Shown: one piece after another, positions 1-64,000 of the stretch
Layout: every line of letters begins with the position of its first letter
Position numbering within the stretch: the first letter of the stretch is position 1
Assembly (NCBI GenBank): GCA_963706325.1
Contig: CAVPLT010000001.1
Span: 64,001 to 128,000, forward strand
Source: an uncultured Nitrospiraceae bacterium
GTDB lineage: Bacteria > Nitrospirota > Nitrospiria > Nitrospirales > Nitrospiraceae
Reading direction: 5' to 3'
DNA length: 64,000 bases
The notes under the pieces: model-generated
Told to the model about the DNA's origin: nothing
Databases searched by the model: none
The model's input: only the letters and a program-made list of their open reading frames with translations
Made by a program: the position numbers and the translations under genes

Positions 1-3000
1 CCGCTTGCCGACGTTATCCGGCAGGCTGGCGTCGACAATGACGTCGGCCCGCCATGCGTTCTTCTGCGACACATCGGCACCGGTGACAGGATCACGATAC
101 TGCGATCCTCTCGGCCCGACGACGATGGCGCCGTACAATCCGTTGCGCGGATTGACGACGATGTTGCCGCCATCCCACACCAGCGACGTCGTTTCCTTAT
201 TGGAAGGATGCGCGTAGTAGGTGTAGGTGCGGCTCTCGCCTGGCGCCACGGTCTGGTCGCCGGGATTGTTGCCGACGTTCAAGCCCTGGCTGTCTTTCGG
301 ATCGAAGGCCAGACCCGGCGCAAAGAACGATGCGCGGCTCGCCTTCATCTTGTTCTTCAGCTGGACCTTGAGACAGTCGCCCAAGTTGGCGCGCAGCGTG
401 AGCGGATTCGGCATCACGTTGCTCGCTACCGTCGCGGCTTCTTCTTCCAGCGCGAAGATCTTGCCTTCCGGCATGGTCATTTCGATCTTCCGCTCGAAAT
501 CCACCTCGATCACATCCGGCGCCTTCGGATTGAGCTTCATCGGGCGATCCAACGCCACCACGTTAAAGCTCTTTACCGGAGCATCGGACGGACAGACCGA
601 ATTGGGAGTTGCAGGAATCCCCATGGGATTGGTTCCCTTGGGCAACGGCTTCAGATCCGCCACTTCCTTATCCAGCACGCGAACGATGCCCCATCCTCCT
701 TCGGCGAAGTGTGATGTTCGACCGTTGAAGTGGATGTAGTCGCCCGGCATGCCTTGGAATCCACCCGCCTTGGAGACGAGGTCATACCGTTCGGCGATCC
801 CGACGTGAATCGAGTTCTTCCGATTGGCATCGCCCGCATACCGTTCCGTGAGGAAGGTATGACCGGAGATCGTCCAGACGTGTGATTCGTTCATCAACTG
901 ATGCAGCAGACGGAACACCATGGTGTCGCCCGTGTACGCGCGCAAGAGCGGCGTGCCCGGATCACCGTGGATCGCGCTGCTGAACAGCTTCGACGTATCC
1001 GGATTGTTCGACAAGCGTTGTGCAAACGGGGCCGCGCGGAAATTGAAACCGCTGCCGGTCGTATGCGTCCCGCCGTTGAGGTACTTGTTCGGCGCGTTCA
1101 GGATCTTTTCAGGCATCTGGAACGACACCGTCTTCCCCGCTTCCAACGCCACTTCGATCGGCTGCCCCGGAGGATTGCCGGCCTCGATGACATTGACGGT
1201 GTGCGGCACCGTGTCGTGGATGGAGACCATCAACTCACGGAAGCTGCCGCTGACGCCGGCGCCGATCGGCTCATTGCTGTGAATGTCCGCGATCGGCCCG
1301 CTATACACGAGCTTGCCGTTCTTCGGATCATGATAGGTGGATCCGAACGGCTCCACGATCGTCACGCCGAACCCGCCATGGGGCCAGGTCGTCGCGCCGA
1401 ACGCGTGGTCATGCCAGAATACTGTCCCCATATCCACGTCGACCCACCACCGGTACCGCACGAACTCCGGCGATACGAGGTCGCTTGCCGGGTGATTCTG
1501 CTTCAGTGGCTTGAAGAACGTGACCAGATCGCCCTTGATCTCCTTAATGCGGGCGACTTCCTGGCAGCTCTTATCGCGCGGCAGTGAGGCCGTCGCGTCG
1601 TGCCCCTTCTCCAAACAATCCATGCCGACCATCACTTCAGTATTGACATGGAACGGCGAGGCGCCCGGAGCCATCACAATCTTCATGGCTGAGGTTCCTG
1701 CCTTCACGCCCTCTTTCAGCTTTCCGACCATCGGCGCCGGCAATCCATGCTTGGTTTTCTTTCCCCACATGGTGAACGGCCGGACCGACATTTCATACTC
1801 GAACCCGGAGATCACTCCATCCGAATTCCCAGTATCAAACTGGAAGAAGTGGGGATGGATGTTGATCTTGGACGACTGGAAATTCGTGTAATCGTCGTCG
1901 TCCCATTCACTGGTCAGCAACACATCGACGCAGTCATACACGTTGGCGCGGATGACGGCGGGAAGCTTCAAATCGTCATTGGCTCTGGTCAATTGTTCTT
2001 CTTCGTGAAGCACATAGATCAGACCGTCCTTGTCCACCATGGCCGGCTCTTTGCCCTGCTTCTTGGCCAGGGTAATCGGCATGCGGACAAAGTGAATGTT
2101 GTAATGCTTCCGGTTGGCATTGTCAGGGCAGAGACTCCATCGACCCTGTTCGCCCGGCAACGCCGGCTCGGAGGTCCGCTCACCATTTGCATCCTGGTGA
2201 ATCGGCTCTAACCATGGGGCGCCGCTGTGATTGGCTGAGAAGGGCACACGTTTGCCGAAGTGCGGCTTGAACAGCGGCCAGGCCATTTTGCCCGTCGTCG
2301 GGTCAAACAGAATGGCCGGTCTGGTGCTGTCATCCCACTTCGCCGCCCAAGTATACTTTGGATTCTGCGCGGTGCTTTCCCGCTCGCCACGAGCAATGTT
2401 GCCGTCCCACTTCCAGTCCCACACGGTCGAATCGTAGGACAGGATCTGGCCCTTCTCATCGTTTGTGTGACCGGGCTGGCCCTGTGCCGGCACAAACATC
2501 TCGACCCAGTCCTTGATGCTCACGATCACCGGATCAGATTTCCAGTTGGTCTTCTGTCCCTTGTCGACGATCTTGAACGTCTTGCCGAACCAGTCGACCG
2601 TAGTGCCGATCAACTTATCGGACGAGACACCCAGCTTCATCCGGCCCTTCCGGTCCGGCAATTCCGCCAAGTCCGGCATGGTGTCGGTGTGAGCCGCGCC
2701 GACTTGCAACGTGTTGTAGAAGCGGCCGTATCCCCACATGCCCGCGACGTAGTGGTGCGCCACGTGGCAGTGATATAGAAACTCACCCGCCAAATGTTGG
2801 CAGCCACCGCCGCCACATTCAGGTTCCAGGTCAAGCGCTTCCGACGGACCGATCACTTCGACGTCGACGCGATCGGACTTGGTCCGCACGACCGGATACT
2901 TGACCGGCCCATCTTGACCCATGGCCCAGAGGTTATTCGTCTCCGTGCCTGGGCTTCGTTGCCAACGAATGGTGCCGCTGTGCGGATGGTGGGAGTGAAA

Positions 3001-4350
3001 CACTTCCGATCCGCCATGGACCAATCGCCACTTGACCGGATCGCCCAAATACCCGCGGGCAATCGTGGTCGGCGTATCGCCGAACGTATAGGCGCTATAG
3101 GCCATCGATTCGTCTTCGAAGCCGAAATACTCGTGCTGCAGATGCATCTGATCGATCCCGAACGGCTCGCTGCGATAGTTGATCGCACGGCCACCCGGAC
3201 GATAGGCATCGGTCAACGGATCGCGCTGCGGCAAGAAGTCGCCCTTCTTGTTCAGCGGACGGAAGGCTTCATCGCCTATTTCGTGATAGAACAACACGAA
3301 TTCGCGGAAGTCCGGTCCGGACCCATTATCGATATTCACCTGCCACCCACTCGTGACATCTTTGTCGGGACCAGTCCCTAACGAACCGACGTACTTCGAT
3401 CCCCTCGGCTCCACGATAAAGGCGCCGAACAGACCCAGCACGGTCAACTCGCGGTCATGGCTGTACGAATGGAACTGGCGCACCCCCTCCTGCATGTGCG
3501 GATGGATGTACCATTCGAACTCCTGCTCTTTACCCGGCGCCACGATGGACTCGGGGTTCGTGGTGGTCGCCGGCTTGCCGGTCGCACTCACGATCATGCT
3601 GGAGGCCTGGATGAACAAGCTGCCATCCTCGCCCTCCATCTGGTTGCGAAGGGTCATCTTCACACAATCACCCTGGTTGGCACGCATGACCAGCGGCTGA
3701 ATCATGTCACCCTGCAACCCGGTCGTCACGGCGCCGGGATCGAACCCGTCTTTGTCACGGGCCGTCTTGTTCTTTTCTTCTTCGGCCCGCACCTTGCTGA
3801 GATCCGGCGTCAGCACATACATGTACCCCGGATAGAAGTCGAGCCAGCGATTCAACGTGATTTCGATATTGATCATCGACACGTCATACTGCTTGACCGG
3901 CGCATTGGCAGGGCATTTCCCACCCGAACTCATGACCGGCTCGCCCTTTGACGCATCGCTCGCCAAAAGGAAGCTGCTTCCATCCTGCCCCATGTACTGG
4001 TGCATCATGGACATTTCATTAAATGCGCCGGATGTCTGTTGCGCCTGCGCATCCTTCTGCGCCTGCCGTTCCAGCTTTTCCATCAAACGATGGTGCTGCA
4101 TCTCCATCTTTTCCGCGTTTCCCGCGCGGCCCTCGATGGCGTTTTCCAGCACCGTCTGTCCCTTCAAGGTTTGGGTCCACCCTGGCATCGCAACAGGCGC
4201 GGCATGCCCATCATGCGACTGATCGCCTGGTCCCGCCGCAAACACCCACGGCGCTGCGAGCAAGCTGCCCGACAGCATCGCCGCCTGCAGGCTACGCATC
4301 GCATCACGACGCAGACGCTGGCGTTGTGACACCTGTCCTGAAGACCTCAT
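1..4350 (-). CDS. Large multicopper oxidase, MnxG/manganese-oxidase-like; C-terminus lies beyond the left edge
   Basis: Hand translation from ATG at 4350 (RBS GAAGGAGGGAGG): MRSSGQVSQRQRLRRDAMRSLQAAMLSGSLLAAPWVFA. Copper motifs VFHSHHPH (~2985-3010), EFLYHCHVAHHYVAGMWG (~2730-2790), INIHPHFFQ (~1840-1865) and FWHDH (~1405-1420). Probably missing from the ORF track because its stop is outside the window; I did not check every codon for continuity. Confidence 0.88.
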   Translation of the reverse strand, partial: MRSSGQVSQRQRLRRDAMRSLQAAMLSGSLLAAPWVFAAGPGDQSHDGHAAPVAMPGWTQTLKGQTVLENAIEGRAGNAEKMEMQHHRLMEKLERQAQKDAQAQQTSGAFNEMSMMHQYMGQDGSSFLLASDASKGEPVMSSGGKCPANAPVKQYDVSMINIEITLNRWLDFYPGYMYVLTPDLSKVRAEEEKNKTARDKDGFDPGAVTTGLQGDMIQPLVMRANQGDCVKMTLRNQMEGEDGSLFIQASSMIVSATGKPATTTNPESIVAPGKEQEFEWYIHPHMQEGVRQFHSYSHDRELTVLGLFGAFIVEPRGSKYVGSLGTGPDKDVTSGWQVNIDNGSGPDFREFVLFYHEIGDEAFRPLNKKGDFLPQRDPLTDAYRPGGRAINYRSEPFGIDQMHLQHEYFGFEDESMAYSAYTFGDTPTTIARGYLGDPVKWRLVHGGSEVFHSHHPHSGTIRWQRSPGTETNNLWAMGQDGPVKYPVVRTKSDRVDVEVIGPSEALDLEPECGGGGCQHLAGEFLYHCHVAHHYVAGMWGYGRFYNTLQVGAAHTDTMPDLAELPDRKGRMKLGVSSDKLIGTTVDWFGKTFKIVDKGQKTNWKSDPVIVSIKDWVEMFVPAQGQPGHTNDEKGQILSYDSTVWDWKWDGNIARGERESTAQNPKYTWAAKWDDSTRPAILFDPTTGKMAWPLFKPHFGKRVPFSANHSGAPWLEPIHQDANGERTSEPALPGEQGRWSLCPDNANRKHYNIHFVRMPITLAKKQGKEPAMVDKDGLIYVLHEEEQLTRANDDLKLPAVIRANVYDCVDVLLTSEWDDDDYTNFQSSKINIHPHFFQFDTGNSDGVISGFEYEMSVRPFTMWGKKTKHGLPAPMVGKLKEGVKAGTSAMKIVMAPGASPFHVNTEVMVGMDCLEKGHDATASLPRDKSCQEVARIKEIKGDLVTFFKPLKQNHPASDLVSPEFVRYRWWVDVDMGTVFWHDHAFGATTWPHGGFGVTIVEPFGSTYHDPKNGKLVYSGPIADIHSNEPIGAGVSGSFRELMVSIHDTVPHTVNVIEAGNPPGQPIEVALEAGKTVSFQMPEKILNAPNKYLNGGTHTTGSGFNFRAAPFAQRLSNNPDTSKLFSSAIHGDPGTPLLRAYTGDTMVFRLLHQLMNESHVWTISGHTFLTERYAGDANRKNSIHVGIAERYDLVSKAGGFQGMPGDYIHFNGRTSHFAEGGWGIVRVLDKEVADLKPLPKGTNPMGIPATPNSVCPSDAPVKSFNVVALDRPMKLNPKAPDVIEVDFERKIEMTMPEGKIFALEEEAATVASNVMPNPLTLRANLGDCLKVQLKNKMKASRASFFAPGLAFDPKDSQGLNVGNNPGDQTVAPGESRTYTYYAHPSNKETTSLVWDGGNIVVNPRNGLYGAIVVGPRGSQYRDPVTGADVSQKNAWRADVIVDASLPDNVGKR

Positions 4351-4483
4351 AGTTCGGCCTCCCTCCTTCATAAAATCCCCGCGCCCTTTCGCGGGAGTGG
4401 TTAAAAAGCGTGGTCGTGTAACCGGCCCCCTAGGCTTGACCCCGGCTGCTCCGGCCTCTCCTGTCCCCTTCCACGAAACGCTC

Positions 4484-4578
4484 CAAAAGGAAAAAGGGCT
4501 GGTGAAGGGTGTCCTCAAGGGACGAGGGAGCAGGTCATTCGGAGGCCGGTCCTAATCACCCGCACCTTCACCAGCGCC
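4484..4578 (-). ncRNA. Candidate structured leader RNA or sRNA (three-way junction followed by a U-rich tract) at the 5' end of the MCO transcript
   Basis: 11-bp closing stem GCUGGUGAAGG/CCUUCACCAGC encloses stem GCGGGU/ACCUGC and hairpin GUCC-CUUGA-GGAC, followed by CCUUUUUCCUUUU. It begins about 12 nt downstream of a sigma54 -12 element. Confidence 0.5.
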
Positions 4579-4588
4579 TTCCTGAATG

Positions 4589-4604
4589 GCAATAGGTGTG
4601 CCCA
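4589..4604 (-). promoter_or_regulatory. sigma54 (-24/-12) promoter for the multicopper oxidase
   Basis: Minus strand TGGGCACACCTATTGC fits GG-N10-GC. IHF-like TCTCAATCAGTTG at 4645-4657 and TGTC..GACA dyads at ~4738-4815 lie upstream. Confidence 0.72.
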
Positions 4605-4901
4605 GCTTATGGAAGCCAGCAATCGGAGCATTCATTCATGTTGTCAACTGATTGAGAGCATCAATGAAAAGTCAGAGAGGGGAAGGAGAGGCTGCGGAAT
4701 TCCACGCAAGTAGACAGCGATCCAACGCGCTCAAACTATGTCGTTTAAGGACACGTACTTACGCTGTCCAATCGGGTAGACAGTACGCACGCATGTCTGC
4801 GGCAAGAAGGGACAGCGAATAAAAGGAACAACCTAGTGATTCTGAGGACGGCAGCGAAACTGAGGATGAGGAGAGTTGGAAGAGAGCGGTTTGATTCGGG
4901 A

Positions 4902-6335
4902 TTACTGTATACCGAAGTCGCGCAGCTTGTTATACAGAGTGGCGCGGCTGATCTTGAGCAGACGGGCCGCCTTCACCCGATTCCCTGACACCTGCTGGAG
5001 CGCCTCGACGATACGAGCCTGCTCAGCCTGCCGAGTGGCGCCACGCGCCACCGTCCGAAGGTCGACACCCTCGGTGGCGGATTCCGACACCACGAGGTCC
5101 GTACAGGTGAGTTCCGCATGGGGGGCCGTCACGACCGCTCGCTCGATGTAATGCTGAAGCTGGCGCACGTTTCCGGGCCAAGGTGCGGCGGTCAACGCCA
5201 GCATCGCCTCATCACTCACCTGTCGAAGGTTTTGGCAGTGTCGCTCACAGGCAGCGGCGATAAACTGTGAGGCCAACAAAGGAATATCCCCTCTTCGTTC
5301 ACGCAGGGGGGGCAATGAAATCGGCAGGACGGCCAAGCGGTAGTAGAGGTCCTGGCGAAAGGCTTTCGTCTTCACGAGGTCGGTCAAATCCTTGTTGGTG
5401 GCGGAAATGACGCGGACATCAATCTTGATGGGCTGCGTGCCGCCGACCCGTTTAATCTCCCCTTCTTGCAGCACCCGCAAAAGCTTGGCCTGAAACGCCG
5501 GAGAGGTATCGGCGATCTCATCCAGGAAAACGGTGCCCCCGTCCGCTTCTTCGAAGAGTCCGGGCTTCGCCATCGAGGCGCCGGTAAAGGCCCCTTTGAC
5601 ATGGCCGAACAATTCGCTTTCCAGCAAGGTTTCAGGCAGCGCTCCGCAATCCACCACGACAAACGGTTTCTCACGGCGATAGCTGGTCTGATGAATCGTT
5701 CGGGCGACCAGTTCCTTTCCTGTCCCGCTCTCTCCTTGAATCAGCACGGTCGCCGGACTGTCGGCCACCAACCGAATCATCTCGAATAGCTGATGCATGA
5801 CCGGGCTCGCACCGATGAGATCCCCTAATCGAGAGTCGGTTCGCTCTGGGCGCAAGTGGCCACGCTTCTTCGGCGGCGATGTCTCGGCAATGCCCGGCTT
5901 CTCAGATGGTTTATGAAACAGGACCAGAACCGACCCGACGTCACCCGAAGCTGACAAGAGGGGGAACGCCTGGTGCATTCCGCAGGCAGTACCATCCCCC
6001 GAAGTGGCACAGGAGACTGTCCTCACCTCCTGCGTCTCAAAGACGGTCGTCGCAGGGCACGTCCCGCAGGGGTCGGTCATGTTGAGAAAGGCTTCATAAC
6101 ACTTCGCGGGCTTCGATGCCGCAGGTTGCCCATTCGCGCCTTCCCAAGCGGAATCATTGGCGTAGACCACATTCTGGGCTCGATCCATGACGGCGACACG
6201 GTCAGTCAACCCGTTGGCCAGCTGCTTCAGAGCCTCCAGACGAGCCGCTAGAATGGGGTCAGTGAAGGGGTATATTGGCGGTAGCGGTGAGTGAGATCCG
6301 GCCATCTCATCACTCCTGATATCTATGGGACTCAA
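4902..6335 (-). CDS. sigma54-dependent enhancer-binding protein with Cys-rich PAS-like N-terminus, AAA+ domain and Fis-type HTH
   Basis: GESGTGKE Walker A, intact GAFTGA, FLDEI Walker [10 protein letters not shown]-terminal [13 protein letters not shown]-terminal C-x10-C-x2-C and C-x8-C-x2-H. Exact start uncertain. Confidence 0.92.
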
Positions 6336-6437
6336 GAGGGCATTCCTACGACGCCCCTATTTGTACTCTGCGCATTGACTGAAAACAACCCTCTCCAGCA
6401 GGGGACTGGCCCTGACTCACCCGGACCACACGGGCAT

Positions 6438-6866
6438 TCAGCGCATGAGCGAGGCGCCCGGTGCTCCGGGCCGCTTCAGCAACTGCTTCACCGTCGCCTT
6501 CAGTTCCGAGAGGCGAACCGGTTTGTCGAAATACGCGGTCGCCCCACTCTTCATTGCTTCGTTTTTGGTCTGCGCATCGCCGAACGCCGTCATCACGATA
6601 ATCGGACAGGTTGGCGCGGAGATCCTCAGTCGGTGCACATATTCAAAGCCACCGGCCGGCATCTTTAAATCAGTGACGATGAGGTCAGGCGCCGCACGCA
6701 TAACCGCAGCCAACCCTTCTTCGCCGTTGCTGGCTTCCCGCAATTGATACCCCTCGCCCCACAACTCGTCACAGAGTAAACTCCGCATGTCTTTGTCGTC
6801 TTCTACGACCAACAACACGGCCGGGTCCCTCTTCTCTGCAATCACGCTGGCTCCTCCACGAAACAT
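6438..6866 (-). CDS. Single-domain response regulator (receiver only)
   Basis: VVEDD, LIVTDLKMP, MTAFG and FDKP motifs. Alternative GTG start at 6845 after GGAGGAG. Confidence 0.9.
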   Translation of the reverse strand: MFRGGASVIAEKRDPAVLLVVEDDKDMRSLLCDELWGEGYQLREASNGEEGLAAVMRAAPDLIVTDLKMPAGGFEYVHRLRISAPTCPIIVMTAFGDAQTKNEAMKSGATAYFDKPVRLSELKATVKQLLKRPGAPGASLMR

Positions 6867-6891
6867 ATCCCCTGGTTGACTCCCCTACCAC

Positions 6892-6906
6892 GCAAGGCAT
6901 GTGCCA
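6892..6906 (-). promoter_or_regulatory. sigma54 (-24/-12) promoter for the single-domain response regulator
   Basis: Minus strand TGGCACATGCCTTGC matches the TGGCAC-N5-TTGC consensus; AT-rich tract at ~6936-6957. Confidence 0.85.
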
Positions 6907-7101
6907 TTCACACTCGTGTGGGCGCCGATCAACCCTCTGTATTTATTTGGAAAACGAGATTGGGGATCAAGAAAATCGAAGGCTTTGAATGACCCTCTGG
7001 CGAGAAAGACCCCAGGTTAGAAAAATCCCTGTCCCGAACCGCTACAGCAGTAAATGACCAGCATACAGCCGGGTGATCGCGGAACAGGATACGCGATTGG
7101 A

Positions 7102-9804
7102 CTAGTGAGGATTGGCCGGTGAAGGCGCATGGATCGGCAGCCGAATAGTGAGCATCGTGCCTTTCCCCGGTTCGCTTTCGACATGAATCGTGCCGTTGTG
7201 CTCTTCAATGATGCCCTTCACCACCGTGAGCCCTAAGCCGGTTCCCTTGCCGAACTCCTTGGTCGTAAAGAAGGGATCGAAGATCTTTGCGAGTACCTCC
7301 CGCGGCATCCCATGACCGTTGTCCGACGCGATGAGCGTGACCATCTCCTGGTCGGAAACCACCGCCAGCCTGAGAGTCCCCCCGTCTGGCATCGCATGAA
7401 TGGCATTCATCACCAGATTGATGAGAACTTGGCTCATCTGATCGGCATCGGCATGCACGAGTGGACAGCCCTCGACAAATGACGTGTCGACGGTAATGCC
7501 GTTATGAGCCAACCGCTCTTGAAAGATTTCCAGGTTATCTTCAATCGCCTGCCGGAGATTCATTGCGCGGTGTTCTACCGGACGTCGACGGGCGAAGGCC
7601 AACAGCTGATTCATCACTCTCGTGATCCGCTCCACTTGACTGACGATAGTTTGAAGACCTCTTCTGACCGGCTCTTCTTTCGTCCGCTCCATGAGATACT
7701 CGGCCCGGCCCAAAATAACGTTCATGGGCGTGCCGATTTCATGCGCCATTCCGGACGCGACGGTTGCCAACTCCGCCACCCGTTCGGTACGCCGCAGTTG
7801 TTCCTGCAAACGCTTCCGCTCGGTGACGTCCCGCGCCACCACGAGAATCGCGTCGCCCTCTTGATCGCGATAGCGGGCTGCGGTGACTTCCACATCGACG
7901 GTGACGCCATCGAGCTTGACAAAGGTTTGCTCAAACAGAGGAATCTGCTCCTGTCCTTCCGCGATCCGACCGATGCGCTGTTGAACCGACGCGCGGTCGT
8001 CCGGCCGGATGAAATCAGGCAGCGAACGTCCCAAGACCTGGCTCTCGTGAGCCGCGCCGAGCAACCGTAGCCCCTCGCCGTTACTGAACATGACGCGATC
8101 GCCGCGCATGACGAAAATGCCATCGGGCGAAACCTGCACCAGCCGACGATAGCGCTCCTCACTTTGCCGCATTGCCGCTTCGGCCTGTCTTCGTTCCGTG
8201 ATATCCCGGATGATCGCGGCCACGCCGGTGGGTTTTCCGTCATCTCCCTTGACCATGGACACCGTCAGGGCAACTGGAACTCGAGAGCCATCCATCCGAA
8301 TGAGTTCTTTTTCAAACTCGGCCGGTTCACCCGTCTCAATGACCCGTGCGATCGCCGCCGCTTGCGGTGCGCGGTATTCGACCGGAGTCAGCTCTCCATG
8401 GTGCATACGAAGCAGTGCATCCTGCGAATACCCCGTCAACTTGGCAAAGGCTTGATTCGCCAATACAAACGTACCGTCCAGCGAGGCATATCCGATCGCA
8501 TCTTTGGAGGATTCCACGATGTCTTCGAAGAGCCCCTGCACGGTTCGCAAGGACGCCTCCGCCTGTTTCCGTGCCGTGATGTCTCGCGTCACGCCGAGCA
8601 CCGCGGTGATGATTCCATCTGCGCCTCGCAAGGGTACGGCATGCGTTTCCAGCCAGCGATGAGCGCCTTTAAGTCCCAGGATTTCGAACTCCAGCAGACC
8701 CTGTTTTCCGTGGCCTGCCTGGGCAATCAGCTCGAGGAAGGCGCCGCGGAACTGCGGGAGCACCAGCTGACACAGGTCCTTTCCGACAATTTCCCGGCTG
8801 CCCTCGGCCTCGATCATCGCCAAGCCGGCCGCATTCATGGTCTGAACGGCCCCGTCGAGATTCATCACTTTCACACACTCCGGTTCGGTCTCGATGATGG
8901 TTCTGAGGAGCCCTTCCCGCTCAGCCAATTCCTTCTCCAGCCGCTCTCGTTCCGTAATGTCACGCAGGATTACGGTGAAGTACCGGCTGCCCTCCACGCC
9001 CACCTGAGAAATGGAGGCTTCAATCGAAAACTCTTCTCCGCCTGCCCGAACCCCCGTAATTTTTCCCAGGGCGCCCATTCTACGGTTGCTGACACCTGAC
9101 TGACCGAACCGCCTGATATGCTCGTGATGCATGCTGTGGAATCGCTCGGGAATGAGACGATCGAGGGGTTGCCCCATCATCTCCTCGACGCTCCATTCGA
9201 ACATGCGTTCCGCAGCCTGATTGAACAGCACGATGTGCTGATGTTCGTCGATACTGATGATGGCGTCCATGGCGGACTGGAGGATCCCTTCCATCCGCGA
9301 CTTGTCCTCGCCCCTTTGTTCTTCCGCTCGGCGTCGCCCCGCGACTGCGCCCAACACCGCCGCTTCGGCGTAGGCTCGCGCTTCTACGGCGGCAGCCTTT
9401 GCCGACTCGGCTTGGGTTTGCTGCGCTTGGGCGTCGCTGAGCGCCTGCGTCATCTGCCTGCGACTCTCCTCGGCCCGTGCTCGAGCCACCTGGCGACTCA
9501 TCAACACGAGTGCGAAGGCCCACATGGTCCCAACGCCCAACAGGCGGTTGATCATGGCAGACAAGGATGACGCGCCTGGAGTGGACGCAAGGATACCGAT
9601 GCCGAGCAGGAGGGTGACCAAGCCGGCGGCATACAGCGGAGCGCGTGGCCGAGAGGAATTCAATGTGAGAGTCAGGGGAATGGCATACAACACCCACACG
9701 TCGACGCTGTCCGGCGTCAAGAAATCCAACACGAAGATTCCGACGATCAGGACGACGGTGAGACCGTATTCAGCGAGGAAAGGTTTGTTGATCGGAAGCT
9801 GCAA
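7102..9804 (-). CDS. Membrane-bound multi-PAS sensor histidine kinase
   Basis: N-terminal TM helices, Ala-rich coiled coil, four PAS/PAC repeats ending RDITER/RDVTER-like, H-box AHEIGTP, NLVMNAIHAM, DNGHG, GKGTGLGL. Confidence 0.93.
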   Translation of the reverse strand: MQLPINKPFLAEYGLTVVLIVGIFVLDFLTPDSVDVWVLYAIPLTLTLNSSRPRAPLYAAGLVTLLLGIGILASTPGASSLSAMINRLLGVGTMWAFALVLMSRQVARARAEESRRQMTQALSDAQAQQTQAESAKAAAVEARAYAEAAVLGAVAGRRRAEEQRGEDKSRMEGILQSAMDAIISIDEHQHIVLFNQAAERMFEWSVEEMMGQPLDRLIPERFHSMHHEHIRRFGQSGVSNRRMGALGKITGVRAGGEEFSIEASISQVGVEGSRYFTVILRDITERERLEKELAEREGLLRTIIETEPECVKVMNLDGAVQTMNAAGLAMIEAEGSREIVGKDLCQLVLPQFRGAFLELIAQAGHGKQGLLEFEILGLKGAHRWLETHAVPLRGADGIITAVLGVTRDITARKQAEASLRTVQGLFEDIVESSKDAIGYASLDGTFVLANQAFAKLTGYSQDALLRMHHGELTPVEYRAPQAAAIARVIETGEPAEFEKELIRMDGSRVPVALTVSMVKGDDGKPTGVAAIIRDITERRQAEAAMRQSEERYRRLVQVSPDGIFVMRGDRVMFSNGEGLRLLGAAHESQVLGRSLPDFIRPDDRASVQQRIGRIAEGQEQIPLFEQTFVKLDGVTVDVEVTAARYRDQEGDAILVVARDVTERKRLQEQLRRTERVAELATVASGMAHEIGTPMNVILGRAEYLMERTKEEPVRRGLQTIVSQVERITRVMNQLLAFARRRPVEHRAMNLRQAIEDNLEIFQERLAHNGITVDTSFVEGCPLVHADADQMSQVLINLVMNAIHAMPDGGTLRLAVVSDQEMVTLIASDNGHGMPREVLAKIFDPFFTTKEFGKGTGLGLTVVKGIIEEHNGTIHVESEPGKGTMLTIRLPIHAPSPANPH

Positions 9805-9840
9805 TCCAATACCTCCCAGCGCGATGGCGACACAACAGCA

Positions 9841-11220
9841 CTACTCGTCCGAGTGTGCTTTGCCTTCAATTTCGGCCAGCTTCCGGTAGAGGGTTTTCCG
9901 ATCGATGCCCAGGACATGCGCGGCCTGATACTTATTGCCGCCCGTCTTTTCGAGAATCCTGACGATGTACTCCTTCTCCACCTCATGCAGCGGCAGGATG
10001 CGCTCAGTCGCTTCATCCAAAATACGCCGATCCCCACGGGATCCCTGCACCTGAATGGGTAAATCGTCCGCCCCGATCATGTCGCCATGGCTCAGCGTGA
10101 CAGCCCGCTCGACCACATTTTCCAACTCCCGCACATTGCCCGGCCAGGCATAATCAACCAGCATCGCCAGCGCCCCTTCACTCACCCCTTTGACCTGTTT
10201 GCCACGAGAGTCGGCGCATTTCTTTAAAAAAGCATCTACGAGAATCGGAATATCTTCCCGGCGTTCCCGCAACGGAGGCAGCTGCAGCTCGATGACATTG
10301 AGGCGGTAGTAAAAATCTTCACGGAACCGCTTATTCTTCACCTCGTCTGCAAGATTCAGGTTCGTCGCCGCGATGATCCGAACGTCCACGGAGATAGATT
10401 TGGTCGCGCCCACTCGCCGGATTTCTCGTTCCTGAATAGCGCGCAGCAGTTTCGCCTGCAGCATGAGCGGGAGTTCGCTGATCTCATCCAGGAACAATGT
10501 GCCCTTTTGCGCTTCCTCGAAGAGCCCGCGCTTATCCACCTTGGCATCCGTGAAGGAGCCTCGCATATGTCCGAAGAGCTCGCTTTCCAGCAGTTGTTCA
10601 GGAATAGCGGCACAGTTGACAGGCACAAAGGGGGCATCGCGCCGGTCACTATTGTAATGAATAGCCTTGGCAACCAATTCTTTTCCTGTCCCACTCTCAC
10701 CGGTAATCAACACGTTGGTTGGGCTATCCGCCACCCGCCGGATCAGATCGAACACCACCTGCATCGCCTTACTCTTCCCGAGAATGTGATGAAAACTGTA
10801 TTCCTTGCGCACCTCCTGTCGAAGGCGACTCACCTCGCGACGGAGGGCCGCCTCACGAACCGCCCGCTCGACCACACGCACCAGTTCCTCAGTCTTTACC
10901 GGCTTGGTGAGATAGTCGCTGGCGCCATACCGCATGGCCTCGACCGCAGTTTCCACCGATCCAAAAGCCGTCATGAGAATGACCCCGATATCCGGATGCC
11001 TGTGCTTGATTTCAGCCAACAGCTCAGTTCCCAGCATGCCTTTCATGCGGAGATCGGTGAGCACCACCGCATAATCTTCTTCCCCCAAGTGCTTCAGCGC
11101 CCCTTGACCGCTGCCGACTCCCGTACATTGATGCCCTCGGCCCTGCAGCACATCACAGAGCAGACTGCGCATGTCTGCGTCATCGTCGACCACTAGTATC
11201 GCGCCCCAATCCTCAGTCAT
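9841..11220 (-). CDS. NtrC/AtoC-family sigma54-dependent response regulator
   Basis: Receiver (VVDDD, LTDLRM), [14 protein letters not shown] variant loop, FLDEI, HTH LGIDRKTLYRKL. ATG at 11220 follows AAGGA. Confidence 0.93.
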   Translation of the reverse strand: MTEDWGAILVVDDDADMRSLLCDVLQGRGHQCTGVGSGQGALKHLGEEDYAVVLTDLRMKGMLGTELLAEIKHRHPDIGVILMTAFGSVETAVEAMRYGASDYLTKPVKTEELVRVVERAVREAALRREVSRLRQEVRKEYSFHHILGKSKAMQVVFDLIRRVADSPTNVLITGESGTGKELVAKAIHYNSDRRDAPFVPVNCAAIPEQLLESELFGHMRGSFTDAKVDKRGLFEEAQKGTLFLDEISELPLMLQAKLLRAIQEREIRRVGATKSISVDVRIIAATNLNLADEVKNKRFREDFYYRLNVIELQLPPLRERREDIPILVDAFLKKCADSRGKQVKGVSEGALAMLVDYAWPGNVRELENVVERAVTLSHGDMIGADDLPIQVQGSRGDRRILDEATERILPLHEVEKEYIVRILEKTGGNKYQAAHVLGIDRKTLYRKLAEIEGKAHSDE

Positions 11221-12041
11221 AAAGTTCCTTGAGTGAATCAATCATTCGATCAGCCCGTGCAAGCTGATGCGGGCACAGACTAATCGGGTTGTTCGTAGAC
11301 GGTCAAGAGGCGGCATGCGGCGCCCTTTCCCCATTGCTGTCTCGAAATGCCCCAACCGCTGCGGCAGGGCCACGCACAAAGAACCTGAAACCTCGGTTCT
11401 TCTCTACCCCTCTCGACTCAGGCAGCTGAAGAGGAGCGCCCTTCACTTACGGCTTCATGGTCCATCTAGGAGGTGATACATGGATACCGACTCCTTGGAG
11501 TTTCGACACAGTTCAATAGCTACCGACTCTGACATCTCTTCATGTTTGCAAGGTCAAGACCGCGGACCAGTCCGCTGCAGGGCCTATGAAACTATTCCGC
11601 CCGAGCAGAGGACTTGGGCCGTGATCGCGAGCACTGGCTGCTTGTAGGTTGGCCATCCCCCATTGGCAATTGGCGGTCCCAAGGCCCATCCAACAGTCTC
11701 TATAAGACCGTTCCCGTCGAGTCCGGTCCCATCACCGGACGCGTCAATGCCACGGCGGACCGCGGCATCTCCTCGCAAGCGATCTCCCGTTGCCTTCCTG
11801 TTCTCCGTGATGATAGATATCTCCTTCCGCCTCTACCCGGAGAACAAAGCCCCGCGCATAATCCTATAAAAGCGTTGCACTATGAGTACGCGTCGAAAGC
11901 CACGGTTGGTACTCTCGACCAGGGTTTAACCTAGTATCGAACATTCCGCCCTTCCGGCGACTATTTAGACATTTGTACATCCACCCTTCTCTCATCGCAT
12001 AGCACGCAGCCGTGGGTAGCCGTCGATGAACAGGTTTGACT

Positions 12042-13604
12042 ATGTGGCTCTATTCGGCCCAATTCTTTCTCGGGTTCCTTCCGATCACGCTCTTCTTCTA
12101 CTGGATGGCGCGCTGGCGCGGCTTGTGGCGAGCAAGCCTCCTGGTGCTGATCGGCGCCTCGGTGATATTTGCCGCCATCCACTCATTGGGCAGCGTTGGA
12201 CTCATTCTCTGCTCGGTCCTCGTCAACTATGCCTTCGGCTTTGCTCTGGCGCCGGGAACCACCCGGTCGGCCTCTCACCGCAAGATCCGTCTGATGCTGG
12301 CTGTGACCGCCAATCTTGCCGTCCTTGCGTACTTCAAGTATTTTTCCTCTTTGATTGAGAGTGCGAACGATCTTCTGGGGCCGTCTTATCAATCTACCTA
12401 CCCAATGTTCATGCCCCTCGGCATCTCCTTTCTGACCTTTCAGCAAATCGCCTACCTCGTAGATGTGTATCGAGGACAGATCAACGTCCATCAAAGTACG
12501 TTTGGCAACTACATCCTGTTCTGCTCATTTTTCCCCAAGCAAGTTGCGGGACCGATCCTCCGATACGCTGAAGTCGTCGGGGAACTAAAGAGGGTCATGG
12601 GGCCGGCTGTGTTGAGCCGTAACGTCGTGGAAGGGCTGACGGTGTTTACGATTGGGCTCTGCAAGAAAGTCGTTCTTGCCGATAGCCTTGCGTCCTATTC
12701 AAATTCGTTGTTCGGAGCGGTACCAGCCGGACAGCCGATGGGTTTTGTCGAAGCATGGGGAGGGCTGCTCGCCTACACGTTTCAACTCTACTTTGATTTT
12801 TCGGGGTATACGGACATGGCCATCGGCGTCGCGCTGCTCTTCGGAATTCGATTGCCTGAAAATTTCGACGCGCCGTACACAGCCACCAGCATGATCGACT
12901 TCTGGAAACGCTGGCACATGACCCTCTCACGGTTTTTGCGTGATTATCTGTACATTCCTCTCGGCGGCAATCGTCTGGGGTTTGGGAGACAGCTGGTCAA
13001 CGTGTTCGTCACGATGGCGCTCTGTGGGATCTGGCACGGAGCGGGGCTGACATTCGTGATCTGGGGGGGCCTGCATGGAGCGTATTTGTGCCTCAACCAC
13101 GTCTGGAAAAAGTTTCAAATGTCCTGCCCGGAATGGGTTGGATGGGTGTTGACCTTCCTCGCCGTGACCTACTCATGGGTGTGGTTTCGAGCCGAGAGCG
13201 TTTCGTCTGCTCTCAACCTGACCGCTTCGCTGACAGGCCTCCACGGGCTTTGGGCCGAAGGGTGGTTCACGGCCCTGCGGACATTTCAGGCTCCGGCTGA
13301 TTCCCATCAAGCCCTAGCAAATATTCTGCACGAATTCCATCTGACCGTTACGTATCACCAGTGGACCCTGCGATTTGAGGACATCGTGCTGTCAGGTCCT
13401 TTTCTTCAGCTGTCCTGGATCGCCCTGGCGGCTGTGGTGGTCTTCTGGTTCCCAAAAACAAGTCAGTGGGCGGCTGAACCGAGTCGTCAGGCATCCCCGG
13501 GCCACTATGGGGGCTCTGCTGTGGCAATGGGGCTTCTGATCTTTCTTGCTCTCGCATTTTCCATGTCCGACTCGACTCCGTTGTTCGTCTACTCTCAATT
13601 CTAG
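12042..13604 (+). CDS. MBOAT-family O-acyltransferase (AlgI/DltB-like)
   Basis: PLGISFLTFQQIAYLVD, QLYFDFSGYTDMAIG, FWKRWHMTLSRFLRDYLYIPLGGNR, GIWHG. Confidence 0.92.
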   Translation: MWLYSAQFFLGFLPITLFFYWMARWRGLWRASLLVLIGASVIFAAIHSLGSVGLILCSVLVNYAFGFALAPGTTRSASHRKIRLMLAVTANLAVLAYFKYFSSLIESANDLLGPSYQSTYPMFMPLGISFLTFQQIAYLVDVYRGQINVHQSTFGNYILFCSFFPKQVAGPILRYAEVVGELKRVMGPAVLSRNVVEGLTVFTIGLCKKVVLADSLASYSNSLFGAVPAGQPMGFVEAWGGLLAYTFQLYFDFSGYTDMAIGVALLFGIRLPENFDAPYTATSMIDFWKRWHMTLSRFLRDYLYIPLGGNRLGFGRQLVNVFVTMALCGIWHGAGLTFVIWGGLHGAYLCLNHVWKKFQMSCPEWVGWVLTFLAVTYSWVWFRAESVSSALNLTASLTGLHGLWAEGWFTALRTFQAPADSHQALANILHEFHLTVTYHQWTLRFEDIVLSGPFLQLSWIALAAVVVFWFPKTSQWAAEPSRQASPGHYGGSAVAMGLLIFLALAFSMSDSTPLFVYSQF

Positions 13605-13609
13605 CCGCG

Positions 13610-14692
13610 ATGCGACCATCTCCAGCCAGATATGCATTCATTTTCATGTCAACGGCGGCTCTTTTAAGTATCGGATACCTGCTGCTCTTTGTGTACCAAC
13701 TCGGAGCATTAGTGCCGGCAGAATATTGGGCGCGCGAGTCGCTCATTGGAAAACTAGGGATGCTGGAACAATTGCAAGGACGGCAAAAAGTAGTATTTGT
13801 TGCCGGATCGAGCGCGCACTACGGAATTGACACGAGGCTGGTCGAAGCCGCCGTGAATCGCCCGGCGGCGAACCTTGGATTCGACGCGCTCATGCCCTTG
13901 GGTCCCCTCATGGACGAGGTGCAGCCGTTTCTTCACCAGGGAGACACCTTGGTCCTGCCCCTGGAATTTGAATACTATGTGGCCACAACGACCTACAACG
14001 CGTGGTTCACAAGTGACGTGATGGCCTGGGCTCCCGAATATTTTTGGAAATTGCCGCTTATAGAGAAGGCTCGATTTGTGCTCGCAGTGCCACCTCGGCG
14101 ATTGCTGTTGGGGACGCTCACTCAGGCTCTGTCCCCATGGCTGCAGCAGGTGGAGAAGCGACGACTGAAAACCCGAGAGGAGATTCTCAAGAGGCTCCAG
14201 GATGCATGGGACACCCCGGATTATGCTCCCAAATACATGTACTCACCGTTGAATATAGATCGTCGTGGCAACGCCATTCTTAGTAATGGAGAATACAAAA
14301 ACCCCAACTACTCATTGCTATCAGGGACAGTCGAAAACACCCCAACGTGGGAGACCCTTGAAGCGCTCGCAGCGTTTTGCCGCGAACGAGACATCAAGCT
14401 GCTGGTTACCTGGCCTCCGATTGAGAACGGCGTGATCGACTTCAATGCTCCTGAACACCTCGCACAGGTAAAAGCCATTATGGCTCACCTGAGGCGTCTG
14501 GGAATCCCCGTGCTCGGGGCGCCGGCTGAATTTCAGTATCCGCAGCCACTGTTCTCGGACACGCACTATCATCTGACAGCAGCAGGAAGGGAGGAACATA
14601 CCCGACACCTCCTGCGTTACTTACTTCCCATGATTCCTCCACCCCTACCTGGAGACCTACAGCCGCTGAGAAATAGTCTCGCAGAAGCCTAG
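13610..14692 (+). CDS. Membrane-anchored SGNH-like partner of the MBOAT (AlgJ/DltD-like)
   Basis: N-terminal TM helix, FVAGSSAHYG block and C-terminal FSDTHYHL; starts 5 nt after the MBOAT stop. Confidence 0.7.
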   Translation: MRPSPARYAFIFMSTAALLSIGYLLLFVYQLGALVPAEYWARESLIGKLGMLEQLQGRQKVVFVAGSSAHYGIDTRLVEAAVNRPAANLGFDALMPLGPLMDEVQPFLHQGDTLVLPLEFEYYVATTTYNAWFTSDVMAWAPEYFWKLPLIEKARFVLAVPPRRLLLGTLTQALSPWLQQVEKRRLKTREEILKRLQDAWDTPDYAPKYMYSPLNIDRRGNAILSNGEYKNPNYSLLSGTVENTPTWETLEALAAFCRERDIKLLVTWPPIENGVIDFNAPEHLAQVKAIMAHLRRLGIPVLGAPAEFQYPQPLFSDTHYHLTAAGREEHTRHLLRYLLPMIPPPLPGDLQPLRNSLAEA

Positions 14693-14764
14693 TCAGGCGA
14701 CAGACAACAAGCGGCGGCGCGCAATGGGGAGTTGAGGGATGTTTGCGAGAACTACGAGAGGTTG

Positions 14765-15697
14765 TCAGCCTACGCGAACTTGCTGCTCTGCGTGGTAGGA
14801 ACTTCGGACTAGCGGCCCAGATTCGACATGGCGGAAGCCGAGGGCGAGGCCTTCCTCTTTCAGAGCTGCAAATTCATCGGGGTGGTAAAATCGCGCCACG
14901 GGAAGATGCTCCTTCGTTGGTTGAAGGTACTGGCCGATGGTCATGATGTCGCATTCGACCGAGCGCAGGTCCCGCATGACGTCGAGCGCCTCATCCGCCG
15001 TCTCGCCCATGCCGACGATCAAGCCCGACTTCGTGGTCATGCCCATCTGCTTGGCCCGTGCGAGTAAATCGATCGACCGCTGATACTTTCCCTGCGCCCT
15101 AATCGAGGGGAACAATCGTCGCACCGTTTCGATGTTGTGATTGAGAATGTCAGGCTTTGCGGCAGCGACCAACGCGAGCGCCGCCTCGTCTCCCGCAAAG
15201 TCCGGAATGAGAACCTCGATCGTGCAGCTCGGAATCAGACGCCTGATGTGGCCGATCGTGTCTGAAAAGATTGACGCGCCGCCGTCTCGCAACTCATCAC
15301 GGTTCACCGACGTGATCACGGCATGCCTCAAATTGAGCGCCTGGATGGCCTCCGCCACCCGCAACGGCTCGTCGCGATCCACGGCATGGGGGCGGCCTGT
15401 CGCGACGGAACAGTAGTGACAGCGCCGGGTGCAGATGTCGCCCAGAATCAGGAACGTCGCCGTGCGCGCATTCCAACATTCCCAGACATTCGGACAGCGA
15501 GCCTCTTCACAGATGGTGTGGAGCTTGAGCCGGTCCATAGTCCGGCGAATCTCCTGGTAGTCGGGCCCTGTCTGCAGGCGAACCTTGAACCAGGGCGGCA
15601 GTCGACGCGGCGCACCTTCGTCTAATGAAGGTGCGTGGAAAACAGCGGACGATGTCTCACCGGCTTTCCGTAGGCCTGCTACCGGGATGAACGTCAC
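14765..15697 (-). CDS. lipA: Lipoyl synthase
   Basis: CEEARCPNVWEC, CTRRCHYC radical-SAM motif, RSSYHA. Confidence 0.96.
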   Translation of the reverse strand: MTFIPVAGLRKAGETSSAVFHAPSLDEGAPRRLPPWFKVRLQTGPDYQEIRRTMDRLKLHTICEEARCPNVWECWNARTATFLILGDICTRRCHYCSVATGRPHAVDRDEPLRVAEAIQALNLRHAVITSVNRDELRDGGASIFSDTIGHIRRLIPSCTIEVLIPDFAGDEAALALVAAAKPDILNHNIETVRRLFPSIRAQGKYQRSIDLLARAKQMGMTTKSGLIVGMGETADEALDVMRDLRSVECDIMTIGQYLQPTKEHLPVARFYHPDEFAALKEEGLALGFRHVESGPLVRSSYHAEQQVRVG

Positions 15698-16896
15698 GGC
15701 TTCTCCGTCGAAGCGGCAAGTTCTTGCGGATGCTCCAGGACTCGCTTGAACTCTTTCAGAAACTGCGCCCCCATCAGTCCATCGAGGGCTCGATGATCGC
15801 AGGACATCGTCACCTTCATCCTCCGCCCGACCGTCACCGTTCCCTTCGCCACGACCGGCACGTCTCGGATGGAGCCGACGGCAATGGATGCGGCTTGCGG
15901 CGGCATCAGCACAGCGAGAAAATTGTCCACATCGAACATTCCGAGGTTGGAGATGGAAAACGTGGCCCCCGTGTATTCCTGCGGCTGCAATCGCTTCTGG
16001 CGAGCGCGCTCAATGAGAGCTTTGGTTTCCGTCGAAATGTCGGCTAAGGTCTTCGCGCCGCAGTTACGAACGACGGGTGTGATCAACCCATCTTCCATGC
16101 CCACGGCCAGGCCGATATCGATCTGAGCATACTGTCTGATGGCATCTCCGACATAGGAAACATTGATCTCAGGATGGCGCATGAGCGCCGACGCCGAGGC
16201 CTTGATCAGCACGTCAGTAATGGACGGATGAGTTTGCCGGTTCTGTTTGAATTGATCGCGCAATTTCTCAGCCTGCTCCATATCGATGTCGACCGTCAGA
16301 TAGAAATGTGGGACCGGAGCTTTGCTTTGAACGGTCGATCGAGCGATGGCTTTCCGCATCTGACTGAGCGGCTGATCGGTTCCGGCAGGCAGCGCCTGCG
16401 CAGTAGGTGCGGCTGCCTTCGTGACATCATCTTCAACAATCCGTCCGCCGGGTCCGGTACCGGTCAGAGCAGAAAGGTCGACCCCCCGCTCGGCGGCCAA
16501 AGCTTTCGCCCGCGGCGAGGCGAACAGACGCGCTCCTACCACGGGGGCTGACGTCGGAGACGAGGCATCCGGCTTCGACGTGGGGGCCGGTTTGCCCCCC
16601 GTTCCAACGGATGGAGCCGCCGTGACGCCTTCGGCCAACGCGACGGAGATATCTTCATCGGCCTCCGCAATCACCGCGATCAATGTCCCCGACTGGACGG
16701 TGGTGCCGTCCTGCACGAGAATCTTGCGCAAGACGCCGGGAGCGAACGCCTCCAGATCCATGACAGCTTTGTCGGTTTCGATCTCCGCGATGACTTCGCC
16801 TGCATGGACCGGATCGCCTTCATGCTTTTTCCAGGCCAGCAAGACGCCCTCTTCCATCGTATCCGTCAGCTTGGGCATGACGACGCGACTAGCCAT
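15694..16896 (-). CDS. pdhC: Pyruvate dehydrogenase E2, dihydrolipoamide acetyltransferase
   Basis: Lipoyl domain EIETDKA, E3-binding ASPRAK..GTGPGGRI, catalytic DHRALDG. Confidence 0.92.
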   Translation of the reverse strand: MASRVVMPKLTDTMEEGVLLAWKKHEGDPVHAGEVIAEIETDKAVMDLEAFAPGVLRKILVQDGTTVQSGTLIAVIAEADEDISVALAEGVTAAPSVGTGGKPAPTSKPDASSPTSAPVVGARLFASPRAKALAAERGVDLSALTGTGPGGRIVEDDVTKAAAPTAQALPAGTDQPLSQMRKAIARSTVQSKAPVPHFYLTVDIDMEQAEKLRDQFKQNRQTHPSITDVLIKASASALMRHPEINVSYVGDAIRQYAQIDIGLAVGMEDGLITPVVRNCGAKTLADISTETKALIERARQKRLQPQEYTGATFSISNLGMFDVDNFLAVLMPPQAASIAVGSIRDVPVVAKGTVTVGRRMKVTMSCDHRALDGLMGAQFLKEFKRVLEHPQELAASTEKP

Positions 16897-16958
16897 GGGT
16901 CCTCCTCACCGATGCCGACCACAAGCGACTACCACTATGGTCCCTGATGCTCATCTTC

Positions 16959-17939
16959 TCAATCACGCACGCCGCAAACCGACCGGACAGCGGCGACGAC
17001 GCGCGACACATCCGGAATGGCGGCATCTTCCAGCGGACGGCTGTAGGGCATCGGCACATCTTCGCCGGTCACGCGGACGATGGGCCCATCCAGATAATCA
17101 AACGCCGCCGAATAGACGCTCTCGGCAATCTGCGCGCCCAATCCGCAGAATCGCCAACCTTCTTCGACAATCACAAGATGCCCGGTCTTCTTGACCGAAT
17201 TCACGATGGCCGGAAGATCCAAGGGTTTGAGTGTCCGGGGATCAATGACCTCCACATCAATATCTTCGTGGCGCAGCTGTTCGGCCGCCTCTAATGCCAG
17301 GAGCAACATCTTGGAATAGGCCACGATCGTGACATCGCGCCCTTCGCGCTTCAGATCGGCCACCCCGAGAGGGATGGTATACTCACCCTCCTGCACCTCG
17401 CCCTTGGTCCCATAGAGTAATTGGGCTTCAATAAAGATGACCGGGTTCTTGTCGCGGATCGCGCTCTTCAGCAGACCTTTCGCATCGTGCGGGGTAGCCG
17501 GCATCACGACCTTCAACCCCGGCACGTGGCAGAACCAGGCTTCCAAACTTTGCGAATGTTGTGCGCCCAACTGATGGGCCGCGCTGCCGGGGCCGCGAAT
17601 CACGATCGGAACGGATAGTTGCCCCCCCGACATGTATCTGATTTTGGCGGCGTTGTTGACGATCTGATCGAGGGCGATAATGCTGAAGTTCATGGTCATG
17701 AGTTCGACGATCGGCTGCAATCCGGCCATGGCGGCGCCGATGGCCAGGCCCGTGAAGCCGGCTTCCGTGATCGGCGTATCGACCACCCGCTGAGGCCCGA
17801 ACTCCTCGACAAACCCCTTGCTGACCTTGAAGGCCCCCTGGTAGTAACCGACTTCTTCGCCGATCAGAAAGATTCGCTCGTCCCGGCGCATCTCTTCCCG
17901 CATGGCCTGATTGAGGGCGTCTCGATAGGACAACAGCAT
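16959..17939 (-). CDS. pdhB: Pyruvate dehydrogenase E1 beta subunit
   Basis: DTPITEAGF, AHQLGAQHSQ, EVIDPRTLKPLD. Confidence 0.93.
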   Translation of the reverse strand: MLLSYRDALNQAMREEMRRDERIFLIGEEVGYYQGAFKVSKGFVEEFGPQRVVDTPITEAGFTGLAIGAAMAGLQPIVELMTMNFSIIALDQIVNNAAKIRYMSGGQLSVPIVIRGPGSAAHQLGAQHSQSLEAWFCHVPGLKVVMPATPHDAKGLLKSAIRDKNPVIFIEAQLLYGTKGEVQEGEYTIPLGVADLKREGRDVTIVAYSKMLLLALEAAEQLRHEDIDVEVIDPRTLKPLDLPAIVNSVKKTGHLVIVEEGWRFCGLGAQIAESVYSAAFDYLDGPIVRVTGEDVPMPYSRPLEDAAIPDVSRVVAAVRSVCGVRD

Positions 17940-17946
17940 GGATGAG

Positions 17947-18924
17947 TTACTCCTCCGCCATCACATCGGTATGCAATGTCGATAGATCCGGAAACGGACT
18001 CTCATCCGCAAATTTGACGGCCGCCGCCACGACCTTGCTCACGTCCTGCTCGAGTTGTTTGAAATCGGTTTCGACCGCGAGCTTATTGTTCAGGATGGTC
18101 TGTTTCAACAGCAGGAGCGGATCTCGTTGGCGATGCTCTTCCACTTCTTCTTTGGTCCTGTAATGACCATGCGACGGGTCGGACATCGAATGCCCCATGA
18201 AGCGGTAGGTCATCGCCTCGATGAAATAGGGTCCCTGGCCCGCGCGTACCTGCTCCACCACGGTGCGCATCAACGAACGGACGGCCAGCACATCCATGCC
18301 GTCCACGCGCTCGGCCTTGATGCCATAGGAGCGCGCCGCCTCGGCCACATTCTCGTACAGTGCGACGGCCCGCTCCACCGGCGTGCCCATGCCATAGCGG
18401 TTGTTTTCGCAAATAAAGATCACGGGCAGTTTCCACAAGGCCGCCAAGTTGAACGCTTCATGCGCCTGGCCGCTCGGCACGGCCCCTTCGCCGAAAAAAC
18501 AGAGCGTCACAAGATCGAGTTTCTGGTACTTGGTCGCGAAGGCCAAGCCCGCTCCCAGCGGAATATGGCCGCCGACGATCGCATAGCCGCCCATGAACCG
18601 ATTGGCAAGATCCACCAGATGCATGGAACCGCCTTTGCCCTTGCACAGGCCCGTCGCCTTGCCGAACAGCTCGGCCATCACCTTGTTCGGATCGGCACCT
18701 CTGGCCAGGCATTGTCCATGGTCGCGATAGGAAGTGATCACATAATCGTCCGGCTGAAGGGCGGCGATGGCTCCGACCGCGATGGCCTCTTCGCCGATGT
18801 ACAAATGCAGGAACCCCGCGATTTTCGCGAGGGCATACATCTCCGCCGACTTTTCTTCGAATCGGCGGATCAGCAACATCTGATGATAGAGAGAAAGCAG
18901 ATCAGCTTTGTCCATGTCGGCCAT
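17947..18924 (-). CDS. pdhA: Pyruvate dehydrogenase E1 alpha subunit
   Basis: GFLHLYIGEEA, YRDHG, GKGGSMH, GEGA...ENN TPP motif, YRFMGHSMSDP. Start probably 18924 or 18915. Confidence 0.93.
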   Translation of the reverse strand: MADMDKADLLSLYHQMLLIRRFEEKSAEMYALAKIAGFLHLYIGEEAIAVGAIAALQPDDYVITSYRDHGQCLARGADPNKVMAELFGKATGLCKGKGGSMHLVDLANRFMGGYAIVGGHIPLGAGLAFATKYQKLDLVTLCFFGEGAVPSGQAHEAFNLAALWKLPVIFICENNRYGMGTPVERAVALYENVAEAARSYGIKAERVDGMDVLAVRSLMRTVVEQVRAGQGPYFIEAMTYRFMGHSMSDPSHGHYRTKEEVEEHRQRDPLLLLKQTILNNKLAVETDFKQLEQDVSKVVAAAVKFADESPFPDLSTLHTDVMAEE

Positions 18925-19244
18925 TATGCATGGCGGGACAGGTCGACACAACCCTGATCGTCCGACCCATGATGACACCGTCTTGGCATTCAAGAAGTTT
19001 CGCGAAGCAAGACATTATTGCAACGCGAGATGAACTTTGGAGACGCAGGCTGAACCGTCATTCTCGGGAGAAGAGAAGGAGTCGGAGAGTCTCACGGAGC
19101 AGGATACACATTGGGTGCGTCCCCAGACTGAAGGGCCAATCTCAGGAGCACGTTGTGTCGCGCCGGAACTGACTCAGTCTTCGAGGTGAGGTGTTGACGG
19201 AGAGATGTCGGGATTTCGTCTAGAAAAACGAGCGAACTCAAAGC

Positions 19245-19279
19245 TATAATTCGACTCTCCCTATGCCTATCCGCATAGG
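19245..19279 (+). promoter_or_regulatory. Putative -10 box and downstream palindromic operator upstream of dabB
   Basis: TATAAT at 19245-19250 followed by the dyad CCTATGC-N6-GCATAGG at 19260-19279. Confidence 0.45.
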
Positions 19280-19451
19280 AGTGTGCCGCGTAGGACCATC
19301 TTAATTGGGCTTGTTCCGGTGAAATTGTGAACTGCTCCCTCTGTCATAGCTGGATATCCTCGCTTGGTCCTGGGCAAGCACCGGACAGGAGCCGCTCCTC
19401 ATCCCCCACCGTGCTGACGCGCGTTTTTTCGTCACCGGACGCGGCATCCAA

Positions 19452-21170
19452 ATGAGCCACTTCTTACAATTACTCACGATATTGTTCGCCATCGGTGCTC
19501 CACTTTTCGCCAGCGTTGCAATCGCCCTACTCGGAGAACGCGAGAACGAGCGAAGTGCCATGATCGGCATTGGGGCATTGGCCCTTTCCACTTGCGCGGC
19601 CCTCTTCTCGCTTTATCAACTCAGTGGCGACCCCACTGCCTTTCGACTGTCGGGGCCGCCGGCATCTCTCATTCCTATTGTGCTGGTGGATCGCCTCGCC
19701 GCGGTCATGATGGTGCTGATCACCGGCGTGAGTCTCGTCATCCACGTCTATTCCCAGCGATACATGCGCGACGATCCAGGCTACGTCAGGTTCTTCGGCC
19801 TACTCAGCCTTTTGACCTTCGTGTTGTTGTGCCTCGTCACCAGCGGGCATTTGCTCTGGCTCTTCCTGTCCTGGCATGCCGTCACCTGGCTACTCAGGAG
19901 CCTGCTTACCTTCCATGTCGGAAACGCAGCAGCCCGACTAGCGGGACGCACGACCCTGCGGGTGCACGGCATCGGCGATGCCGCTTTTGTCTGCGCGATC
20001 ATTTTGGCCTATGCGACCTTCCACACATTCGACTTGTCGGAACTTTTTGATCTGGCGAACGGCGCCGCCGGCGCCACGACGATCTGGGAGGGAACATGGT
20101 TTGAGATACGGTCCGTGACGCTCATCACGCTTCTGCTGGTGGTGACCGTCATGACCAAATCCGCGCAGTTTCCCTTTCATGTGTGGCTGGCCGGCACCAT
20201 TGAAGCTCCGACTCCGGTTTCAGCCATGCTGCATGCGGGCATTGTGAATGCCGGAGGATTTCTCATAAACCGGTTGGCGCCCCTGTTTGGAATGGCCCCC
20301 ACCACGCTTTACGTGCTCTTTATCGTCGGCGCACTGACTGCCCTCATCGGAGCGGCGACCATGTTGACTCAGCCCAGCATCAAACGGACGCTCGTTTATT
20401 CCACCATGGGTCAGATGGGATACATGATCATGGAATGCGGCCTCGGGGCGTTCGCCTTGGCTGTGTTCCACCTCTGTGCGCATGGCCTATTCAAGGCAAC
20501 ATTATTTTTGAATTCCGGGTCGAACATCCATAAGGCACGAACCGAATTCAAGCTCCCCGATTCGCACAGCACACGGGATACCAGAGCATTTGCCTTCTTG
20601 CCATGGCTCACGGGCCTTGCCATTACGCTCATCCTTCCGCTGATCATCGTGCTCATGGCGCATGGAGTGGTGAACATTCCGCTCTTCGAAACGCAAGGCA
20701 CCCTGATTTTTCTCTTCTTTGCCTGGGTCACGTCCGCTCAAGCGACGTTCAGTCTCTATCGGCTCAACGCCGTCGGATCATGGAAGGTGTCTTTCACGAT
20801 GGTCGCCACCTTGTCCTTCATCGGGTTGACCTATCTGTGGGCTGGAGAGGCCTTTACTCATTTCCTGTACCCGGCCCAAGGCCAAACGGCGGCCTACTTC
20901 GAGGCGGCCGCTTGGAATCAGCGCCTCTTCGACGCTTTCGTCGCCCTTTCTACATTCCTGATTGTGGCCGTTTGGGTACTCCTTTACGGAAAGGCCCACG
21001 GGATGCGATTGCTGCTTCCTCACCGCCTCGACGAACTCCGCGACCGCCTCTACGTCGCCCTGCTCAATGGGCTGTATGTGGAAGCCTTGCTCCGCGCAGC
21101 TGGAGCCACCCTCGGCCGCAAGCCGGGCGGTGGACGCGAGAAACGGTCGTCTGAAGGACTGGCTCAATGA
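19452..21170 (+). CDS. dabB: DAB inorganic carbon pump membrane subunit (NuoL/MrpA-like)
   Basis: KSAQFPFHVWL, EAPTPVSAMLHAGIVNAGG, YSTMGQMG, HGLFKATLFL; ATGA overlap with the DUF2309 gene. Confidence 0.88.
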   Translation: MSHFLQLLTILFAIGAPLFASVAIALLGERENERSAMIGIGALALSTCAALFSLYQLSGDPTAFRLSGPPASLIPIVLVDRLAAVMMVLITGVSLVIHVYSQRYMRDDPGYVRFFGLLSLLTFVLLCLVTSGHLLWLFLSWHAVTWLLRSLLTFHVGNAAARLAGRTTLRVHGIGDAAFVCAIILAYATFHTFDLSELFDLANGAAGATTIWEGTWFEIRSVTLITLLLVVTVMTKSAQFPFHVWLAGTIEAPTPVSAMLHAGIVNAGGFLINRLAPLFGMAPTTLYVLFIVGALTALIGAATMLTQPSIKRTLVYSTMGQMGYMIMECGLGAFALAVFHLCAHGLFKATLFLNSGSNIHKARTEFKLPDSHSTRDTRAFAFLPWLTGLAITLILPLIIVLMAHGVVNIPLFETQGTLIFLFFAWVTSAQATFSLYRLNAVGSWKVSFTMVATLSFIGLTYLWAGEAFTHFLYPAQGQTAAYFEAAAWNQRLFDAFVALSTFLIVAVWVLLYGKAHGMRLLLPHRLDELRDRLYVALLNGLYVEALLRAAGATLGRKPGGGREKRSSEGLAQ

Positions 21171-24100
21171 CCACGCCCCGTCTACAGCCATTTACCGATG
21201 CGCAGCGAATGGAGTTACGGTCCTACGTGCAATTGGCGGGAGAAGCCATCGCGCAATATTGGCCGATGCGCACCTTTATCCATCACAATCCACTCCATGG
21301 TTTGGAAGCGTTGCCGTTCGATGAGGCGGTGAAGCGCGGCGCGCACCTGTTCGGCGGACGGGGATATCTCCATAATGAGATCTTTCGCGGATACTTGCAG
21401 CAGGGGCGCATCCTCAGCAGGGACCTGCGCGAAGCCCTTGCCCCCCTCGCGACCGGCAAAGAAGTCATGTTTGGAGAGCGCCGTACGACCCACCTCGATG
21501 TGCTGATCGCCTCCATGAGCCAAGGGGTCACCGAGCCGTTGCCTCGCGGCAATGGTGCTCACGGGAAGGCGGAGGCAGACGCAGAACTCATCGAAGCCGT
21601 CGCCCTTCATCTTGCGACGATCTTTCCTGCGCGACCGGCCGACTCGTCACCGCCTCCTCCCCAATGGGATCCCAACGCCTTACCCCGTCGCGAGTCCCTC
21701 AGTACGTGGTGCGATCAGACTCTGGGCACCACAATTGTAGAAACGATCAATCAAGAATTGGTCAAGTGGTGTAGCGTCTTTTTAGATGAGGGAGAGGCCG
21801 GTTGGGCCATGCCTCACCGAGATAAGAAGTTCTTTCGTGCCTGGAAGTCTCTGGCCCAATATGACGGAGTCCTTCGATGCCTGGGCATCAAAGAAGCCGG
21901 TCAACGAATTCGCGCGCTGCCGGATAGGACAGAGGACGCCGTGCTGGACAGTCTGGGCACACTCACACTGCCAAAACCGGTATGGGAAGAGTACTTGTCG
22001 CTTCACTTGGCGGCCTTGCCAGGCTGGACGGGCTACATCAAATGGCGTTCGAACCAGGACAAGTATCCCTGGCAACAACAATTTCCCATCGACCTCGTGA
22101 AATATTTGGCAGTGCGTCTGTTTTACGAACGGGAACTTGTGGAGCATGCATGCCGAAGCCACCTCGGGTTCGGGGGAACCTACGATGAGATTCGAACATT
22201 CATGGATGAATCACCTCATGCGTACTGGCTACGGCGTGAATGGATAGCAGGGCGCCTTTCGCCGACCTATGCCGACCTGACCCGGAAACTCGCATACTCC
22301 GACCGACGATTCGAACCGGCAGCCTGGGAAGAATTGGGCCGCACACAGTTCGCACTCCACGCGAAAGAGGATGACCAGCAGGGTCCCATGAAATCGGCGA
22401 CCTTCTTGGTACGACTGACTCGCGCGCTGGCAGTGCCCCTCTCCGCGATTGAATCAAGTTCCCCGTCCGACCTGACGACGATCCTCGATTGGCTCACCGG
22501 ATTTCCTCCTTCAGAGCACGGAGCCCGCTGGCTGGATGCGTTTGAGGCGAATCATCGGCGGCATCTGTTGCATGATCTCGGCATCGCCGCCGCTCGATAT
22601 GATGCCACCCCCCCACCGCAAGGCGATAGCCTCTCGCGGCCGCTCGCTCAAGTCGTATTCTGTATCGATGTGCGTTCGGAAGTCTTTCGCCGCCACCTTG
22701 AGCACCGCGGAGGGTACGAGACGTTGGGGCTGGCCGGATTTTTCGGCGTTCCTCTGGACTATCAGCCTTTCAGCACGCACGTGACGGTCTCCCAATGCCC
22801 CGTGCTTCTGAAACCGAAAAACCAGATTCGAGAAGTGCCTCGAAGTTATCATGGGAACTTGGCCGAGCGACACAAAACGGCGGCGCTGCTGGGAGAGGCC
22901 GGGCACCAATTACTGCACGATCTGAAGGAGAACGTGATCACGCCTTATGTGATGGTGGAGGCGCTCGGTTGGTTTTTCGGATTGCCGCTCTTTGGAAAAA
23001 CGTTGTTCCCTCGCTGGTATCACAACAGCATTCGTTGGATAAAGGAGGCGCTCCTTCCTTCGATTGCCACCACCTTGACGGTAGAAAAAATCTCGCGCGA
23101 TGCGGCGGATGACATGATCACCACGGAGCAGCATGCCCACATTCGAGAGATCCTTCGTGAACGGTTCGGACTCCGGGGCACAGCCCTCTCTCCGGCCCTG
23201 TTGGATACCATTCGAAAAAAAGCCCTCGGTCATGCGGAGGGACTCAACGGCGAGGTCGCGCGGGTGCTGGGGCTTGGTCAGGAAGCGGAAGAAGCCTTCT
23301 ATCGGGAATTGCGTGAGCGTTATCGAATCAGTCTACAAGGCATTTCTGATCGGCTGGACCGTCTCACACACACCGGGTTCTCGGTCACGGAGCAGGCGTA
23401 TTTTGTCGAGGCAGCCCTGAGACTCATGGGCCTCACCTCAAATTTCGCGCGCGTCGTTTTGTTCTGCGCGCATGGCAGCACCTCTCAAAACAATCCCTAC
23501 GAATCGGCGCTCGATTGCGGGGCCTGCGGCGGAAACCACGGACTGCCCAATGCCAGGGCTATCGCCACAATGGGCAACAGCCCCGGCGTTCGAGAAATCT
23601 TACGTGGGCGCGGCATCAAGATCCCTAGCGACACCCATTTCTTCGCGGCCGAGCATGACACGACCGCCGATCAAGTCCGCATCGTCGATCTGGAGGACGT
23701 CCCCCCGACACATCGGAAAGATCTCCAGCGGCTTATCACGGATCTGGAAGAGGCCGGAGCACAGACGGCCCTTGAGCGCGGCATCAGGCTGGAAATGCTT
23801 GTCGAATCAACTCAGGCCCACCGCGCCCGCCAACTGGCCGGCAGGCGGAGCGAGCATTGGGCGGAGGTCCGCCCCGAATGGGGACTCTCGCGGAACAGTC
23901 TCATGGTAATCGGACGACGCGACTTGACCCAGTCCGTGAATCTCCAGGGACGCGCGTTTCTTCACTCCTACGACTATCGGCAAGATGGCTCGGGAAGATT
24001 GCTCGAAAGCATCATGACCGCGCCGCTGGTGGTCGCGCAGTGGATCAACATGGAGCACTACTTCTCGACCGTCGACAACGAGGTCTATGGAAGCGGCAGC

Positions 24101-24436
24101 AAAGCCTATCACAATGTGGTCGGTCGAATCGGCGTCATGACCGGCGGAGCAAGCGACATGCGCCTCGGATTGCCGGCCCAAACCGTTCTCAAGGGTCAGA
24201 TGCCTTACCATGAACCCATGCGCCTCTTGGCCGTGATCGAAGCCCCCAGAGTGCGCATCCAGTCGATCATCGACCAGCACCCACATCTCGAGCAGCTGGT
24301 CACCCAGCGGTGGATTACAGTCGTGGCACTCAATCCGGAGGACCACACATTTGAGCGCTATGACAGTGTGAACGGATGGAGAGGAGGAGGAGCAGACGAT
24401 GATCAGTTTGACACTGCATCTCATGAAGGAGATTAA
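21167..24436 (+). CDS. dabA: DAB soluble subunit (DUF2309/UPF0753, beta-carbonic-anhydrase-like)
   Basis: WPMRTFIHHNPL; Zn ligands FCIDVRSE, AHGS..NNP, LDCGACGG; also EVRPEWGL and HEPMRL. Confidence 0.93.
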   Translation: MTTPRLQPFTDAQRMELRSYVQLAGEAIAQYWPMRTFIHHNPLHGLEALPFDEAVKRGAHLFGGRGYLHNEIFRGYLQQGRILSRDLREALAPLATGKEVMFGERRTTHLDVLIASMSQGVTEPLPRGNGAHGKAEADAELIEAVALHLATIFPARPADSSPPPPQWDPNALPRRESLSTWCDQTLGTTIVETINQELVKWCSVFLDEGEAGWAMPHRDKKFFRAWKSLAQYDGVLRCLGIKEAGQRIRALPDRTEDAVLDSLGTLTLPKPVWEEYLSLHLAALPGWTGYIKWRSNQDKYPWQQQFPIDLVKYLAVRLFYERELVEHACRSHLGFGGTYDEIRTFMDESPHAYWLRREWIAGRLSPTYADLTRKLAYSDRRFEPAAWEELGRTQFALHAKEDDQQGPMKSATFLVRLTRALAVPLSAIESSSPSDLTTILDWLTGFPPSEHGARWLDAFEANHRRHLLHDLGIAAARYDATPPPQGDSLSRPLAQVVFCIDVRSEVFRRHLEHRGGYETLGLAGFFGVPLDYQPFSTHVTVSQCPVLLKPKNQIREVPRSYHGNLAERHKTAALLGEAGHQLLHDLKENVITPYVMVEALGWFFGLPLFGKTLFPRWYHNSIRWIKEALLPSIATTLTVEKISRDAADDMITTEQHAHIREILRERFGLRGTALSPALLDTIRKKALGHAEGLNGEVARVLGLGQEAEEAFYRELRERYRISLQGISDRLDRLTHTGFSVTEQAYFVEAALRLMGLTSNFARVVLFCAHGSTSQNNPYESALDCGACGGNHGLPNARAIATMGNSPGVREILRGRGIKIPSDTHFFAAEHDTTADQVRIVDLEDVPPTHRKDLQRLITDLEEAGAQTALERGIRLEMLVESTQAHRARQLAGRRSEHWAEVRPEWGLSRNSLMVIGRRDLTQSVNLQGRAFLHSYDYRQDGSGRLLESIMTAPLVVAQWINMEHYFSTVDNEVYGSGSKAYHNVVGRIGVMTGGASDMRLGLPAQTVLKGQMPYHEPMRLLAVIEAPRVRIQSIIDQHPHLEQLVTQRWITVVALNPEDHTFERYDSVNGWRGGGADDDQFDTASHEGD

Positions 24437-24728
24437 GATCGTGGTTCAGGGCGACCATGTGAACCATGTCACCGACCTGCTCAACCGAGTCGGCGCGTCC
24501 GGCTATACGATCATCAACAGCGTATCCGGGAAAGGCCACCACGGATTCCACGAAGGGCATCTGCTGTTCAACGACACGAGCAGTCAGGTCATTGTGTTTA
24601 CCGTCGTGCCAAACGACAAGGTCGATCCGATCCTGTCCGGGCTGGGCCCGCTTTTCAATAAACATTCCGGCGCCATGTTCGTCACAGACGTAGCGGTCAG
24701 CCGACGAGAGCATTTCGCAGGCCAGTGA
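24399..24728 (+). CDS. PII-superfamily (SbtB-like) regulator
   Basis: MKEIKIVV, GASGYTI..VSGKG, C-terminal VAVSRREHF; strong RBS GAGGAGGAGG; overlaps the end of dabA. Confidence 0.85.
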   Translation: MISLTLHLMKEIKIVVQGDHVNHVTDLLNRVGASGYTIINSVSGKGHHGFHEGHLLFNDTSSQVIVFTVVPNDKVDPILSGLGPLFNKHSGAMFVTDVAVSRREHFAGQ

Positions 24729-24991
24729 TGAAGGCAGGACAGCGGGAGCGTATGTCTGCTCCTGAGGCCTTGAACACCCGCCGCCAGAGGCTGCCTGTCA
24801 CTTCCCATACCGCGACCGGCTCACCCAATCATTTTTGTGTAGCATTTATCGTGGCGAAGCCTGTCGGCTGAGCTGATCGCTCACACCTCAGTTGGCTTGT
24901 ACGGCAGAAGCAACGACTCGAAGCGAGTGGGACTGAATGGCGACGGAGGAAGGAGCACAGGTACGAGCCCGCCGCCCGCACCTGCGAGAAG

Positions 24992-25666
24992 CTATTTCAC
25001 CTTGGAAAAATCGGCCTCGAACTGCTGGAGTTGCCCATCTTGCAATGTCACGATCACAGTGGTCTTGACGTTGGGATCGAACGTGTCGTAACCGAATCGG
25101 GCGGTAAAACGCGAACGGTAGGCAGGACCTGCGACCTCATTTTTCCTGCCTCGGTCGGCCGGACTGATGTCCACCGGACGAATATTCTTCCCCTTCTGCT
25201 GAAACACGATGTCGGCCTTTTCGGCAAAGTACTCATCATCTCCGCAGAGTTGCACTTCGATTTCCATGTTCGGCATGTCCATGACCTTCTGGATAAACTC
25301 CTCGGGCATGCGCACTTCCTTCTTCTGCTTTTTCGATTCGGCCGCCTCCTGCCGACCGAACGCTTCGAGCCGATAACGCTTCGTGCGCAGGATGGCACTC
25401 GCGCCACATTGATCCTTTTCCGGGTCCGCGCCCACGCGCGTGACCATCGAGGCCTGTTGCAACACTTTCTTTACATCTTCAGGCGAATTGGCCTTTTCCA
25501 TCGGCGTCCGCCCGGCTTCCAAGGCCTTCTTGGCCTCATCGGGGGTCAACTTGGTGTCGATGGCCCACGCCATCCCGCTGATTCCCAACACGATCGACCC
25601 CAAGAGCAGCCCGACCATGCTGCGGGCGCCCTGGCGCCGAGCTGCCATTTCACTATGAGTGCGCAT
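24992..25666 (-). CDS. Hypothetical exported protein
   Basis: RBS AGGGAGGT before ATG 25666, signal-peptide-like segment ending MAWA, coding-like composition. Confidence 0.75.
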   Translation of the reverse strand: MRTHSEMAARRQGARSMVGLLLGSIVLGISGMAWAIDTKLTPDEAKKALEAGRTPMEKANSPEDVKKVLQQASMVTRVGADPEKDQCGASAILRTKRYRLEAFGRQEAAESKKQKKEVRMPEEFIQKVMDMPNMEIEVQLCGDDEYFAEKADIVFQQKGKNIRPVDISPADRGRKNEVAGPAYRSRFTARFGYDTFDPNVKTTVIVTLQDGQLQQFEADFSKVK

Positions 25667-26156
25667 GAGTACCTCCCTGACGCGTCTCTGAACAATGGGC
25701 CGCATTGTAAAGGGATGGGGAATGCTACGGCAAGAGGGACAGGCACATGTTGGTACGACGCGGACAGGTCTGATCCGTAAGCTGCGAATCGCGGGCTCAC
25801 AGGTGTGGAAGTCGCTCTAGACTCCGGATTTCGATCTGGCCGTGGTGTGGTTTGGCTGGTGCAGGCCTTCGTGACTGCTACCCGTTTTGAGTATAAAACT
25901 GCTACCCGGAGGGCCTCGCTTCGCGAATACTCTATTGGGGACGTGGCACGCGCAACGCGACGCAAAGATGCGCCGCAAAGACTTTGCTCCAGGGCAAATG
26001 CGGCTCCTCTGGGATGCGTTGAAGCCCTCGGTTGATCCCACCCAAGAGCGGGTCGCGGTCTCCAGACCGTTCCTACACCTCGCGCACATCTAGACAGCCG
26101 ACTAGGATGTCAGTAAGCTGGGGTTCTGCCTAGCTGCTTTATTTTGGAGGTCCCCG

Positions 26157-26345
26157 ATGAAGGTTTTTCGGAAACAGGTCGCTGAATACATCCGTGCGGC
26201 TGAAACCCTTTTATCACCTGCTTCTCTCGGAGAGCCTTTGACCAAAGATGAGTGCCACGTCGTAGAGCTGTACTCCAAGTCGATTGCTGATCATTGTGAT
26301 AGCCTCGGACACGGCACGACTGAAGAGTCATGCTCGGTGAGCTGA
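26157..26345 (+). CDS. Small hypothetical protein (62 aa, three Cys)
   Basis: GGAGGT RBS a few nt before ATG; amphipathic helical pattern; ends EESCSVS. Confidence 0.6.
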   Translation: MKVFRKQVAEYIRAAETLLSPASLGEPLTKDECHVVELYSKSIADHCDSLGHGTTEESCSVS

Positions 26346-26623
26346 ACCTTGTTCGACAGGCCCGCCCCTCCATCCCCTCCCCGGTTGGGGGCAGAATCGA
26401 TTCTGGACTTCCCTTCAACCATCAACCACGTGAGTATTTGACTCTGCTCCATGTCGGGCAACACATGTATGCGCAAATATTAGATGGGCTGGGTTGGATC
26501 TTCTATCCGTTTCGACCCGAAAACTGCTACCAGCTTGACGAGACATCTTCAAAAAAAATGGCGTAGGTTGGCGAACTGCAAAAGGACGGGGAAGAAAATT
26601 TCAATATCACGCTCCCTCTCACG

Positions 26624-27304
26624 CTAGGGATTAAATCGAGCCCAGTTCGGATAGGGCTTGAGGGCATAGAGTCGATCCACATCCACTGGGCACGGCACGC
26701 CACGCAGCCGCAACATGTCTGCGACCATACGTACCGGAAGTCCCACCGCGGCGGTGTAGTCACCTTCGATCCTATCGATGAGCGTCCCACCGGCCCCTTG
26801 AATGGAGTAGGCACCTGCCTTGCCGAGGCTCTCTTCGGTTTGCAGGTAGGCGGCCAGAGCATTCTCATCCAAGGTCTTCATAAAAACCCCCACCGTCGCG
26901 ACCTGCACATCGCAGAACCCACGAGTGTGCTCCACAAGCGCGACCGCAGTGAAAATCGTATGCGTCCGTCCAGACATTCGCCTGAGCATCGCGCCGGCAT
27001 CGATCAGATCACGTGGTTTTCCCAACACCTCTGAGTCCAAGCTGATTAAAGTGTCGCTGCCGAGAATGAGCGCATCGGGATACTGGGGCGCGGACGATAG
27101 GGCCTTTCCCCTCGCAAACTCCGCCACCTGCCGACCGGCAGGAAGATGCGGTTTCACCTGCTCGACGAACGGCGGGACCATGACCTCGAAGGGCAATCCG
27201 AGGAATGTGAGCAATTCCTTCCGCCTCGGTGAAGTGGAAGCCAGGACAAGTCGTGTGCTGGGATTAGGACGCACAGGGTTGAGATGGCTGAGACTCGACG
27301 GCAA
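26624..27304 (-). CDS. maf: Maf-family nucleoside triphosphate pyrophosphatase (YhdE-type)
   Basis: LVLASTSPRRKELL, GSDT, LGKP, GKAGAYSIQG, VGLP. Start TTG 27304 or GTG 27274; both overlap the dus stop. Confidence 0.92.
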   Translation of the reverse strand: MPSSLSHLNPVRPNPSTRLVLASTSPRRKELLTFLGLPFEVMVPPFVEQVKPHLPAGRQVAEFARGKALSSAPQYPDALILGSDTLISLDSEVLGKPRDLIDAGAMLRRMSGRTHTIFTAVALVEHTRGFCDVQVATVGVFMKTLDENALAAYLQTEESLGKAGAYSIQGAGGTLIDRIEGDYTAAVGLPVRMVADMLRLRGVPCPVDVDRLYALKPYPNWARFNP

Positions 27305-28448
27305 TTGTTTCGGCAGGATTGATGTCGTCCCTCATGAGATGGCTGCAACATTCTGCCACCACGCACTCGACCTCTCGAGGATGTGTCACCTGGAACATCC
27401 TGCCGCGCATCGCCGCAGCATGCGGGAACCCTGTGCAGTACCAGCCGAGATGTTTGCGAATGGACCGGAATCCTTCTAACCCGGCAATGGCTTCATACTG
27501 CCGCGCATGATCCAACATTACGTGCATCCGCTGGTTGAGTGAGATCTTCGGCTCCCAGGCCGTGGTCTCAAACAGTGACAGGTCGGCTTGCTCCCTGAAC
27601 ACCCGCCGGGCCAATTCCTTCCGGCGAAAAAACCACGGCGCGCCTAACGTTCCTCGCCCGACCAAGACCCCGTGCACGTGGGTTTCGGCAATACGGCGGA
27701 TCGCCGCCACCAATGAGTTGACATCCCCATTCCCGAGAATCAACGTATCGGTGCCGCGGGCCAGCTTGGCGGCTTCGGCGATGGCCGACCAATCAGCGGC
27801 TCCTCGGTACATCTGCTGGAGTGTTCGCCCATGTAAGGTAATCGCAGCCGGCGCAGCCTCCAGCAAATGGTCCACCCAGCGTTCGACCACGACACAGTCA
27901 AATCCCAGCCGCGTTTTGATAGAGAGTGGCAGCAGCCGGCGCGGAACTGTCGGCGTACCCGTGCGACTGCGGTTCAGCGTGTGAATGAACTCAATGCGAG
28001 CCGGCTTAAATCCCTGCGTCTCAATTACCTGACCGGTAGCCCAATCGGCCAAGCCTTGCCTCGCGGCCCTCACAATTTCATGGGCTAGATCCGGCGTTTT
28101 AATCAATGCCGCCCCTGACCCAGAGGCCGCCACATTCTTTGAAGGGCAGCCCATATTGATATCAAGCCCGTCGAATCCAAGTTCACAGACCACCTGCGCC
28201 GCACGATAAAACTGATCCGGATCTTTGCCATACAACTGCGCCACAATCGGGCGTTCAGCCTCGCTATAGATCAATGATGACAGCAGATGGTCCGGACCAC
28301 GACAGATCTCACTGACATTCGTGAACTCGGTAAAGGTAATGTCCGGACGACCCTGAGAAGCTACTACTCGCCGAAAGGTGGCATCGGTGACTCCATCCAT
28401 CGGCGCCAACCCCAAAATAGGCTGGGGGAGCATCGTCCAAAAGCTCAT
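27264..28448 (-). CDS. dus: tRNA-dihydrouridine synthase family flavoprotein
   Basis: LAPMDGVTD, DINMGCP, SIKTRLG, LHGRT, GNGDV, RKHLGWY. ATG 28448 overlaps the upstream stop (ATGA). Confidence 0.9.
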   Translation of the reverse strand: MSFWTMLPQPILGLAPMDGVTDATFRRVVASQGRPDITFTEFTNVSEICRGPDHLLSSLIYSEAERPIVAQLYGKDPDQFYRAAQVVCELGFDGLDINMGCPSKNVAASGSGAALIKTPDLAHEIVRAARQGLADWATGQVIETQGFKPARIEFIHTLNRSRTGTPTVPRRLLPLSIKTRLGFDCVVVERWVDHLLEAAPAAITLHGRTLQQMYRGAADWSAIAEAAKLARGTDTLILGNGDVNSLVAAIRRIAETHVHGVLVGRGTLGAPWFFRRKELARRVFREQADLSLFETTAWEPKISLNQRMHVMLDHARQYEAIAGLEGFRSIRKHLGWYCTGFPHAAAMRGRMFQVTHPREVECVVAECCSHLMRDDINPAETIAVESQPSQPCAS

Positions 28449-29929
28449 GCGGGCACCTCGTCCGCCCCGACCGGCTCGTTCGCCACGCGATAGGCTGCCC
28501 GCAATTCTTCGGCTTCCTCCGTCACAATCGCGCAAGCGTCGGGACAGCGCGCTACCGCAAACTCCACAAATCGATCGATCTTTAGAAGGAAAAAGTCAAA
28601 GTCATCCTGTTCCAGTCTTGGCTTGTCGAACCAGAAGTGGATGAACTGGACGAGCGAAATATTCGCGGCGAGCAGCAGCGCACAGGTCCTCGGAAACATG
28701 TCCGTCAATTCGCCACCCCAATGCAGGAGCTCATGGGGAAGATAGCCGTCCCGATATCGATCAAGGTCCCCGAACGATCCGCCCAGCAATGAAAGTTCTG
28801 CGATCATCGGCATATGTTCAGGGGTTGTGACGAGTTCAACATAGGCTTGATACTGCCGATATAGCACCGCCCGTTCATCCGATGTCACGACAGTCTTTCT
28901 AGCTTGACCTGGCCCATATTCACACGTCTCCCGCTGTGGTAAGCCCTGGGTAGGGGTCTCTTCCAAACAACGCACTTTCGATTGAAACTGCTCAACAAAG
29001 CGGCGAAATTCGACAACAATCTCTTCAATGGACTTGTTATCGACTTCCAGGGCTACGCCTTTCAGTGACGTCAGCCGCGGATGGGATAACACCTGCGTTA
29101 ACAAATCGAACAAGACTTCTGGAATAGGAGCCCCATGGCTGTCAATCCAGTGCGGCAGCGCGGATCCATCCGCATGAACCTTGTGAATATGGCACCCGGT
29201 GAAAGCTGCCAGTCCGGCCACATGAATCTCAACCACCCGCTCCATCGGGAACGCATCCAAAAATTCGGCGACAAAGGCTTCCAGCGTTTGCCTTCGCCAC
29301 GCTTCCGTATAGCGATAGACGGTCCACAAGTGCCCCATATCCAGCACCAGGCCGCAAGCCACCTGCTTGGTCACGGCTTGAAAAAACGCGGGGATACCGA
29401 GAACGCCGCAGGCGAAATACGTCAGCGGCGGCATTTCCAGCAATACTAGTGTGCGAACGTTCGCAGATCGTCGCGCCTGCTTGTCGAGGTGTCCCTGCAC
29501 ATGCGCCAGATTCTCAGCCGTCATGCTGGCCGACAGGGCCGTATACAACGGCGGCAAGTAGGTTCCAAACGAGTATCCTGCCATGTGTTTGGTAGCACAT
29601 TCGTGATTCAGCCAAGCACTCCCCAGGGCGGCGATGTGCGCACAGGCTTCCGTCAGACCTTGTCGCCCTGAGCCGCTTTGGAGAAAATCCGGCTGCGTGA
29701 CCCAGAGTCCTTCGCCGTGGTAGGTCAGCTTGAGCGTGGGGAGTCGTCGTCGCACGCATTGCAGGGCGGAGGTCGTGGCTTTAAAGATCTCCAAGTATCC
29801 TGGTTGGAGCCCCTCCGCATAAAGCCTGTGAGCAAGGAGCATCACGTCCGGAGAATACACATCCACCGACAGTCCTAATCCATGCGGAATGATCTGATTC
29901 GCGCGTTGTATGAATTCGCTTTCCATCAA
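28445..29929 (-). CDS. DUF692 / multinuclear non-heme iron oxidative enzyme (MbnB/TglH/ChrH-like) with extra C-terminal domain
   Basis: GLGL start, YHGEG, LNHEC, LLEMP, GLVLDMGH, VEIHVAG, IDSHG, VALEVD in DUF692 order, then a ~170-aa C-terminal extension. Confidence 0.82.
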   Translation of the reverse strand: MMESEFIQRANQIIPHGLGLSVDVYSPDVMLLAHRLYAEGLQPGYLEIFKATTSALQCVRRRLPTLKLTYHGEGLWVTQPDFLQSGSGRQGLTEACAHIAALGSAWLNHECATKHMAGYSFGTYLPPLYTALSASMTAENLAHVQGHLDKQARRSANVRTLVLLEMPPLTYFACGVLGIPAFFQAVTKQVACGLVLDMGHLWTVYRYTEAWRRQTLEAFVAEFLDAFPMERVVEIHVAGLAAFTGCHIHKVHADGSALPHWIDSHGAPIPEVLFDLLTQVLSHPRLTSLKGVALEVDNKSIEEIVVEFRRFVEQFQSKVRCLEETPTQGLPQRETCEYGPGQARKTVVTSDERAVLYRQYQAYVELVTTPEHMPMIAELSLLGGSFGDLDRYRDGYLPHELLHWGGELTDMFPRTCALLLAANISLVQFIHFWFDKPRLEQDDFDFFLLKIDRFVEFAVARCPDACAIVTEEAEELRAAYRVANEPVGADEVPA

Positions 29930-30119
29930 GTCGCGTTTGGCTTATTTTGAAGCAACCATAGTCACTATACTTCTTGTGCAGTTTAAGCGCCTAACCTCTT
30001 GGTTGACAAGGGAAGATGGGGAAGCTGAACCACCACGTCGATCTGGTATACTTCCTTTCGACGTGGTGGTCGCCGGGTCAAAACGTCAGCCCCTCTCGTG
30101 GCGAGAAACAGGCTTAATC

Positions 30120-30896
30120 ATGACAAAGACCGGCTCTATGCTCCGCGACAAACCGTCTCATTACTCAACCCCTATGGTAGCTCACATGATGACACCCGGC
30201 GTCGTACAAGTTCCCGGGGATGTGTCCGTGAGCGAAGCTGCCCTGCTCCTCGATCGGGAGCAGATCCCCTGTCTCCTCGTCAAGGACAGCGACACCAGCT
30301 TCGGCATCATGACCTCCGGCGACATTGTCAAAAAAGTGGTGGCTCAGGGGCTGGAAGCGCACGATGTGGAAGTTCGGTCCATTATGTCGAAACCCGTCCA
30401 TTCGATAGAATGCGATCAGATCCTGGACGACGCGACGAGCGTGATGGCCTCCACAGGAGCCTCCCTCCTCATCGTGACGAAAGAAGGGCAGCCCGTGGGC
30501 ATTTTGACTGCGAGAGACCTTGCGCTGGCCCCGAAGCGATGCGAGACCTGCCTCCCAGCTACGCTACGTGTGACAAATGGTGAGGGCGAAGGGGCCAAGC
30601 ACACCGCCACAATTCGACAGCTCAGTCACGTCGGGGCTCTCATCGAAAGTCGTTCGCTGCTCCTCCCCGGTACGACCGTCGTCCTGTCCTTTATCCTTCC
30701 TGGAGTCGACTTGAGCTTCTCCGTGCGCGGCACCATCCTCAACAGTAGTTATGAGCCGGATCTTTCCGAAGACGGTGAATTAATCGGAAGCAATCCCGGC
30801 GTCGATATCCAATTCGCGCCCCTGTCCTCGTCAGACGAATCGAAAATTCGCGCCTGGGTGCTCCAAAATCTGCCACGAACCTCGGAACTCTCCTAA
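30120..30896 (+). CDS. CBS-pair plus PilZ-like domain protein
   Basis: Two CBS repeats (GIMTSGDIV, GILTARDL) followed by a beta-barrel with QLSHVGALI and GVDIQF. Confidence 0.82.
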   Translation: MTKTGSMLRDKPSHYSTPMVAHMMTPGVVQVPGDVSVSEAALLLDREQIPCLLVKDSDTSFGIMTSGDIVKKVVAQGLEAHDVEVRSIMSKPVHSIECDQILDDATSVMASTGASLLIVTKEGQPVGILTARDLALAPKRCETCLPATLRVTNGEGEGAKHTATIRQLSHVGALIESRSLLLPGTTVVLSFILPGVDLSFSVRGTILNSSYEPDLSEDGELIGSNPGVDIQFAPLSSSDESKIRAWVLQNLPRTSELS

Positions 30897-30993
30897 GATT
30901 CCTCCGATGGATCTTTGCTTAGCCGACGACAGCTTGTTATGATTTCCTTCTCAGACGATATGCGTCCGAGTACACCGTGTTGGGGAACCGCTG

Positions 30994-32049
30994 ATGAAAA
31001 GCCCTGCCGCTCGTTCAAAACCGACTCTGACCAAAGACGAAATTCTCACGCAACTCGGCACGTTGCTCGACCGTCCGGATGACGACATCCAGGCGGCGCT
31101 GATGAAAGAAATCCTTACCGGCGTGATCCGATTGTCGGATTCTCAGCTGGACGTGCTGGATCTGAAGATCGTCAATCGTGCTTTAAAAGAACTTCGTCAT
31201 GCCTTCAGAGTGTTTCAGGGGTATCGACATCGTCTCAAAATCAGTGTGTTTGGATCTGCCCGCACGCCCGCTGACGATCCCAACTACCAATTGGCATTTC
31301 AATTCGCCCGCCGGATGGTTGAGGAAGGCTATATGACCATTACCGGCGGAGCGGACGGCATCATGCGAGCCTCGCAGGAGGGCGCCGGACGGGAGCATAG
31401 TTTCGGAGTCAATATCATGCTGCCCTTCGAGCAGGGCGCCAACGCCGTTATCGCCGATGACCCCAAGCTCGTGACCTTCAAGTACTTCTTCACTCGCAAG
31501 CTCATGTTTCAAAAAGAATCACACGCCATTGCGCTGTTCCCCGGTGGATTCGGCACTCACGATGAAGGGTTTGAGATTCTCACCCTAGTGCAAACCGGCA
31601 AGAGCGACCCAAAACCGATCGTGTGCCTCCAGGCTCCTGGGTGCGACTATTGGAACCACTGGCATTCGTTTATCACCGAGCAATTACTGAAGCGGCGTTT
31701 GATCAACGCTGAAGATCTCTCTCTGTTTACCATCGTGGACAATGTGGAAGATGCCGTCACGGAAATCCGTTTATTTTACCAACGCTACCACTCACTCAGA
31801 TTTGTGGGGCGTCAACTCGCCATCAGGCTGAAAACCCCGCTGTCGGACGCGCAAGTCGCCGAGGTCCAGGAACAATTCGGCGACATGCTGACCGAGGGGA
31901 CCTACGAGCAACGGCCGTCGCTCCCCGAAGAAATAGATGAACCGGGGCTGAAAGATCTCGCGCGATTGATCTTCTCATTTAACCGACGTAATGCCGGTCG
32001 CCTCCGACAACTCATCAATCATCTCAACCGACTGCCTGCAACGCCGTAA
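30994..32049 (+). CDS. LOG-family nucleotide phosphoribohydrolase (long form)
   Basis: VFGSAR, TGGADGIM, YFFTRKLMF, FPGGFGTHDE. Confidence 0.9.
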   Translation: MKSPAARSKPTLTKDEILTQLGTLLDRPDDDIQAALMKEILTGVIRLSDSQLDVLDLKIVNRALKELRHAFRVFQGYRHRLKISVFGSARTPADDPNYQLAFQFARRMVEEGYMTITGGADGIMRASQEGAGREHSFGVNIMLPFEQGANAVIADDPKLVTFKYFFTRKLMFQKESHAIALFPGGFGTHDEGFEILTLVQTGKSDPKPIVCLQAPGCDYWNHWHSFITEQLLKRRLINAEDLSLFTIVDNVEDAVTEIRLFYQRYHSLRFVGRQLAIRLKTPLSDAQVAEVQEQFGDMLTEGTYEQRPSLPEEIDEPGLKDLARLIFSFNRRNAGRLRQLINHLNRLPATP

Positions 32050-32141
32050 CCCGACTTCCAGCATGCCTGATCTTCGCCGCCGGTATCTTGTCTGCGCAGA
32101 GATACTCCTTTAGTCTCCAGGGAGGGACATGCTAAGGTTGG

Positions 32142-33002
32142 ATGCTTATGAGCGCTGCCTCCATGCGAAGTCTCTCTGCTACCGCCCCCACGCTCGTCCT
32201 CTTTCACGCGGAATGTGCGGATGGTTTCGGTGCTGCCTGGGCCATTTGGCGGCGCTACCCGAATGCTCGCTATTACGCCGTGAAACACGGGGTGGCCCCA
32301 CCTCCTGACTTGGCCGGAGAACATATTGTCATCGTGGACTTCAGTTACGCACGGCCTATACTCGAAAACATTGCTCAGAGCGCAGCCAGTCTTGTCGTCC
32401 TGGATCATCACATCACCGCGGAACAGACGCTGGCCGACCTGCCTTACGCATATTTTGACCTCACAAAATCAGGCGCTGTGCTGGGATGGGAATGGGCTCA
32501 CGATGAGCCGGCGCCCTGGTTGTTGCGCTATATTCAGGACAAAGATTTGTGGCATTGGGCGCTACCGAACAGCCGTGAAATCAGTGCCGCCCTGGCATCG
32601 TACCCATTCGACTTTGCGCTCTGGAGCAGTTTTCAGCAGCAGGAATTGGAATGGGAAGGCCGCGCGATTCTCCGCTATGAGAACGAACTCGTCGCGAAAC
32701 TGGCTTCACACGCGACGATGGTGCAGTTTGAGGGTCTCATAATCCCCGCCGTTCACAGCCCGCTGCTCACCAGCCAGATCGGCGAACGACTTTCCAACGA
32801 CCACCCGTTTTGCCTCATCTGGCACGACCGCAATGGACGACGATACTACAGCATGCGCTCACGCGAGGATGGCGCCGACGTGGGTTCGATTGCCGCCTCC
32901 TTCGGCGGAGGAGGCCATACCCATGCCGCGGGATTCTCCATTCCGCTGCAAGCCGACGGAGCGCTCCCATCGAATCCTAGGCTCCCTCGACCAGCGCCGT
33001 AA
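32142..33002 (+). CDS. DHH/DHHA1 phosphoesterase
   Basis: HAECADG, VDFS, LDHH, GGGGHTHAAG. Confidence 0.88.
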   Translation: MLMSAASMRSLSATAPTLVLFHAECADGFGAAWAIWRRYPNARYYAVKHGVAPPPDLAGEHIVIVDFSYARPILENIAQSAASLVVLDHHITAEQTLADLPYAYFDLTKSGAVLGWEWAHDEPAPWLLRYIQDKDLWHWALPNSREISAALASYPFDFALWSSFQQQELEWEGRAILRYENELVAKLASHATMVQFEGLIIPAVHSPLLTSQIGERLSNDHPFCLIWHDRNGRRYYSMRSREDGADVGSIAASFGGGGHTHAAGFSIPLQADGALPSNPRLPRPAP

Positions 33003-33026
33003 CGGCTTTCGACGATAGGTGCAGCC

Positions 33027-33731
33027 ATGTTACCCCTCAATGACGATAACCCGATCGACAGTACGCCGGTGGTGACCATCACCTTCATCATTGCCTGCTG
33101 CATGGTTTTTTTGTATCAAAGCTCTCTCCTCTTGAGCCGCGGAGAAATCTTCGTCTACCAATATGGAGCCATTCCGGCTGTGCTGTTCGGACAAGCGGCT
33201 CTCCCGCCTGAAGTCATGGCGATCCCCGCCGTGGCTACGGTGCTGACAAGCATGTTTCTGCACGGTAGCTGGATGCATCTCATCGGCAACATGTTGTATC
33301 TCTGGATCTTCGGGAACAACATCGAAGACGTGATGGGATCAGTGAAGTTTGTCATGTTCTATCTGCTGTGTGGCGCCATCGCCGCCTTCAGTCATGCCCT
33401 TACCGATCCCATATCCACAGTCCCGATGGTCGGCGCGAGCGGTGCGATTTCGGGTGTGCTTGGCGCCTATTTGCTGCTGTTTCCCCATGCCCGTGTCTTA
33501 CTGTTCGCTCCATTAATCGGGACGACCTATGTGCCGGCCGGCATCGTGCTGGGCTTTTGGTTCGTCATGCAGATCTTGAGCGGCGGAGCGAGTCTCGGAT
33601 CGCAAGGAGGAGGAGTGGCCTTCTTCGCGCACATCGGAGGGTTTGTCGCGGGGATGATCCTGATCGGATTTTTCAAACGACCAGACGTGAGGTATTTCGC
33701 GCCTGCGCGCACCTCATCTTGGCACTCCTAA
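33027..33731 (+). CDS. Rhomboid intramembrane serine protease
   Basis: SMFLHGSWMHLIGNM, VGASGA, AHIGG. Confidence 0.93.
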   Translation: MLPLNDDNPIDSTPVVTITFIIACCMVFLYQSSLLLSRGEIFVYQYGAIPAVLFGQAALPPEVMAIPAVATVLTSMFLHGSWMHLIGNMLYLWIFGNNIEDVMGSVKFVMFYLLCGAIAAFSHALTDPISTVPMVGASGAISGVLGAYLLLFPHARVLLFAPLIGTTYVPAGIVLGFWFVMQILSGGASLGSQGGGVAFFAHIGGFVAGMILIGFFKRPDVRYFAPARTSSWHS

Positions 33732-33746
33732 CGTCTTACAGGCCTC

Positions 33747-35609
33747 TCACACATCCAACAATTCCCGGATCTTGCCCGCCAAGTCGTGCTGTCGATAGGG
33801 TTGCTGCAGGAAGTACTTCTTATTGACCCGATGACTCGCAATCGTCTCGTCCGAGAATCCTGACACGAACAAGGCCTTCATCTTCGGGTGCCGGAGTACG
33901 AGTCGCTTGGCCAAGTCCCGTCCGCTGATCTCGGGCATCGAGAGATGGCTCACGGTGAGATGAATGGGCCCTGCATGCTGCTGCGCCACCAACAATGCTT
34001 CCACAGCAGACCCCGCCTCCAAGACATGATAGCGATGACGGCGCAGCGTCGAGAGCGCGAGCTTCCTGGCAACTTCGTCCTCTTCCACAAGCAATACCGT
34101 CTCAGCCCCTTTCGACAATGCCTCGCTCACCACCGTCGTGTCTCGCACTGCGCCAATTCGGTCGACCTGCGGGAAATAGACGCGCACCCTCGTGCCTACC
34201 CCTGGCTGACTCTGCACCTCAACCATCCCGCCGAATTGCCTGACGATCCCATAGACCAGCGTCAGCCCCAGGCCTGTATGGGTCTCCTTCGTCGAGAAAA
34301 ACGGCTCAAACATTTGTGATTGGACATCCACGTTCATCCCGCGACCGCTATCGCTTACCGCCATCCTCGCCATGTGCTTTCGAGGATTCTTTTCCTGTTG
34401 CTCTAACGGTAGTGCCTCGCCGGTGACTACGTGAACCGCAATATGCACACGACCCCCTTCGGGCATCGCGTCCCGCGCATTTGCAACCAGATGCATCAGC
34501 ACCTGCTCCAAACGATCGTGACCGATCTCCACCAATGCCGGCGTCGCCTCGCTCTCCACCTGTAAGTCGATCTGAGGGGGAAGCAAGCTGCGAAGCGTTT
34601 CTCGCATCGCTTCAATGGACGGACCGAGTGACAGGGTATCGCGAATCGTCGTCTCATGCACCCGCAACGCCAGGAGTTGCGCCGTCAGCGTCGCCGCCCG
34701 TTCTCCGCTGCGGAAAATCTCGTCTACCGCAAGCTGCAGAGGATCGTTCGGCTTCAGCTTGGACAGGATCACGCCGGTTTCCTTCCCGATAACAGCCAGC
34801 ACTTGGTTGAATTCATGCGCAATCCTTGAAGCCAAGCGCCCGACAGCCTCGAATTTCTGGGCTTCTCGCAATTGACGCTCAAGTCCCGTTCGCTCCACCA
34901 TGCCCTGACGGATTTCCTGATTCGCGCGCGAAAGCCCTTGTTTCAACCCTTGGACTTTAGTTTCGAGTTGGGTCCGGCGCTCCTCGAGCGCCTGTTCAGA
35001 CTGTTTCAATCCCTGCACATTTTCTTCTAAAGAACGATTGCGGCGGCGTTCCGTGGCGACAGTCTCCAGCGTCAACCCATAAAACACCGCCATGATCAGC
35101 AATACCGGGATACCCAGTAGATGCCCGACGGACAAGGTTCCCGCCTGCATGGCATGTTCGTACACCAACACACCATAGCCGGCGCAGATCACCAGCGAGA
35201 GGCCGAGCAACTGTTTGAGTGAAGGAACGGAGGAGGCAATCAATACGAGGAGGAAATAGGTCACATACAATTCAGAGCTGGCGTTCCCCGAAAGATAAAT
35301 CGTCCCTGTGACCAACACCGTGTTGATGCTAATGAGCGCGCCTGGAAACCACTTGCGATCGAGAAGTTGGCGTGGCAAAAGCATGATCCCGCAACTGATC
35401 AAGAGCAGGCCGACCGCCACCATTCGGCTCACAACATGCCCGAATATGGTCTCGTCACTGACCACGAGTTCGTAACATAGAATCCCGACGACGAGACTCT
35501 GCAGAAATATGGTGCGCGATCGAGGATGATTTAGGAACCGGCCCACCCCTCGCCTGCTTGAGTGCCGCCCGGTTTGGTCGAGATCTGAAGATGAAGGCGA
35601 AATGTGCAC
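33747..35609 (-). CDS. Membrane hybrid histidine kinase with C-terminal pseudo-receiver domain
   Basis: TM bundle, coiled coil, AHEFNQ H-box, NARDAM, DSGRGM, FEPFFSTK; receiver reads LTVSHLSMP. GTG 35609 follows AGGAG (the ORF track starts at 35687). Confidence 0.87.
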   Translation of the reverse strand: MHISPSSSDLDQTGRHSSRRGVGRFLNHPRSRTIFLQSLVVGILCYELVVSDETIFGHVVSRMVAVGLLLISCGIMLLPRQLLDRKWFPGALISINTVLVTGTIYLSGNASSELYVTYFLLVLIASSVPSLKQLLGLSLVICAGYGVLVYEHAMQAGTLSVGHLLGIPVLLIMAVFYGLTLETVATERRRNRSLEENVQGLKQSEQALEERRTQLETKVQGLKQGLSRANQEIRQGMVERTGLERQLREAQKFEAVGRLASRIAHEFNQVLAVIGKETGVILSKLKPNDPLQLAVDEIFRSGERAATLTAQLLALRVHETTIRDTLSLGPSIEAMRETLRSLLPPQIDLQVESEATPALVEIGHDRLEQVLMHLVANARDAMPEGGRVHIAVHVVTGEALPLEQQEKNPRKHMARMAVSDSGRGMNVDVQSQMFEPFFSTKETHTGLGLTLVYGIVRQFGGMVEVQSQPGVGTRVRVYFPQVDRIGAVRDTTVVSEALSKGAETVLLVEEDEVARKLALSTLRRHRYHVLEAGSAVEALLVAQQHAGPIHLTVSHLSMPEISGRDLAKRLVLRHPKMKALFVSGFSDETIASHRVNKKYFLQQPYRQHDLAGKIRELLDV

Positions 35610-35852
35610 CACCGCTCCTGCCTTATGACTGATGGAGAGACCAGGCCTGAAGTCAGCAATTTTTGTACCTTCTCCAGTGTGCGCCAAGTCATCGCATTAT
35701 CACGCGTGCCTACAAACTGCGGTCCCGCGAGGCACCACAACGCTCACAGCCCCTCACAAAAATGAACGGCTCCCACATACGACTCCGCCAAGAGACGCGA
35801 ATGGAGAAGACCGCGAGCGGCAAAGAGCAAATATGGTATGGGGGCTATTCCC

Positions 35853-37019
35853 TTACGGATGCAGCAGGGGGTAGCGCGATCGGAAGGCGGTTGCTTTCGC
35901 GAGGGCCTCAGCGCCGGTCGAGGCAAGAAATGTGATATGACCCATTTTTCGTTTTGATCGGGTGACTCGCTTGCCATACAGGTGGAGTACTGCGCCAGGC
36001 TCGCGCAGCAGATCTTGCGCGGCCGGTGATGTGGTGACGAGTGCTACGTCATCGCCGATTAGGTTGAGCATGACGGCGGCACTGAGCAACCGCACTTCCC
36101 CTAGGGGCTGACCACACAAAGCCCGCACCTGCTGTTCGAATTGAGATACCGTACAGGCATCCAATGAATAGTGGCCAGAATTATGAGGCCGGGGCGCCAC
36201 CTCATTGATCAGCAGCCGGCCATCTCTCATCACAAATAGTTCGACGCAGAAGACTCCCACTCCATCCAATGCCTTCACCGCCCGTCGAGCCATCGCCGCA
36301 GCCTGTTCTGCGATAGTTGTCGGCACATCCGCCGGCACTGTCGATTGGCGCAGTATCCCGTCCTCATGAATGTTTTCGACGACTGGATAGGTTCGCATCG
36401 CTCCGTCGGCGCCTCGAACGACCAGAATGGACACCTCGCGTCCGAAAGAAAGGTATTCTTCAAGAATCCAGCGCAAACCCGGCCTCATTGCGCGAATGAG
36501 GTCCAGCTGCACCGCGGCGCAATCCTCCGCGCGATCAATTTTCCATTGGCCTTTCCCGTCATACCCTGCAGTGGAGGTCTTGCAGATCAGGGGGTAGTGG
36601 AGGGCAGTTTGTCGGCTGAGCTCCTCCGGTAACGAGATGCCATAAAATGCCGGCACCGTCAGCCCATGACTCTGCAGAAATGTTTTTTGCTCGATCCGAT
36701 CTTGGATCACGCGCAAGACGTGACTCGACGGTCGAAGCGGGACCGAGCGCTCCAACTGTTCACAGAGCTCGCTCGGCACATTCTCCCACTCATATGTGAC
36801 GGCGCGAACACGCTGCAGGAAATCGTGGCGGGCCGCCACGTCTGAGAATGGCTCCAGCAGCGAGTAATCCGCCAGTCGATGGGCAGGCGCGTCGGCATCG
36901 GGATCCCACACCGCAATCTCATATCCCATGCGCCGGGCTGCGGCGGCGAACATGGCGCCCAGTTGCCCTCCTCCGAGGACACCCAGGGTCGCTCCGGACT
37001 CGATGACCGGCAGGCTCAC
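35853..37019 (-). CDS. purK: N5-carboxyaminoimidazole ribonucleotide synthase
   Basis: [32 protein letters not shown]. Confidence 0.96.
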
Positions 37020-37570
37020 GATCGACGGCTCGGCTTCGGATTTCGTGTCGTCACAAAGGCCGGAGACAAACGGGCGTCATCTTGTGAATCCAGCACCGAC
37101 TGCGTTTGGGAGGCACGGAACTGCTCCACGCGCTGTCGAATCTTCGCCGACCGCAATCCAAGGATCTGCGCGGCAAGGAGGGCGGCATTTTCTGCGCCGC
37201 CGATGGCGACGGTCGCAACCGGAATGCCTCGAGGCATTTGCACGATCGACAGTAATGAGTCCAATCCACGGAGGTTTTCAGTAGGAATTGGAACCCCGAT
37301 CACGGGCAGGGAGGTCTTCGCGGCCAACATTCCGGGCAGATGAGCCGCGCCTCCCGCTCCGCCGATAATGACCTGAATACCTCGCTCCGATGCCTGTTCC
37401 GCATATGCAAAGAGGCGATCTGGAGTTCGATGGGCGGAGACCACCAGCAATTCGTTGGGAATCCCTAGCTGATTCAGCATGGCGACGGCCTTCTCGAGGA
37501 TGGGGAAATCCGACGTGCTCCCACCTAGCACACCCACCAAGGGCCGGACCGCTGTATTGTTGTTGGCCAT
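37016..37570 (-). CDS. purE: N5-CAIR mutase
   Basis: [33 protein letters not shown] 37570. Confidence 0.96.
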
Positions 37571-37670
37571 ACGCGGCCCTACCTTTCTAAAAAACATTTG
37601 GAACGGGGCAAACCTTAGCCGTTCTCTTGCAGAAGGGTCAAGCGCTCCACCGGAGAAAGCCATCATTGAA

Positions 37671-37700
37671 TTGACCAAGTCCTCAATAATCCTCTATGAT
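37671..37700 (+). promoter_or_regulatory. Putative sigma70 promoter for the exporter operon
   Basis: TTGACC-N18-TATGAT. It overlaps the ORF-track ATG, which favours the GTG start at 37744. Confidence 0.5.
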
Positions 37701-37743
37701 AAACATCACTTTCGTAGAGTCGGCTGTGCTCGGAGGGGGAGAC

Positions 37744-39180
37744 GTGCAGCGCATCCGTGAGGGGCTCAAGACTAGGCTTCGCTCTCTCGTGACCCAGCGC
37801 ACCGGACTGGACGAAATGGCTGTCGATGACCTCGCGACATCGACGAAATTGCGCTCCTGGGAAGCCGTTCAAATTCCCGAGCGACTCCGTTTTTCTTCCA
37901 GGCTGGCCATTCTCTTGGTCGGGCTCTTCATGCTGATCGTCGCCTTCGTTCCCTGGACCCAAACCATCACGGTCACCGGCCAGCTTTCCGCCTATACACC
38001 GTTCGACCGACCGCAAGACATCGAAGCGCAAATCACCGGCCGTATCAAGAAGTGGCACATTTTCGAAGGCGTGCGGGTGAAAGCCGGCGACGTGATTCTC
38101 GAACTCGACGACTACGACCCGAATTTCATGGCGCCGGACCTGCTTGGATTGCTCGAACAGCGCAAGAAGGCGCTGGAAGACACCCGTAAGGCCGCGCTGA
38201 GTCGCGCCGACCAGCTGGATAAGCGTATTAAAGAAATGCAGAACCTCGTGAAGGCCGCAGTCCCGTCGGCAGGCGCTCGCGTGCAGGAAGCGGACAGTAA
38301 GATTCGAGAGGCCTATCAAAAAGTCGAGGTCGCAAAAATTTCGGTTGCGACGGCCGAGCTGAATGTCGATCGGCACAAACAACTTGTCGATCAAGGGCTC
38401 GTCTCGCAGCGTGAGTTGGAAGTCAGCATTCAACAGGCCATCGCTTCAAAGGCGGACCTGGGCGCCGCGCAAGCCAATTTGAAGGCTGCCGAACAGTCGA
38501 TGAAAGCGTCGAGCTTCGGACAGGCTCAGATCAGCGCTGAAGTCCTTCAACGCCTCCTCGAAGCGGAAGCCGCGCGGGACGCATCGATTGGAGAAGCGGC
38601 GCGAGCCTCGGATCAAGTGGCCGACGTCTCCTTGCGACTCTCGAACGCCAACCAACGCCGTGTGGCCGGCCGCATTCTGTCACCGATCGATGGAACCGTT
38701 GTGAAGATGGCCCAGGCCGGCGCGGGGGAAACCGTGCGGCCGGGGGATAAGCTGGTCAAAATTTCCCCGACCAGCATGGACAAGGCCATCGAAATGGTCG
38801 CCGACGGAATTGATGCACCGTTACTCAATGTCGGACGGAAGGTCAAGATTCTCTTCTATGGAATTCCAGCCATCCCATTGCCGGCATGGCCGGAAATGAT
38901 GGCCGGTACCTACAACGGTGTCATTAAAGTCGTCGACCAGGTGGACGATGGGAAAGGCAACTTCCGCTTTTGGGTTGTCCCTGACTTGGAAGAACGCCCA
39001 TGGCCTCCACAAGAACATGTACGCCAAGGCACCAAAACCATGGGGTGGGTCATCCTCAACCGTGTCCCGCTCTGGTATGAGCTGTGGCGCCGATTCAACC
39101 TCTTTCCACCGGATTACCAGGAACGGCCCCCGAGTTTGATCGATACACTCTTGCCGAAAGCCGGACGCGGGGCCAAATAA
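37744..39180 (+). CDS. HlyD-family membrane fusion protein
   Basis: TM helix, lipoyl-like halves (GRIKKWHIFEGVRVKAGD; SPIDGTVV), long coiled coil; RBS GGAGGGGG before GTG 37744. Confidence 0.88.
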   Translation: MQRIREGLKTRLRSLVTQRTGLDEMAVDDLATSTKLRSWEAVQIPERLRFSSRLAILLVGLFMLIVAFVPWTQTITVTGQLSAYTPFDRPQDIEAQITGRIKKWHIFEGVRVKAGDVILELDDYDPNFMAPDLLGLLEQRKKALEDTRKAALSRADQLDKRIKEMQNLVKAAVPSAGARVQEADSKIREAYQKVEVAKISVATAELNVDRHKQLVDQGLVSQRELEVSIQQAIASKADLGAAQANLKAAEQSMKASSFGQAQISAEVLQRLLEAEAARDASIGEAARASDQVADVSLRLSNANQRRVAGRILSPIDGTVVKMAQAGAGETVRPGDKLVKISPTSMDKAIEMVADGIDAPLLNVGRKVKILFYGIPAIPLPAWPEMMAGTYNGVIKVVDQVDDGKGNFRFWVVPDLEERPWPPQEHVRQGTKTMGWVILNRVPLWYELWRRFNLFPPDYQERPPSLIDTLLPKAGRGAK

Positions 39181-39266
39181 CGCATTTCCCCTTGTCCGGC
39201 ACTTAAGCCAGAGCGCCCCAGCCTTCGATTTCTACGCTCGACTGGACTCTGAAAGGAGTGCGCCTC

Positions 39267-40757
39267 ATGAAAAAAACCGCGTGGGTGTTGATGATCGCAA
39301 CCTGTGCACTCTGCTGGCTGCCGGGTGGTAGCGTGGCAGCAGACGACACCGTCAAATCCAGACCTCTTTTGCCGATTCCACTTTCATTGAATGAAGTCCT
39401 TGCATGGATTGATCGGTCGCATCCGCTGCTGAAAGGAGCCGGCACGGAAAAGGTTTCCGCCCGTGGGAAAATGCTCAAAGCCCTTGGCGCCTTCGAGCCT
39501 ATCCTGGTCAATGACACCGAGATCGAGCGATTTATCGATAAGGGCACGACCCACACGCAAAGCGGGGGATTCAACGATACTTTGATCGAAGCCCGCACCC
39601 CTTTCGGCTTTCGAGGCAGCGCGGGATTCCGCCAAGCGATCGGTGACGCGAAGATTCCCGACCTCTCCTTTGGAAACGGAAGTCAACAGGTCCTCCTCGG
39701 CGGGTTTCTGCCTCTGCTCAGAGGGCTCATGGTCAATCCTGAGAACGCCGAACTCCAACGCTCCGAGCTGGCTGATCCTCGTGCCGAGGTGAAGATCTCG
39801 CAAACCAGACAGGATTTATTTCTGGCCGCCGCGACCCAGTTCTGGGATTGGGTGTCTACGACCAAATTCGTGGATGTGCAACGACGAGCGGTCGGGGTCG
39901 CGGAGGAACGGCTGAGGCAAGTGGAGGGCAGAGCCAAAGCCGGAGCGGTCGCGCCGCTCGACGTGGTTGAAGCCAACCAGGAAGTCCAGCGACGGCGCGA
40001 AGTCGCCATTGCGGCCCAACGAGCCGTGGAGCAAGAGCAGTATAAAATGTCGATGTTCCTCTGGGAAAACCAGACGCCGACCGCGCCGCAATTCGACCGG
40101 GCACCGGATTTTCCTCCCCCGACTGCTGTCCCAACGGCGGAGATCGTCAAAGCGGACAAGCTGCAAGCCAAAACCGATCGCCCGGAAATTCGTGAAGTCG
40201 ATATCGAAGCCAAGGTGAACAATATCGATTTGGAATTGGCCAAGAACAATCTCCTGCCCAGTCTCGACTTGGAGGCGGCACCGGCGCGATCCCCAGAAAA
40301 ATTCGTCCTCGGGCTCGGCTACCGATTTGGAGTCGAATTGCGCGTGCCGCTTCTTCAGCGGAGGGGCCGGGGTGAAGTGCTGGAGGCCCAAGCACAGGCC
40401 GATCGGCTGGTCCTGGTTCAGAAGTACCGAGAGCAGCAAGTCGTCGTGGATGTCGACAATGCGCTCTCGGCGATCGAACGGGCAAAGGAGCGGGTCGCCG
40501 CCGCCTCGGAATCCCTCCGCATGGCCAGGACTCTTGAGGAGGGTGAGCGATTTCGTTTCAGCCTGGGTGCCACGAGCGTGCTATTTGTGAACCTGCGCGA
40601 ACGGAATTCCGTCGATTCGGAGATGCAGCTGTTTCGTGCGAAAGCAGACTACCAGAAAGCCCTGGCCCTCTATCAATGGGCGACCGGCACTTGGGCTCGA
40701 AGTCAGCCGTCTTCCGTACCGGTCAACTACCGGATTGGCGCAAGCTTCTCCAAATAG
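39267..40757 (+). CDS. TolC-family outer membrane factor
   Basis: Signal peptide, LSLNEVL..HPLL, LAKNNLLPSLDL, RFSLGATS; RBS AAGGAG. Confidence 0.88.
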   Translation: MKKTAWVLMIATCALCWLPGGSVAADDTVKSRPLLPIPLSLNEVLAWIDRSHPLLKGAGTEKVSARGKMLKALGAFEPILVNDTEIERFIDKGTTHTQSGGFNDTLIEARTPFGFRGSAGFRQAIGDAKIPDLSFGNGSQQVLLGGFLPLLRGLMVNPENAELQRSELADPRAEVKISQTRQDLFLAAATQFWDWVSTTKFVDVQRRAVGVAEERLRQVEGRAKAGAVAPLDVVEANQEVQRRREVAIAAQRAVEQEQYKMSMFLWENQTPTAPQFDRAPDFPPPTAVPTAEIVKADKLQAKTDRPEIREVDIEAKVNNIDLELAKNNLLPSLDLEAAPARSPEKFVLGLGYRFGVELRVPLLQRRGRGEVLEAQAQADRLVLVQKYREQQVVVDVDNALSAIERAKERVAAASESLRMARTLEEGERFRFSLGATSVLFVNLRERNSVDSEMQLFRAKADYQKALALYQWATGTWARSQPSSVPVNYRIGASFSK

Positions 40758-40870
40758 TGGCATTTTGCAGACCGCTCTGATAGGGTTTAACGTAACATGG
40801 AAGCCCTTGCAGGGGGCTTCCATCAACGACTTGAGACTCCTCTCGCCAAGTCCCGGCAGGGATAGCGCCA

Positions 40871-42538
40871 ATGGCCGAAGACCATTCCGATCAACAGGTC
40901 AATCTGTTTCAAACGGTGGTCGGCCATCTCGGGCTCCTGTTCCGCATGGAACGGCGGATCCTCGGGCTCATTTTTTCCTACTCGATCGCCATCGGCCTGT
41001 TTGCGCTCATTGTTCCCCTCACCGTCCAGGAACTCGTCAACACCTTTGCGTTTGCACTCCAACCCATCACCATCGTCACCCTCGCAGTGGTCATGGTGGC
41101 AGCCCTCTTATTCGTCGGAGCCTTCCGGGCGTTGCAATATTACGCCGTGGAGGTGCTCGAACGCCGCATTTTTGCCCGTGTCGCCATTGCCATGGCCCAA
41201 CAACTCCCCCATTTGCGCTACCAGGGGTTCAAGCCCCGTTACGCGAACATCTTCATCGAAACCATCCTGATGCAACGGGCGGTGTCGGTGCTGCTGGTCG
41301 ACCTGATCAACGTTATTGTGGGCGGCGCAGTGGGCATGACCATTCTGGTGTTCTACCACCCCTATTTCCTGCTGTATAACGCCATCTTGCTCGTAGGCTT
41401 CAACGTGGTCTTTTTCCTGATGAGTCATGGCGGCCTCAAGGCCGACATGGATCTCTCCCATGCCAAATACGACACGTTGCACTGGTTTCAAGAAATTGCT
41501 TACAACCTGCTGCACTTCAAATCGACCGACAGCCAGACGCTCCTGATCAACAAGACAGATCAGCTGTTGGATACGTACATGAGCGTGCGCAGAACACGGT
41601 TCGGAGTGCTGATCCGACAGTATCTGGGATCCTTGGGATGGCAAGCCATTGCGCACAGCGGGATGATCGCGACCGCCGGCTGGCTGCTTGGGATCGGACA
41701 ATTGACACTCGGACAATTTGTCGCCGCTGAAGTGGTGCTCAGCGGGATTTTATCGAGCTTCGACGGCGTGGTGAAGCGGATGGGACATATCTACTATTTC
41801 CTGACTGCATTGACTGAACTGAATTTTTTGTTCTCGCTACCCAAAGACCAGGATACCGCGACCCTTTCCATTCCGCTTCCCGACCCCACGGTCCACGGCA
41901 TTCGAGTCACCTGTAAGGATTTGACGTTCGCCATCCCCGGCGGGCCGGCCGTATTCGAGCATTTCAATCTGGAGGTCACACCCGGAGAAAAAGTCGGTAT
42001 TTTTGCAGAGACCACAAAGGCCAAAACCGTGCTGGCCCGGGTACTGGGCGGCTTAGACTCTCCTACCTCTGGTGTCATCCGGTATAACGGTGTCGACCTT
42101 CGACATCTCAACCTCGATTCCGTCAATCGGTTCAGAGGGTTCATTCTGGATTCACAGCTGTCGCTCTTCGAAGGAACCCTGGAAGAAAACATCGTGCTGG
42201 GGCGGGACTACATCCCCTACAGCGACGTACGCTGGGCGCTCCGTTTTACCGAGCTTGAAGAGGAGGTCGATGCGCTGCCCCACGGCCTTAAAACTCACAT
42301 CCGGAACACCGGCAAGATTTTCGCGCCGACCCACATCGTGCGCATTCTAGTCGCGCGGGCTATTCTGGGACGGCCGCAACTCCTCATTTTCGAGGGCATT
42401 CTTCACAATATTCCCCCGGCGATGCGTGAAACGATTCTCAGGCGCCTCTGCAGCAAGGAGGAACCGTGGTCTGTGATCTTTGTTTCCAATGATCCCAATC
42501 TGACCGCACATGTCGACCGACGCATCATGCTGAACTAG
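40871..42538 (+). CDS. ABC exporter-like TMD+NBD subunit 1 with degenerate NBD
   Basis: T1SS-like TMD (GQLTLGQFVAAE), LFEGTLEENI. Walker A AETTKAKT, signature FAPTH, Walker B LLIFEG, H-loop VSND. Confidence 0.85.
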   Translation: MAEDHSDQQVNLFQTVVGHLGLLFRMERRILGLIFSYSIAIGLFALIVPLTVQELVNTFAFALQPITIVTLAVVMVAALLFVGAFRALQYYAVEVLERRIFARVAIAMAQQLPHLRYQGFKPRYANIFIETILMQRAVSVLLVDLINVIVGGAVGMTILVFYHPYFLLYNAILLVGFNVVFFLMSHGGLKADMDLSHAKYDTLHWFQEIAYNLLHFKSTDSQTLLINKTDQLLDTYMSVRRTRFGVLIRQYLGSLGWQAIAHSGMIATAGWLLGIGQLTLGQFVAAEVVLSGILSSFDGVVKRMGHIYYFLTALTELNFLFSLPKDQDTATLSIPLPDPTVHGIRVTCKDLTFAIPGGPAVFEHFNLEVTPGEKVGIFAETTKAKTVLARVLGGLDSPTSGVIRYNGVDLRHLNLDSVNRFRGFILDSQLSLFEGTLEENIVLGRDYIPYSDVRWALRFTELEEEVDALPHGLKTHIRNTGKIFAPTHIVRILVARAILGRPQLLIFEGILHNIPPAMRETILRRLCSKEEPWSVIFVSNDPNLTAHVDRRIMLN

Positions 42539-42733
42539 CAGAACACGTCCGGCATCTTCGGTCTCCCGCTAAGCCTGGCCTTATGTCGTTCTGATCTCAA
42601 CTCTGACTCCCTGCTTCCAGTCCGATCAGATCTCTTTTCCCATCGAAGTCAAAAGCCGGGCGAGCCGCGATCTTGACAGACATCACGCAATTGCTCAGAC
42701 TGCGCTCCTCAGGAAGCCGACACGAGCACTCGG

Positions 42734-44410
42734 GTGAATCACCAGACAACTGACCCAATCCTTTCCACCCCTTCTGCCTGGACGATCCTTGCACGCCTGA
42801 ATTTTATCTTAGGGCTCGAACATCGCATTCTCGCCATCGTGGTTTCCTACGCCGTAGTCATCGGACTATTTGCGCTCATCGTTCCGCTGACCGTGCAGGA
42901 GCTGGTCAACACCTTCGCTTTTGCCATCCAACCAATCATGATTATGACGCTGGCTGCGATCATGCTCGGAGCACTGCTCTTTATGGGGGCCTTCCGTGTT
43001 CTTCAGGCACGCGCCGTCGAGATCTTAGTCCAGCGACTCTATACACGGCTCGCTGTTGCCTTTACCGAAGCCCTGCCGCAATTCCGTGAGAACGTTTTTC
43101 TCCCTCAACACACCAATACCTTCATTGAGGCAGAACTACTCCCGCGTGCCCTAGTCGCCATGCTCGTAGACATCGTCAATGTGTCGGTTTCGGGCATGAT
43201 CGGCATGACGATCTTGGTCATGTACCATCCCTATTTTCTCGGCTACAACACCTTGCTCTTCGCGAGCTTTGTCTTTCTCCTCACCTTCTTCGGTCGCGGG
43301 GGACTTCGCATCACACAGCGTGTCTCCCGGTTGCACTACAAGACCTTTCACTGGCTGCAAGACATCGGCATCAACCGGCTCCATTTCAAATCCACCGACA
43401 GCTTGCCGCTGCTGCTCAAAAAAACCGATGCCCTCGTGCAGGACTATGTCATGGCCCGGAAGACCCGATCCGACATTCTAAGCGGCGCGCAGTACAAGAG
43501 TGCGGTCATCTTTCAAGCCTTCGCGCACAGCGGCATGATCGGACTGGGTGGTTGGTTGCTGTCGGTCGGCGACATCACACTCGGGCAATTCGTCGCCGCG
43601 GAAGTGATTGTCGGAACCCTGTTGCTCAATCTCGACACCGTGGCTCGCCGCATGTATGCCGCCCTCTATGTCCTTACGTCACTCGATGAATTGTCGCAAC
43701 TCTTCGCGCTCCCGAAGGAGGAGGTTTCGAGTCCTCTCGCCGCGTCTCTTCCCGATCCATCGCTGCACGGCGTGCGTCTCACTTGTAGGGACGTCATGTA
43801 TGACGCGCCGGACGGAGCGAGAATCTTCGAGCATTTCAATCTGGAAATCATGCCCGGCGAAAAAATCAGCGTCATATCTGAGAACAGCATGAGCAAAACA
43901 GCACTGGCACTCATTTTAGCCGGGCTCTACCATCCCACCGGCGGCGTGATCAGGTACAACGATGTCGACTTGCGTGACGTCTCGCTGAATTATGTCAACC
44001 AATGCCGGGGCTTGATGCTGGATTCCCATCCCACCTTATTCGATGGCACGTTGGAAGAAAACATCACGTTGCAGCGGCCTTCGATCCAATTTGACGATTT
44101 GAACTGGGCGCTCCGATTCGTGGAACTGGAAGAAGAGGTCGACGCGCTTCCCCAAGGCTTAGAAGCGCCGGTCGAAGGGAACGGGGCCAACTTCACCCGC
44201 AGTCAAATCCTACGCATCCTCCTCGCGAGGATGATCGTCACCCGACCGCAATTGCTGGTCTTTAATGGCAGCCTTCACAATATCGAGCCGGGCCTTCGGC
44301 TGACCTTGCTCCGTCGCCTGTGCTCAAAAGAAGAAGCCTGGTCGCTGGTGTTCGTCTCCAACGATCCCGAGATCGCGCAGTTGGTTGAACGACGCGTCAT
44401 ACTCGGCTGA
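42734..44410 (+). CDS. ABC exporter-like TMD+NBD subunit 2 (paralog) with degenerate NBD
   Basis: Paralogous to 40871-42538 along its length. Walker A SENSMSKT, signature FTRSQ, Walker B LLVFNG, H-loop VSND. Possible own promoter TTGACA-N17-CAGACT at 42673-42701. Confidence 0.85.
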   Translation: MNHQTTDPILSTPSAWTILARLNFILGLEHRILAIVVSYAVVIGLFALIVPLTVQELVNTFAFAIQPIMIMTLAAIMLGALLFMGAFRVLQARAVEILVQRLYTRLAVAFTEALPQFRENVFLPQHTNTFIEAELLPRALVAMLVDIVNVSVSGMIGMTILVMYHPYFLGYNTLLFASFVFLLTFFGRGGLRITQRVSRLHYKTFHWLQDIGINRLHFKSTDSLPLLLKKTDALVQDYVMARKTRSDILSGAQYKSAVIFQAFAHSGMIGLGGWLLSVGDITLGQFVAAEVIVGTLLLNLDTVARRMYAALYVLTSLDELSQLFALPKEEVSSPLAASLPDPSLHGVRLTCRDVMYDAPDGARIFEHFNLEIMPGEKISVISENSMSKTALALILAGLYHPTGGVIRYNDVDLRDVSLNYVNQCRGLMLDSHPTLFDGTLEENITLQRPSIQFDDLNWALRFVELEEEVDALPQGLEAPVEGNGANFTRSQILRILLARMIVTRPQLLVFNGSLHNIEPGLRLTLLRRLCSKEEAWSLVFVSNDPEIAQLVERRVILG

Positions 44411-44527
44411 TGCCGGGTTCCCGGCTCATAACGACTCGCGACTTCTTTCTTCCGGCCTGATCTGGTAGACTGGCATCCGTAAAAGGGCGTGCCCCGCACG
44501 AGTCTTCGTCCCGACGAAAGGGCCCTT

Positions 44528-45310
44528 GTGTCACTGATCTCACGCCTGAAGTTGTCCGTTCCCACCACCAATCAATTACTCATCAGCCTCCTGATCGCCG
44601 GTCTGGGATGGATCAGTGGTCAGGCGCTCAGCCGGATCGACCAGGATCTGCGCATTATGTATACCGAATACACATTGGGCGCCGCCGACCTCGCTCACAT
44701 TTCGGCCGACGTCATGCGCTATCGCAATACGATTATCCGGTCGTTGGAAGCAGAGAACCAAAAAACATTCGAACGGATTACCGAGTCTTTGCCGACACAA
44801 CGGGCGCGGATTCAACATGCTGTTGATCGGTATGCCGCCGCCGGTCTGCGGGTGTCCAGAAGCGGCAGAAGCGAAGAGAAGGATATTCAGGCGGTCCGTG
44901 ACAGCCTGGATCAGTATTTCTCTGTGGCGAGCAAGACAACAGATCTGCTCGCTCAGGAATGGCTCGCCGGGACGGCCGCGGAAGCCATGGAACTACGGCG
45001 AAAAGCTGAGATTCATGCCGCCGACAATGGGGGTCCGAAAGTGATGCAGGTCAGTCTTGCCCTAGACCGACTGCTGGAGACGGTCTCAGAAGTGGCCAAA
45101 GACATGCGTGATGCGGGTACGAAAACAATCCGCGATACGAGCTATTGGATCGTCGGCGGCAGTTTCTTCATCGCGCTCCTGAATCTGTTTTTGACTCGCA
45201 CCTCGCGCCTGCCACCGGGTCGATCCTTAAGACCTGCCGAAGCCGACGGGATTGGCTCATCATTGCGCGTGCCACACGATGAACCGAATCCTGCGCTGCG
45301 CGCCGACTGA
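44528..45310 (+). CDS. Membrane protein with MCP-type four-helix-bundle periplasmic domain and no cytoplasmic output domain
   Basis: TM1, LSRIDQDLRIMYTEYTLGAADL (4HB_MCP-like), helical body, TM2, short Pro-rich tail. Confidence 0.7.
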   Translation: MSLISRLKLSVPTTNQLLISLLIAGLGWISGQALSRIDQDLRIMYTEYTLGAADLAHISADVMRYRNTIIRSLEAENQKTFERITESLPTQRARIQHAVDRYAAAGLRVSRSGRSEEKDIQAVRDSLDQYFSVASKTTDLLAQEWLAGTAAEAMELRRKAEIHAADNGGPKVMQVSLALDRLLETVSEVAKDMRDAGTKTIRDTSYWIVGGSFFIALLNLFLTRTSRLPPGRSLRPAEADGIGSSLRVPHDEPNPALRAD

Positions 45311-46042
45311 TCAACCCCCTGGCCCGTCGTTCCTATCTGATGGCTCATCCAGCCTACCGAGCGCCCGGAAGAGCCCGTCTCGCTCGTCAGGCGAGAGGTC
45401 CGTCCACTGGCCCGCATGCAATCCTTCAAGAGTGATGTGCATGATGCGCACACGATGCAACGAAACCACCCGATAGCCGAGCATCTGACACATGCGTCTG
45501 ATTTGGCGGTTCCGACCTTCCGTAAGGATGATGCGAAAGCGCCTGGGGCTGAGGCGTGCCACCGTACAGGGTCTAGTGGTGACACCCGAAATCACCACAC
45601 CGCGCGACATGCGTCCCAGAAACACCTCGTCGAACTCCCGCTCCACTTCCACACGATACTCCCGTTCATGCCCATGTTCGACGCGCAAGATGTCATTGAC
45701 GATATCGCCGTCGTTCGTCAGAAGAATGAGGCCTGATGAATCCTTGTCGAGTCGCCCAATCGGAAAAATTCTGGCGGCATGGCCGATTTCAGCGATGATA
45801 TTCCGCCGCACGTGCAATTCCGTAGTCGTCGTCACTCCGACGGGCTTGTGATATTTGATGTAGACCGGACGATTGCCGCGTTGGAGGACAGCGCCATCTC
45901 GCGCGACGAGATCCTCGGTCGAGACTTGATCCCCGAGCTTCGCCACCCGGCCGTTGATCGTGACCCGCCCGTCGGCAACCAGCCGATCTGCTTCTCTTCT
46001 TGAACAGAGACCTTGTTCCGTAAAAAATTTATTGATGCGCAT
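45311..46042 (-). CDS. rluF: 23S rRNA pseudouridine synthase (RluF/RsuA family)
   Basis: S4 domain MRINKF..CSRREAD, GRLDKDSSGL, LTEGRNRQIRRM. Confidence 0.85.
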   Translation of the reverse strand: MRINKFFTEQGLCSRREADRLVADGRVTINGRVAKLGDQVSTEDLVARDGAVLQRGNRPVYIKYHKPVGVTTTTELHVRRNIIAEIGHAARIFPIGRLDKDSSGLILLTNDGDIVNDILRVEHGHEREYRVEVEREFDEVFLGRMSRGVVISGVTTRPCTVARLSPRRFRIILTEGRNRQIRRMCQMLGYRVVSLHRVRIMHITLEGLHAGQWTDLSPDERDGLFRALGRLDEPSDRNDGPGG

Positions 46043-46333
46043 GCTGATCAAGAGGGCGGACAGGCGCGCCATTCATCGTGAAGCGTAGGCTGCCACACCG
46101 ATAGTGGAAGCATATCCAGAGATCGAAATCTCAGTGTGAGACTTTATTCGCATCCTCTCAGCCCACACTATTTGCGACGGTTCGTGAAGAAGCCGCGAGG
46201 ACGCGTCCCGAGACGAACCTTCGCAGCCGAGAGCATTTCGGCATCCTTGAATAATGTATTGCCTGACTGACTGGCAAGACCGTCAGCCTGGATGCAGGCT
46301 TGTCGCCTCAACAGCGTTCATGAATGATGAGGG

Positions 46334-47266
46334 TTAATGGACGCGTCGACCGGCACGAATCCGTCCGAGGATGCGATAGATCAGCCGAGCAATGCTGAAC
46401 TGGGGAGCGACGAACCCTTCGATAGGCGCAATCTCGCTGATGTCCATGCCCACAATACCAGGACCGTTCGCCAAGGCGGTCACGAGCGCGAGGGTATCGT
46501 ACCAGCCCAATCCGCCCGGTTCAGGCGTTCCCAATGCCGGGACGAGCGACGCATCAAGACCGTCACAATCAAATGTCAGATAGACCGGCCCCGTGCAGGC
46601 GGCGAGGACATCGGGAATCCATCGAGCGGCGCGCCCCTCATAGGGGCCGGACGGATCCAAAATCGAGGCGGCAAAAAACGTCTTGATCCGCGGCGTCTTT
46701 TCGATCAGCTCAATTTCTTCCGGGCTGATCGAACGAACACCGACCTGTACCAACGCCAGACCGTCCTGAACCACACGCGCCATCACACTGGCATGGCTGT
46801 ACGGATTGCCTTGGTAGGCGTGGCGCAGATCGCCATGGGCGTCGATTTGGAGAACACACATCGTGGGGTAGGTTGTAGCATGCGCGCGAATCGCGCCCAG
46901 CGCGCCGGTATGCTCACCCGTGAGAGTAACCAGAAACTTTCCCAACCCGACATGCGGTTGCACGAAGTCTTGAATAGACTGTACGGCCTGTCCATCGACT
47001 CGACCATCCAGGTCCAATGTCGCAGCGGTCGCCACACCACCCCACTCACGATAGGGTTCGTATCGCAACGTTTCATCGTACAACTCAACTTGCTGGGATG
47101 CTTCGATGATGGCGGAGGGGCCGCGATCAGAGCCGAGGACATAACTCGACGTATGCTCGTAGGGAGCCGGCAGTACATAGACCCCGGCTTGATCGGGGTG
47201 GCACCAGGGCTCGTCGATCCCGAGAAAGTTGTCCTGTTGCCCAAGCCATCCAGCCGGGAGCGCCAT
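46334..47266 (-). CDS. speB: Agmatinase (ureohydrolase)
   Basis: GEHT, DAHGDL, SHAS, FDCDGLD, GTPEPGG; ATG 47266. Confidence 0.9.
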   Translation of the reverse strand: MALPAGWLGQQDNFLGIDEPWCHPDQAGVYVLPAPYEHTSSYVLGSDRGPSAIIEASQQVELYDETLRYEPYREWGGVATAATLDLDGRVDGQAVQSIQDFVQPHVGLGKFLVTLTGEHTGALGAIRAHATTYPTMCVLQIDAHGDLRHAYQGNPYSHASVMARVVQDGLALVQVGVRSISPEEIELIEKTPRIKTFFAASILDPSGPYEGRAARWIPDVLAACTGPVYLTFDCDGLDASLVPALGTPEPGGLGWYDTLALVTALANGPGIVGMDISEIAPIEGFVAPQFSIARLIYRILGRIRAGRRVH

Positions 47267-47279
47267 AACCGCCTGCCCT

Positions 47280-47855
47280 TTAGGCCTCGTTCCGGAGACT
47301 CTTGGGAATGTTCTCGATGGGAATAAACACCGCCAGCGCAATGACGCAGGTCCAGCGATGAGGCCGGCCGACCGCAGACTGCGTGATGTTCAGCGTGCGC
47401 ACGATCTTCCCACCCATCTTGAACACCTGCTCGCGCTCTTTCCAGGCCACGTCAGGATCGAATTCAATCCCTTGCGTGGTGGCGAGCATCTGAGCCGCCA
47501 AGTCTTCGGTGTACTCGCCAGACTCCTCGTCGGTTTCTCCGTAGGCATGATGCTCAGACAGATACCCGTAGGTATCGCGGTCGGTGGGAATGGCCAAGCC
47601 GATCGATGCGGAGATGAGGCGATTACGCTCATTGGTCTCCGACCTCGCCATGACGCAGAACGTGATTTCCCCGGGATTCAGAAGTTTCTCGCCCCGCTTC
47701 CTGGGAAGGATTTTGCAATTGGGGGGAAGAATCGAGGACACGCTGACGAGGTTGCAATATGCCACGCCGGCGCTACGCAAGGCCTGCTCGAACGCGGCCA
47801 ACTTTTCCTTGTGCACCCCGACGCCCCTCGTCAAAAACATGTGTGTTGGTACCAT
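47280..47855 (-). CDS. pdaD: Pyruvoyl-dependent arginine decarboxylase
   Basis: [21 protein letters not shown] self-cleavage site, GYLSEHH; RBS GAGAGG. Confidence 0.9.
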
Positions 47856-48023
47856 GTACGTTTCCTCTCCATCCCTCGTCGAAATCACTCCAACATGAGT
47901 GTTCGAATGATTGTGACAGACCTTGCCCAGCGCGCTTCATCGCGGGGCAATACGCGCGGAAGTTGTATCAAGTTTGCGGGGCATCCGCAATATGGCCGCG
48001 CGGTTTTTTTCCCCTCGTCCCCG

Positions 48024-49457
48024 TCATTCGGGCCGACGGAGATTGAGGACCAGCAGCTTGGGCTCGGTCATGTCCTCGATGGCATAGCGAACCCCCTCAC
48101 GCCCCATCCCTGAATCCTTCACACCACCATAGGGCATGTGATCCGCGCGAAACGTCGGGATTTCATTGGCCAGGACTGCGCCGACCTCGAGTCGTTCGAA
48201 AGCCTGAAAAATTCGCCCGATGTGCTGAGTGAAGATCCCGGTTTGCAAACCGTAGTCGGACTCATTGACAGCTTGCAACACCGCCTCGAACTCGCGGTAG
48301 GGAGTCACCGTGACCAGCGGACCGAATACTTCCTGGCAGGAGACCTTCATCGTGCCGGTCACCTGGGACAGAACGGTCGGCTGCACGATCGATCCCGTCC
48401 GGCTTCCCCCCGCCAGGACACGCGCCCCTTGCGCTACCGCCTCCCCGATCCACGTTTCAACCCGTTGAGCTGCTCCCACATCAATCAACGGACCGACCAC
48501 CGTCCGTTCGTCGCTTGGATCTCCCGCAGCCAATCGCTGCACCCGATCCACGAGATGATCGGTAAACGCCGCCGCAACCGACTCCTGCACGAAGATCCGC
48601 TGCACCGAAATACAGGTCTGACCGGCATAGCTGAACCCTCCGGTGACACAACGCTGAGCGACATAATCCAAGTCGGCGTCCGGCTCGACGATCACCGCCG
48701 CATTGCCGCCCAACTCCAGCACAACTTTCTTCTTTCCACATTTGGCCTTCAGCATCCAGCCAACGGGAGCACTGCCGGTGAAACTGAGCAGTTTGAATCG
48801 CGGATCCACGACCAGCTGCTCGGCCACGGTATTATCGCAGGGCACCACATTCACCGAGCCCGGCGGAGCTCCGGCCTCCATGAGCAGTTCTCCTAGCAGG
48901 AAAGCGGTCAGGGGAGTTTGCGGAGCCGGCTTGATGAGGATGGAGTTGCCTGCCGCCAATGCCGGCGCCACCTTATGGACGACCAGGTTAAGCGGGAAAT
49001 TAAACGGCGTGATGCCCAGGATCGGTCCGATCGGAAATCGCCGCGTCATCCCCCAGTGCGACTCCATGCCGGGCGACCAGTCAAGCGGCACCACTTCACC
49101 GCCGATCCGTTTCGCTTCCTCTGCCGCAATCGAACAAGTCTGAATGGCCCGACCCACCTCCCGGCGCGCGTCGATCAGGGGTTTGCCGGCCTCGGCGGTC
49201 ATTGTCCGCGCGAATTCCTCTTCCCTCGCCTGAAGCGCCTGGGCGGTTTTCTGAAGGATGGTGGCTCGCGCATAACTCGACAACCTGCGCATGGCCGCAG
49301 CCCCGTCGACGGAGGATTGCACGGCCTTCTCCGCCTCCGACGGACCGGCCTGACAGACATGGGCGATCAGCTCGCCTGTGTAGGGATTTCGTACGGAAGC
49401 GGCTGCCGTGGTACGAGACCACTGGCCGCCGATCAGAAATGGACGTCCATCTTCCAA
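48024..49457 (-). CDS. NAD(P)-dependent aldehyde dehydrogenase
   Basis: ITPFNFPLN, FTGS, LELGGN, AGQTCIS, EVFGP, PYGGVKDSG. Likely TTG start at 49457 after GGAG. Confidence 0.92.
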   Translation of the reverse strand: MEDGRPFLIGGQWSRTTAAASVRNPYTGELIAHVCQAGPSEAEKAVQSSVDGAAAMRRLSSYARATILQKTAQALQAREEEFARTMTAEAGKPLIDARREVGRAIQTCSIAAEEAKRIGGEVVPLDWSPGMESHWGMTRRFPIGPILGITPFNFPLNLVVHKVAPALAAGNSILIKPAPQTPLTAFLLGELLMEAGAPPGSVNVVPCDNTVAEQLVVDPRFKLLSFTGSAPVGWMLKAKCGKKKVVLELGGNAAVIVEPDADLDYVAQRCVTGGFSYAGQTCISVQRIFVQESVAAAFTDHLVDRVQRLAAGDPSDERTVVGPLIDVGAAQRVETWIGEAVAQGARVLAGGSRTGSIVQPTVLSQVTGTMKVSCQEVFGPLVTVTPYREFEAVLQAVNESDYGLQTGIFTQHIGRIFQAFERLEVGAVLANEIPTFRADHMPYGGVKDSGMGREGVRYAIEDMTEPKLLVLNLRRPE

Positions 49458-49485
49458 CGGACCAACTCCAGCGGAAGGAGAATCG

Positions 49486-49764
49486 CTATTGTACGGATTC
49501 CATGGGCGGCGGGGCCGAGGCAGCGGCGCGAAGCGCCTCTTCAGCACGTTGAGCCTCCACCGCCTTGGAGATCAACTCTTCAGTTCCCCAATCCTGAACC
49601 GCCGCCAAACTAAACGCTTCATACGTCGAAACCCCATGGCAGGTGGGACAATCAGGCATGGGGACTTTCCGGCAAAACGCCTCATTCAAACAGGACATGC
49701 AGACCCACAGATCGGGCTCCCCTGCCTTGGCAGGTATCGACCAAAAGGCTTGTTTCAACCCCAT
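49486..49764 (-). CDS. Small zinc-ribbon / rubredoxin-like protein
   Basis: WVCMSC...DCPTCHG; RBS AGAGGA; sits inside the operon. Confidence 0.75.
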   Translation of the reverse strand: MGLKQAFWSIPAKAGEPDLWVCMSCLNEAFCRKVPMPDCPTCHGVSTYEAFSLAAVQDWGTEELISKAVEAQRAEEALRAAASAPPPMESVQ

Positions 49765-49845
49765 AGTGCGGTTTCCTCTTTTACAGGTAAACGATGGTCC
49801 GAGTCACACTGCTGGCACACTGAAGATGTTCTCCGCGAGACCCGC

Positions 49846-50499
49846 TTATTTTGGCTTTCCCCCCGGCGCCGAGAGCAGCTTTTCGATTTCCTCCGCAAAG
49901 GCCTCGAACGGAAATGCGCCTGGAATCGCAATAGCCGGATCTTTGGTCGTCGGTTCCTGCGTGGTGCGCATCAGGACGAACCCGGGCGTGCCGCGAAATC
50001 CCCAGGAGTTGGCCTCGTCCCGATCTCGAAAGATGGACTGTACGTGCGGGGCATCGCGCAGGCATTGCCGAAACTTTGCCTGATCGAGACCGATCGCTTT
50101 GGCATGTTGCGTATAGCTGTCGGCGTCCAACCGCCCGTCGGCGGAAAACAAGCGATCATGCATCGGCCAGTACGTCCCCTGGTCTCCGGCACAACGAGCC
50201 GCCAGGGCGGCCGTCAGACCAGGCCCTTGATCGGCGCGAGGATAGTCCTTGTAGAGGAACCGCACTTTGCCGGTATCGACATAGCTTGCTTGAATCTTCG
50301 GCCAGGTTTCTTTGAAAAACTTGAGGCAATAGCCGCACGTGAAGTCGGAATATTCGATCATCGTGACAGGAGCATCCACCTTGCCTCGCATCCGATTATC
50401 AACAGCCGGCACATTCCCAGGCTCCGCGGCGCCGGCCACGAGCAGAACCAAGAGGAATAACGCGCCGACACTGACGAACCGCGCCCTCCGGGCGGTCAT
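49846..50499 (-). CDS. DsbA-family thiol-disulfide oxidoreductase
   Basis: Signal peptide, EYSDFTCGYC, GTPGF; ATGA overlap with the upstream stop. Confidence 0.9.
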   Translation of the reverse strand: MTARRARFVSVGALFLLVLLVAGAAEPGNVPAVDNRMRGKVDAPVTMIEYSDFTCGYCLKFFKETWPKIQASYVDTGKVRFLYKDYPRADQGPGLTAALAARCAGDQGTYWPMHDRLFSADGRLDADSYTQHAKAIGLDQAKFRQCLRDAPHVQSIFRDRDEANSWGFRGTPGFVLMRTTQEPTTKDPAIAIPGAFPFEAFAEEIEKLLSAPGGKPK

Positions 50500-51599
50500 T
50501 CGGAGACGCTCTTGGCACGGCTTCGTTCCAACAGTCCCACCATGAGCAGAGGCCACACGAGCGTGGCATCGCTGAGCACTTCAGCGAAACGCCCCCCTTC
50601 GGCCGGCGGCACGAACTTGCCCCAGGAGATGCCTTCTTGATAGGTGCACCCGCTCAACCCTCCCCAGTAATCTGGTTCGGGACAGATCCTGACTCCATAG
50701 TGAAAGCGTGGCGGCTGCACGTTGAGCCCCAAGCGCGCGTTGCTGATCTCAATGTAGGGCGCGACTTGTTGAGCCCAGTTGCGAGGCACTCCGCCGCCAA
50801 TGGTAAAAATGCCGAGCCGCTTGGAGCCCAGTATTTCTTCCGCATAGTGATTCAGGTCGAGATAGGGATTAAAGACCGGGCAAGTCTGGTGCAGGGCGCG
50901 CAATACTGCGAGGTCCCCGCCCTCCTTGGTTTGACTGCGAGCCCGGTCGATGTGTTTGCCCATCGCCCATGTGCCCACATCGAGGCCCATCTCGGAATCC
51001 GTGAATGCTGGGATGTAGACCGGCACGTTTTTCAGATAGGCGCTCTTGAGAATACCGGGGCCTTCGAACTCGTCCGTCAGGGTCTTACCCAGTTCCCGGG
51101 TCAAGAGGGCGGACGACAACGGTTGGTCTGAGTGAATGCGCTTTAAGGTCAGTGACACGACGTGCTCGACATAGTTGAGATTCGATTCCATTTCGAGCGT
51201 GTCATACACACGATTGTACCCTTTTTGGAAGAGCTCTTCATCGCTGCGGGACGGGTCGTGACGGTAGTGCAGCTTCCCCACCGATTCGGTCAGGCCATGC
51301 GCGACCAGCGCGCCGGTCGAAACGATCGCGTGGACCATGCCACGATCGATCATCGTGCTGATGATCTTGCCCATCTTCGCAATGGTCATCGCGCCCGAGA
51401 GCGTCAGCACGACTTTGCAATCAGGATCCTCGATCATGGTGGCGAGCGTTTCATAGGCCTCGCCAAGCCGACGCCCGCCGAAAGCCGTCTTGCGCATCGC
51501 TTCAAGCAGTTCCGAAAAAGAATGGATCTTCTCGGGATCGAGAGGCTCGAGGGCCTCCAAACCATCCGTGGCACCGTCGTGAAACTCCCGTCCTGCCAT
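50496..51599 (-). CDS. Deoxyhypusine-synthase-like protein (probable homospermidine synthase)
   Basis: TLSGAM, VSTGA, NRVYD, PAFTDSEMG, IGGGVPRNW, GGLSGCTYQEGISWGK with the catalytic Lys retained. Confidence 0.9.
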   Translation of the reverse strand: MAGREFHDGATDGLEALEPLDPEKIHSFSELLEAMRKTAFGGRRLGEAYETLATMIEDPDCKVVLTLSGAMTIAKMGKIISTMIDRGMVHAIVSTGALVAHGLTESVGKLHYRHDPSRSDEELFQKGYNRVYDTLEMESNLNYVEHVVSLTLKRIHSDQPLSSALLTRELGKTLTDEFEGPGILKSAYLKNVPVYIPAFTDSEMGLDVGTWAMGKHIDRARSQTKEGGDLAVLRALHQTCPVFNPYLDLNHYAEEILGSKRLGIFTIGGGVPRNWAQQVAPYIEISNARLGLNVQPPRFHYGVRICPEPDYWGGLSGCTYQEGISWGKFVPPAEGGRFAEVLSDATLVWPLLMVGLLERSRAKSVSE

Positions 51600-51644
51600 G
51601 ATGAACGCCTCCCGAAAAAATCAATTCCAGACCAGAGAGCTCAT

Positions 51645-51674
51645 TTTATACACAACCGACTGTCGCGGGGTCAA
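51645..51674 (-). promoter_or_regulatory. Putative sigma70 promoter for the DHS-like operon
   Basis: TTGACC-N18-TATAAA, with TG immediately upstream of the -10. Confidence 0.5.
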
Positions 51675-51816
51675 TTCAAGCGCACGGTATTACTGAGTGC
51701 CTTCGGGCGCATGTGAAGCTCCACACTCGAACAACCAGCTGCACCCTTCATCGGCACGAAGAATGCTTTCCCCGGACGAGGCGTGGTGAAAAGAAACGTC
51801 AGATGAAAGCAGTCCG

Positions 51817-52569
51817 TCAGCTTCGAATCCCACTGACCAGAGTAAGCACCATCGCGGTGACAAACATGAGACTGATCCCGACAAACATGCCCATTGCCAC
51901 CTGCAAGCGACGCGTCGCCGTATACGCCATCACGGTGAGAGAAAGAATGACATACAGCAGCGAACCCGCTGCCAGCGTGTAAAAGCAAATGGAGAAGTAC
52001 GGGGACACTCCCTGCCCGCTGAGAAGGGTCCCGACAGAAGTCGGCGCGCCCGCGATCAGCCCGAGCAGAAACACATCGCGCCACGATATCGGCGTTTTTC
52101 CCGCTGCACCCACGATGCCGAATCCTTCGGTGCCGTTGTGCAGTCCAAACCCGGTCACCAGCAACATACTGAGCGCCCACTCCCCACTCGCGTAACTCGC
52201 GCCAATCGCGAGTCCTTCTCCGAGATTATGCAACCCCATTCCGAGCGCGATCATATACGGCAAGGACAGAACCCGGTTGCCCGAGCGACCACCGAACACT
52301 TGGCTGGATTCAAATGCGACCAACCCGACAAAACTGATCCCGAGGCTGCCCAAAAAGATGATCCATGAAAGTCCATCGCGGGCGCCTGTCTGTTCGACCG
52401 CCTCGTGCATCAGATCAAAAAACAGATAGACCAACACACCGGTCGCCACTCCGATGAGTCCACCCTCCCAGGTCCGCGGCAGCACCTTGCCGAGCCACAG
52501 GGCCAGAAGAATGCCGAGATAGACCGGGATCAAACCGGCAATCGCGCCGAGACCAATGAGTTCCAGCAT
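51817..52569 (-). CDS. ZIP-family divalent metal transporter
   Basis: Hydrophobic protein with LHNLGEGLAIG and LHNGTEGF motifs. Confidence 0.88.
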   Translation of the reverse strand: MLELIGLGAIAGLIPVYLGILLALWLGKVLPRTWEGGLIGVATGVLVYLFFDLMHEAVEQTGARDGLSWIIFLGSLGISFVGLVAFESSQVFGGRSGNRVLSLPYMIALGMGLHNLGEGLAIGASYASGEWALSMLLVTGFGLHNGTEGFGIVGAAGKTPISWRDVFLLGLIAGAPTSVGTLLSGQGVSPYFSICFYTLAAGSLLYVILSLTVMAYTATRRLQVAMGMFVGISLMFVTAMVLTLVSGIRS

Positions 52570-52784
52570 GTGAGAGTTGTAGCAGAACCACCGGCGGGGA
52601 AGAAAGACCAGAATGATGTTTCCGCTCCCACGATGAACGGAGGCCAGCGCGGGCGACCCGAATGTCTGTCACGTGTACCAGTCCAATTCAATCCGGCTCA
52701 TCGCGCTGCGTGGTCCCTCCGGGTATCCCTATTGCCGAGGCGCCTCATGCGCTCTGCTTCAGGAGCCTACCGCCGAGTGTCCTC

Positions 52785-53381
52785 TCATTCTACGGACTGC
52801 CCACGGCGTCGCAGGAGAATGATGACAATAGCGAATGCGACGATGACAAAGCCCGCCCCTACAAGCAGGCTACGATGGAGCAGAGGAGACAGGTATCGCC
52901 ATTCTTCTCCGGTGACATAACCGAGTCCAATAAATGTCCCCGACCACACGAGCGCGCCGGAATAGGCGAACCGAGCAAACACCGAGGAAGGAAGCTGAGA
53001 GGCGCCAGCTATGAGCGCCGCTACATGGCGGACTCCCGGGATAAAATAGGCAATGAGCAGCACATACTTTCCCCATCGCTCCATCCACTGATACGTCTGG
53101 GCCAGATGAGCTGGTTGAATGTGGAGCAAGGGGGCGAATTTGACAACAGCACGAGGGCCCACGATTCGTCCGATTGCATAACTCACACTAATCCCACAGG
53201 CACTGCCGAGAAAGGCAATGGCGAGCGTCGATTCAAGCCTCAGATCTCCCATGAAACTCAGGTAGCCGGCAAACAAGAGAATGGTTTCGTCCGGCACTGG
53301 GAGGCCAATAATCCCGAGCATTAATAGGACAAAAATGGCCAGATAGCCGTATCGCGCAATCCATTCCATCCCCCATTCCAT
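52785..53381 (-). CDS. DedA-family membrane protein
   Basis: YGYLAIF, GLPVPDETILLFAG, YFIPGVRH. Confidence 0.9.
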   Translation of the reverse strand: MEWGMEWIARYGYLAIFVLLMLGIIGLPVPDETILLFAGYLSFMGDLRLESTLAIAFLGSACGISVSYAIGRIVGPRAVVKFAPLLHIQPAHLAQTYQWMERWGKYVLLIAYFIPGVRHVAALIAGASQLPSSVFARFAYSGALVWSGTFIGLGYVTGEEWRYLSPLLHRSLLVGAGFVIVAFAIVIILLRRRGQSVE

Positions 53382-53490
53382 TCATGCCCCCTTCCACACG
53401 CTGTCGCCCAACACAGCCTGCACCCATGGGCCTGGCCCCTCCTCCGCTCAAAAACCTTAGGGCCAAATGTTCATCTTCGGTCTTCTTTCA

Positions 53491-54420
53491 TCAGGCGATG
53501 CGCGGCTCACTCACGCTGCCATCCGAGCTGATTCGCCCTTTGGCCATCGCCTCGAAGCCGGAAATAACGTCGAACAGCTCCTCGTCGATGCCACTTTGAC
53601 GCAACTGGTGGAAGCGTCTATTGAGGGCCTCCAGCAGTTCGTCGATGTTTTTCTCGGCGCGTTGCATTGCTGCCAGGCGGCTTGCGTTTTCGCTGGCCAG
53701 AGACTCGGCGCACGCCCGGAAGAGCGAGATGAAAAGATATTCGCGGATGAGTGCACGCACAGTCGCGGTGCCGCCGCACATGACCTCGGGGAGGTTCCCG
53801 GTCGGCCAGCGGACTGCGGCCAGACCTTGTTGCCACTGCGCGTCGAGCGGCAACAAGCGCTGGCTGACCGGCTCATAGAGCGCCCCGGCCTGCGGCCGGT
53901 TGTGGAACACATAGACCCGCGCATACTCACCTTTGGCCCGATGCGCTTCACTTTCAATTTGAATTTGCCCGACGAGCGTGGCGATAGCCTTGACGGAATT
54001 CGGCAGGGCGAAGAGTCCCAACAACGGCAGGCCCGCGTCTGCCAGGCGCGCATGAACACGCTCACCGACGGCCCAGACTTGGGGTGTGCCGGGCAGAGCC
54101 GCGAGTGTCTTAATCGCATAATCCGCCACCACGTCATTAAACTGGCCCACCAGCCCTTGATCGGAACCGAACACGATGGCGCCGATCGCACCCGCCTCCC
54201 CTTGTCCTCTCCCTTCCACCATCAAGGCCACTGGGTCGCTTTCCCGAAAGCACGCGCCTAACCCCAGCTCAACAGCCCGATAGTAGTCGGCCAGTGCCTG
54301 CACTGACTTCTCATATTGTCCGAGACTCGAAGCAGCCAAGGCTTTCATCGTGCGGACGACGGACTGAAGATCGCCGGCACTGTTAATCTTGCGGCGCAGG
54401 CTGACCATGCTGTCGCTCAT
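53491..54420 (-). CDS. atpG: N-type ATPase gamma subunit
   Basis: VVRTMKALAAS, GSDQGLVGQFN, SENASRLAAM, RQSGIDEEL. Confidence 0.93.
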   Translation of the reverse strand: MSDSMVSLRRKINSAGDLQSVVRTMKALAASSLGQYEKSVQALADYYRAVELGLGACFRESDPVALMVEGRGQGEAGAIGAIVFGSDQGLVGQFNDVVADYAIKTLAALPGTPQVWAVGERVHARLADAGLPLLGLFALPNSVKAIATLVGQIQIESEAHRAKGEYARVYVFHNRPQAGALYEPVSQRLLPLDAQWQQGLAAVRWPTGNLPEVMCGGTATVRALIREYLFISLFRACAESLASENASRLAAMQRAEKNIDELLEALNRRFHQLRQSGIDEELFDVISGFEAMAKGRISSDGSVSEPRIA

Positions 54421-54528
54421 CACATCTCCTTAAATGCCGGCTTGAACGCAGTGTTGGATTGGAACCGTGCGAGCGATTTCGATATTCCTTCTACGATCCT
54501 GGTCATTTAATTTTGCGGCGGTTTCAAC
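54420..54528 (-). repeat. Diverged duplicate of the atpA 3' end
   Basis: 54466-54525 matches 57174-57233 at 47/60 nt by hand alignment; [20 protein letters not shown] versus [20 protein letters not shown]. Confidence 0.85.
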
Positions 54529-54561
54529 ATCGACGTGATCCTGGTCGTGGGACGCGTCTTT

Positions 54562-57129
54562 TTATCGATGCTCAAATTGCATTGTTTCTTTGTCAGAAAG
54601 AAATATTCCGCCCAGTCGTCGCAGCGTCTCCAACCACAGGCCGACACCGGCCAGCAAGGCGAGACCGGCAACGAGTTCGAGTGCGCCGGCCGGCGCAAAA
54701 CCCATGACCCCACGCAGAAATGGCACGGCTATCACCGCAACGAGCAGCAGTGCCACGGCCGCGAACATGCGCTTGATCCAGGGGTTGTTCGCGGCAAGGC
54801 CCACAATGGCGGACCGGGACAGGTCGCGGTTGGACAGAATCAGCAGGAATATTCCGAGCACCAGACCGATGAACACCGCAACACGGCTTTGCATTTGACT
54901 GGAGCCCTGCCCGACGAGAACCCCGTGCCCCAGCAGAAGGAGCGCCGCCATGCCGGTACCCTGGATGACCGCATAAATCAGATTGGCGGTGGCGAACGGC
55001 GAGGCCGACAGTAGCCGCGGCGGGCGGGTCATGATGTCGGCGGATTCCGGTTCCGCCTCGAACACGATGGAACAGGCTGGGTCAATGAGCAGTTCCAGCA
55101 GCACGATGTGCACCGGCAGCAACAGCACCGGCCAGCGAAGCAGAGCAGGCACCAGGACCAGCCCGATGATGGGCATGTGTACGGCGAAGATGAAGCGCGT
55201 GGCCTTGCTGATGTTGTCATAAATACGACGACCCTGGCGGATGGCGGCGACGATGCTGGCGAAGCTGTCGTCCAGTAACACCAACGCGGCGGATTCCCGG
55301 GCCACATCGGTACCACGCTCGCCCATGGCAATACCGACGTCAGCCGCTTTGAGCGCGGGAGCGTCATTGACGCCGTCCCCGGTCATTCCTACCACTTCGC
55401 CGTCAGCTCTCAGCACCTGCACCAGCCGCAGCTTCTGTTCCGGCTGTAGGCGCGCGCACAAATCCACATGCCGCAATTTCTCACGTAGCGCCGCATCGTT
55501 CAGTGCCGCGATGTCTGACCCGGTGATGATGTCCGGCCGCTCGCTCAAGCCCACCTGGCGAGCGATGGCACGGGCAGTGGCGGGGTGGTCACCGGTCATC
55601 ATGATGATGCGCACCCCCGCTTTCCGACATTCGGCGATGGCCGCCGGCACTTCCGGGCGAGGCGGATCATTGAAACCCACTAGACCGAGAAAGGTGAAGG
55701 TAAAGTCGTGCTGGTTGTGCGGCCAATCACTGCCCTGCCAGTCACCCTTAGCCACTCCCAATACGCGCAGACCGCGCTCGGCCATGGTGGTCACTTGGCG
55801 CTGGATTTCGTCGCGCCCCGCTTGCGGCAGGTGGCACAGATCCGCCACCGCTTCAGGAGCGCCTTTGGTGGCCAGCAGATGGTGTGACGGTTCCGCGCTG
55901 GAGAACACCTGCGTCATCGCCAGGATGTCGGGAGAGAGGTCGTACTGGAACACCGGGGTGCGCCCGTCGTGCACGTGCTCGGTGCCGGTGAGCCAGCGAT
56001 GGCCGATATTTTGAATGGCCTTTTCCATCGGGTCGAAGGGGTCGGCGGGCGTGGCCAGCATGGCAAATTCGGTGAGTTCGTGAAACGCCTCCGGCAGGCT
56101 GCTTGCGCCTGTGTTGCGGAACACCTCGCCTGCGGTGGCCAACTCCGCCACCTCCATGCGGTTTCGCGTCAACGTCCCGGTCTTGTCCACCGCCAGCACG
56201 GTGATGGCGCCCAGCGCTTCAACCGCCGACACGCGGCGGGTGAGCACCTTTTGCTTCGCAATGCGCCAGGCACCCAGCGCCAGAAACACGGTGAGGATAA
56301 CCGGAATCTCCTCGGGCAGAATGGCCATGGCGAGCGCGATGCCGGACAGCAGGCTCTCGAAGAACGTACGACCGTCCCACAGCCAGCCGAGTAGTATTTG
56401 CGCGCTCGCAAGCAACAGCCCCGCCACCGTCAGATTACGGATCAGCTTGCGCGAAGACTGTCGCAGACCGGAAGGCGCTTCCTTCGTTGCCGCCAGGGCC
56501 TGCCCGATGCGGCCCACGGCGGTCATAGCGCCGATGGCGCGCACTTCTGCGAGCCCCACCCCCTTGGTCACTACCGTGCTGGCGAACAAAAACGGTGTAC
56601 CGTCGCCGCCGGGCTGACCGAATACGGCATCCGCCACGTCGGGCGACTTCGCTACCGGCACCGCCTCGCCGGTGAGCAGGGATTCGTCCACGGCAAGCTG
56701 CCCCTCCAGCAGCAGGGCGTCTGCCGGAATGCGATCGCCTTCGTGTAGCACCACCATATCCCCGCGCGCCACTGCCCCACTCGAAATGCGCATCTCCTGA
56801 CCGTCACGAATCACCAACGCGCGCGGAGCGGACAGATCGCGCAGCGACTCGAGCGCGCGCTGCGTCTTGCGCTCCTGGGCCAGGGTGATGCCGATGACAA
56901 CACCTACGAAGCCGAGCAGGAACAACGCCTCGGCGCGATCGCCCAGCGCGAGGTAGATACCGCCCGCCCCCAACAGCATGAGGAACATGGGTTCGGTCAA
57001 CACGTCGAGCACCATGGCGTACATCGACTTCGGCCGACCGCTGGGCAGGAGGTTCGGGCCCTCGGCGACCAGACGTCGGGCCGCTTCAGCGGCAGTCAGG
57101 CCCGACACCGATTTGTTGAGCCCCCTCAT
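54562..57129 (-). CDS. Cation-translocating P-type ATPase (P2/Ca2+-ATPase-like)
   Basis: [39 protein letters not shown] 57129 overlaps the atpA stop (the ORF track starts at 57135). Confidence 0.92.
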
Positions 57130-58679
57130 GACCATTCCTTGCGTGCCAGCTTGGGTTGGACACGCGCGAGCGATGTGCGAGCGAGTTCGACTACCATGGT
57201 GCGATCCTCGTCATTCAATTTCGCGGCGGTTTCGAATCGGGCGCACACCTCCGCGGGGATGTGAGCCGCCGCCTCCTGCACCGCGTGCTCGGCGTTCGTC
57301 ATCTGGTCAAGCGGTACGGCATCGAAAAGTTTTTCGGTCAACGCCAGCAGCAAGATAATTTGGGCGGGCACGGACACCGGGGTGAATTCCGGTTGCTTGA
57401 GACAGGCGCGGATTCGCCGCCCATGTTCGATGATCTTGCGGGTGTCGTCATCCAGCCGGGCACCGAACCGGGCAAAGGTTTCCAGTTCCTCAAACTGCGC
57501 ATAGGCCAGCTTGAGGTCTCCCGCCACGGCGCGGTAGGCCGCCCGTTGTGCTTTGCCCCCCACGCGGGAAACGGATTTGCCGACATCGACCGCGGGCAAC
57601 ACTCCCAATTCGAACAGGGAGGGCGAGAGATAGATCTGGCCATCCGTGATGGAAATCAGGTTGGTCGGAATGTAGGCGGAAATGTTTTGCGCTTCGGTTT
57701 CGATGATGGGCAGCGCAGTCAACGATCCGCTGCCGAGCTCCGGCCGTAAATGCGTGGCGCGCTCCAGCAGCCGCGAGTGGATGTAAAAGATGTCGCCGGG
57801 AAATGCTTCGCGGCCTGGCGGGCGGCGCAATAGCAAGGACAGCTCACGATAGGCGCGGGCGTGATGCGTGAGGTCGTCATAGACAATCAGCACATCGCGC
57901 CCCTGGTCCATGAAATACTCCGCAATGCTGGTCGCGGCGTATGGCGCGATGTATGCCAGACCCGGCGGGTCATTGCCTTCAGTCACGACGACGACGCTGT
58001 AGTCCATCGCGCCCTGTTCGCGGAGGGCGGCCACGACCTTGGCGACGCCCGAGGCGCGCTGTCCAATGGCGCAATACACGCACAGCACATTCTGGCCGCG
58101 CTGGTTGAGAATCGTGTCGAGGGCAATGGCGGTCTTGCCCGTCTGCCGATCACCCAGAATCAACTCGCGCTGGCCGCGTCCAATGGGAATGAGGGCGTCG
58201 ATGACTTTGATGCCGGTTTGCAACGGCACCGCGACGGGTGCACGATTCATGATGGGCGGTGCCGGACGTTCGATGGCCCGGCGCTCACTGGAGACCACCG
58301 GCCCATGGCCATCGAGGGGCCGTCCCAATGGGTTGATGACTCGCCCGATCAACCCGTCGGACACCGGGACATCCATGACATGTCCCCTGCGCTCGACCTC
58401 ATCACCCGCATGCAACTGCCAGTAGTCGCCAAGGAGCACGACGCCGATTTCGTCTTCATCGACGTTGAATGCGATGCCATACATGTCACCGGGAAACTTC
58501 AGCACCTCCTCAAACCCCACCCCGGGGAGACCCGACACCTTGGCGATGCCGGTGGCCAGGCTAGTGATCGTCCCCCTCTCCCGTAGCGTCAGTTGCGGTG
58601 CGAAGGCTTCTCGCACATGGCTTATTCCAGCAAACGCGCGGTCGAACACGTTCTGGAGGCTGTCAGGTTCCCTAATCAT
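57126..58679 (-). CDS. atpA: N-type ATPase alpha subunit
   Basis: [31 protein letters not shown]. Confidence 0.96.
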
Positions 58680-59506
58680 TGGCTCTTCGTTTCACGCTTC
58701 GGTTCGGCGTGAACCTCGGGTTTAGGCTCGACTTTGGCATCAAGTTTGTTCTTCTCTTTGAGAAGATTGTCGACGCTTCTTTCCAGTGCCGCCAAATAAT
58801 CCGCGATGCTCCACCCCATCTTGTGTCCATTGGTGGTGAGTTCGATCCCACTGACCAGGTCCGGCGCGGTCTCGAACTGAACGCGGGTTTCAGTCGAGAA
58901 GATTTCGTTGAGCGCTTTGTGTATCGCCGCGCGTTGCTCCGCAGGCAGGTCAAACGTGCTGCGCAGGAGCGCGGGGCCAGACGATGTCTTAAGGGCATCG
59001 GCGAGTCCTTCTTTCGCCTGCCCATCCATCTCCCGCAAGCGTCGAATGAACACCTCGCTCAGGCGTTCCTCCAGGCTCGTCGTGGCAAGGTCCGCCAACG
59101 TCTTTCGCGTGATGGCAAAGACTTCCTCCCGTGTCCGACGGGTGAGTTCGGCTCTCAAGCTCAGGTGTTCGGTTCTCAACGCCTCTTGCCACCTGGTACG
59201 CTCCGTGTCCGACTCCTTCCGCGCCTCGTCGAGGAGCCGCTGACGTTCGGCTCTTGCCTCATCCGCCGCTTTGTTCAACAGTTCGGCGCGCTGCTGGCCG
59301 AGCTCCTCATTCTTGTGCTGGAACTCGTCGCGCTCCTTTTGGGCTGCGGTCTTTTTTGCATTCGCGTCCGCCAGTGCCACGGCGATCCGCCTCTCCCGCT
59401 CATCGATGGCGTGAAGGATCGGCTTGTACAGAAAGCGCTTCATCAGCCATACCAGGATGAGAAAGTTGAGCGCCTGCGCCCCGACGGTGAACCAATCGAT
59501 GATCAT
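58676..59506 (-). CDS. atpF: N-type ATPase b subunit with delta-like C-terminal extension
   Basis: [28 protein letters not shown], long coiled coil, DLVSGIEL. Confidence 0.92.
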
Positions 59507-59509
59507 GGA

Positions 59510-59791
59510 TTACTTTCCCGCGGCTTGGGCGATGACATGATTCCAGAATGGGTTCGCGAAGATCAGAATCATCGAGACCACGAAACAGTAAATGGCTGTC
59601 GACTCGATCATCGCCAGACCGACAAACAGGGTGCGGGTAATGGTGGCGGAGGCGTCAGGCTGCTGCGCGAGCGAACTCAGCGCCGTCGCGACCGCCCTCC
59701 CTTCCGCCAGCGCAGGCCCCATCGTGCCGAAACCGGTGGTGATGCCGGCAATGGCGATGGATGCCACCGCGATAATAGTCATGCTATCCAT
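59510..59791 (-). CDS. atpE: N-type ATPase c subunit with Na+-binding signature
   Basis: GPALAEG in helix 1, QQP loop, IESTAIY in helix 2. Confidence 0.95.
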   Translation of the reverse strand: MDSMTIIAVASIAIAGITTGFGTMGPALAEGRAVATALSSLAQQPDASATITRTLFVGLAMIESTAIYCFVVSMILIFANPFWNHVIAQAAGK

Positions 59792-59815
59792 AGGATCTCC
59801 TTTTGGTCTCGCACT

Positions 59816-60517
59816 TCATGCGTTAAGGTTTTCGTCGGGATCAGGCGTTGGCTTGCGGATTCGCGTGGCGGCAGCGATGTACACTGCTGCCAGAATGCTG
59901 AAAATGTAGGCCTGCACCATGCCGGTGAGCAGACCGAGTGTAGTCATGACGATTGGAAAGACGAAAGGGGTGATGGTGAGCAGGATACCGATAATCATCG
60001 CCCCGCTCATCATGTTGCCGAACAGGCGAACGGCCAATGCCAACGTGCGCGAAAGTTCGCTGATGATGTTGAACGGCAGCATGATGACCGTCGGCTCCAC
60101 ATAGGACTTGAGGTAGTTGGTCATCCCCTGTTCCTCAATGCCGAAGACCGGCACCGCCACAAACACGCAGAGCGCGAGTGCCGCCGTGGTCGAGAGAGAA
60201 CCAGTCGGCGGCTCATAGCCGGGGATGACGGTGCAGAGACTGGCCGTGGCCACGAACAAAAAGAGTGTACCTAGAAAGCCGAGATATTTCTCCGGATGAT
60301 GCAGGCCCACGTCTTCGGTTTGCTTCTTGATCGTGGTGACGATGATTTCCAAGACATTCTGCCAGCGGGAACGTGTCAGCCCCGTGGACAATCTGCGCGT
60401 GATGAGTCGTGAACCGACGGCCAACATGAGCATCAGCCCCCACGTGAACACAATGGTGCCGTTGAGCTTGAGAAATCCCTGTTGCCAGAAAATCATCTCG
60501 TCTGGGCTAAGACGCAT
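59816..60517 (-). CDS. atpB: N-type ATPase a subunit
   Basis: PPTGSLST, LAVRLFGNM, VQAYIF. Confidence 0.94.
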   Translation of the reverse strand: MRLSPDEMIFWQQGFLKLNGTIVFTWGLMLMLAVGSRLITRRLSTGLTRSRWQNVLEIIVTTIKKQTEDVGLHHPEKYLGFLGTLFLFVATASLCTVIPGYEPPTGSLSTTAALALCVFVAVPVFGIEEQGMTNYLKSYVEPTVIMLPFNIISELSRTLALAVRLFGNMMSGAMIIGILLTITPFVFPIVMTTLGLLTGMVQAYIFSILAAVYIAAATRIRKPTPDPDENLNA

Positions 60518-60818
60518 CCCCGGCCTCCTGTCTCAGAGGGACTGGCTTTTCCGGCAGTCGAGTGAGTCGCGTGACGATCAGACGCGCAATGGCAAATCCG
60601 CAGAGGCATATCAGCAGCCGGTCCCAATGTCCGCCGGAAACCACATACAACCCACTCATCGCAATGCTCATCCGCAGCAGCAGGCTGCCCAAAAACCACC
60701 ACGCCGGTCGTTGGGACGAGACGCCGATGCGAACCGTCCACCACAGGCCACCGAAGAACATCAGTCCAAGCACCATGCCTGCCACCAGCGCCGGCACCAG
60801 ACTCAAGATTTCAATCAT
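60507..60818 (-). CDS. atpR: N-ATPase AtpR subunit
   Basis: LGLMFFGGLWWTV, SLLLR; lies between atpQ and atpB; ATG 60818. Confidence 0.85.
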   Translation of the reverse strand: MIEILSLVPALVAGMVLGLMFFGGLWWTVRIGVSSQRPAWWFLGSLLLRMSIAMSGLYVVSGGHWDRLLICLCGFAIARLIVTRLTRLPEKPVPLRQEAGDAS

Positions 60819-61149
60819 CGTGATTCTCCTGTTCCGCGCGTATTTCCTTGTCTTCCTTGGCGACCCAATGCCACGCATTCACACAGCCGATGATCAGACC
60901 GATGAAAAGCAGCGTGAGCGTCCAGGAATGCGGTCTGGGATAGTGTTTGTCCAGCCAGATACCGAGTGCCGCGCCGAGCAGCGTCGGAACGACCACCGAC
61001 CAGCCGATCAGCCCCATCATACCCAGGCCAAACCAGATGGTCCGAGAAGTGTGACGTTGGGCCTTGAGTTTGCGCGCCGCTTTCGCGCCGACTTGCCGGG
61101 CCAAAGTCGACCCGTGTTTCGAGGTGTTCCTGGGTGGCTCGTCAGTCAT
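60811..61149 (-). CDS. atpQ: N-ATPase AtpQ (AtpZ/AtpI-like) subunit
   Basis: GLGMMGLIGWSVVVPTLLG..GIWLD, GCVNAWHWV. Confidence 0.85.
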   Translation of the reverse strand: MTDEPPRNTSKHGSTLARQVGAKAARKLKAQRHTSRTIWFGLGMMGLIGWSVVVPTLLGAALGIWLDKHYPRPHSWTLTLLFIGLIIGCVNAWHWVAKEDKEIRAEQENHDD

Positions 61150-61546
61150 GTCGAAAAGTCGCGAAGCGACGCAGAAATCCGGTTTCCAATTTGGCCATGA
61201 CCGAGCGCACGCTTTGCTCCCGCTCGTCGAGGGTCAGAAACTCCTGCTCCACTGACTCGCGCAATTGGCCAAGGTCCGTTCCGCCCATCGCCCGCCGCAC
61301 GGAAACGAGTACGTCCCGGCCGGTCTTGACCAGCACTCCTTCATCCACGGCCACATACATCTCGCCCTCGGCTTCGGTTTCGTAGATCAGAATCCCGGGC
61401 GCGAGCGCCGCGACGCAGTCGAGTCGGTGTGGCAAGAGTCCAAACGAGCCCTCGCGCGTCTCGGCCACAATGCGCAACACGTCGGTTTTCTCGGCGAAGG
61501 TTTGGAAGGGCAGCAGCACCTTTAGATGCATGAGTGTCGTTGGCAT
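61142..61546 (-). CDS. atpC: N-type ATPase epsilon subunit
   Basis: GSFGLLPHRLDCVAALAPGIL. Confidence 0.9.
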   Translation of the reverse strand: MPTTLMHLKVLLPFQTFAEKTDVLRIVAETREGSFGLLPHRLDCVAALAPGILIYETEAEGEMYVAVDEGVLVKTGRDVLVSVRRAMGGTDLGQLRESVEQEFLTLDEREQSVRSVMAKLETGFLRRFATFRHD

Positions 61547-61560
61547 GCTCGCCCCCCCCG

Positions 61561-63303
<1,743 letters not shown>

Positions 63304-63459
63304 TTAATTCTTTCGGCCATGTTAGCCACGATGTATGCGCCTGTTTATGGACGGGGTTCTTTTTTTCGAATCTCCCGCTCCGCCTCTTCCAGTCCGCAAC
63401 TGCTCGACCGTTCTGGCGGCCCAGCTGATCATACAGTTTATAGACACGCTTGGCGATCT

Positions 63460-64000
63460 ACGGGATTACATCGACTGATTTCTTGGCCACGGCCTGGGAC
63501 GAGCCGTTTGACCATTGCGACTTCGCACAGGCGAACATAGCGAACGTCTGCACGCAGAGGCAGGGCATGATTCCAGGAATACCCAGGATAGTGCCCGTGA
63601 GCGCTTCCGCCACAAAGCTAACTGGAAGGTCTTGCTAAGTACCGTCGCCCAGGACTAGCGGCTCTCGCGAGCGGACATGATGATGAGGTCTTTGATGTTC
63701 CAGGTCTCCGGTTTCTTGGACCATCGAACCTGGTCGGTGGCGAGGAAGACTTTCGCGAAATCTGTCATGAAGACCAGCAGGAGCATCGCAAGGCAGAAAC
63801 ACGAACTTGCCGGTCACCACGAAGGCCGCCCTCAGAATTGTTCGGCTGATCTTGTTGATGATCCACGTCAGAATGCGCTGGTTGATCGCCCGTCCTTGCT
63901 CGACCAACGCGACGATGTTCGTCCACCCGGGTTCGGTCAGGAGGGCACTCGGGATGCCCTTGGCCAAATCGGTCGAGGTGCTGACGGCGATGCCCACTTC
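63460..64000 (-). pseudogene. Decayed plasma-membrane proton-efflux P-type ATPase (P3A-like), C-terminal part; runs off the right edge
   Basis: EVGIAVSTSTDLAKG..LTEPG..IVALVEQGR..QRILTWIINKISRT, frameshift near 63795, then AMLLLVFMTDFAKVFLATDQVRWSKKPETWNI and an early stop; further fragments EALTGTILGIPG. Confidence 0.78.

Follow-up and report, generated by a model that had tools for sequence, protein, structure and literature searches.

What does an MNIO act on when its gene overlaps those of a tRNA dihydrouridine synthase and a Maf pyrophosphatase? Characterised MNIOs in the literature consulted all tailor dedicated RiPP precursor peptides; a survey of the family considers that some may modify ordinary proteins, naming no tested case (PMC12452194). 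The gene in question lies in a window of 64,000 nucleotides, by which is meant the whole stretch of DNA analysed, from an uncultured Nitrospiraceae bacterium (contig CAVPLT010000001.1, positions 64,001 to 128,000). It runs on the minus strand from an ATG at 29926 (a TTG is at 29929) to 28445 and encodes 493 aa, which score 49.6 bits against PF05114 in a profile search (cut-off 25) and so belong to the superfamily. The head-to-tail overlap of MNIO, dus and maf noted in a preliminary description of this DNA is confirmed, the MNIO stop lying over the dus start in an ATGA at 28445-28448. The dus gene (28448..27264, minus strand, 394 aa) is the only strong copy in the genome; its product, at 192.5 bits against PF01207, has the catalytic-region motifs and falls short of the equivalog cut-offs for DusA, DusB and DusC. 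The single-copy maf gene (26624..27274, minus strand) has two candidate starts, both within the dus 3' end: a TTG at 27304 (longest open reading frame) and a GTG at 27274, which is likelier and fits homologs of about 210 aa. Maf scores 173.4 bits against PF02545 and is above the TIGR00172 cut-off. Its SPRR, GSDT and IQG motifs supply the Arg/Thr/Gln residues, which we take to be the YhdE-type signature, as described earlier. The gene overlaps suggest translational coupling.

What kind of MNIO is this? The catalytic TIM barrel, residues 1-323 (28958..29926, minus strand), is supported by PF05114, the AF2 model (pLDDT 90.6 for the MNIO), fold matches and ligands. TglH and MbnB are its best folds (E 1e-11 to 1e-9), with endonuclease IV behind at 2e-7, and Foldseek ranks 1-9 are all MNIOs. 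The protein falls below the NCBIfam cut-offs of the named equivalogs ApyH (38.9 against 400 bits), BufB (36.5 against 310), HvfB (24.3 against 360) and ChrH (16.9 against 600). A plasmid search gave 99 records, with about 25-31% identity among the best 30 of the 99.

The DUF692-type ligands listed in the preliminary description (H, E, D, H, D-x-H, E) are indeed retained, as H70, E164, D196, H235, D262-x-H264 and E294, each invariant in 89 of 89 aligned homologs. Overlooked, however, was a ligand swap. E109 and H199 complete a set of nine metal-binding residues (H70, E109, E164, D196, H199, H235, D262, H264 and E294) that is likewise invariant (89/89); D296 is also conserved in this domain. In an alignment with TglH and five canonical-type MNIOs, E109 falls on the second site-1 His and H199 on the site-3 Asn (His107 and Asn187 in TglH), a mapping made on sequence and not on measured coordinates. 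Two iron ligands are thus swapped, His to Glu109 and Asn to His199, in all 89 homologs, and the signature of the Cys-modifying enzymes MbnB, TglH, HvfB and BufB, two His at site 1 and Asn at site 3, is absent. The two-His iron of MbnB binds the substrate Cys thiolate (10.64898/2026.07.17.739211), and the swap points away from Cys chemistry. Where else does it occur? The same acid and His are found in StdE and in a StdE relative (L294), a comparison in which StdE and TglH are the only characterised enzymes read at both positions. Close kinship of StdE with the window MNIO is unsupported, L294 sitting on a long, uncertain tree branch. Of a wider ligand-swapped group, 80 metagenome loci were compared, their His being partly forced by the search pattern. 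There the enzyme is fused or else has a partner gene after it, one partner family recurring in 28 loci; no shared precursor was seen in the 80 loci, and the housekeeping neighbours vary.

The C-terminal part had been described as a domain of about 170 aa, conceivably a fused partner. Residues ~324-493 are seen in the AF2 model as a low-confidence linker and then a helical domain (~345-483). Structure searches with the all-helical domain, residues 345-493 (28445..28894 including the stop codon, minus strand), place it with the DUF2063/TglI/MbnC-like partners ('PME-type 2'); sequence searches against Pfam and PDB gave nothing significant. TglI takes Foldseek ranks 1-2 (prob 0.84 and 0.57), but at E 0.37 and 0.95. 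A wide VIA search of 48,161 chains puts the helical domain of NGO1945 (PDB 3DEE, DUF2063-RRE) at rank 1 (Z 5.5, rmsd 2.8, 76 aa), TglI at rank 4 (Z 4.9, rmsd 6.3, 125 aa) and MbnC at rank 19 (Z 4.2). Three known MNIO partners therefore stand within the top 19, each with a weak score (Z 4.2-5.5, Foldseek E 0.37). In the Atlas the leads are to MbnC-like and SCO6045_C at 0.83-0.88, short of 0.9. PF09836, which defines PME-type 1, matches none of 39 C-terminal domains and nothing in the source genome. The winged-helix RRE is absent: the C-terminal model is free of strands, and residue 493 is the last of the protein. Partners of PME-type 2 are DUF2063-like and often lack a full RRE (PMC12452194). 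The domain is, as modelled, a fused TglI/DUF2063-like partner without an RRE, and the TglI, NGO1945 and MbnC matches bear out the earlier suggestion. TglH-TglI of the 3-thiaglutamate pathway (PDB 8HCI/8HI7) is the best fold match for both domains, but consists of two chains with an RRE and a dedicated precursor bearing a C-terminal Cys. With its partner fused, the single chain is probably self-sufficient; HvfB and HvfC are active when fused by engineering, the partner being required for the active state of the iron (10.64898/2026.07.17.739211).

Does the operon reveal function? The MNIO occurs in 80/80 genomes of the Nitrospiraceae (f1) and, among other families of the phylum (f2, f3 and f19), in 25/25 genomes of f19, 2/2 of f3 and 7/40 of f2. 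It is single copy and vertically inherited, one copy being kept in Nitrospira and related bacteria, and its tree is one clade at SH-aLRT 100 with f19 apart; in nitrite-oxidising Nitrospira it has the behaviour of a core gene. False absence in f2 was rejected, as in 5/5 negative genomes gltD directly adjoins the conserved gene that comes next and no remnant of an MNIO is left. Among the 78 Nitrospiraceae loci with dus found, 76 have no more than 10 nt between MNIO and dus, and the same ATGA overlap recurs in 54, more than chance. Outside this family linkage to dus or maf is seen in 0/18 loci from f2, f3 and f19; the neighbours are gltB-gltD in f2 and chemotaxis, secretion and transport genes in f19. 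Dus and Maf were not found in 8/8 MNIO-bearing f19 genomes searched, and dus and maf are adjacent in 13/13 genomes of f2, a sister family, nine of them without an MNIO match. The earlier proposal of a function with Dus, Maf or uridine was said beforehand to fall if homologs proved unlinked to these genes beyond close relatives; unlinked they are, and the proposal is not supported. The link is a matter of family-level gene order, not function; only because of that arrangement do the three genes share a transcript in Nitrospiraceae, and dus and maf are best explained as co-transcribed passengers of the MNIO.

A fourth gene of the run had been overlooked (24992-25705, minus strand). It encodes a conserved, uncharacterised protein without a Pfam hit, with a signal-peptide-like N-terminus and two Cys, and follows maf in 63/65 loci with room, here after a 918-bp insert. 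Present in 24/24 f2 genomes, 20 of them MNIO-negative, and in 0/13 of f19, it does not track the MNIO. Two other candidates were rejected: a 109-aa protein beside the f3 MNIO, with the same counts (24/24 f2, 20 MNIO-negative; 0/13 f19), and the B12 radical-SAM gene of the f3 operon, which is found in 0/8 f19 genomes and in two MNIO-negative ones and is missing from two MNIO-positive ones.

What, then, is the substrate? The reading that seems reasonably probable is a single-chain housekeeping MNIO, a predicted side-chain C-H hydroxylase or oxidase, acting in trans on a cellular protein. The enzyme would employ a di- or tri-iron centre and O2, and would hydroxylate or oxidise an aliphatic C-H bond in the side chain of a residue other than cysteine. 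Its target would be a protein or polypeptide of the cell whose gene lies elsewhere in the genome, possibly a ribosomal protein, and not Dus or Maf, the products of the adjoining genes. StdE, which has the same swap, is an MNIO known to hydroxylate C-H bonds in a side chain derived from lysine (PMC13174530). Like the window protein, StdDE of the Streptomyces thermodiastaticus std cluster is an MNIO plus partner, StdE has an acid in place of the second site-1 His and His in place of the site-3 Asn, and its non-Cys C-H hydroxylation is the chemistry predicted here (PMC13174530). StdE, however, is a true RiPP enzyme acting on a homocitrulline substrate; its partner is a separate protein with an RRE, and its cluster includes the precursor, YcaO/TfuA, a carbamoyltransferase and a transporter, whereas the window MNIO is a core gene with a fused partner and neither RRE nor cluster; no YcaO, carbamoyltransferase or precursor is among its annotated neighbours.

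Might it nevertheless be a RiPP maturase of the ordinary kind, its small precursor being encoded elsewhere and overlooked, in f19 perhaps a His/Lys-rich, two-Cys secreted protein? This is unlikely, although it agrees with what characterised MNIOs modify, very short precursors would escape the searches made, and such a protein, with a signal peptide, is encoded upstream on the same strand in 9/13 f19 loci (directly upstream in L038). A profile of the f19 protein found nothing convincing in the source genome (best E 0.057). That genome, 96% complete, yielded no PF09836 (DUF2063), PF10048 (DUF2282), TIGR04222, bufferin motif or Nitrospira bufferin-like precursor, and no precursor, DUF2063 or DoxX gene was found in the operon, as first stated. 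Nor did 40 loci from across the phylum and 79 upstream regions show a conserved precursor gene (open reading frames of at least 15 aa). The real bufferin-like clusters of Nitrospira are separate and patchy, with canonical ligands, and the RRE is missing. BufBC and HvfBC, the bufferin/oxazolin maturases, offer a parallel to the window MNIO in the active HvfBC fusion, but differ from it in ligands and in the scores above; precursor, DoxX and PF09836 are lacking here. The one conserved small open reading frame upstream, of 32 codons, was rejected as a gene: in the window an in-frame TGA interrupts it, and the bases conserved in it belong to promoter motifs. These are a sigma-70-type promoter-like site about 53 nt 5' of the MNIO start (29980..30009, minus strand; 18-nt spacer), kept in 70/80 upstream regions, and a putative extended -10-like motif facing the divergent CBS-PilZ gene (30042..30053, plus strand), in 74/80. 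Conservation carries the promoter call, the sigma-70 consensus scan by itself being at chance level (two found, 2.7 expected). A hairpin in this region is present only in the window and its closest relative, and an Rfam search of the region gave no match at E<=1. The non-RiPP role suggested earlier is likely.

Lack of RRE and precursor would also suit a non-peptide metalloenzyme, either an oxidase of small molecules or a hydrolase like endonuclease IV, in which the helical domain would be a structural lid; endonuclease IV and sugar epimerases are among the barrel's 322 fold matches at E<=0.001. MNIO structures outrank both of those folds, however, the supposed lid matches MNIO partners specifically, and partners in the wider ligand-swapped group, at about 260-320 aa, have full two-domain partner size. 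Such an enzyme is improbable.

A role on RNA, nucleosides or nucleotides, in uridine modification or sanitising, e.g. as an O2-dependent tRNA or rRNA hydroxylase, is quite doubtful too. In its favour, the barrel is related to endonuclease IV, and searches for known RNA hydroxylases were negative (peptidase U32 in 0/25 genomes of f1, f2, f3 and f19; the TrhO domain in 0/5). RNA-related neighbours recur: dus in f1, an S4-pseudouridine synthase in f3 (L053), tgt (L314), an FtsJ-type methyltransferase in seven loci on the opposite strand and uridine kinase in two. By a rough count these are not clearly above chance, however, and those FtsJ and uridine-kinase loci that are on the tree are related to one another. 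The MNIO is retained where Dus and Maf were not found, its neighbours in f2 and f19 are those named above, and the fused domain resembles the partners of peptide enzymes. Net charge per 100 residues is -4 for the MNIO against +0.3 for Dus. The proteins are acidic (median pI 5.2), which says little because canonical MNIOs are equally so (5.2-5.6).

Modification of Dus or Maf itself, raised in the preliminary description, is very improbable despite the tight dus overlap in Nitrospiraceae. A Cys lies within the last five residues of 13/23 Dus proteins, but is absent from the other ten, two same-genus relatives included, and in eight of those 13 the overlapping ATG of maf supplies its codon, so the tail Cys was rejected as substrate. 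Neither protein was found in the eight MNIO-bearing f19 genomes, and Dus with the same core persists in nine MNIO-less f2 genomes. Just as improbable is the two-Cys protein of the fourth gene as a substrate modified before export like bufferins: its position after maf, signal-peptide-like start and two conserved Cys fit, but it is kept in all 20 MNIO-negative f2 genomes tested, unlinked in f2 from both genes, and not found in 13/13 of f19, and the ligand swap points elsewhere.

On the favoured reading of a housekeeping side-chain hydroxylase, which protein might be the target? The best-named candidate is Arg81 of uL16, a lead and not a result. This residue adjoins the peptidyl-transferase centre. 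As a precedent, a stand-alone YcaO modifies uL16 (PMC13063428). RoxA/YcfD, the uL16 Arg81 3-hydroxylase, beta-hydroxylates a long basic side chain; with its JmjC fold it is unrelated to the MNIO in fold and cofactor, and could be a functional analogue only. Could the MNIO of f1 and f19 be an unrelated replacement of RoxA, oxidising the beta carbon of Arg81 or a like site on another translation protein? The idea is speculative and, as it stands, unlikely. In its favour is a largely complementary distribution in the phylum (401 genomes): none of the 107 genomes in the three families where the MNIO is never lost has RoxA, and in the 18 RoxA-bearing genomes the MNIO is missing from 12 and split in one. 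A replacement would explain both patterns. Against it are six genomes with both and 27 reduced genomes with neither; a Fisher test of MNIO against RoxA (p 1e-4) is overstated by kinship and is not counted as evidence. In a published Leptospirillum metaproteome, Arg81 of uL16 is listed with +14 in 14 entries, two with a further +16 put on Met, the published search having run without Arg hydroxylation; the modification tables, in the parts examined, are too noisy to name a target. An EpmC-like role on beta-lysyl EF-P was rejected, as EpmA is above cut-off in 1/48 genomes, none with this MNIO.

The window MNIO behaves as a core gene, is a natural fusion of enzyme and partner, and bears a distinct iron site. 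Were the uL16 proposal true, this would be the first MNIO to act on a housekeeping protein, MNIO chemistry would be extended from natural products to the ribosome, and a role would be suggested for the many orphan pairs of MNIO and partner in which these ligands are swapped too. Even without activity on uL16, this single-chain enzyme is easy to express and constitutes a tractable orphan for finding a new modification.

The 493-aa protein, encoded on the minus strand at 29926..28445, matches the DUF692 profile (PF05114) at 49.6 bits against a cut-off of 25. It belongs to the MNIO iron-enzyme superfamily yet falls outside every named subfamily and RiPP cluster type; a search of the open-access literature found no paper on it. 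The head-to-tail arrangement of three genes in the preliminary description is borne out: an ATGA at 28445-28448 joins the MNIO gene to dus (28448..27264, minus strand; PF01207 match), and maf (minus strand; PF02545 and TIGR00172 matches) most likely starts with a GTG at 27274, inside dus. In the genome, which is 96% complete, all three families are represented by a single strong copy. The closest homologs among named genomes are from Nitrospira and Nitrospiraceae, and in 80 such loci dus directly follows the MNIO gene wherever there is room (78/78), then maf (71/71) and a secreted-looking fourth gene (63/65); the MNIO/dus ATGA overlap is seen in 54 of the 78. In 70/80 upstream regions the MNIO gene is preceded, at about 53 nt, by a sigma-70-type site whose spacer is 18 nt long. 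In the window, conserved promoter-like motifs for the operon and for a divergent CBS-PilZ gene stand back to back at 29980-30053. Compared with the Pfam and TIGR00737 models, the Dus protein (27264-28448) has some 40 extra residues, around 132-172, an insertion common to 35/35 aligned Nitrospirales Dus. Between maf and the fourth gene are 918 bp (25706-26623), where relatives mostly have <300 bp; this interval holds short open reading frames only, and the single one tested has no Pfam match. At 19452-24728 (plus strand) are genes for a membrane subunit, a protein of 1089 aa and a PII-like protein of 109 aa, a putative inorganic carbon transporter resembling the DabAB type.

A profile search of 401 genomes of the phylum matched the MNIO in 80/80 genomes of its own family (f1, Nitrospiraceae), 25/25 of family f19, 2/2 of f3 and 7/40 of f2; two further genomes gave weak matches only. 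Judging by its gene content and the name of one source, f19 would be the Leptospirillum group. In a quick tree of 78 rows the MNIO forms one clade (SH-aLRT 100) with f19 apart, a topology that fits vertical descent. Copies broken by stops or frameshifts occur in two genomes (G228 C1:2894089-2895548; G216 C31:20490-21561), with assembly error or decay as candidate causes.

In the AF2 model (89 sequences, pLDDT 90.6) a flexible linker connects a TIM barrel to a helical domain that has zero strands when folded alone. Is this C-terminal domain a fused partner, as had been proposed? Foldseek gives known partner TglI as its top matches (prob 0.84, E 0.37), and in a VIA comparison with 48,161 chains NGO1945 ranks first (Z 5.5, rmsd 2.8, 76 aa), TglI fourth and MbnC 19th. 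The scores are individually weak, though with three MNIO partners near the top of the ranking of this modelled domain chance is unlikely, and the proposal gains support. The predicted domain fits the DUF2063-like 'PME-type 2' partners, without a full winged-helix RRE (available text of PMC12452194). By analogy, the natural fusion is probably self-sufficient, because HvfB and HvfC are active when fused by engineering, and the active iron state requires the partner protein (available text of 10.64898/2026.07.17.739211).

The DUF692-type ligands seen earlier, H70, E164, D196, H235, D262, H264 and E294, are all retained in 89/89 homologs, as are E109, H199 and D296; H108 is present in 75/89. E109 and H199 differ from TglH, which has His107 (in a low-scoring segment of the alignment) and Asn187 at the aligned positions. 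At these positions five canonical-type MNIOs of the phylum carry His and Asn. Among the other-type rows (17 examined) P0264 alone is canonical, at both positions; in the rest the two swaps co-occur. An acid (Asp or Glu) together with His is found in 80/80 metagenome relatives, one search pattern for these being biased towards the His. The two-His iron of MbnB bears the substrate Cys thiolate (10.64898/2026.07.17.739211, available text), and therefore the ligand swap would, by analogy, disfavour Cys chemistry. We consider it fairly probable that the protein is a fused, self-sufficient, O2-activating MNIO that hydroxylates a non-Cys side chain of a protein encoded elsewhere.

Could it be a RiPP maturase with a hidden precursor? 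This seems unlikely. The reported lack of a DUF2063 gene in the operon extends to the whole genome, in which no DUF2063, DUF2282 or TIGR04222 was found. Bufferin-like clusters, comprising precursor, canonical MNIO, DUF2063 and DoxX, exist separately in some Nitrospira, and the precursors from these clusters have no match in the genome studied here. Accessory clusters of this kind in some Nitrospiraceae (L122, L123, L124, L222-L226) hold a secreted four-Cys precursor, a canonical MNIO, a DUF2063-like partner and a DoxX-like gene. Of the 80 metagenome loci, 28 have a member of one partner family after the enzyme, and many of the remainder encode a fusion. Their neighbours differ (tgt-yajC, der, P450, uridine kinase, ahcY, sufE and others); a scan of 92 neighbours recognised RiPP machinery only at locus L294. 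The latter has a layout like that of the std cluster (partner, MNIO, carbamoyltransferase fusion, YcaO, likely TfuA, permease); any precursor would fall beyond its contig end. Candidates rejected because their distributions do not follow the MNIO are the fourth gene of the run, a B12 radical-SAM gene, a protein of 109 aa encoded next to the f3 MNIO, and an f19 protein rich in His and Lys. The 109-aa protein (L053:7654-7983; homolog in the genome studied, C1:715375-715731) is Cys-free and conserved, occurring in 37/38 tested f1/f2/f3 genomes with 54-77% identity across f1 and f2. The f19 protein (L038:7310-7726 and 8 other f19 loci) is small, secreted-looking, Ala/Pro- then His/Lys-rich, with two Cys spaced 11 residues; it lies upstream of the MNIO in 9/13 f19 loci and is possibly metal-binding.

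A small-molecule or hydrolase role is quite improbable; the best fold matches of the barrel are TglH and MbnB, above endonuclease IV. RNA or a nucleotide as substrate is a shade less probable again, and Dus or Maf as substrate very improbable. Both latter genes adjoin the MNIO in 22/22 f1 loci, and in 0/18 loci of f2, f3 and f19; the link is a matter of family-level gene order. Elsewhere the MNIO stands after gltB-gltD (f2), ahead of an S4-pseudouridine synthase gene (f3, L053) or before chemotaxis genes (f19). The equivalent chromosomal spot in f2 carries LOG or DHH, then dus-maf, with MNIO absent; 9/13 f2 genomes examined have no MNIO match, and gltD directly abuts the next conserved gene in 5/5 MNIO-negative f2 genomes checked. 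Family models that match Dus and Maf in 13/13 f2 genomes find neither at E<=1e-10 in 8/8 f19 genomes (G010, G019, G028, G042, G049, G060, G069, G073), two of them single-contig, and protein queries, run without a positive control, find neither in 5/5 f19 genomes at E<=0.1. The MNIO is kept in all eight, which argues against the earlier suggestion of a function tied to Dus or Maf. The operon is real, yet Dus and Maf are unnecessary for MNIO retention. The missing Dus suggests that f19 tRNAs may lack dihydrouridine, a state unusual for bacteria. A Cys close to the C-terminus of some Dus, considered as a substrate, is in most cases a side effect of where maf starts. The fourth-gene protein is just as improbable a substrate as Dus or Maf. 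Its gene (24992-25705, minus strand) encodes an uncharacterised, highly conserved protein whose start resembles a signal peptide and which has two Cys and no Pfam match; it is present in 38/38 tested f1/f2/f3 genomes and 0/42 others, and a distant paralog is usually present (here C4:494645-495370).

Which protein might then be hydroxylated? Other O2-dependent translation hydroxylases were compared with MNIO presence for a complementary pattern. Peptidase U32 was found in 0/25 genomes and TrhO in 0/5, whatever the MNIO status; EpmA was above cut-off in no MNIO-bearing genome and in none of the tested f1, f2, f3 and f19 genomes. In the EF-P of the genome studied (C6:81728-82336) the loop position subject to modification is a Lys. 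RoxA-like JmjC proteins occur in 18/401 genomes, namely 6/7 of f14, a family with MNIO absent, and 12/40 of f2, and in 0/80 f1, 0/25 f19 and 0/2 f3 genomes; one that was checked matches the E. coli L16 arginine hydroxylase (E 5e-63). In the 12 f2 genomes, from four genera, the MNIO is intact in 5, split in 1 and absent in 6, and it looks to be under relaxed selection where RoxA is present. That the MNIO replaces RoxA as uL16 Arg81 oxidase is a candidate role, albeit a doubtful one. The absent or split MNIO in 7/12 genomes speaks for it, as does the beta-hydroxylation of Arg81 by RoxA (PMC13063428, available text), which resembles the chemistry of StdE, a characterised MNIO with the same ligand swap. 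However, MNIO and RoxA occur together in 6 genomes, neither is found in 27 f2 genomes nor in most other families, f2 has a different habitat and genome size, and independent events are few. The available text on a Leptospirillum metaproteome lists +14 on the uL16 Arg81 equivalent in 14 entries, with a further +16 in 2, from a search that did not include Arg hydroxylation (PMC4279252). In the preferred reading, hydroxylation of a protein encoded elsewhere, the MNIO would activate O2 at an iron site richer in carboxylate and then hydroxylate the non-Cys side chain, the fused partner domain making the single chain self-sufficient.
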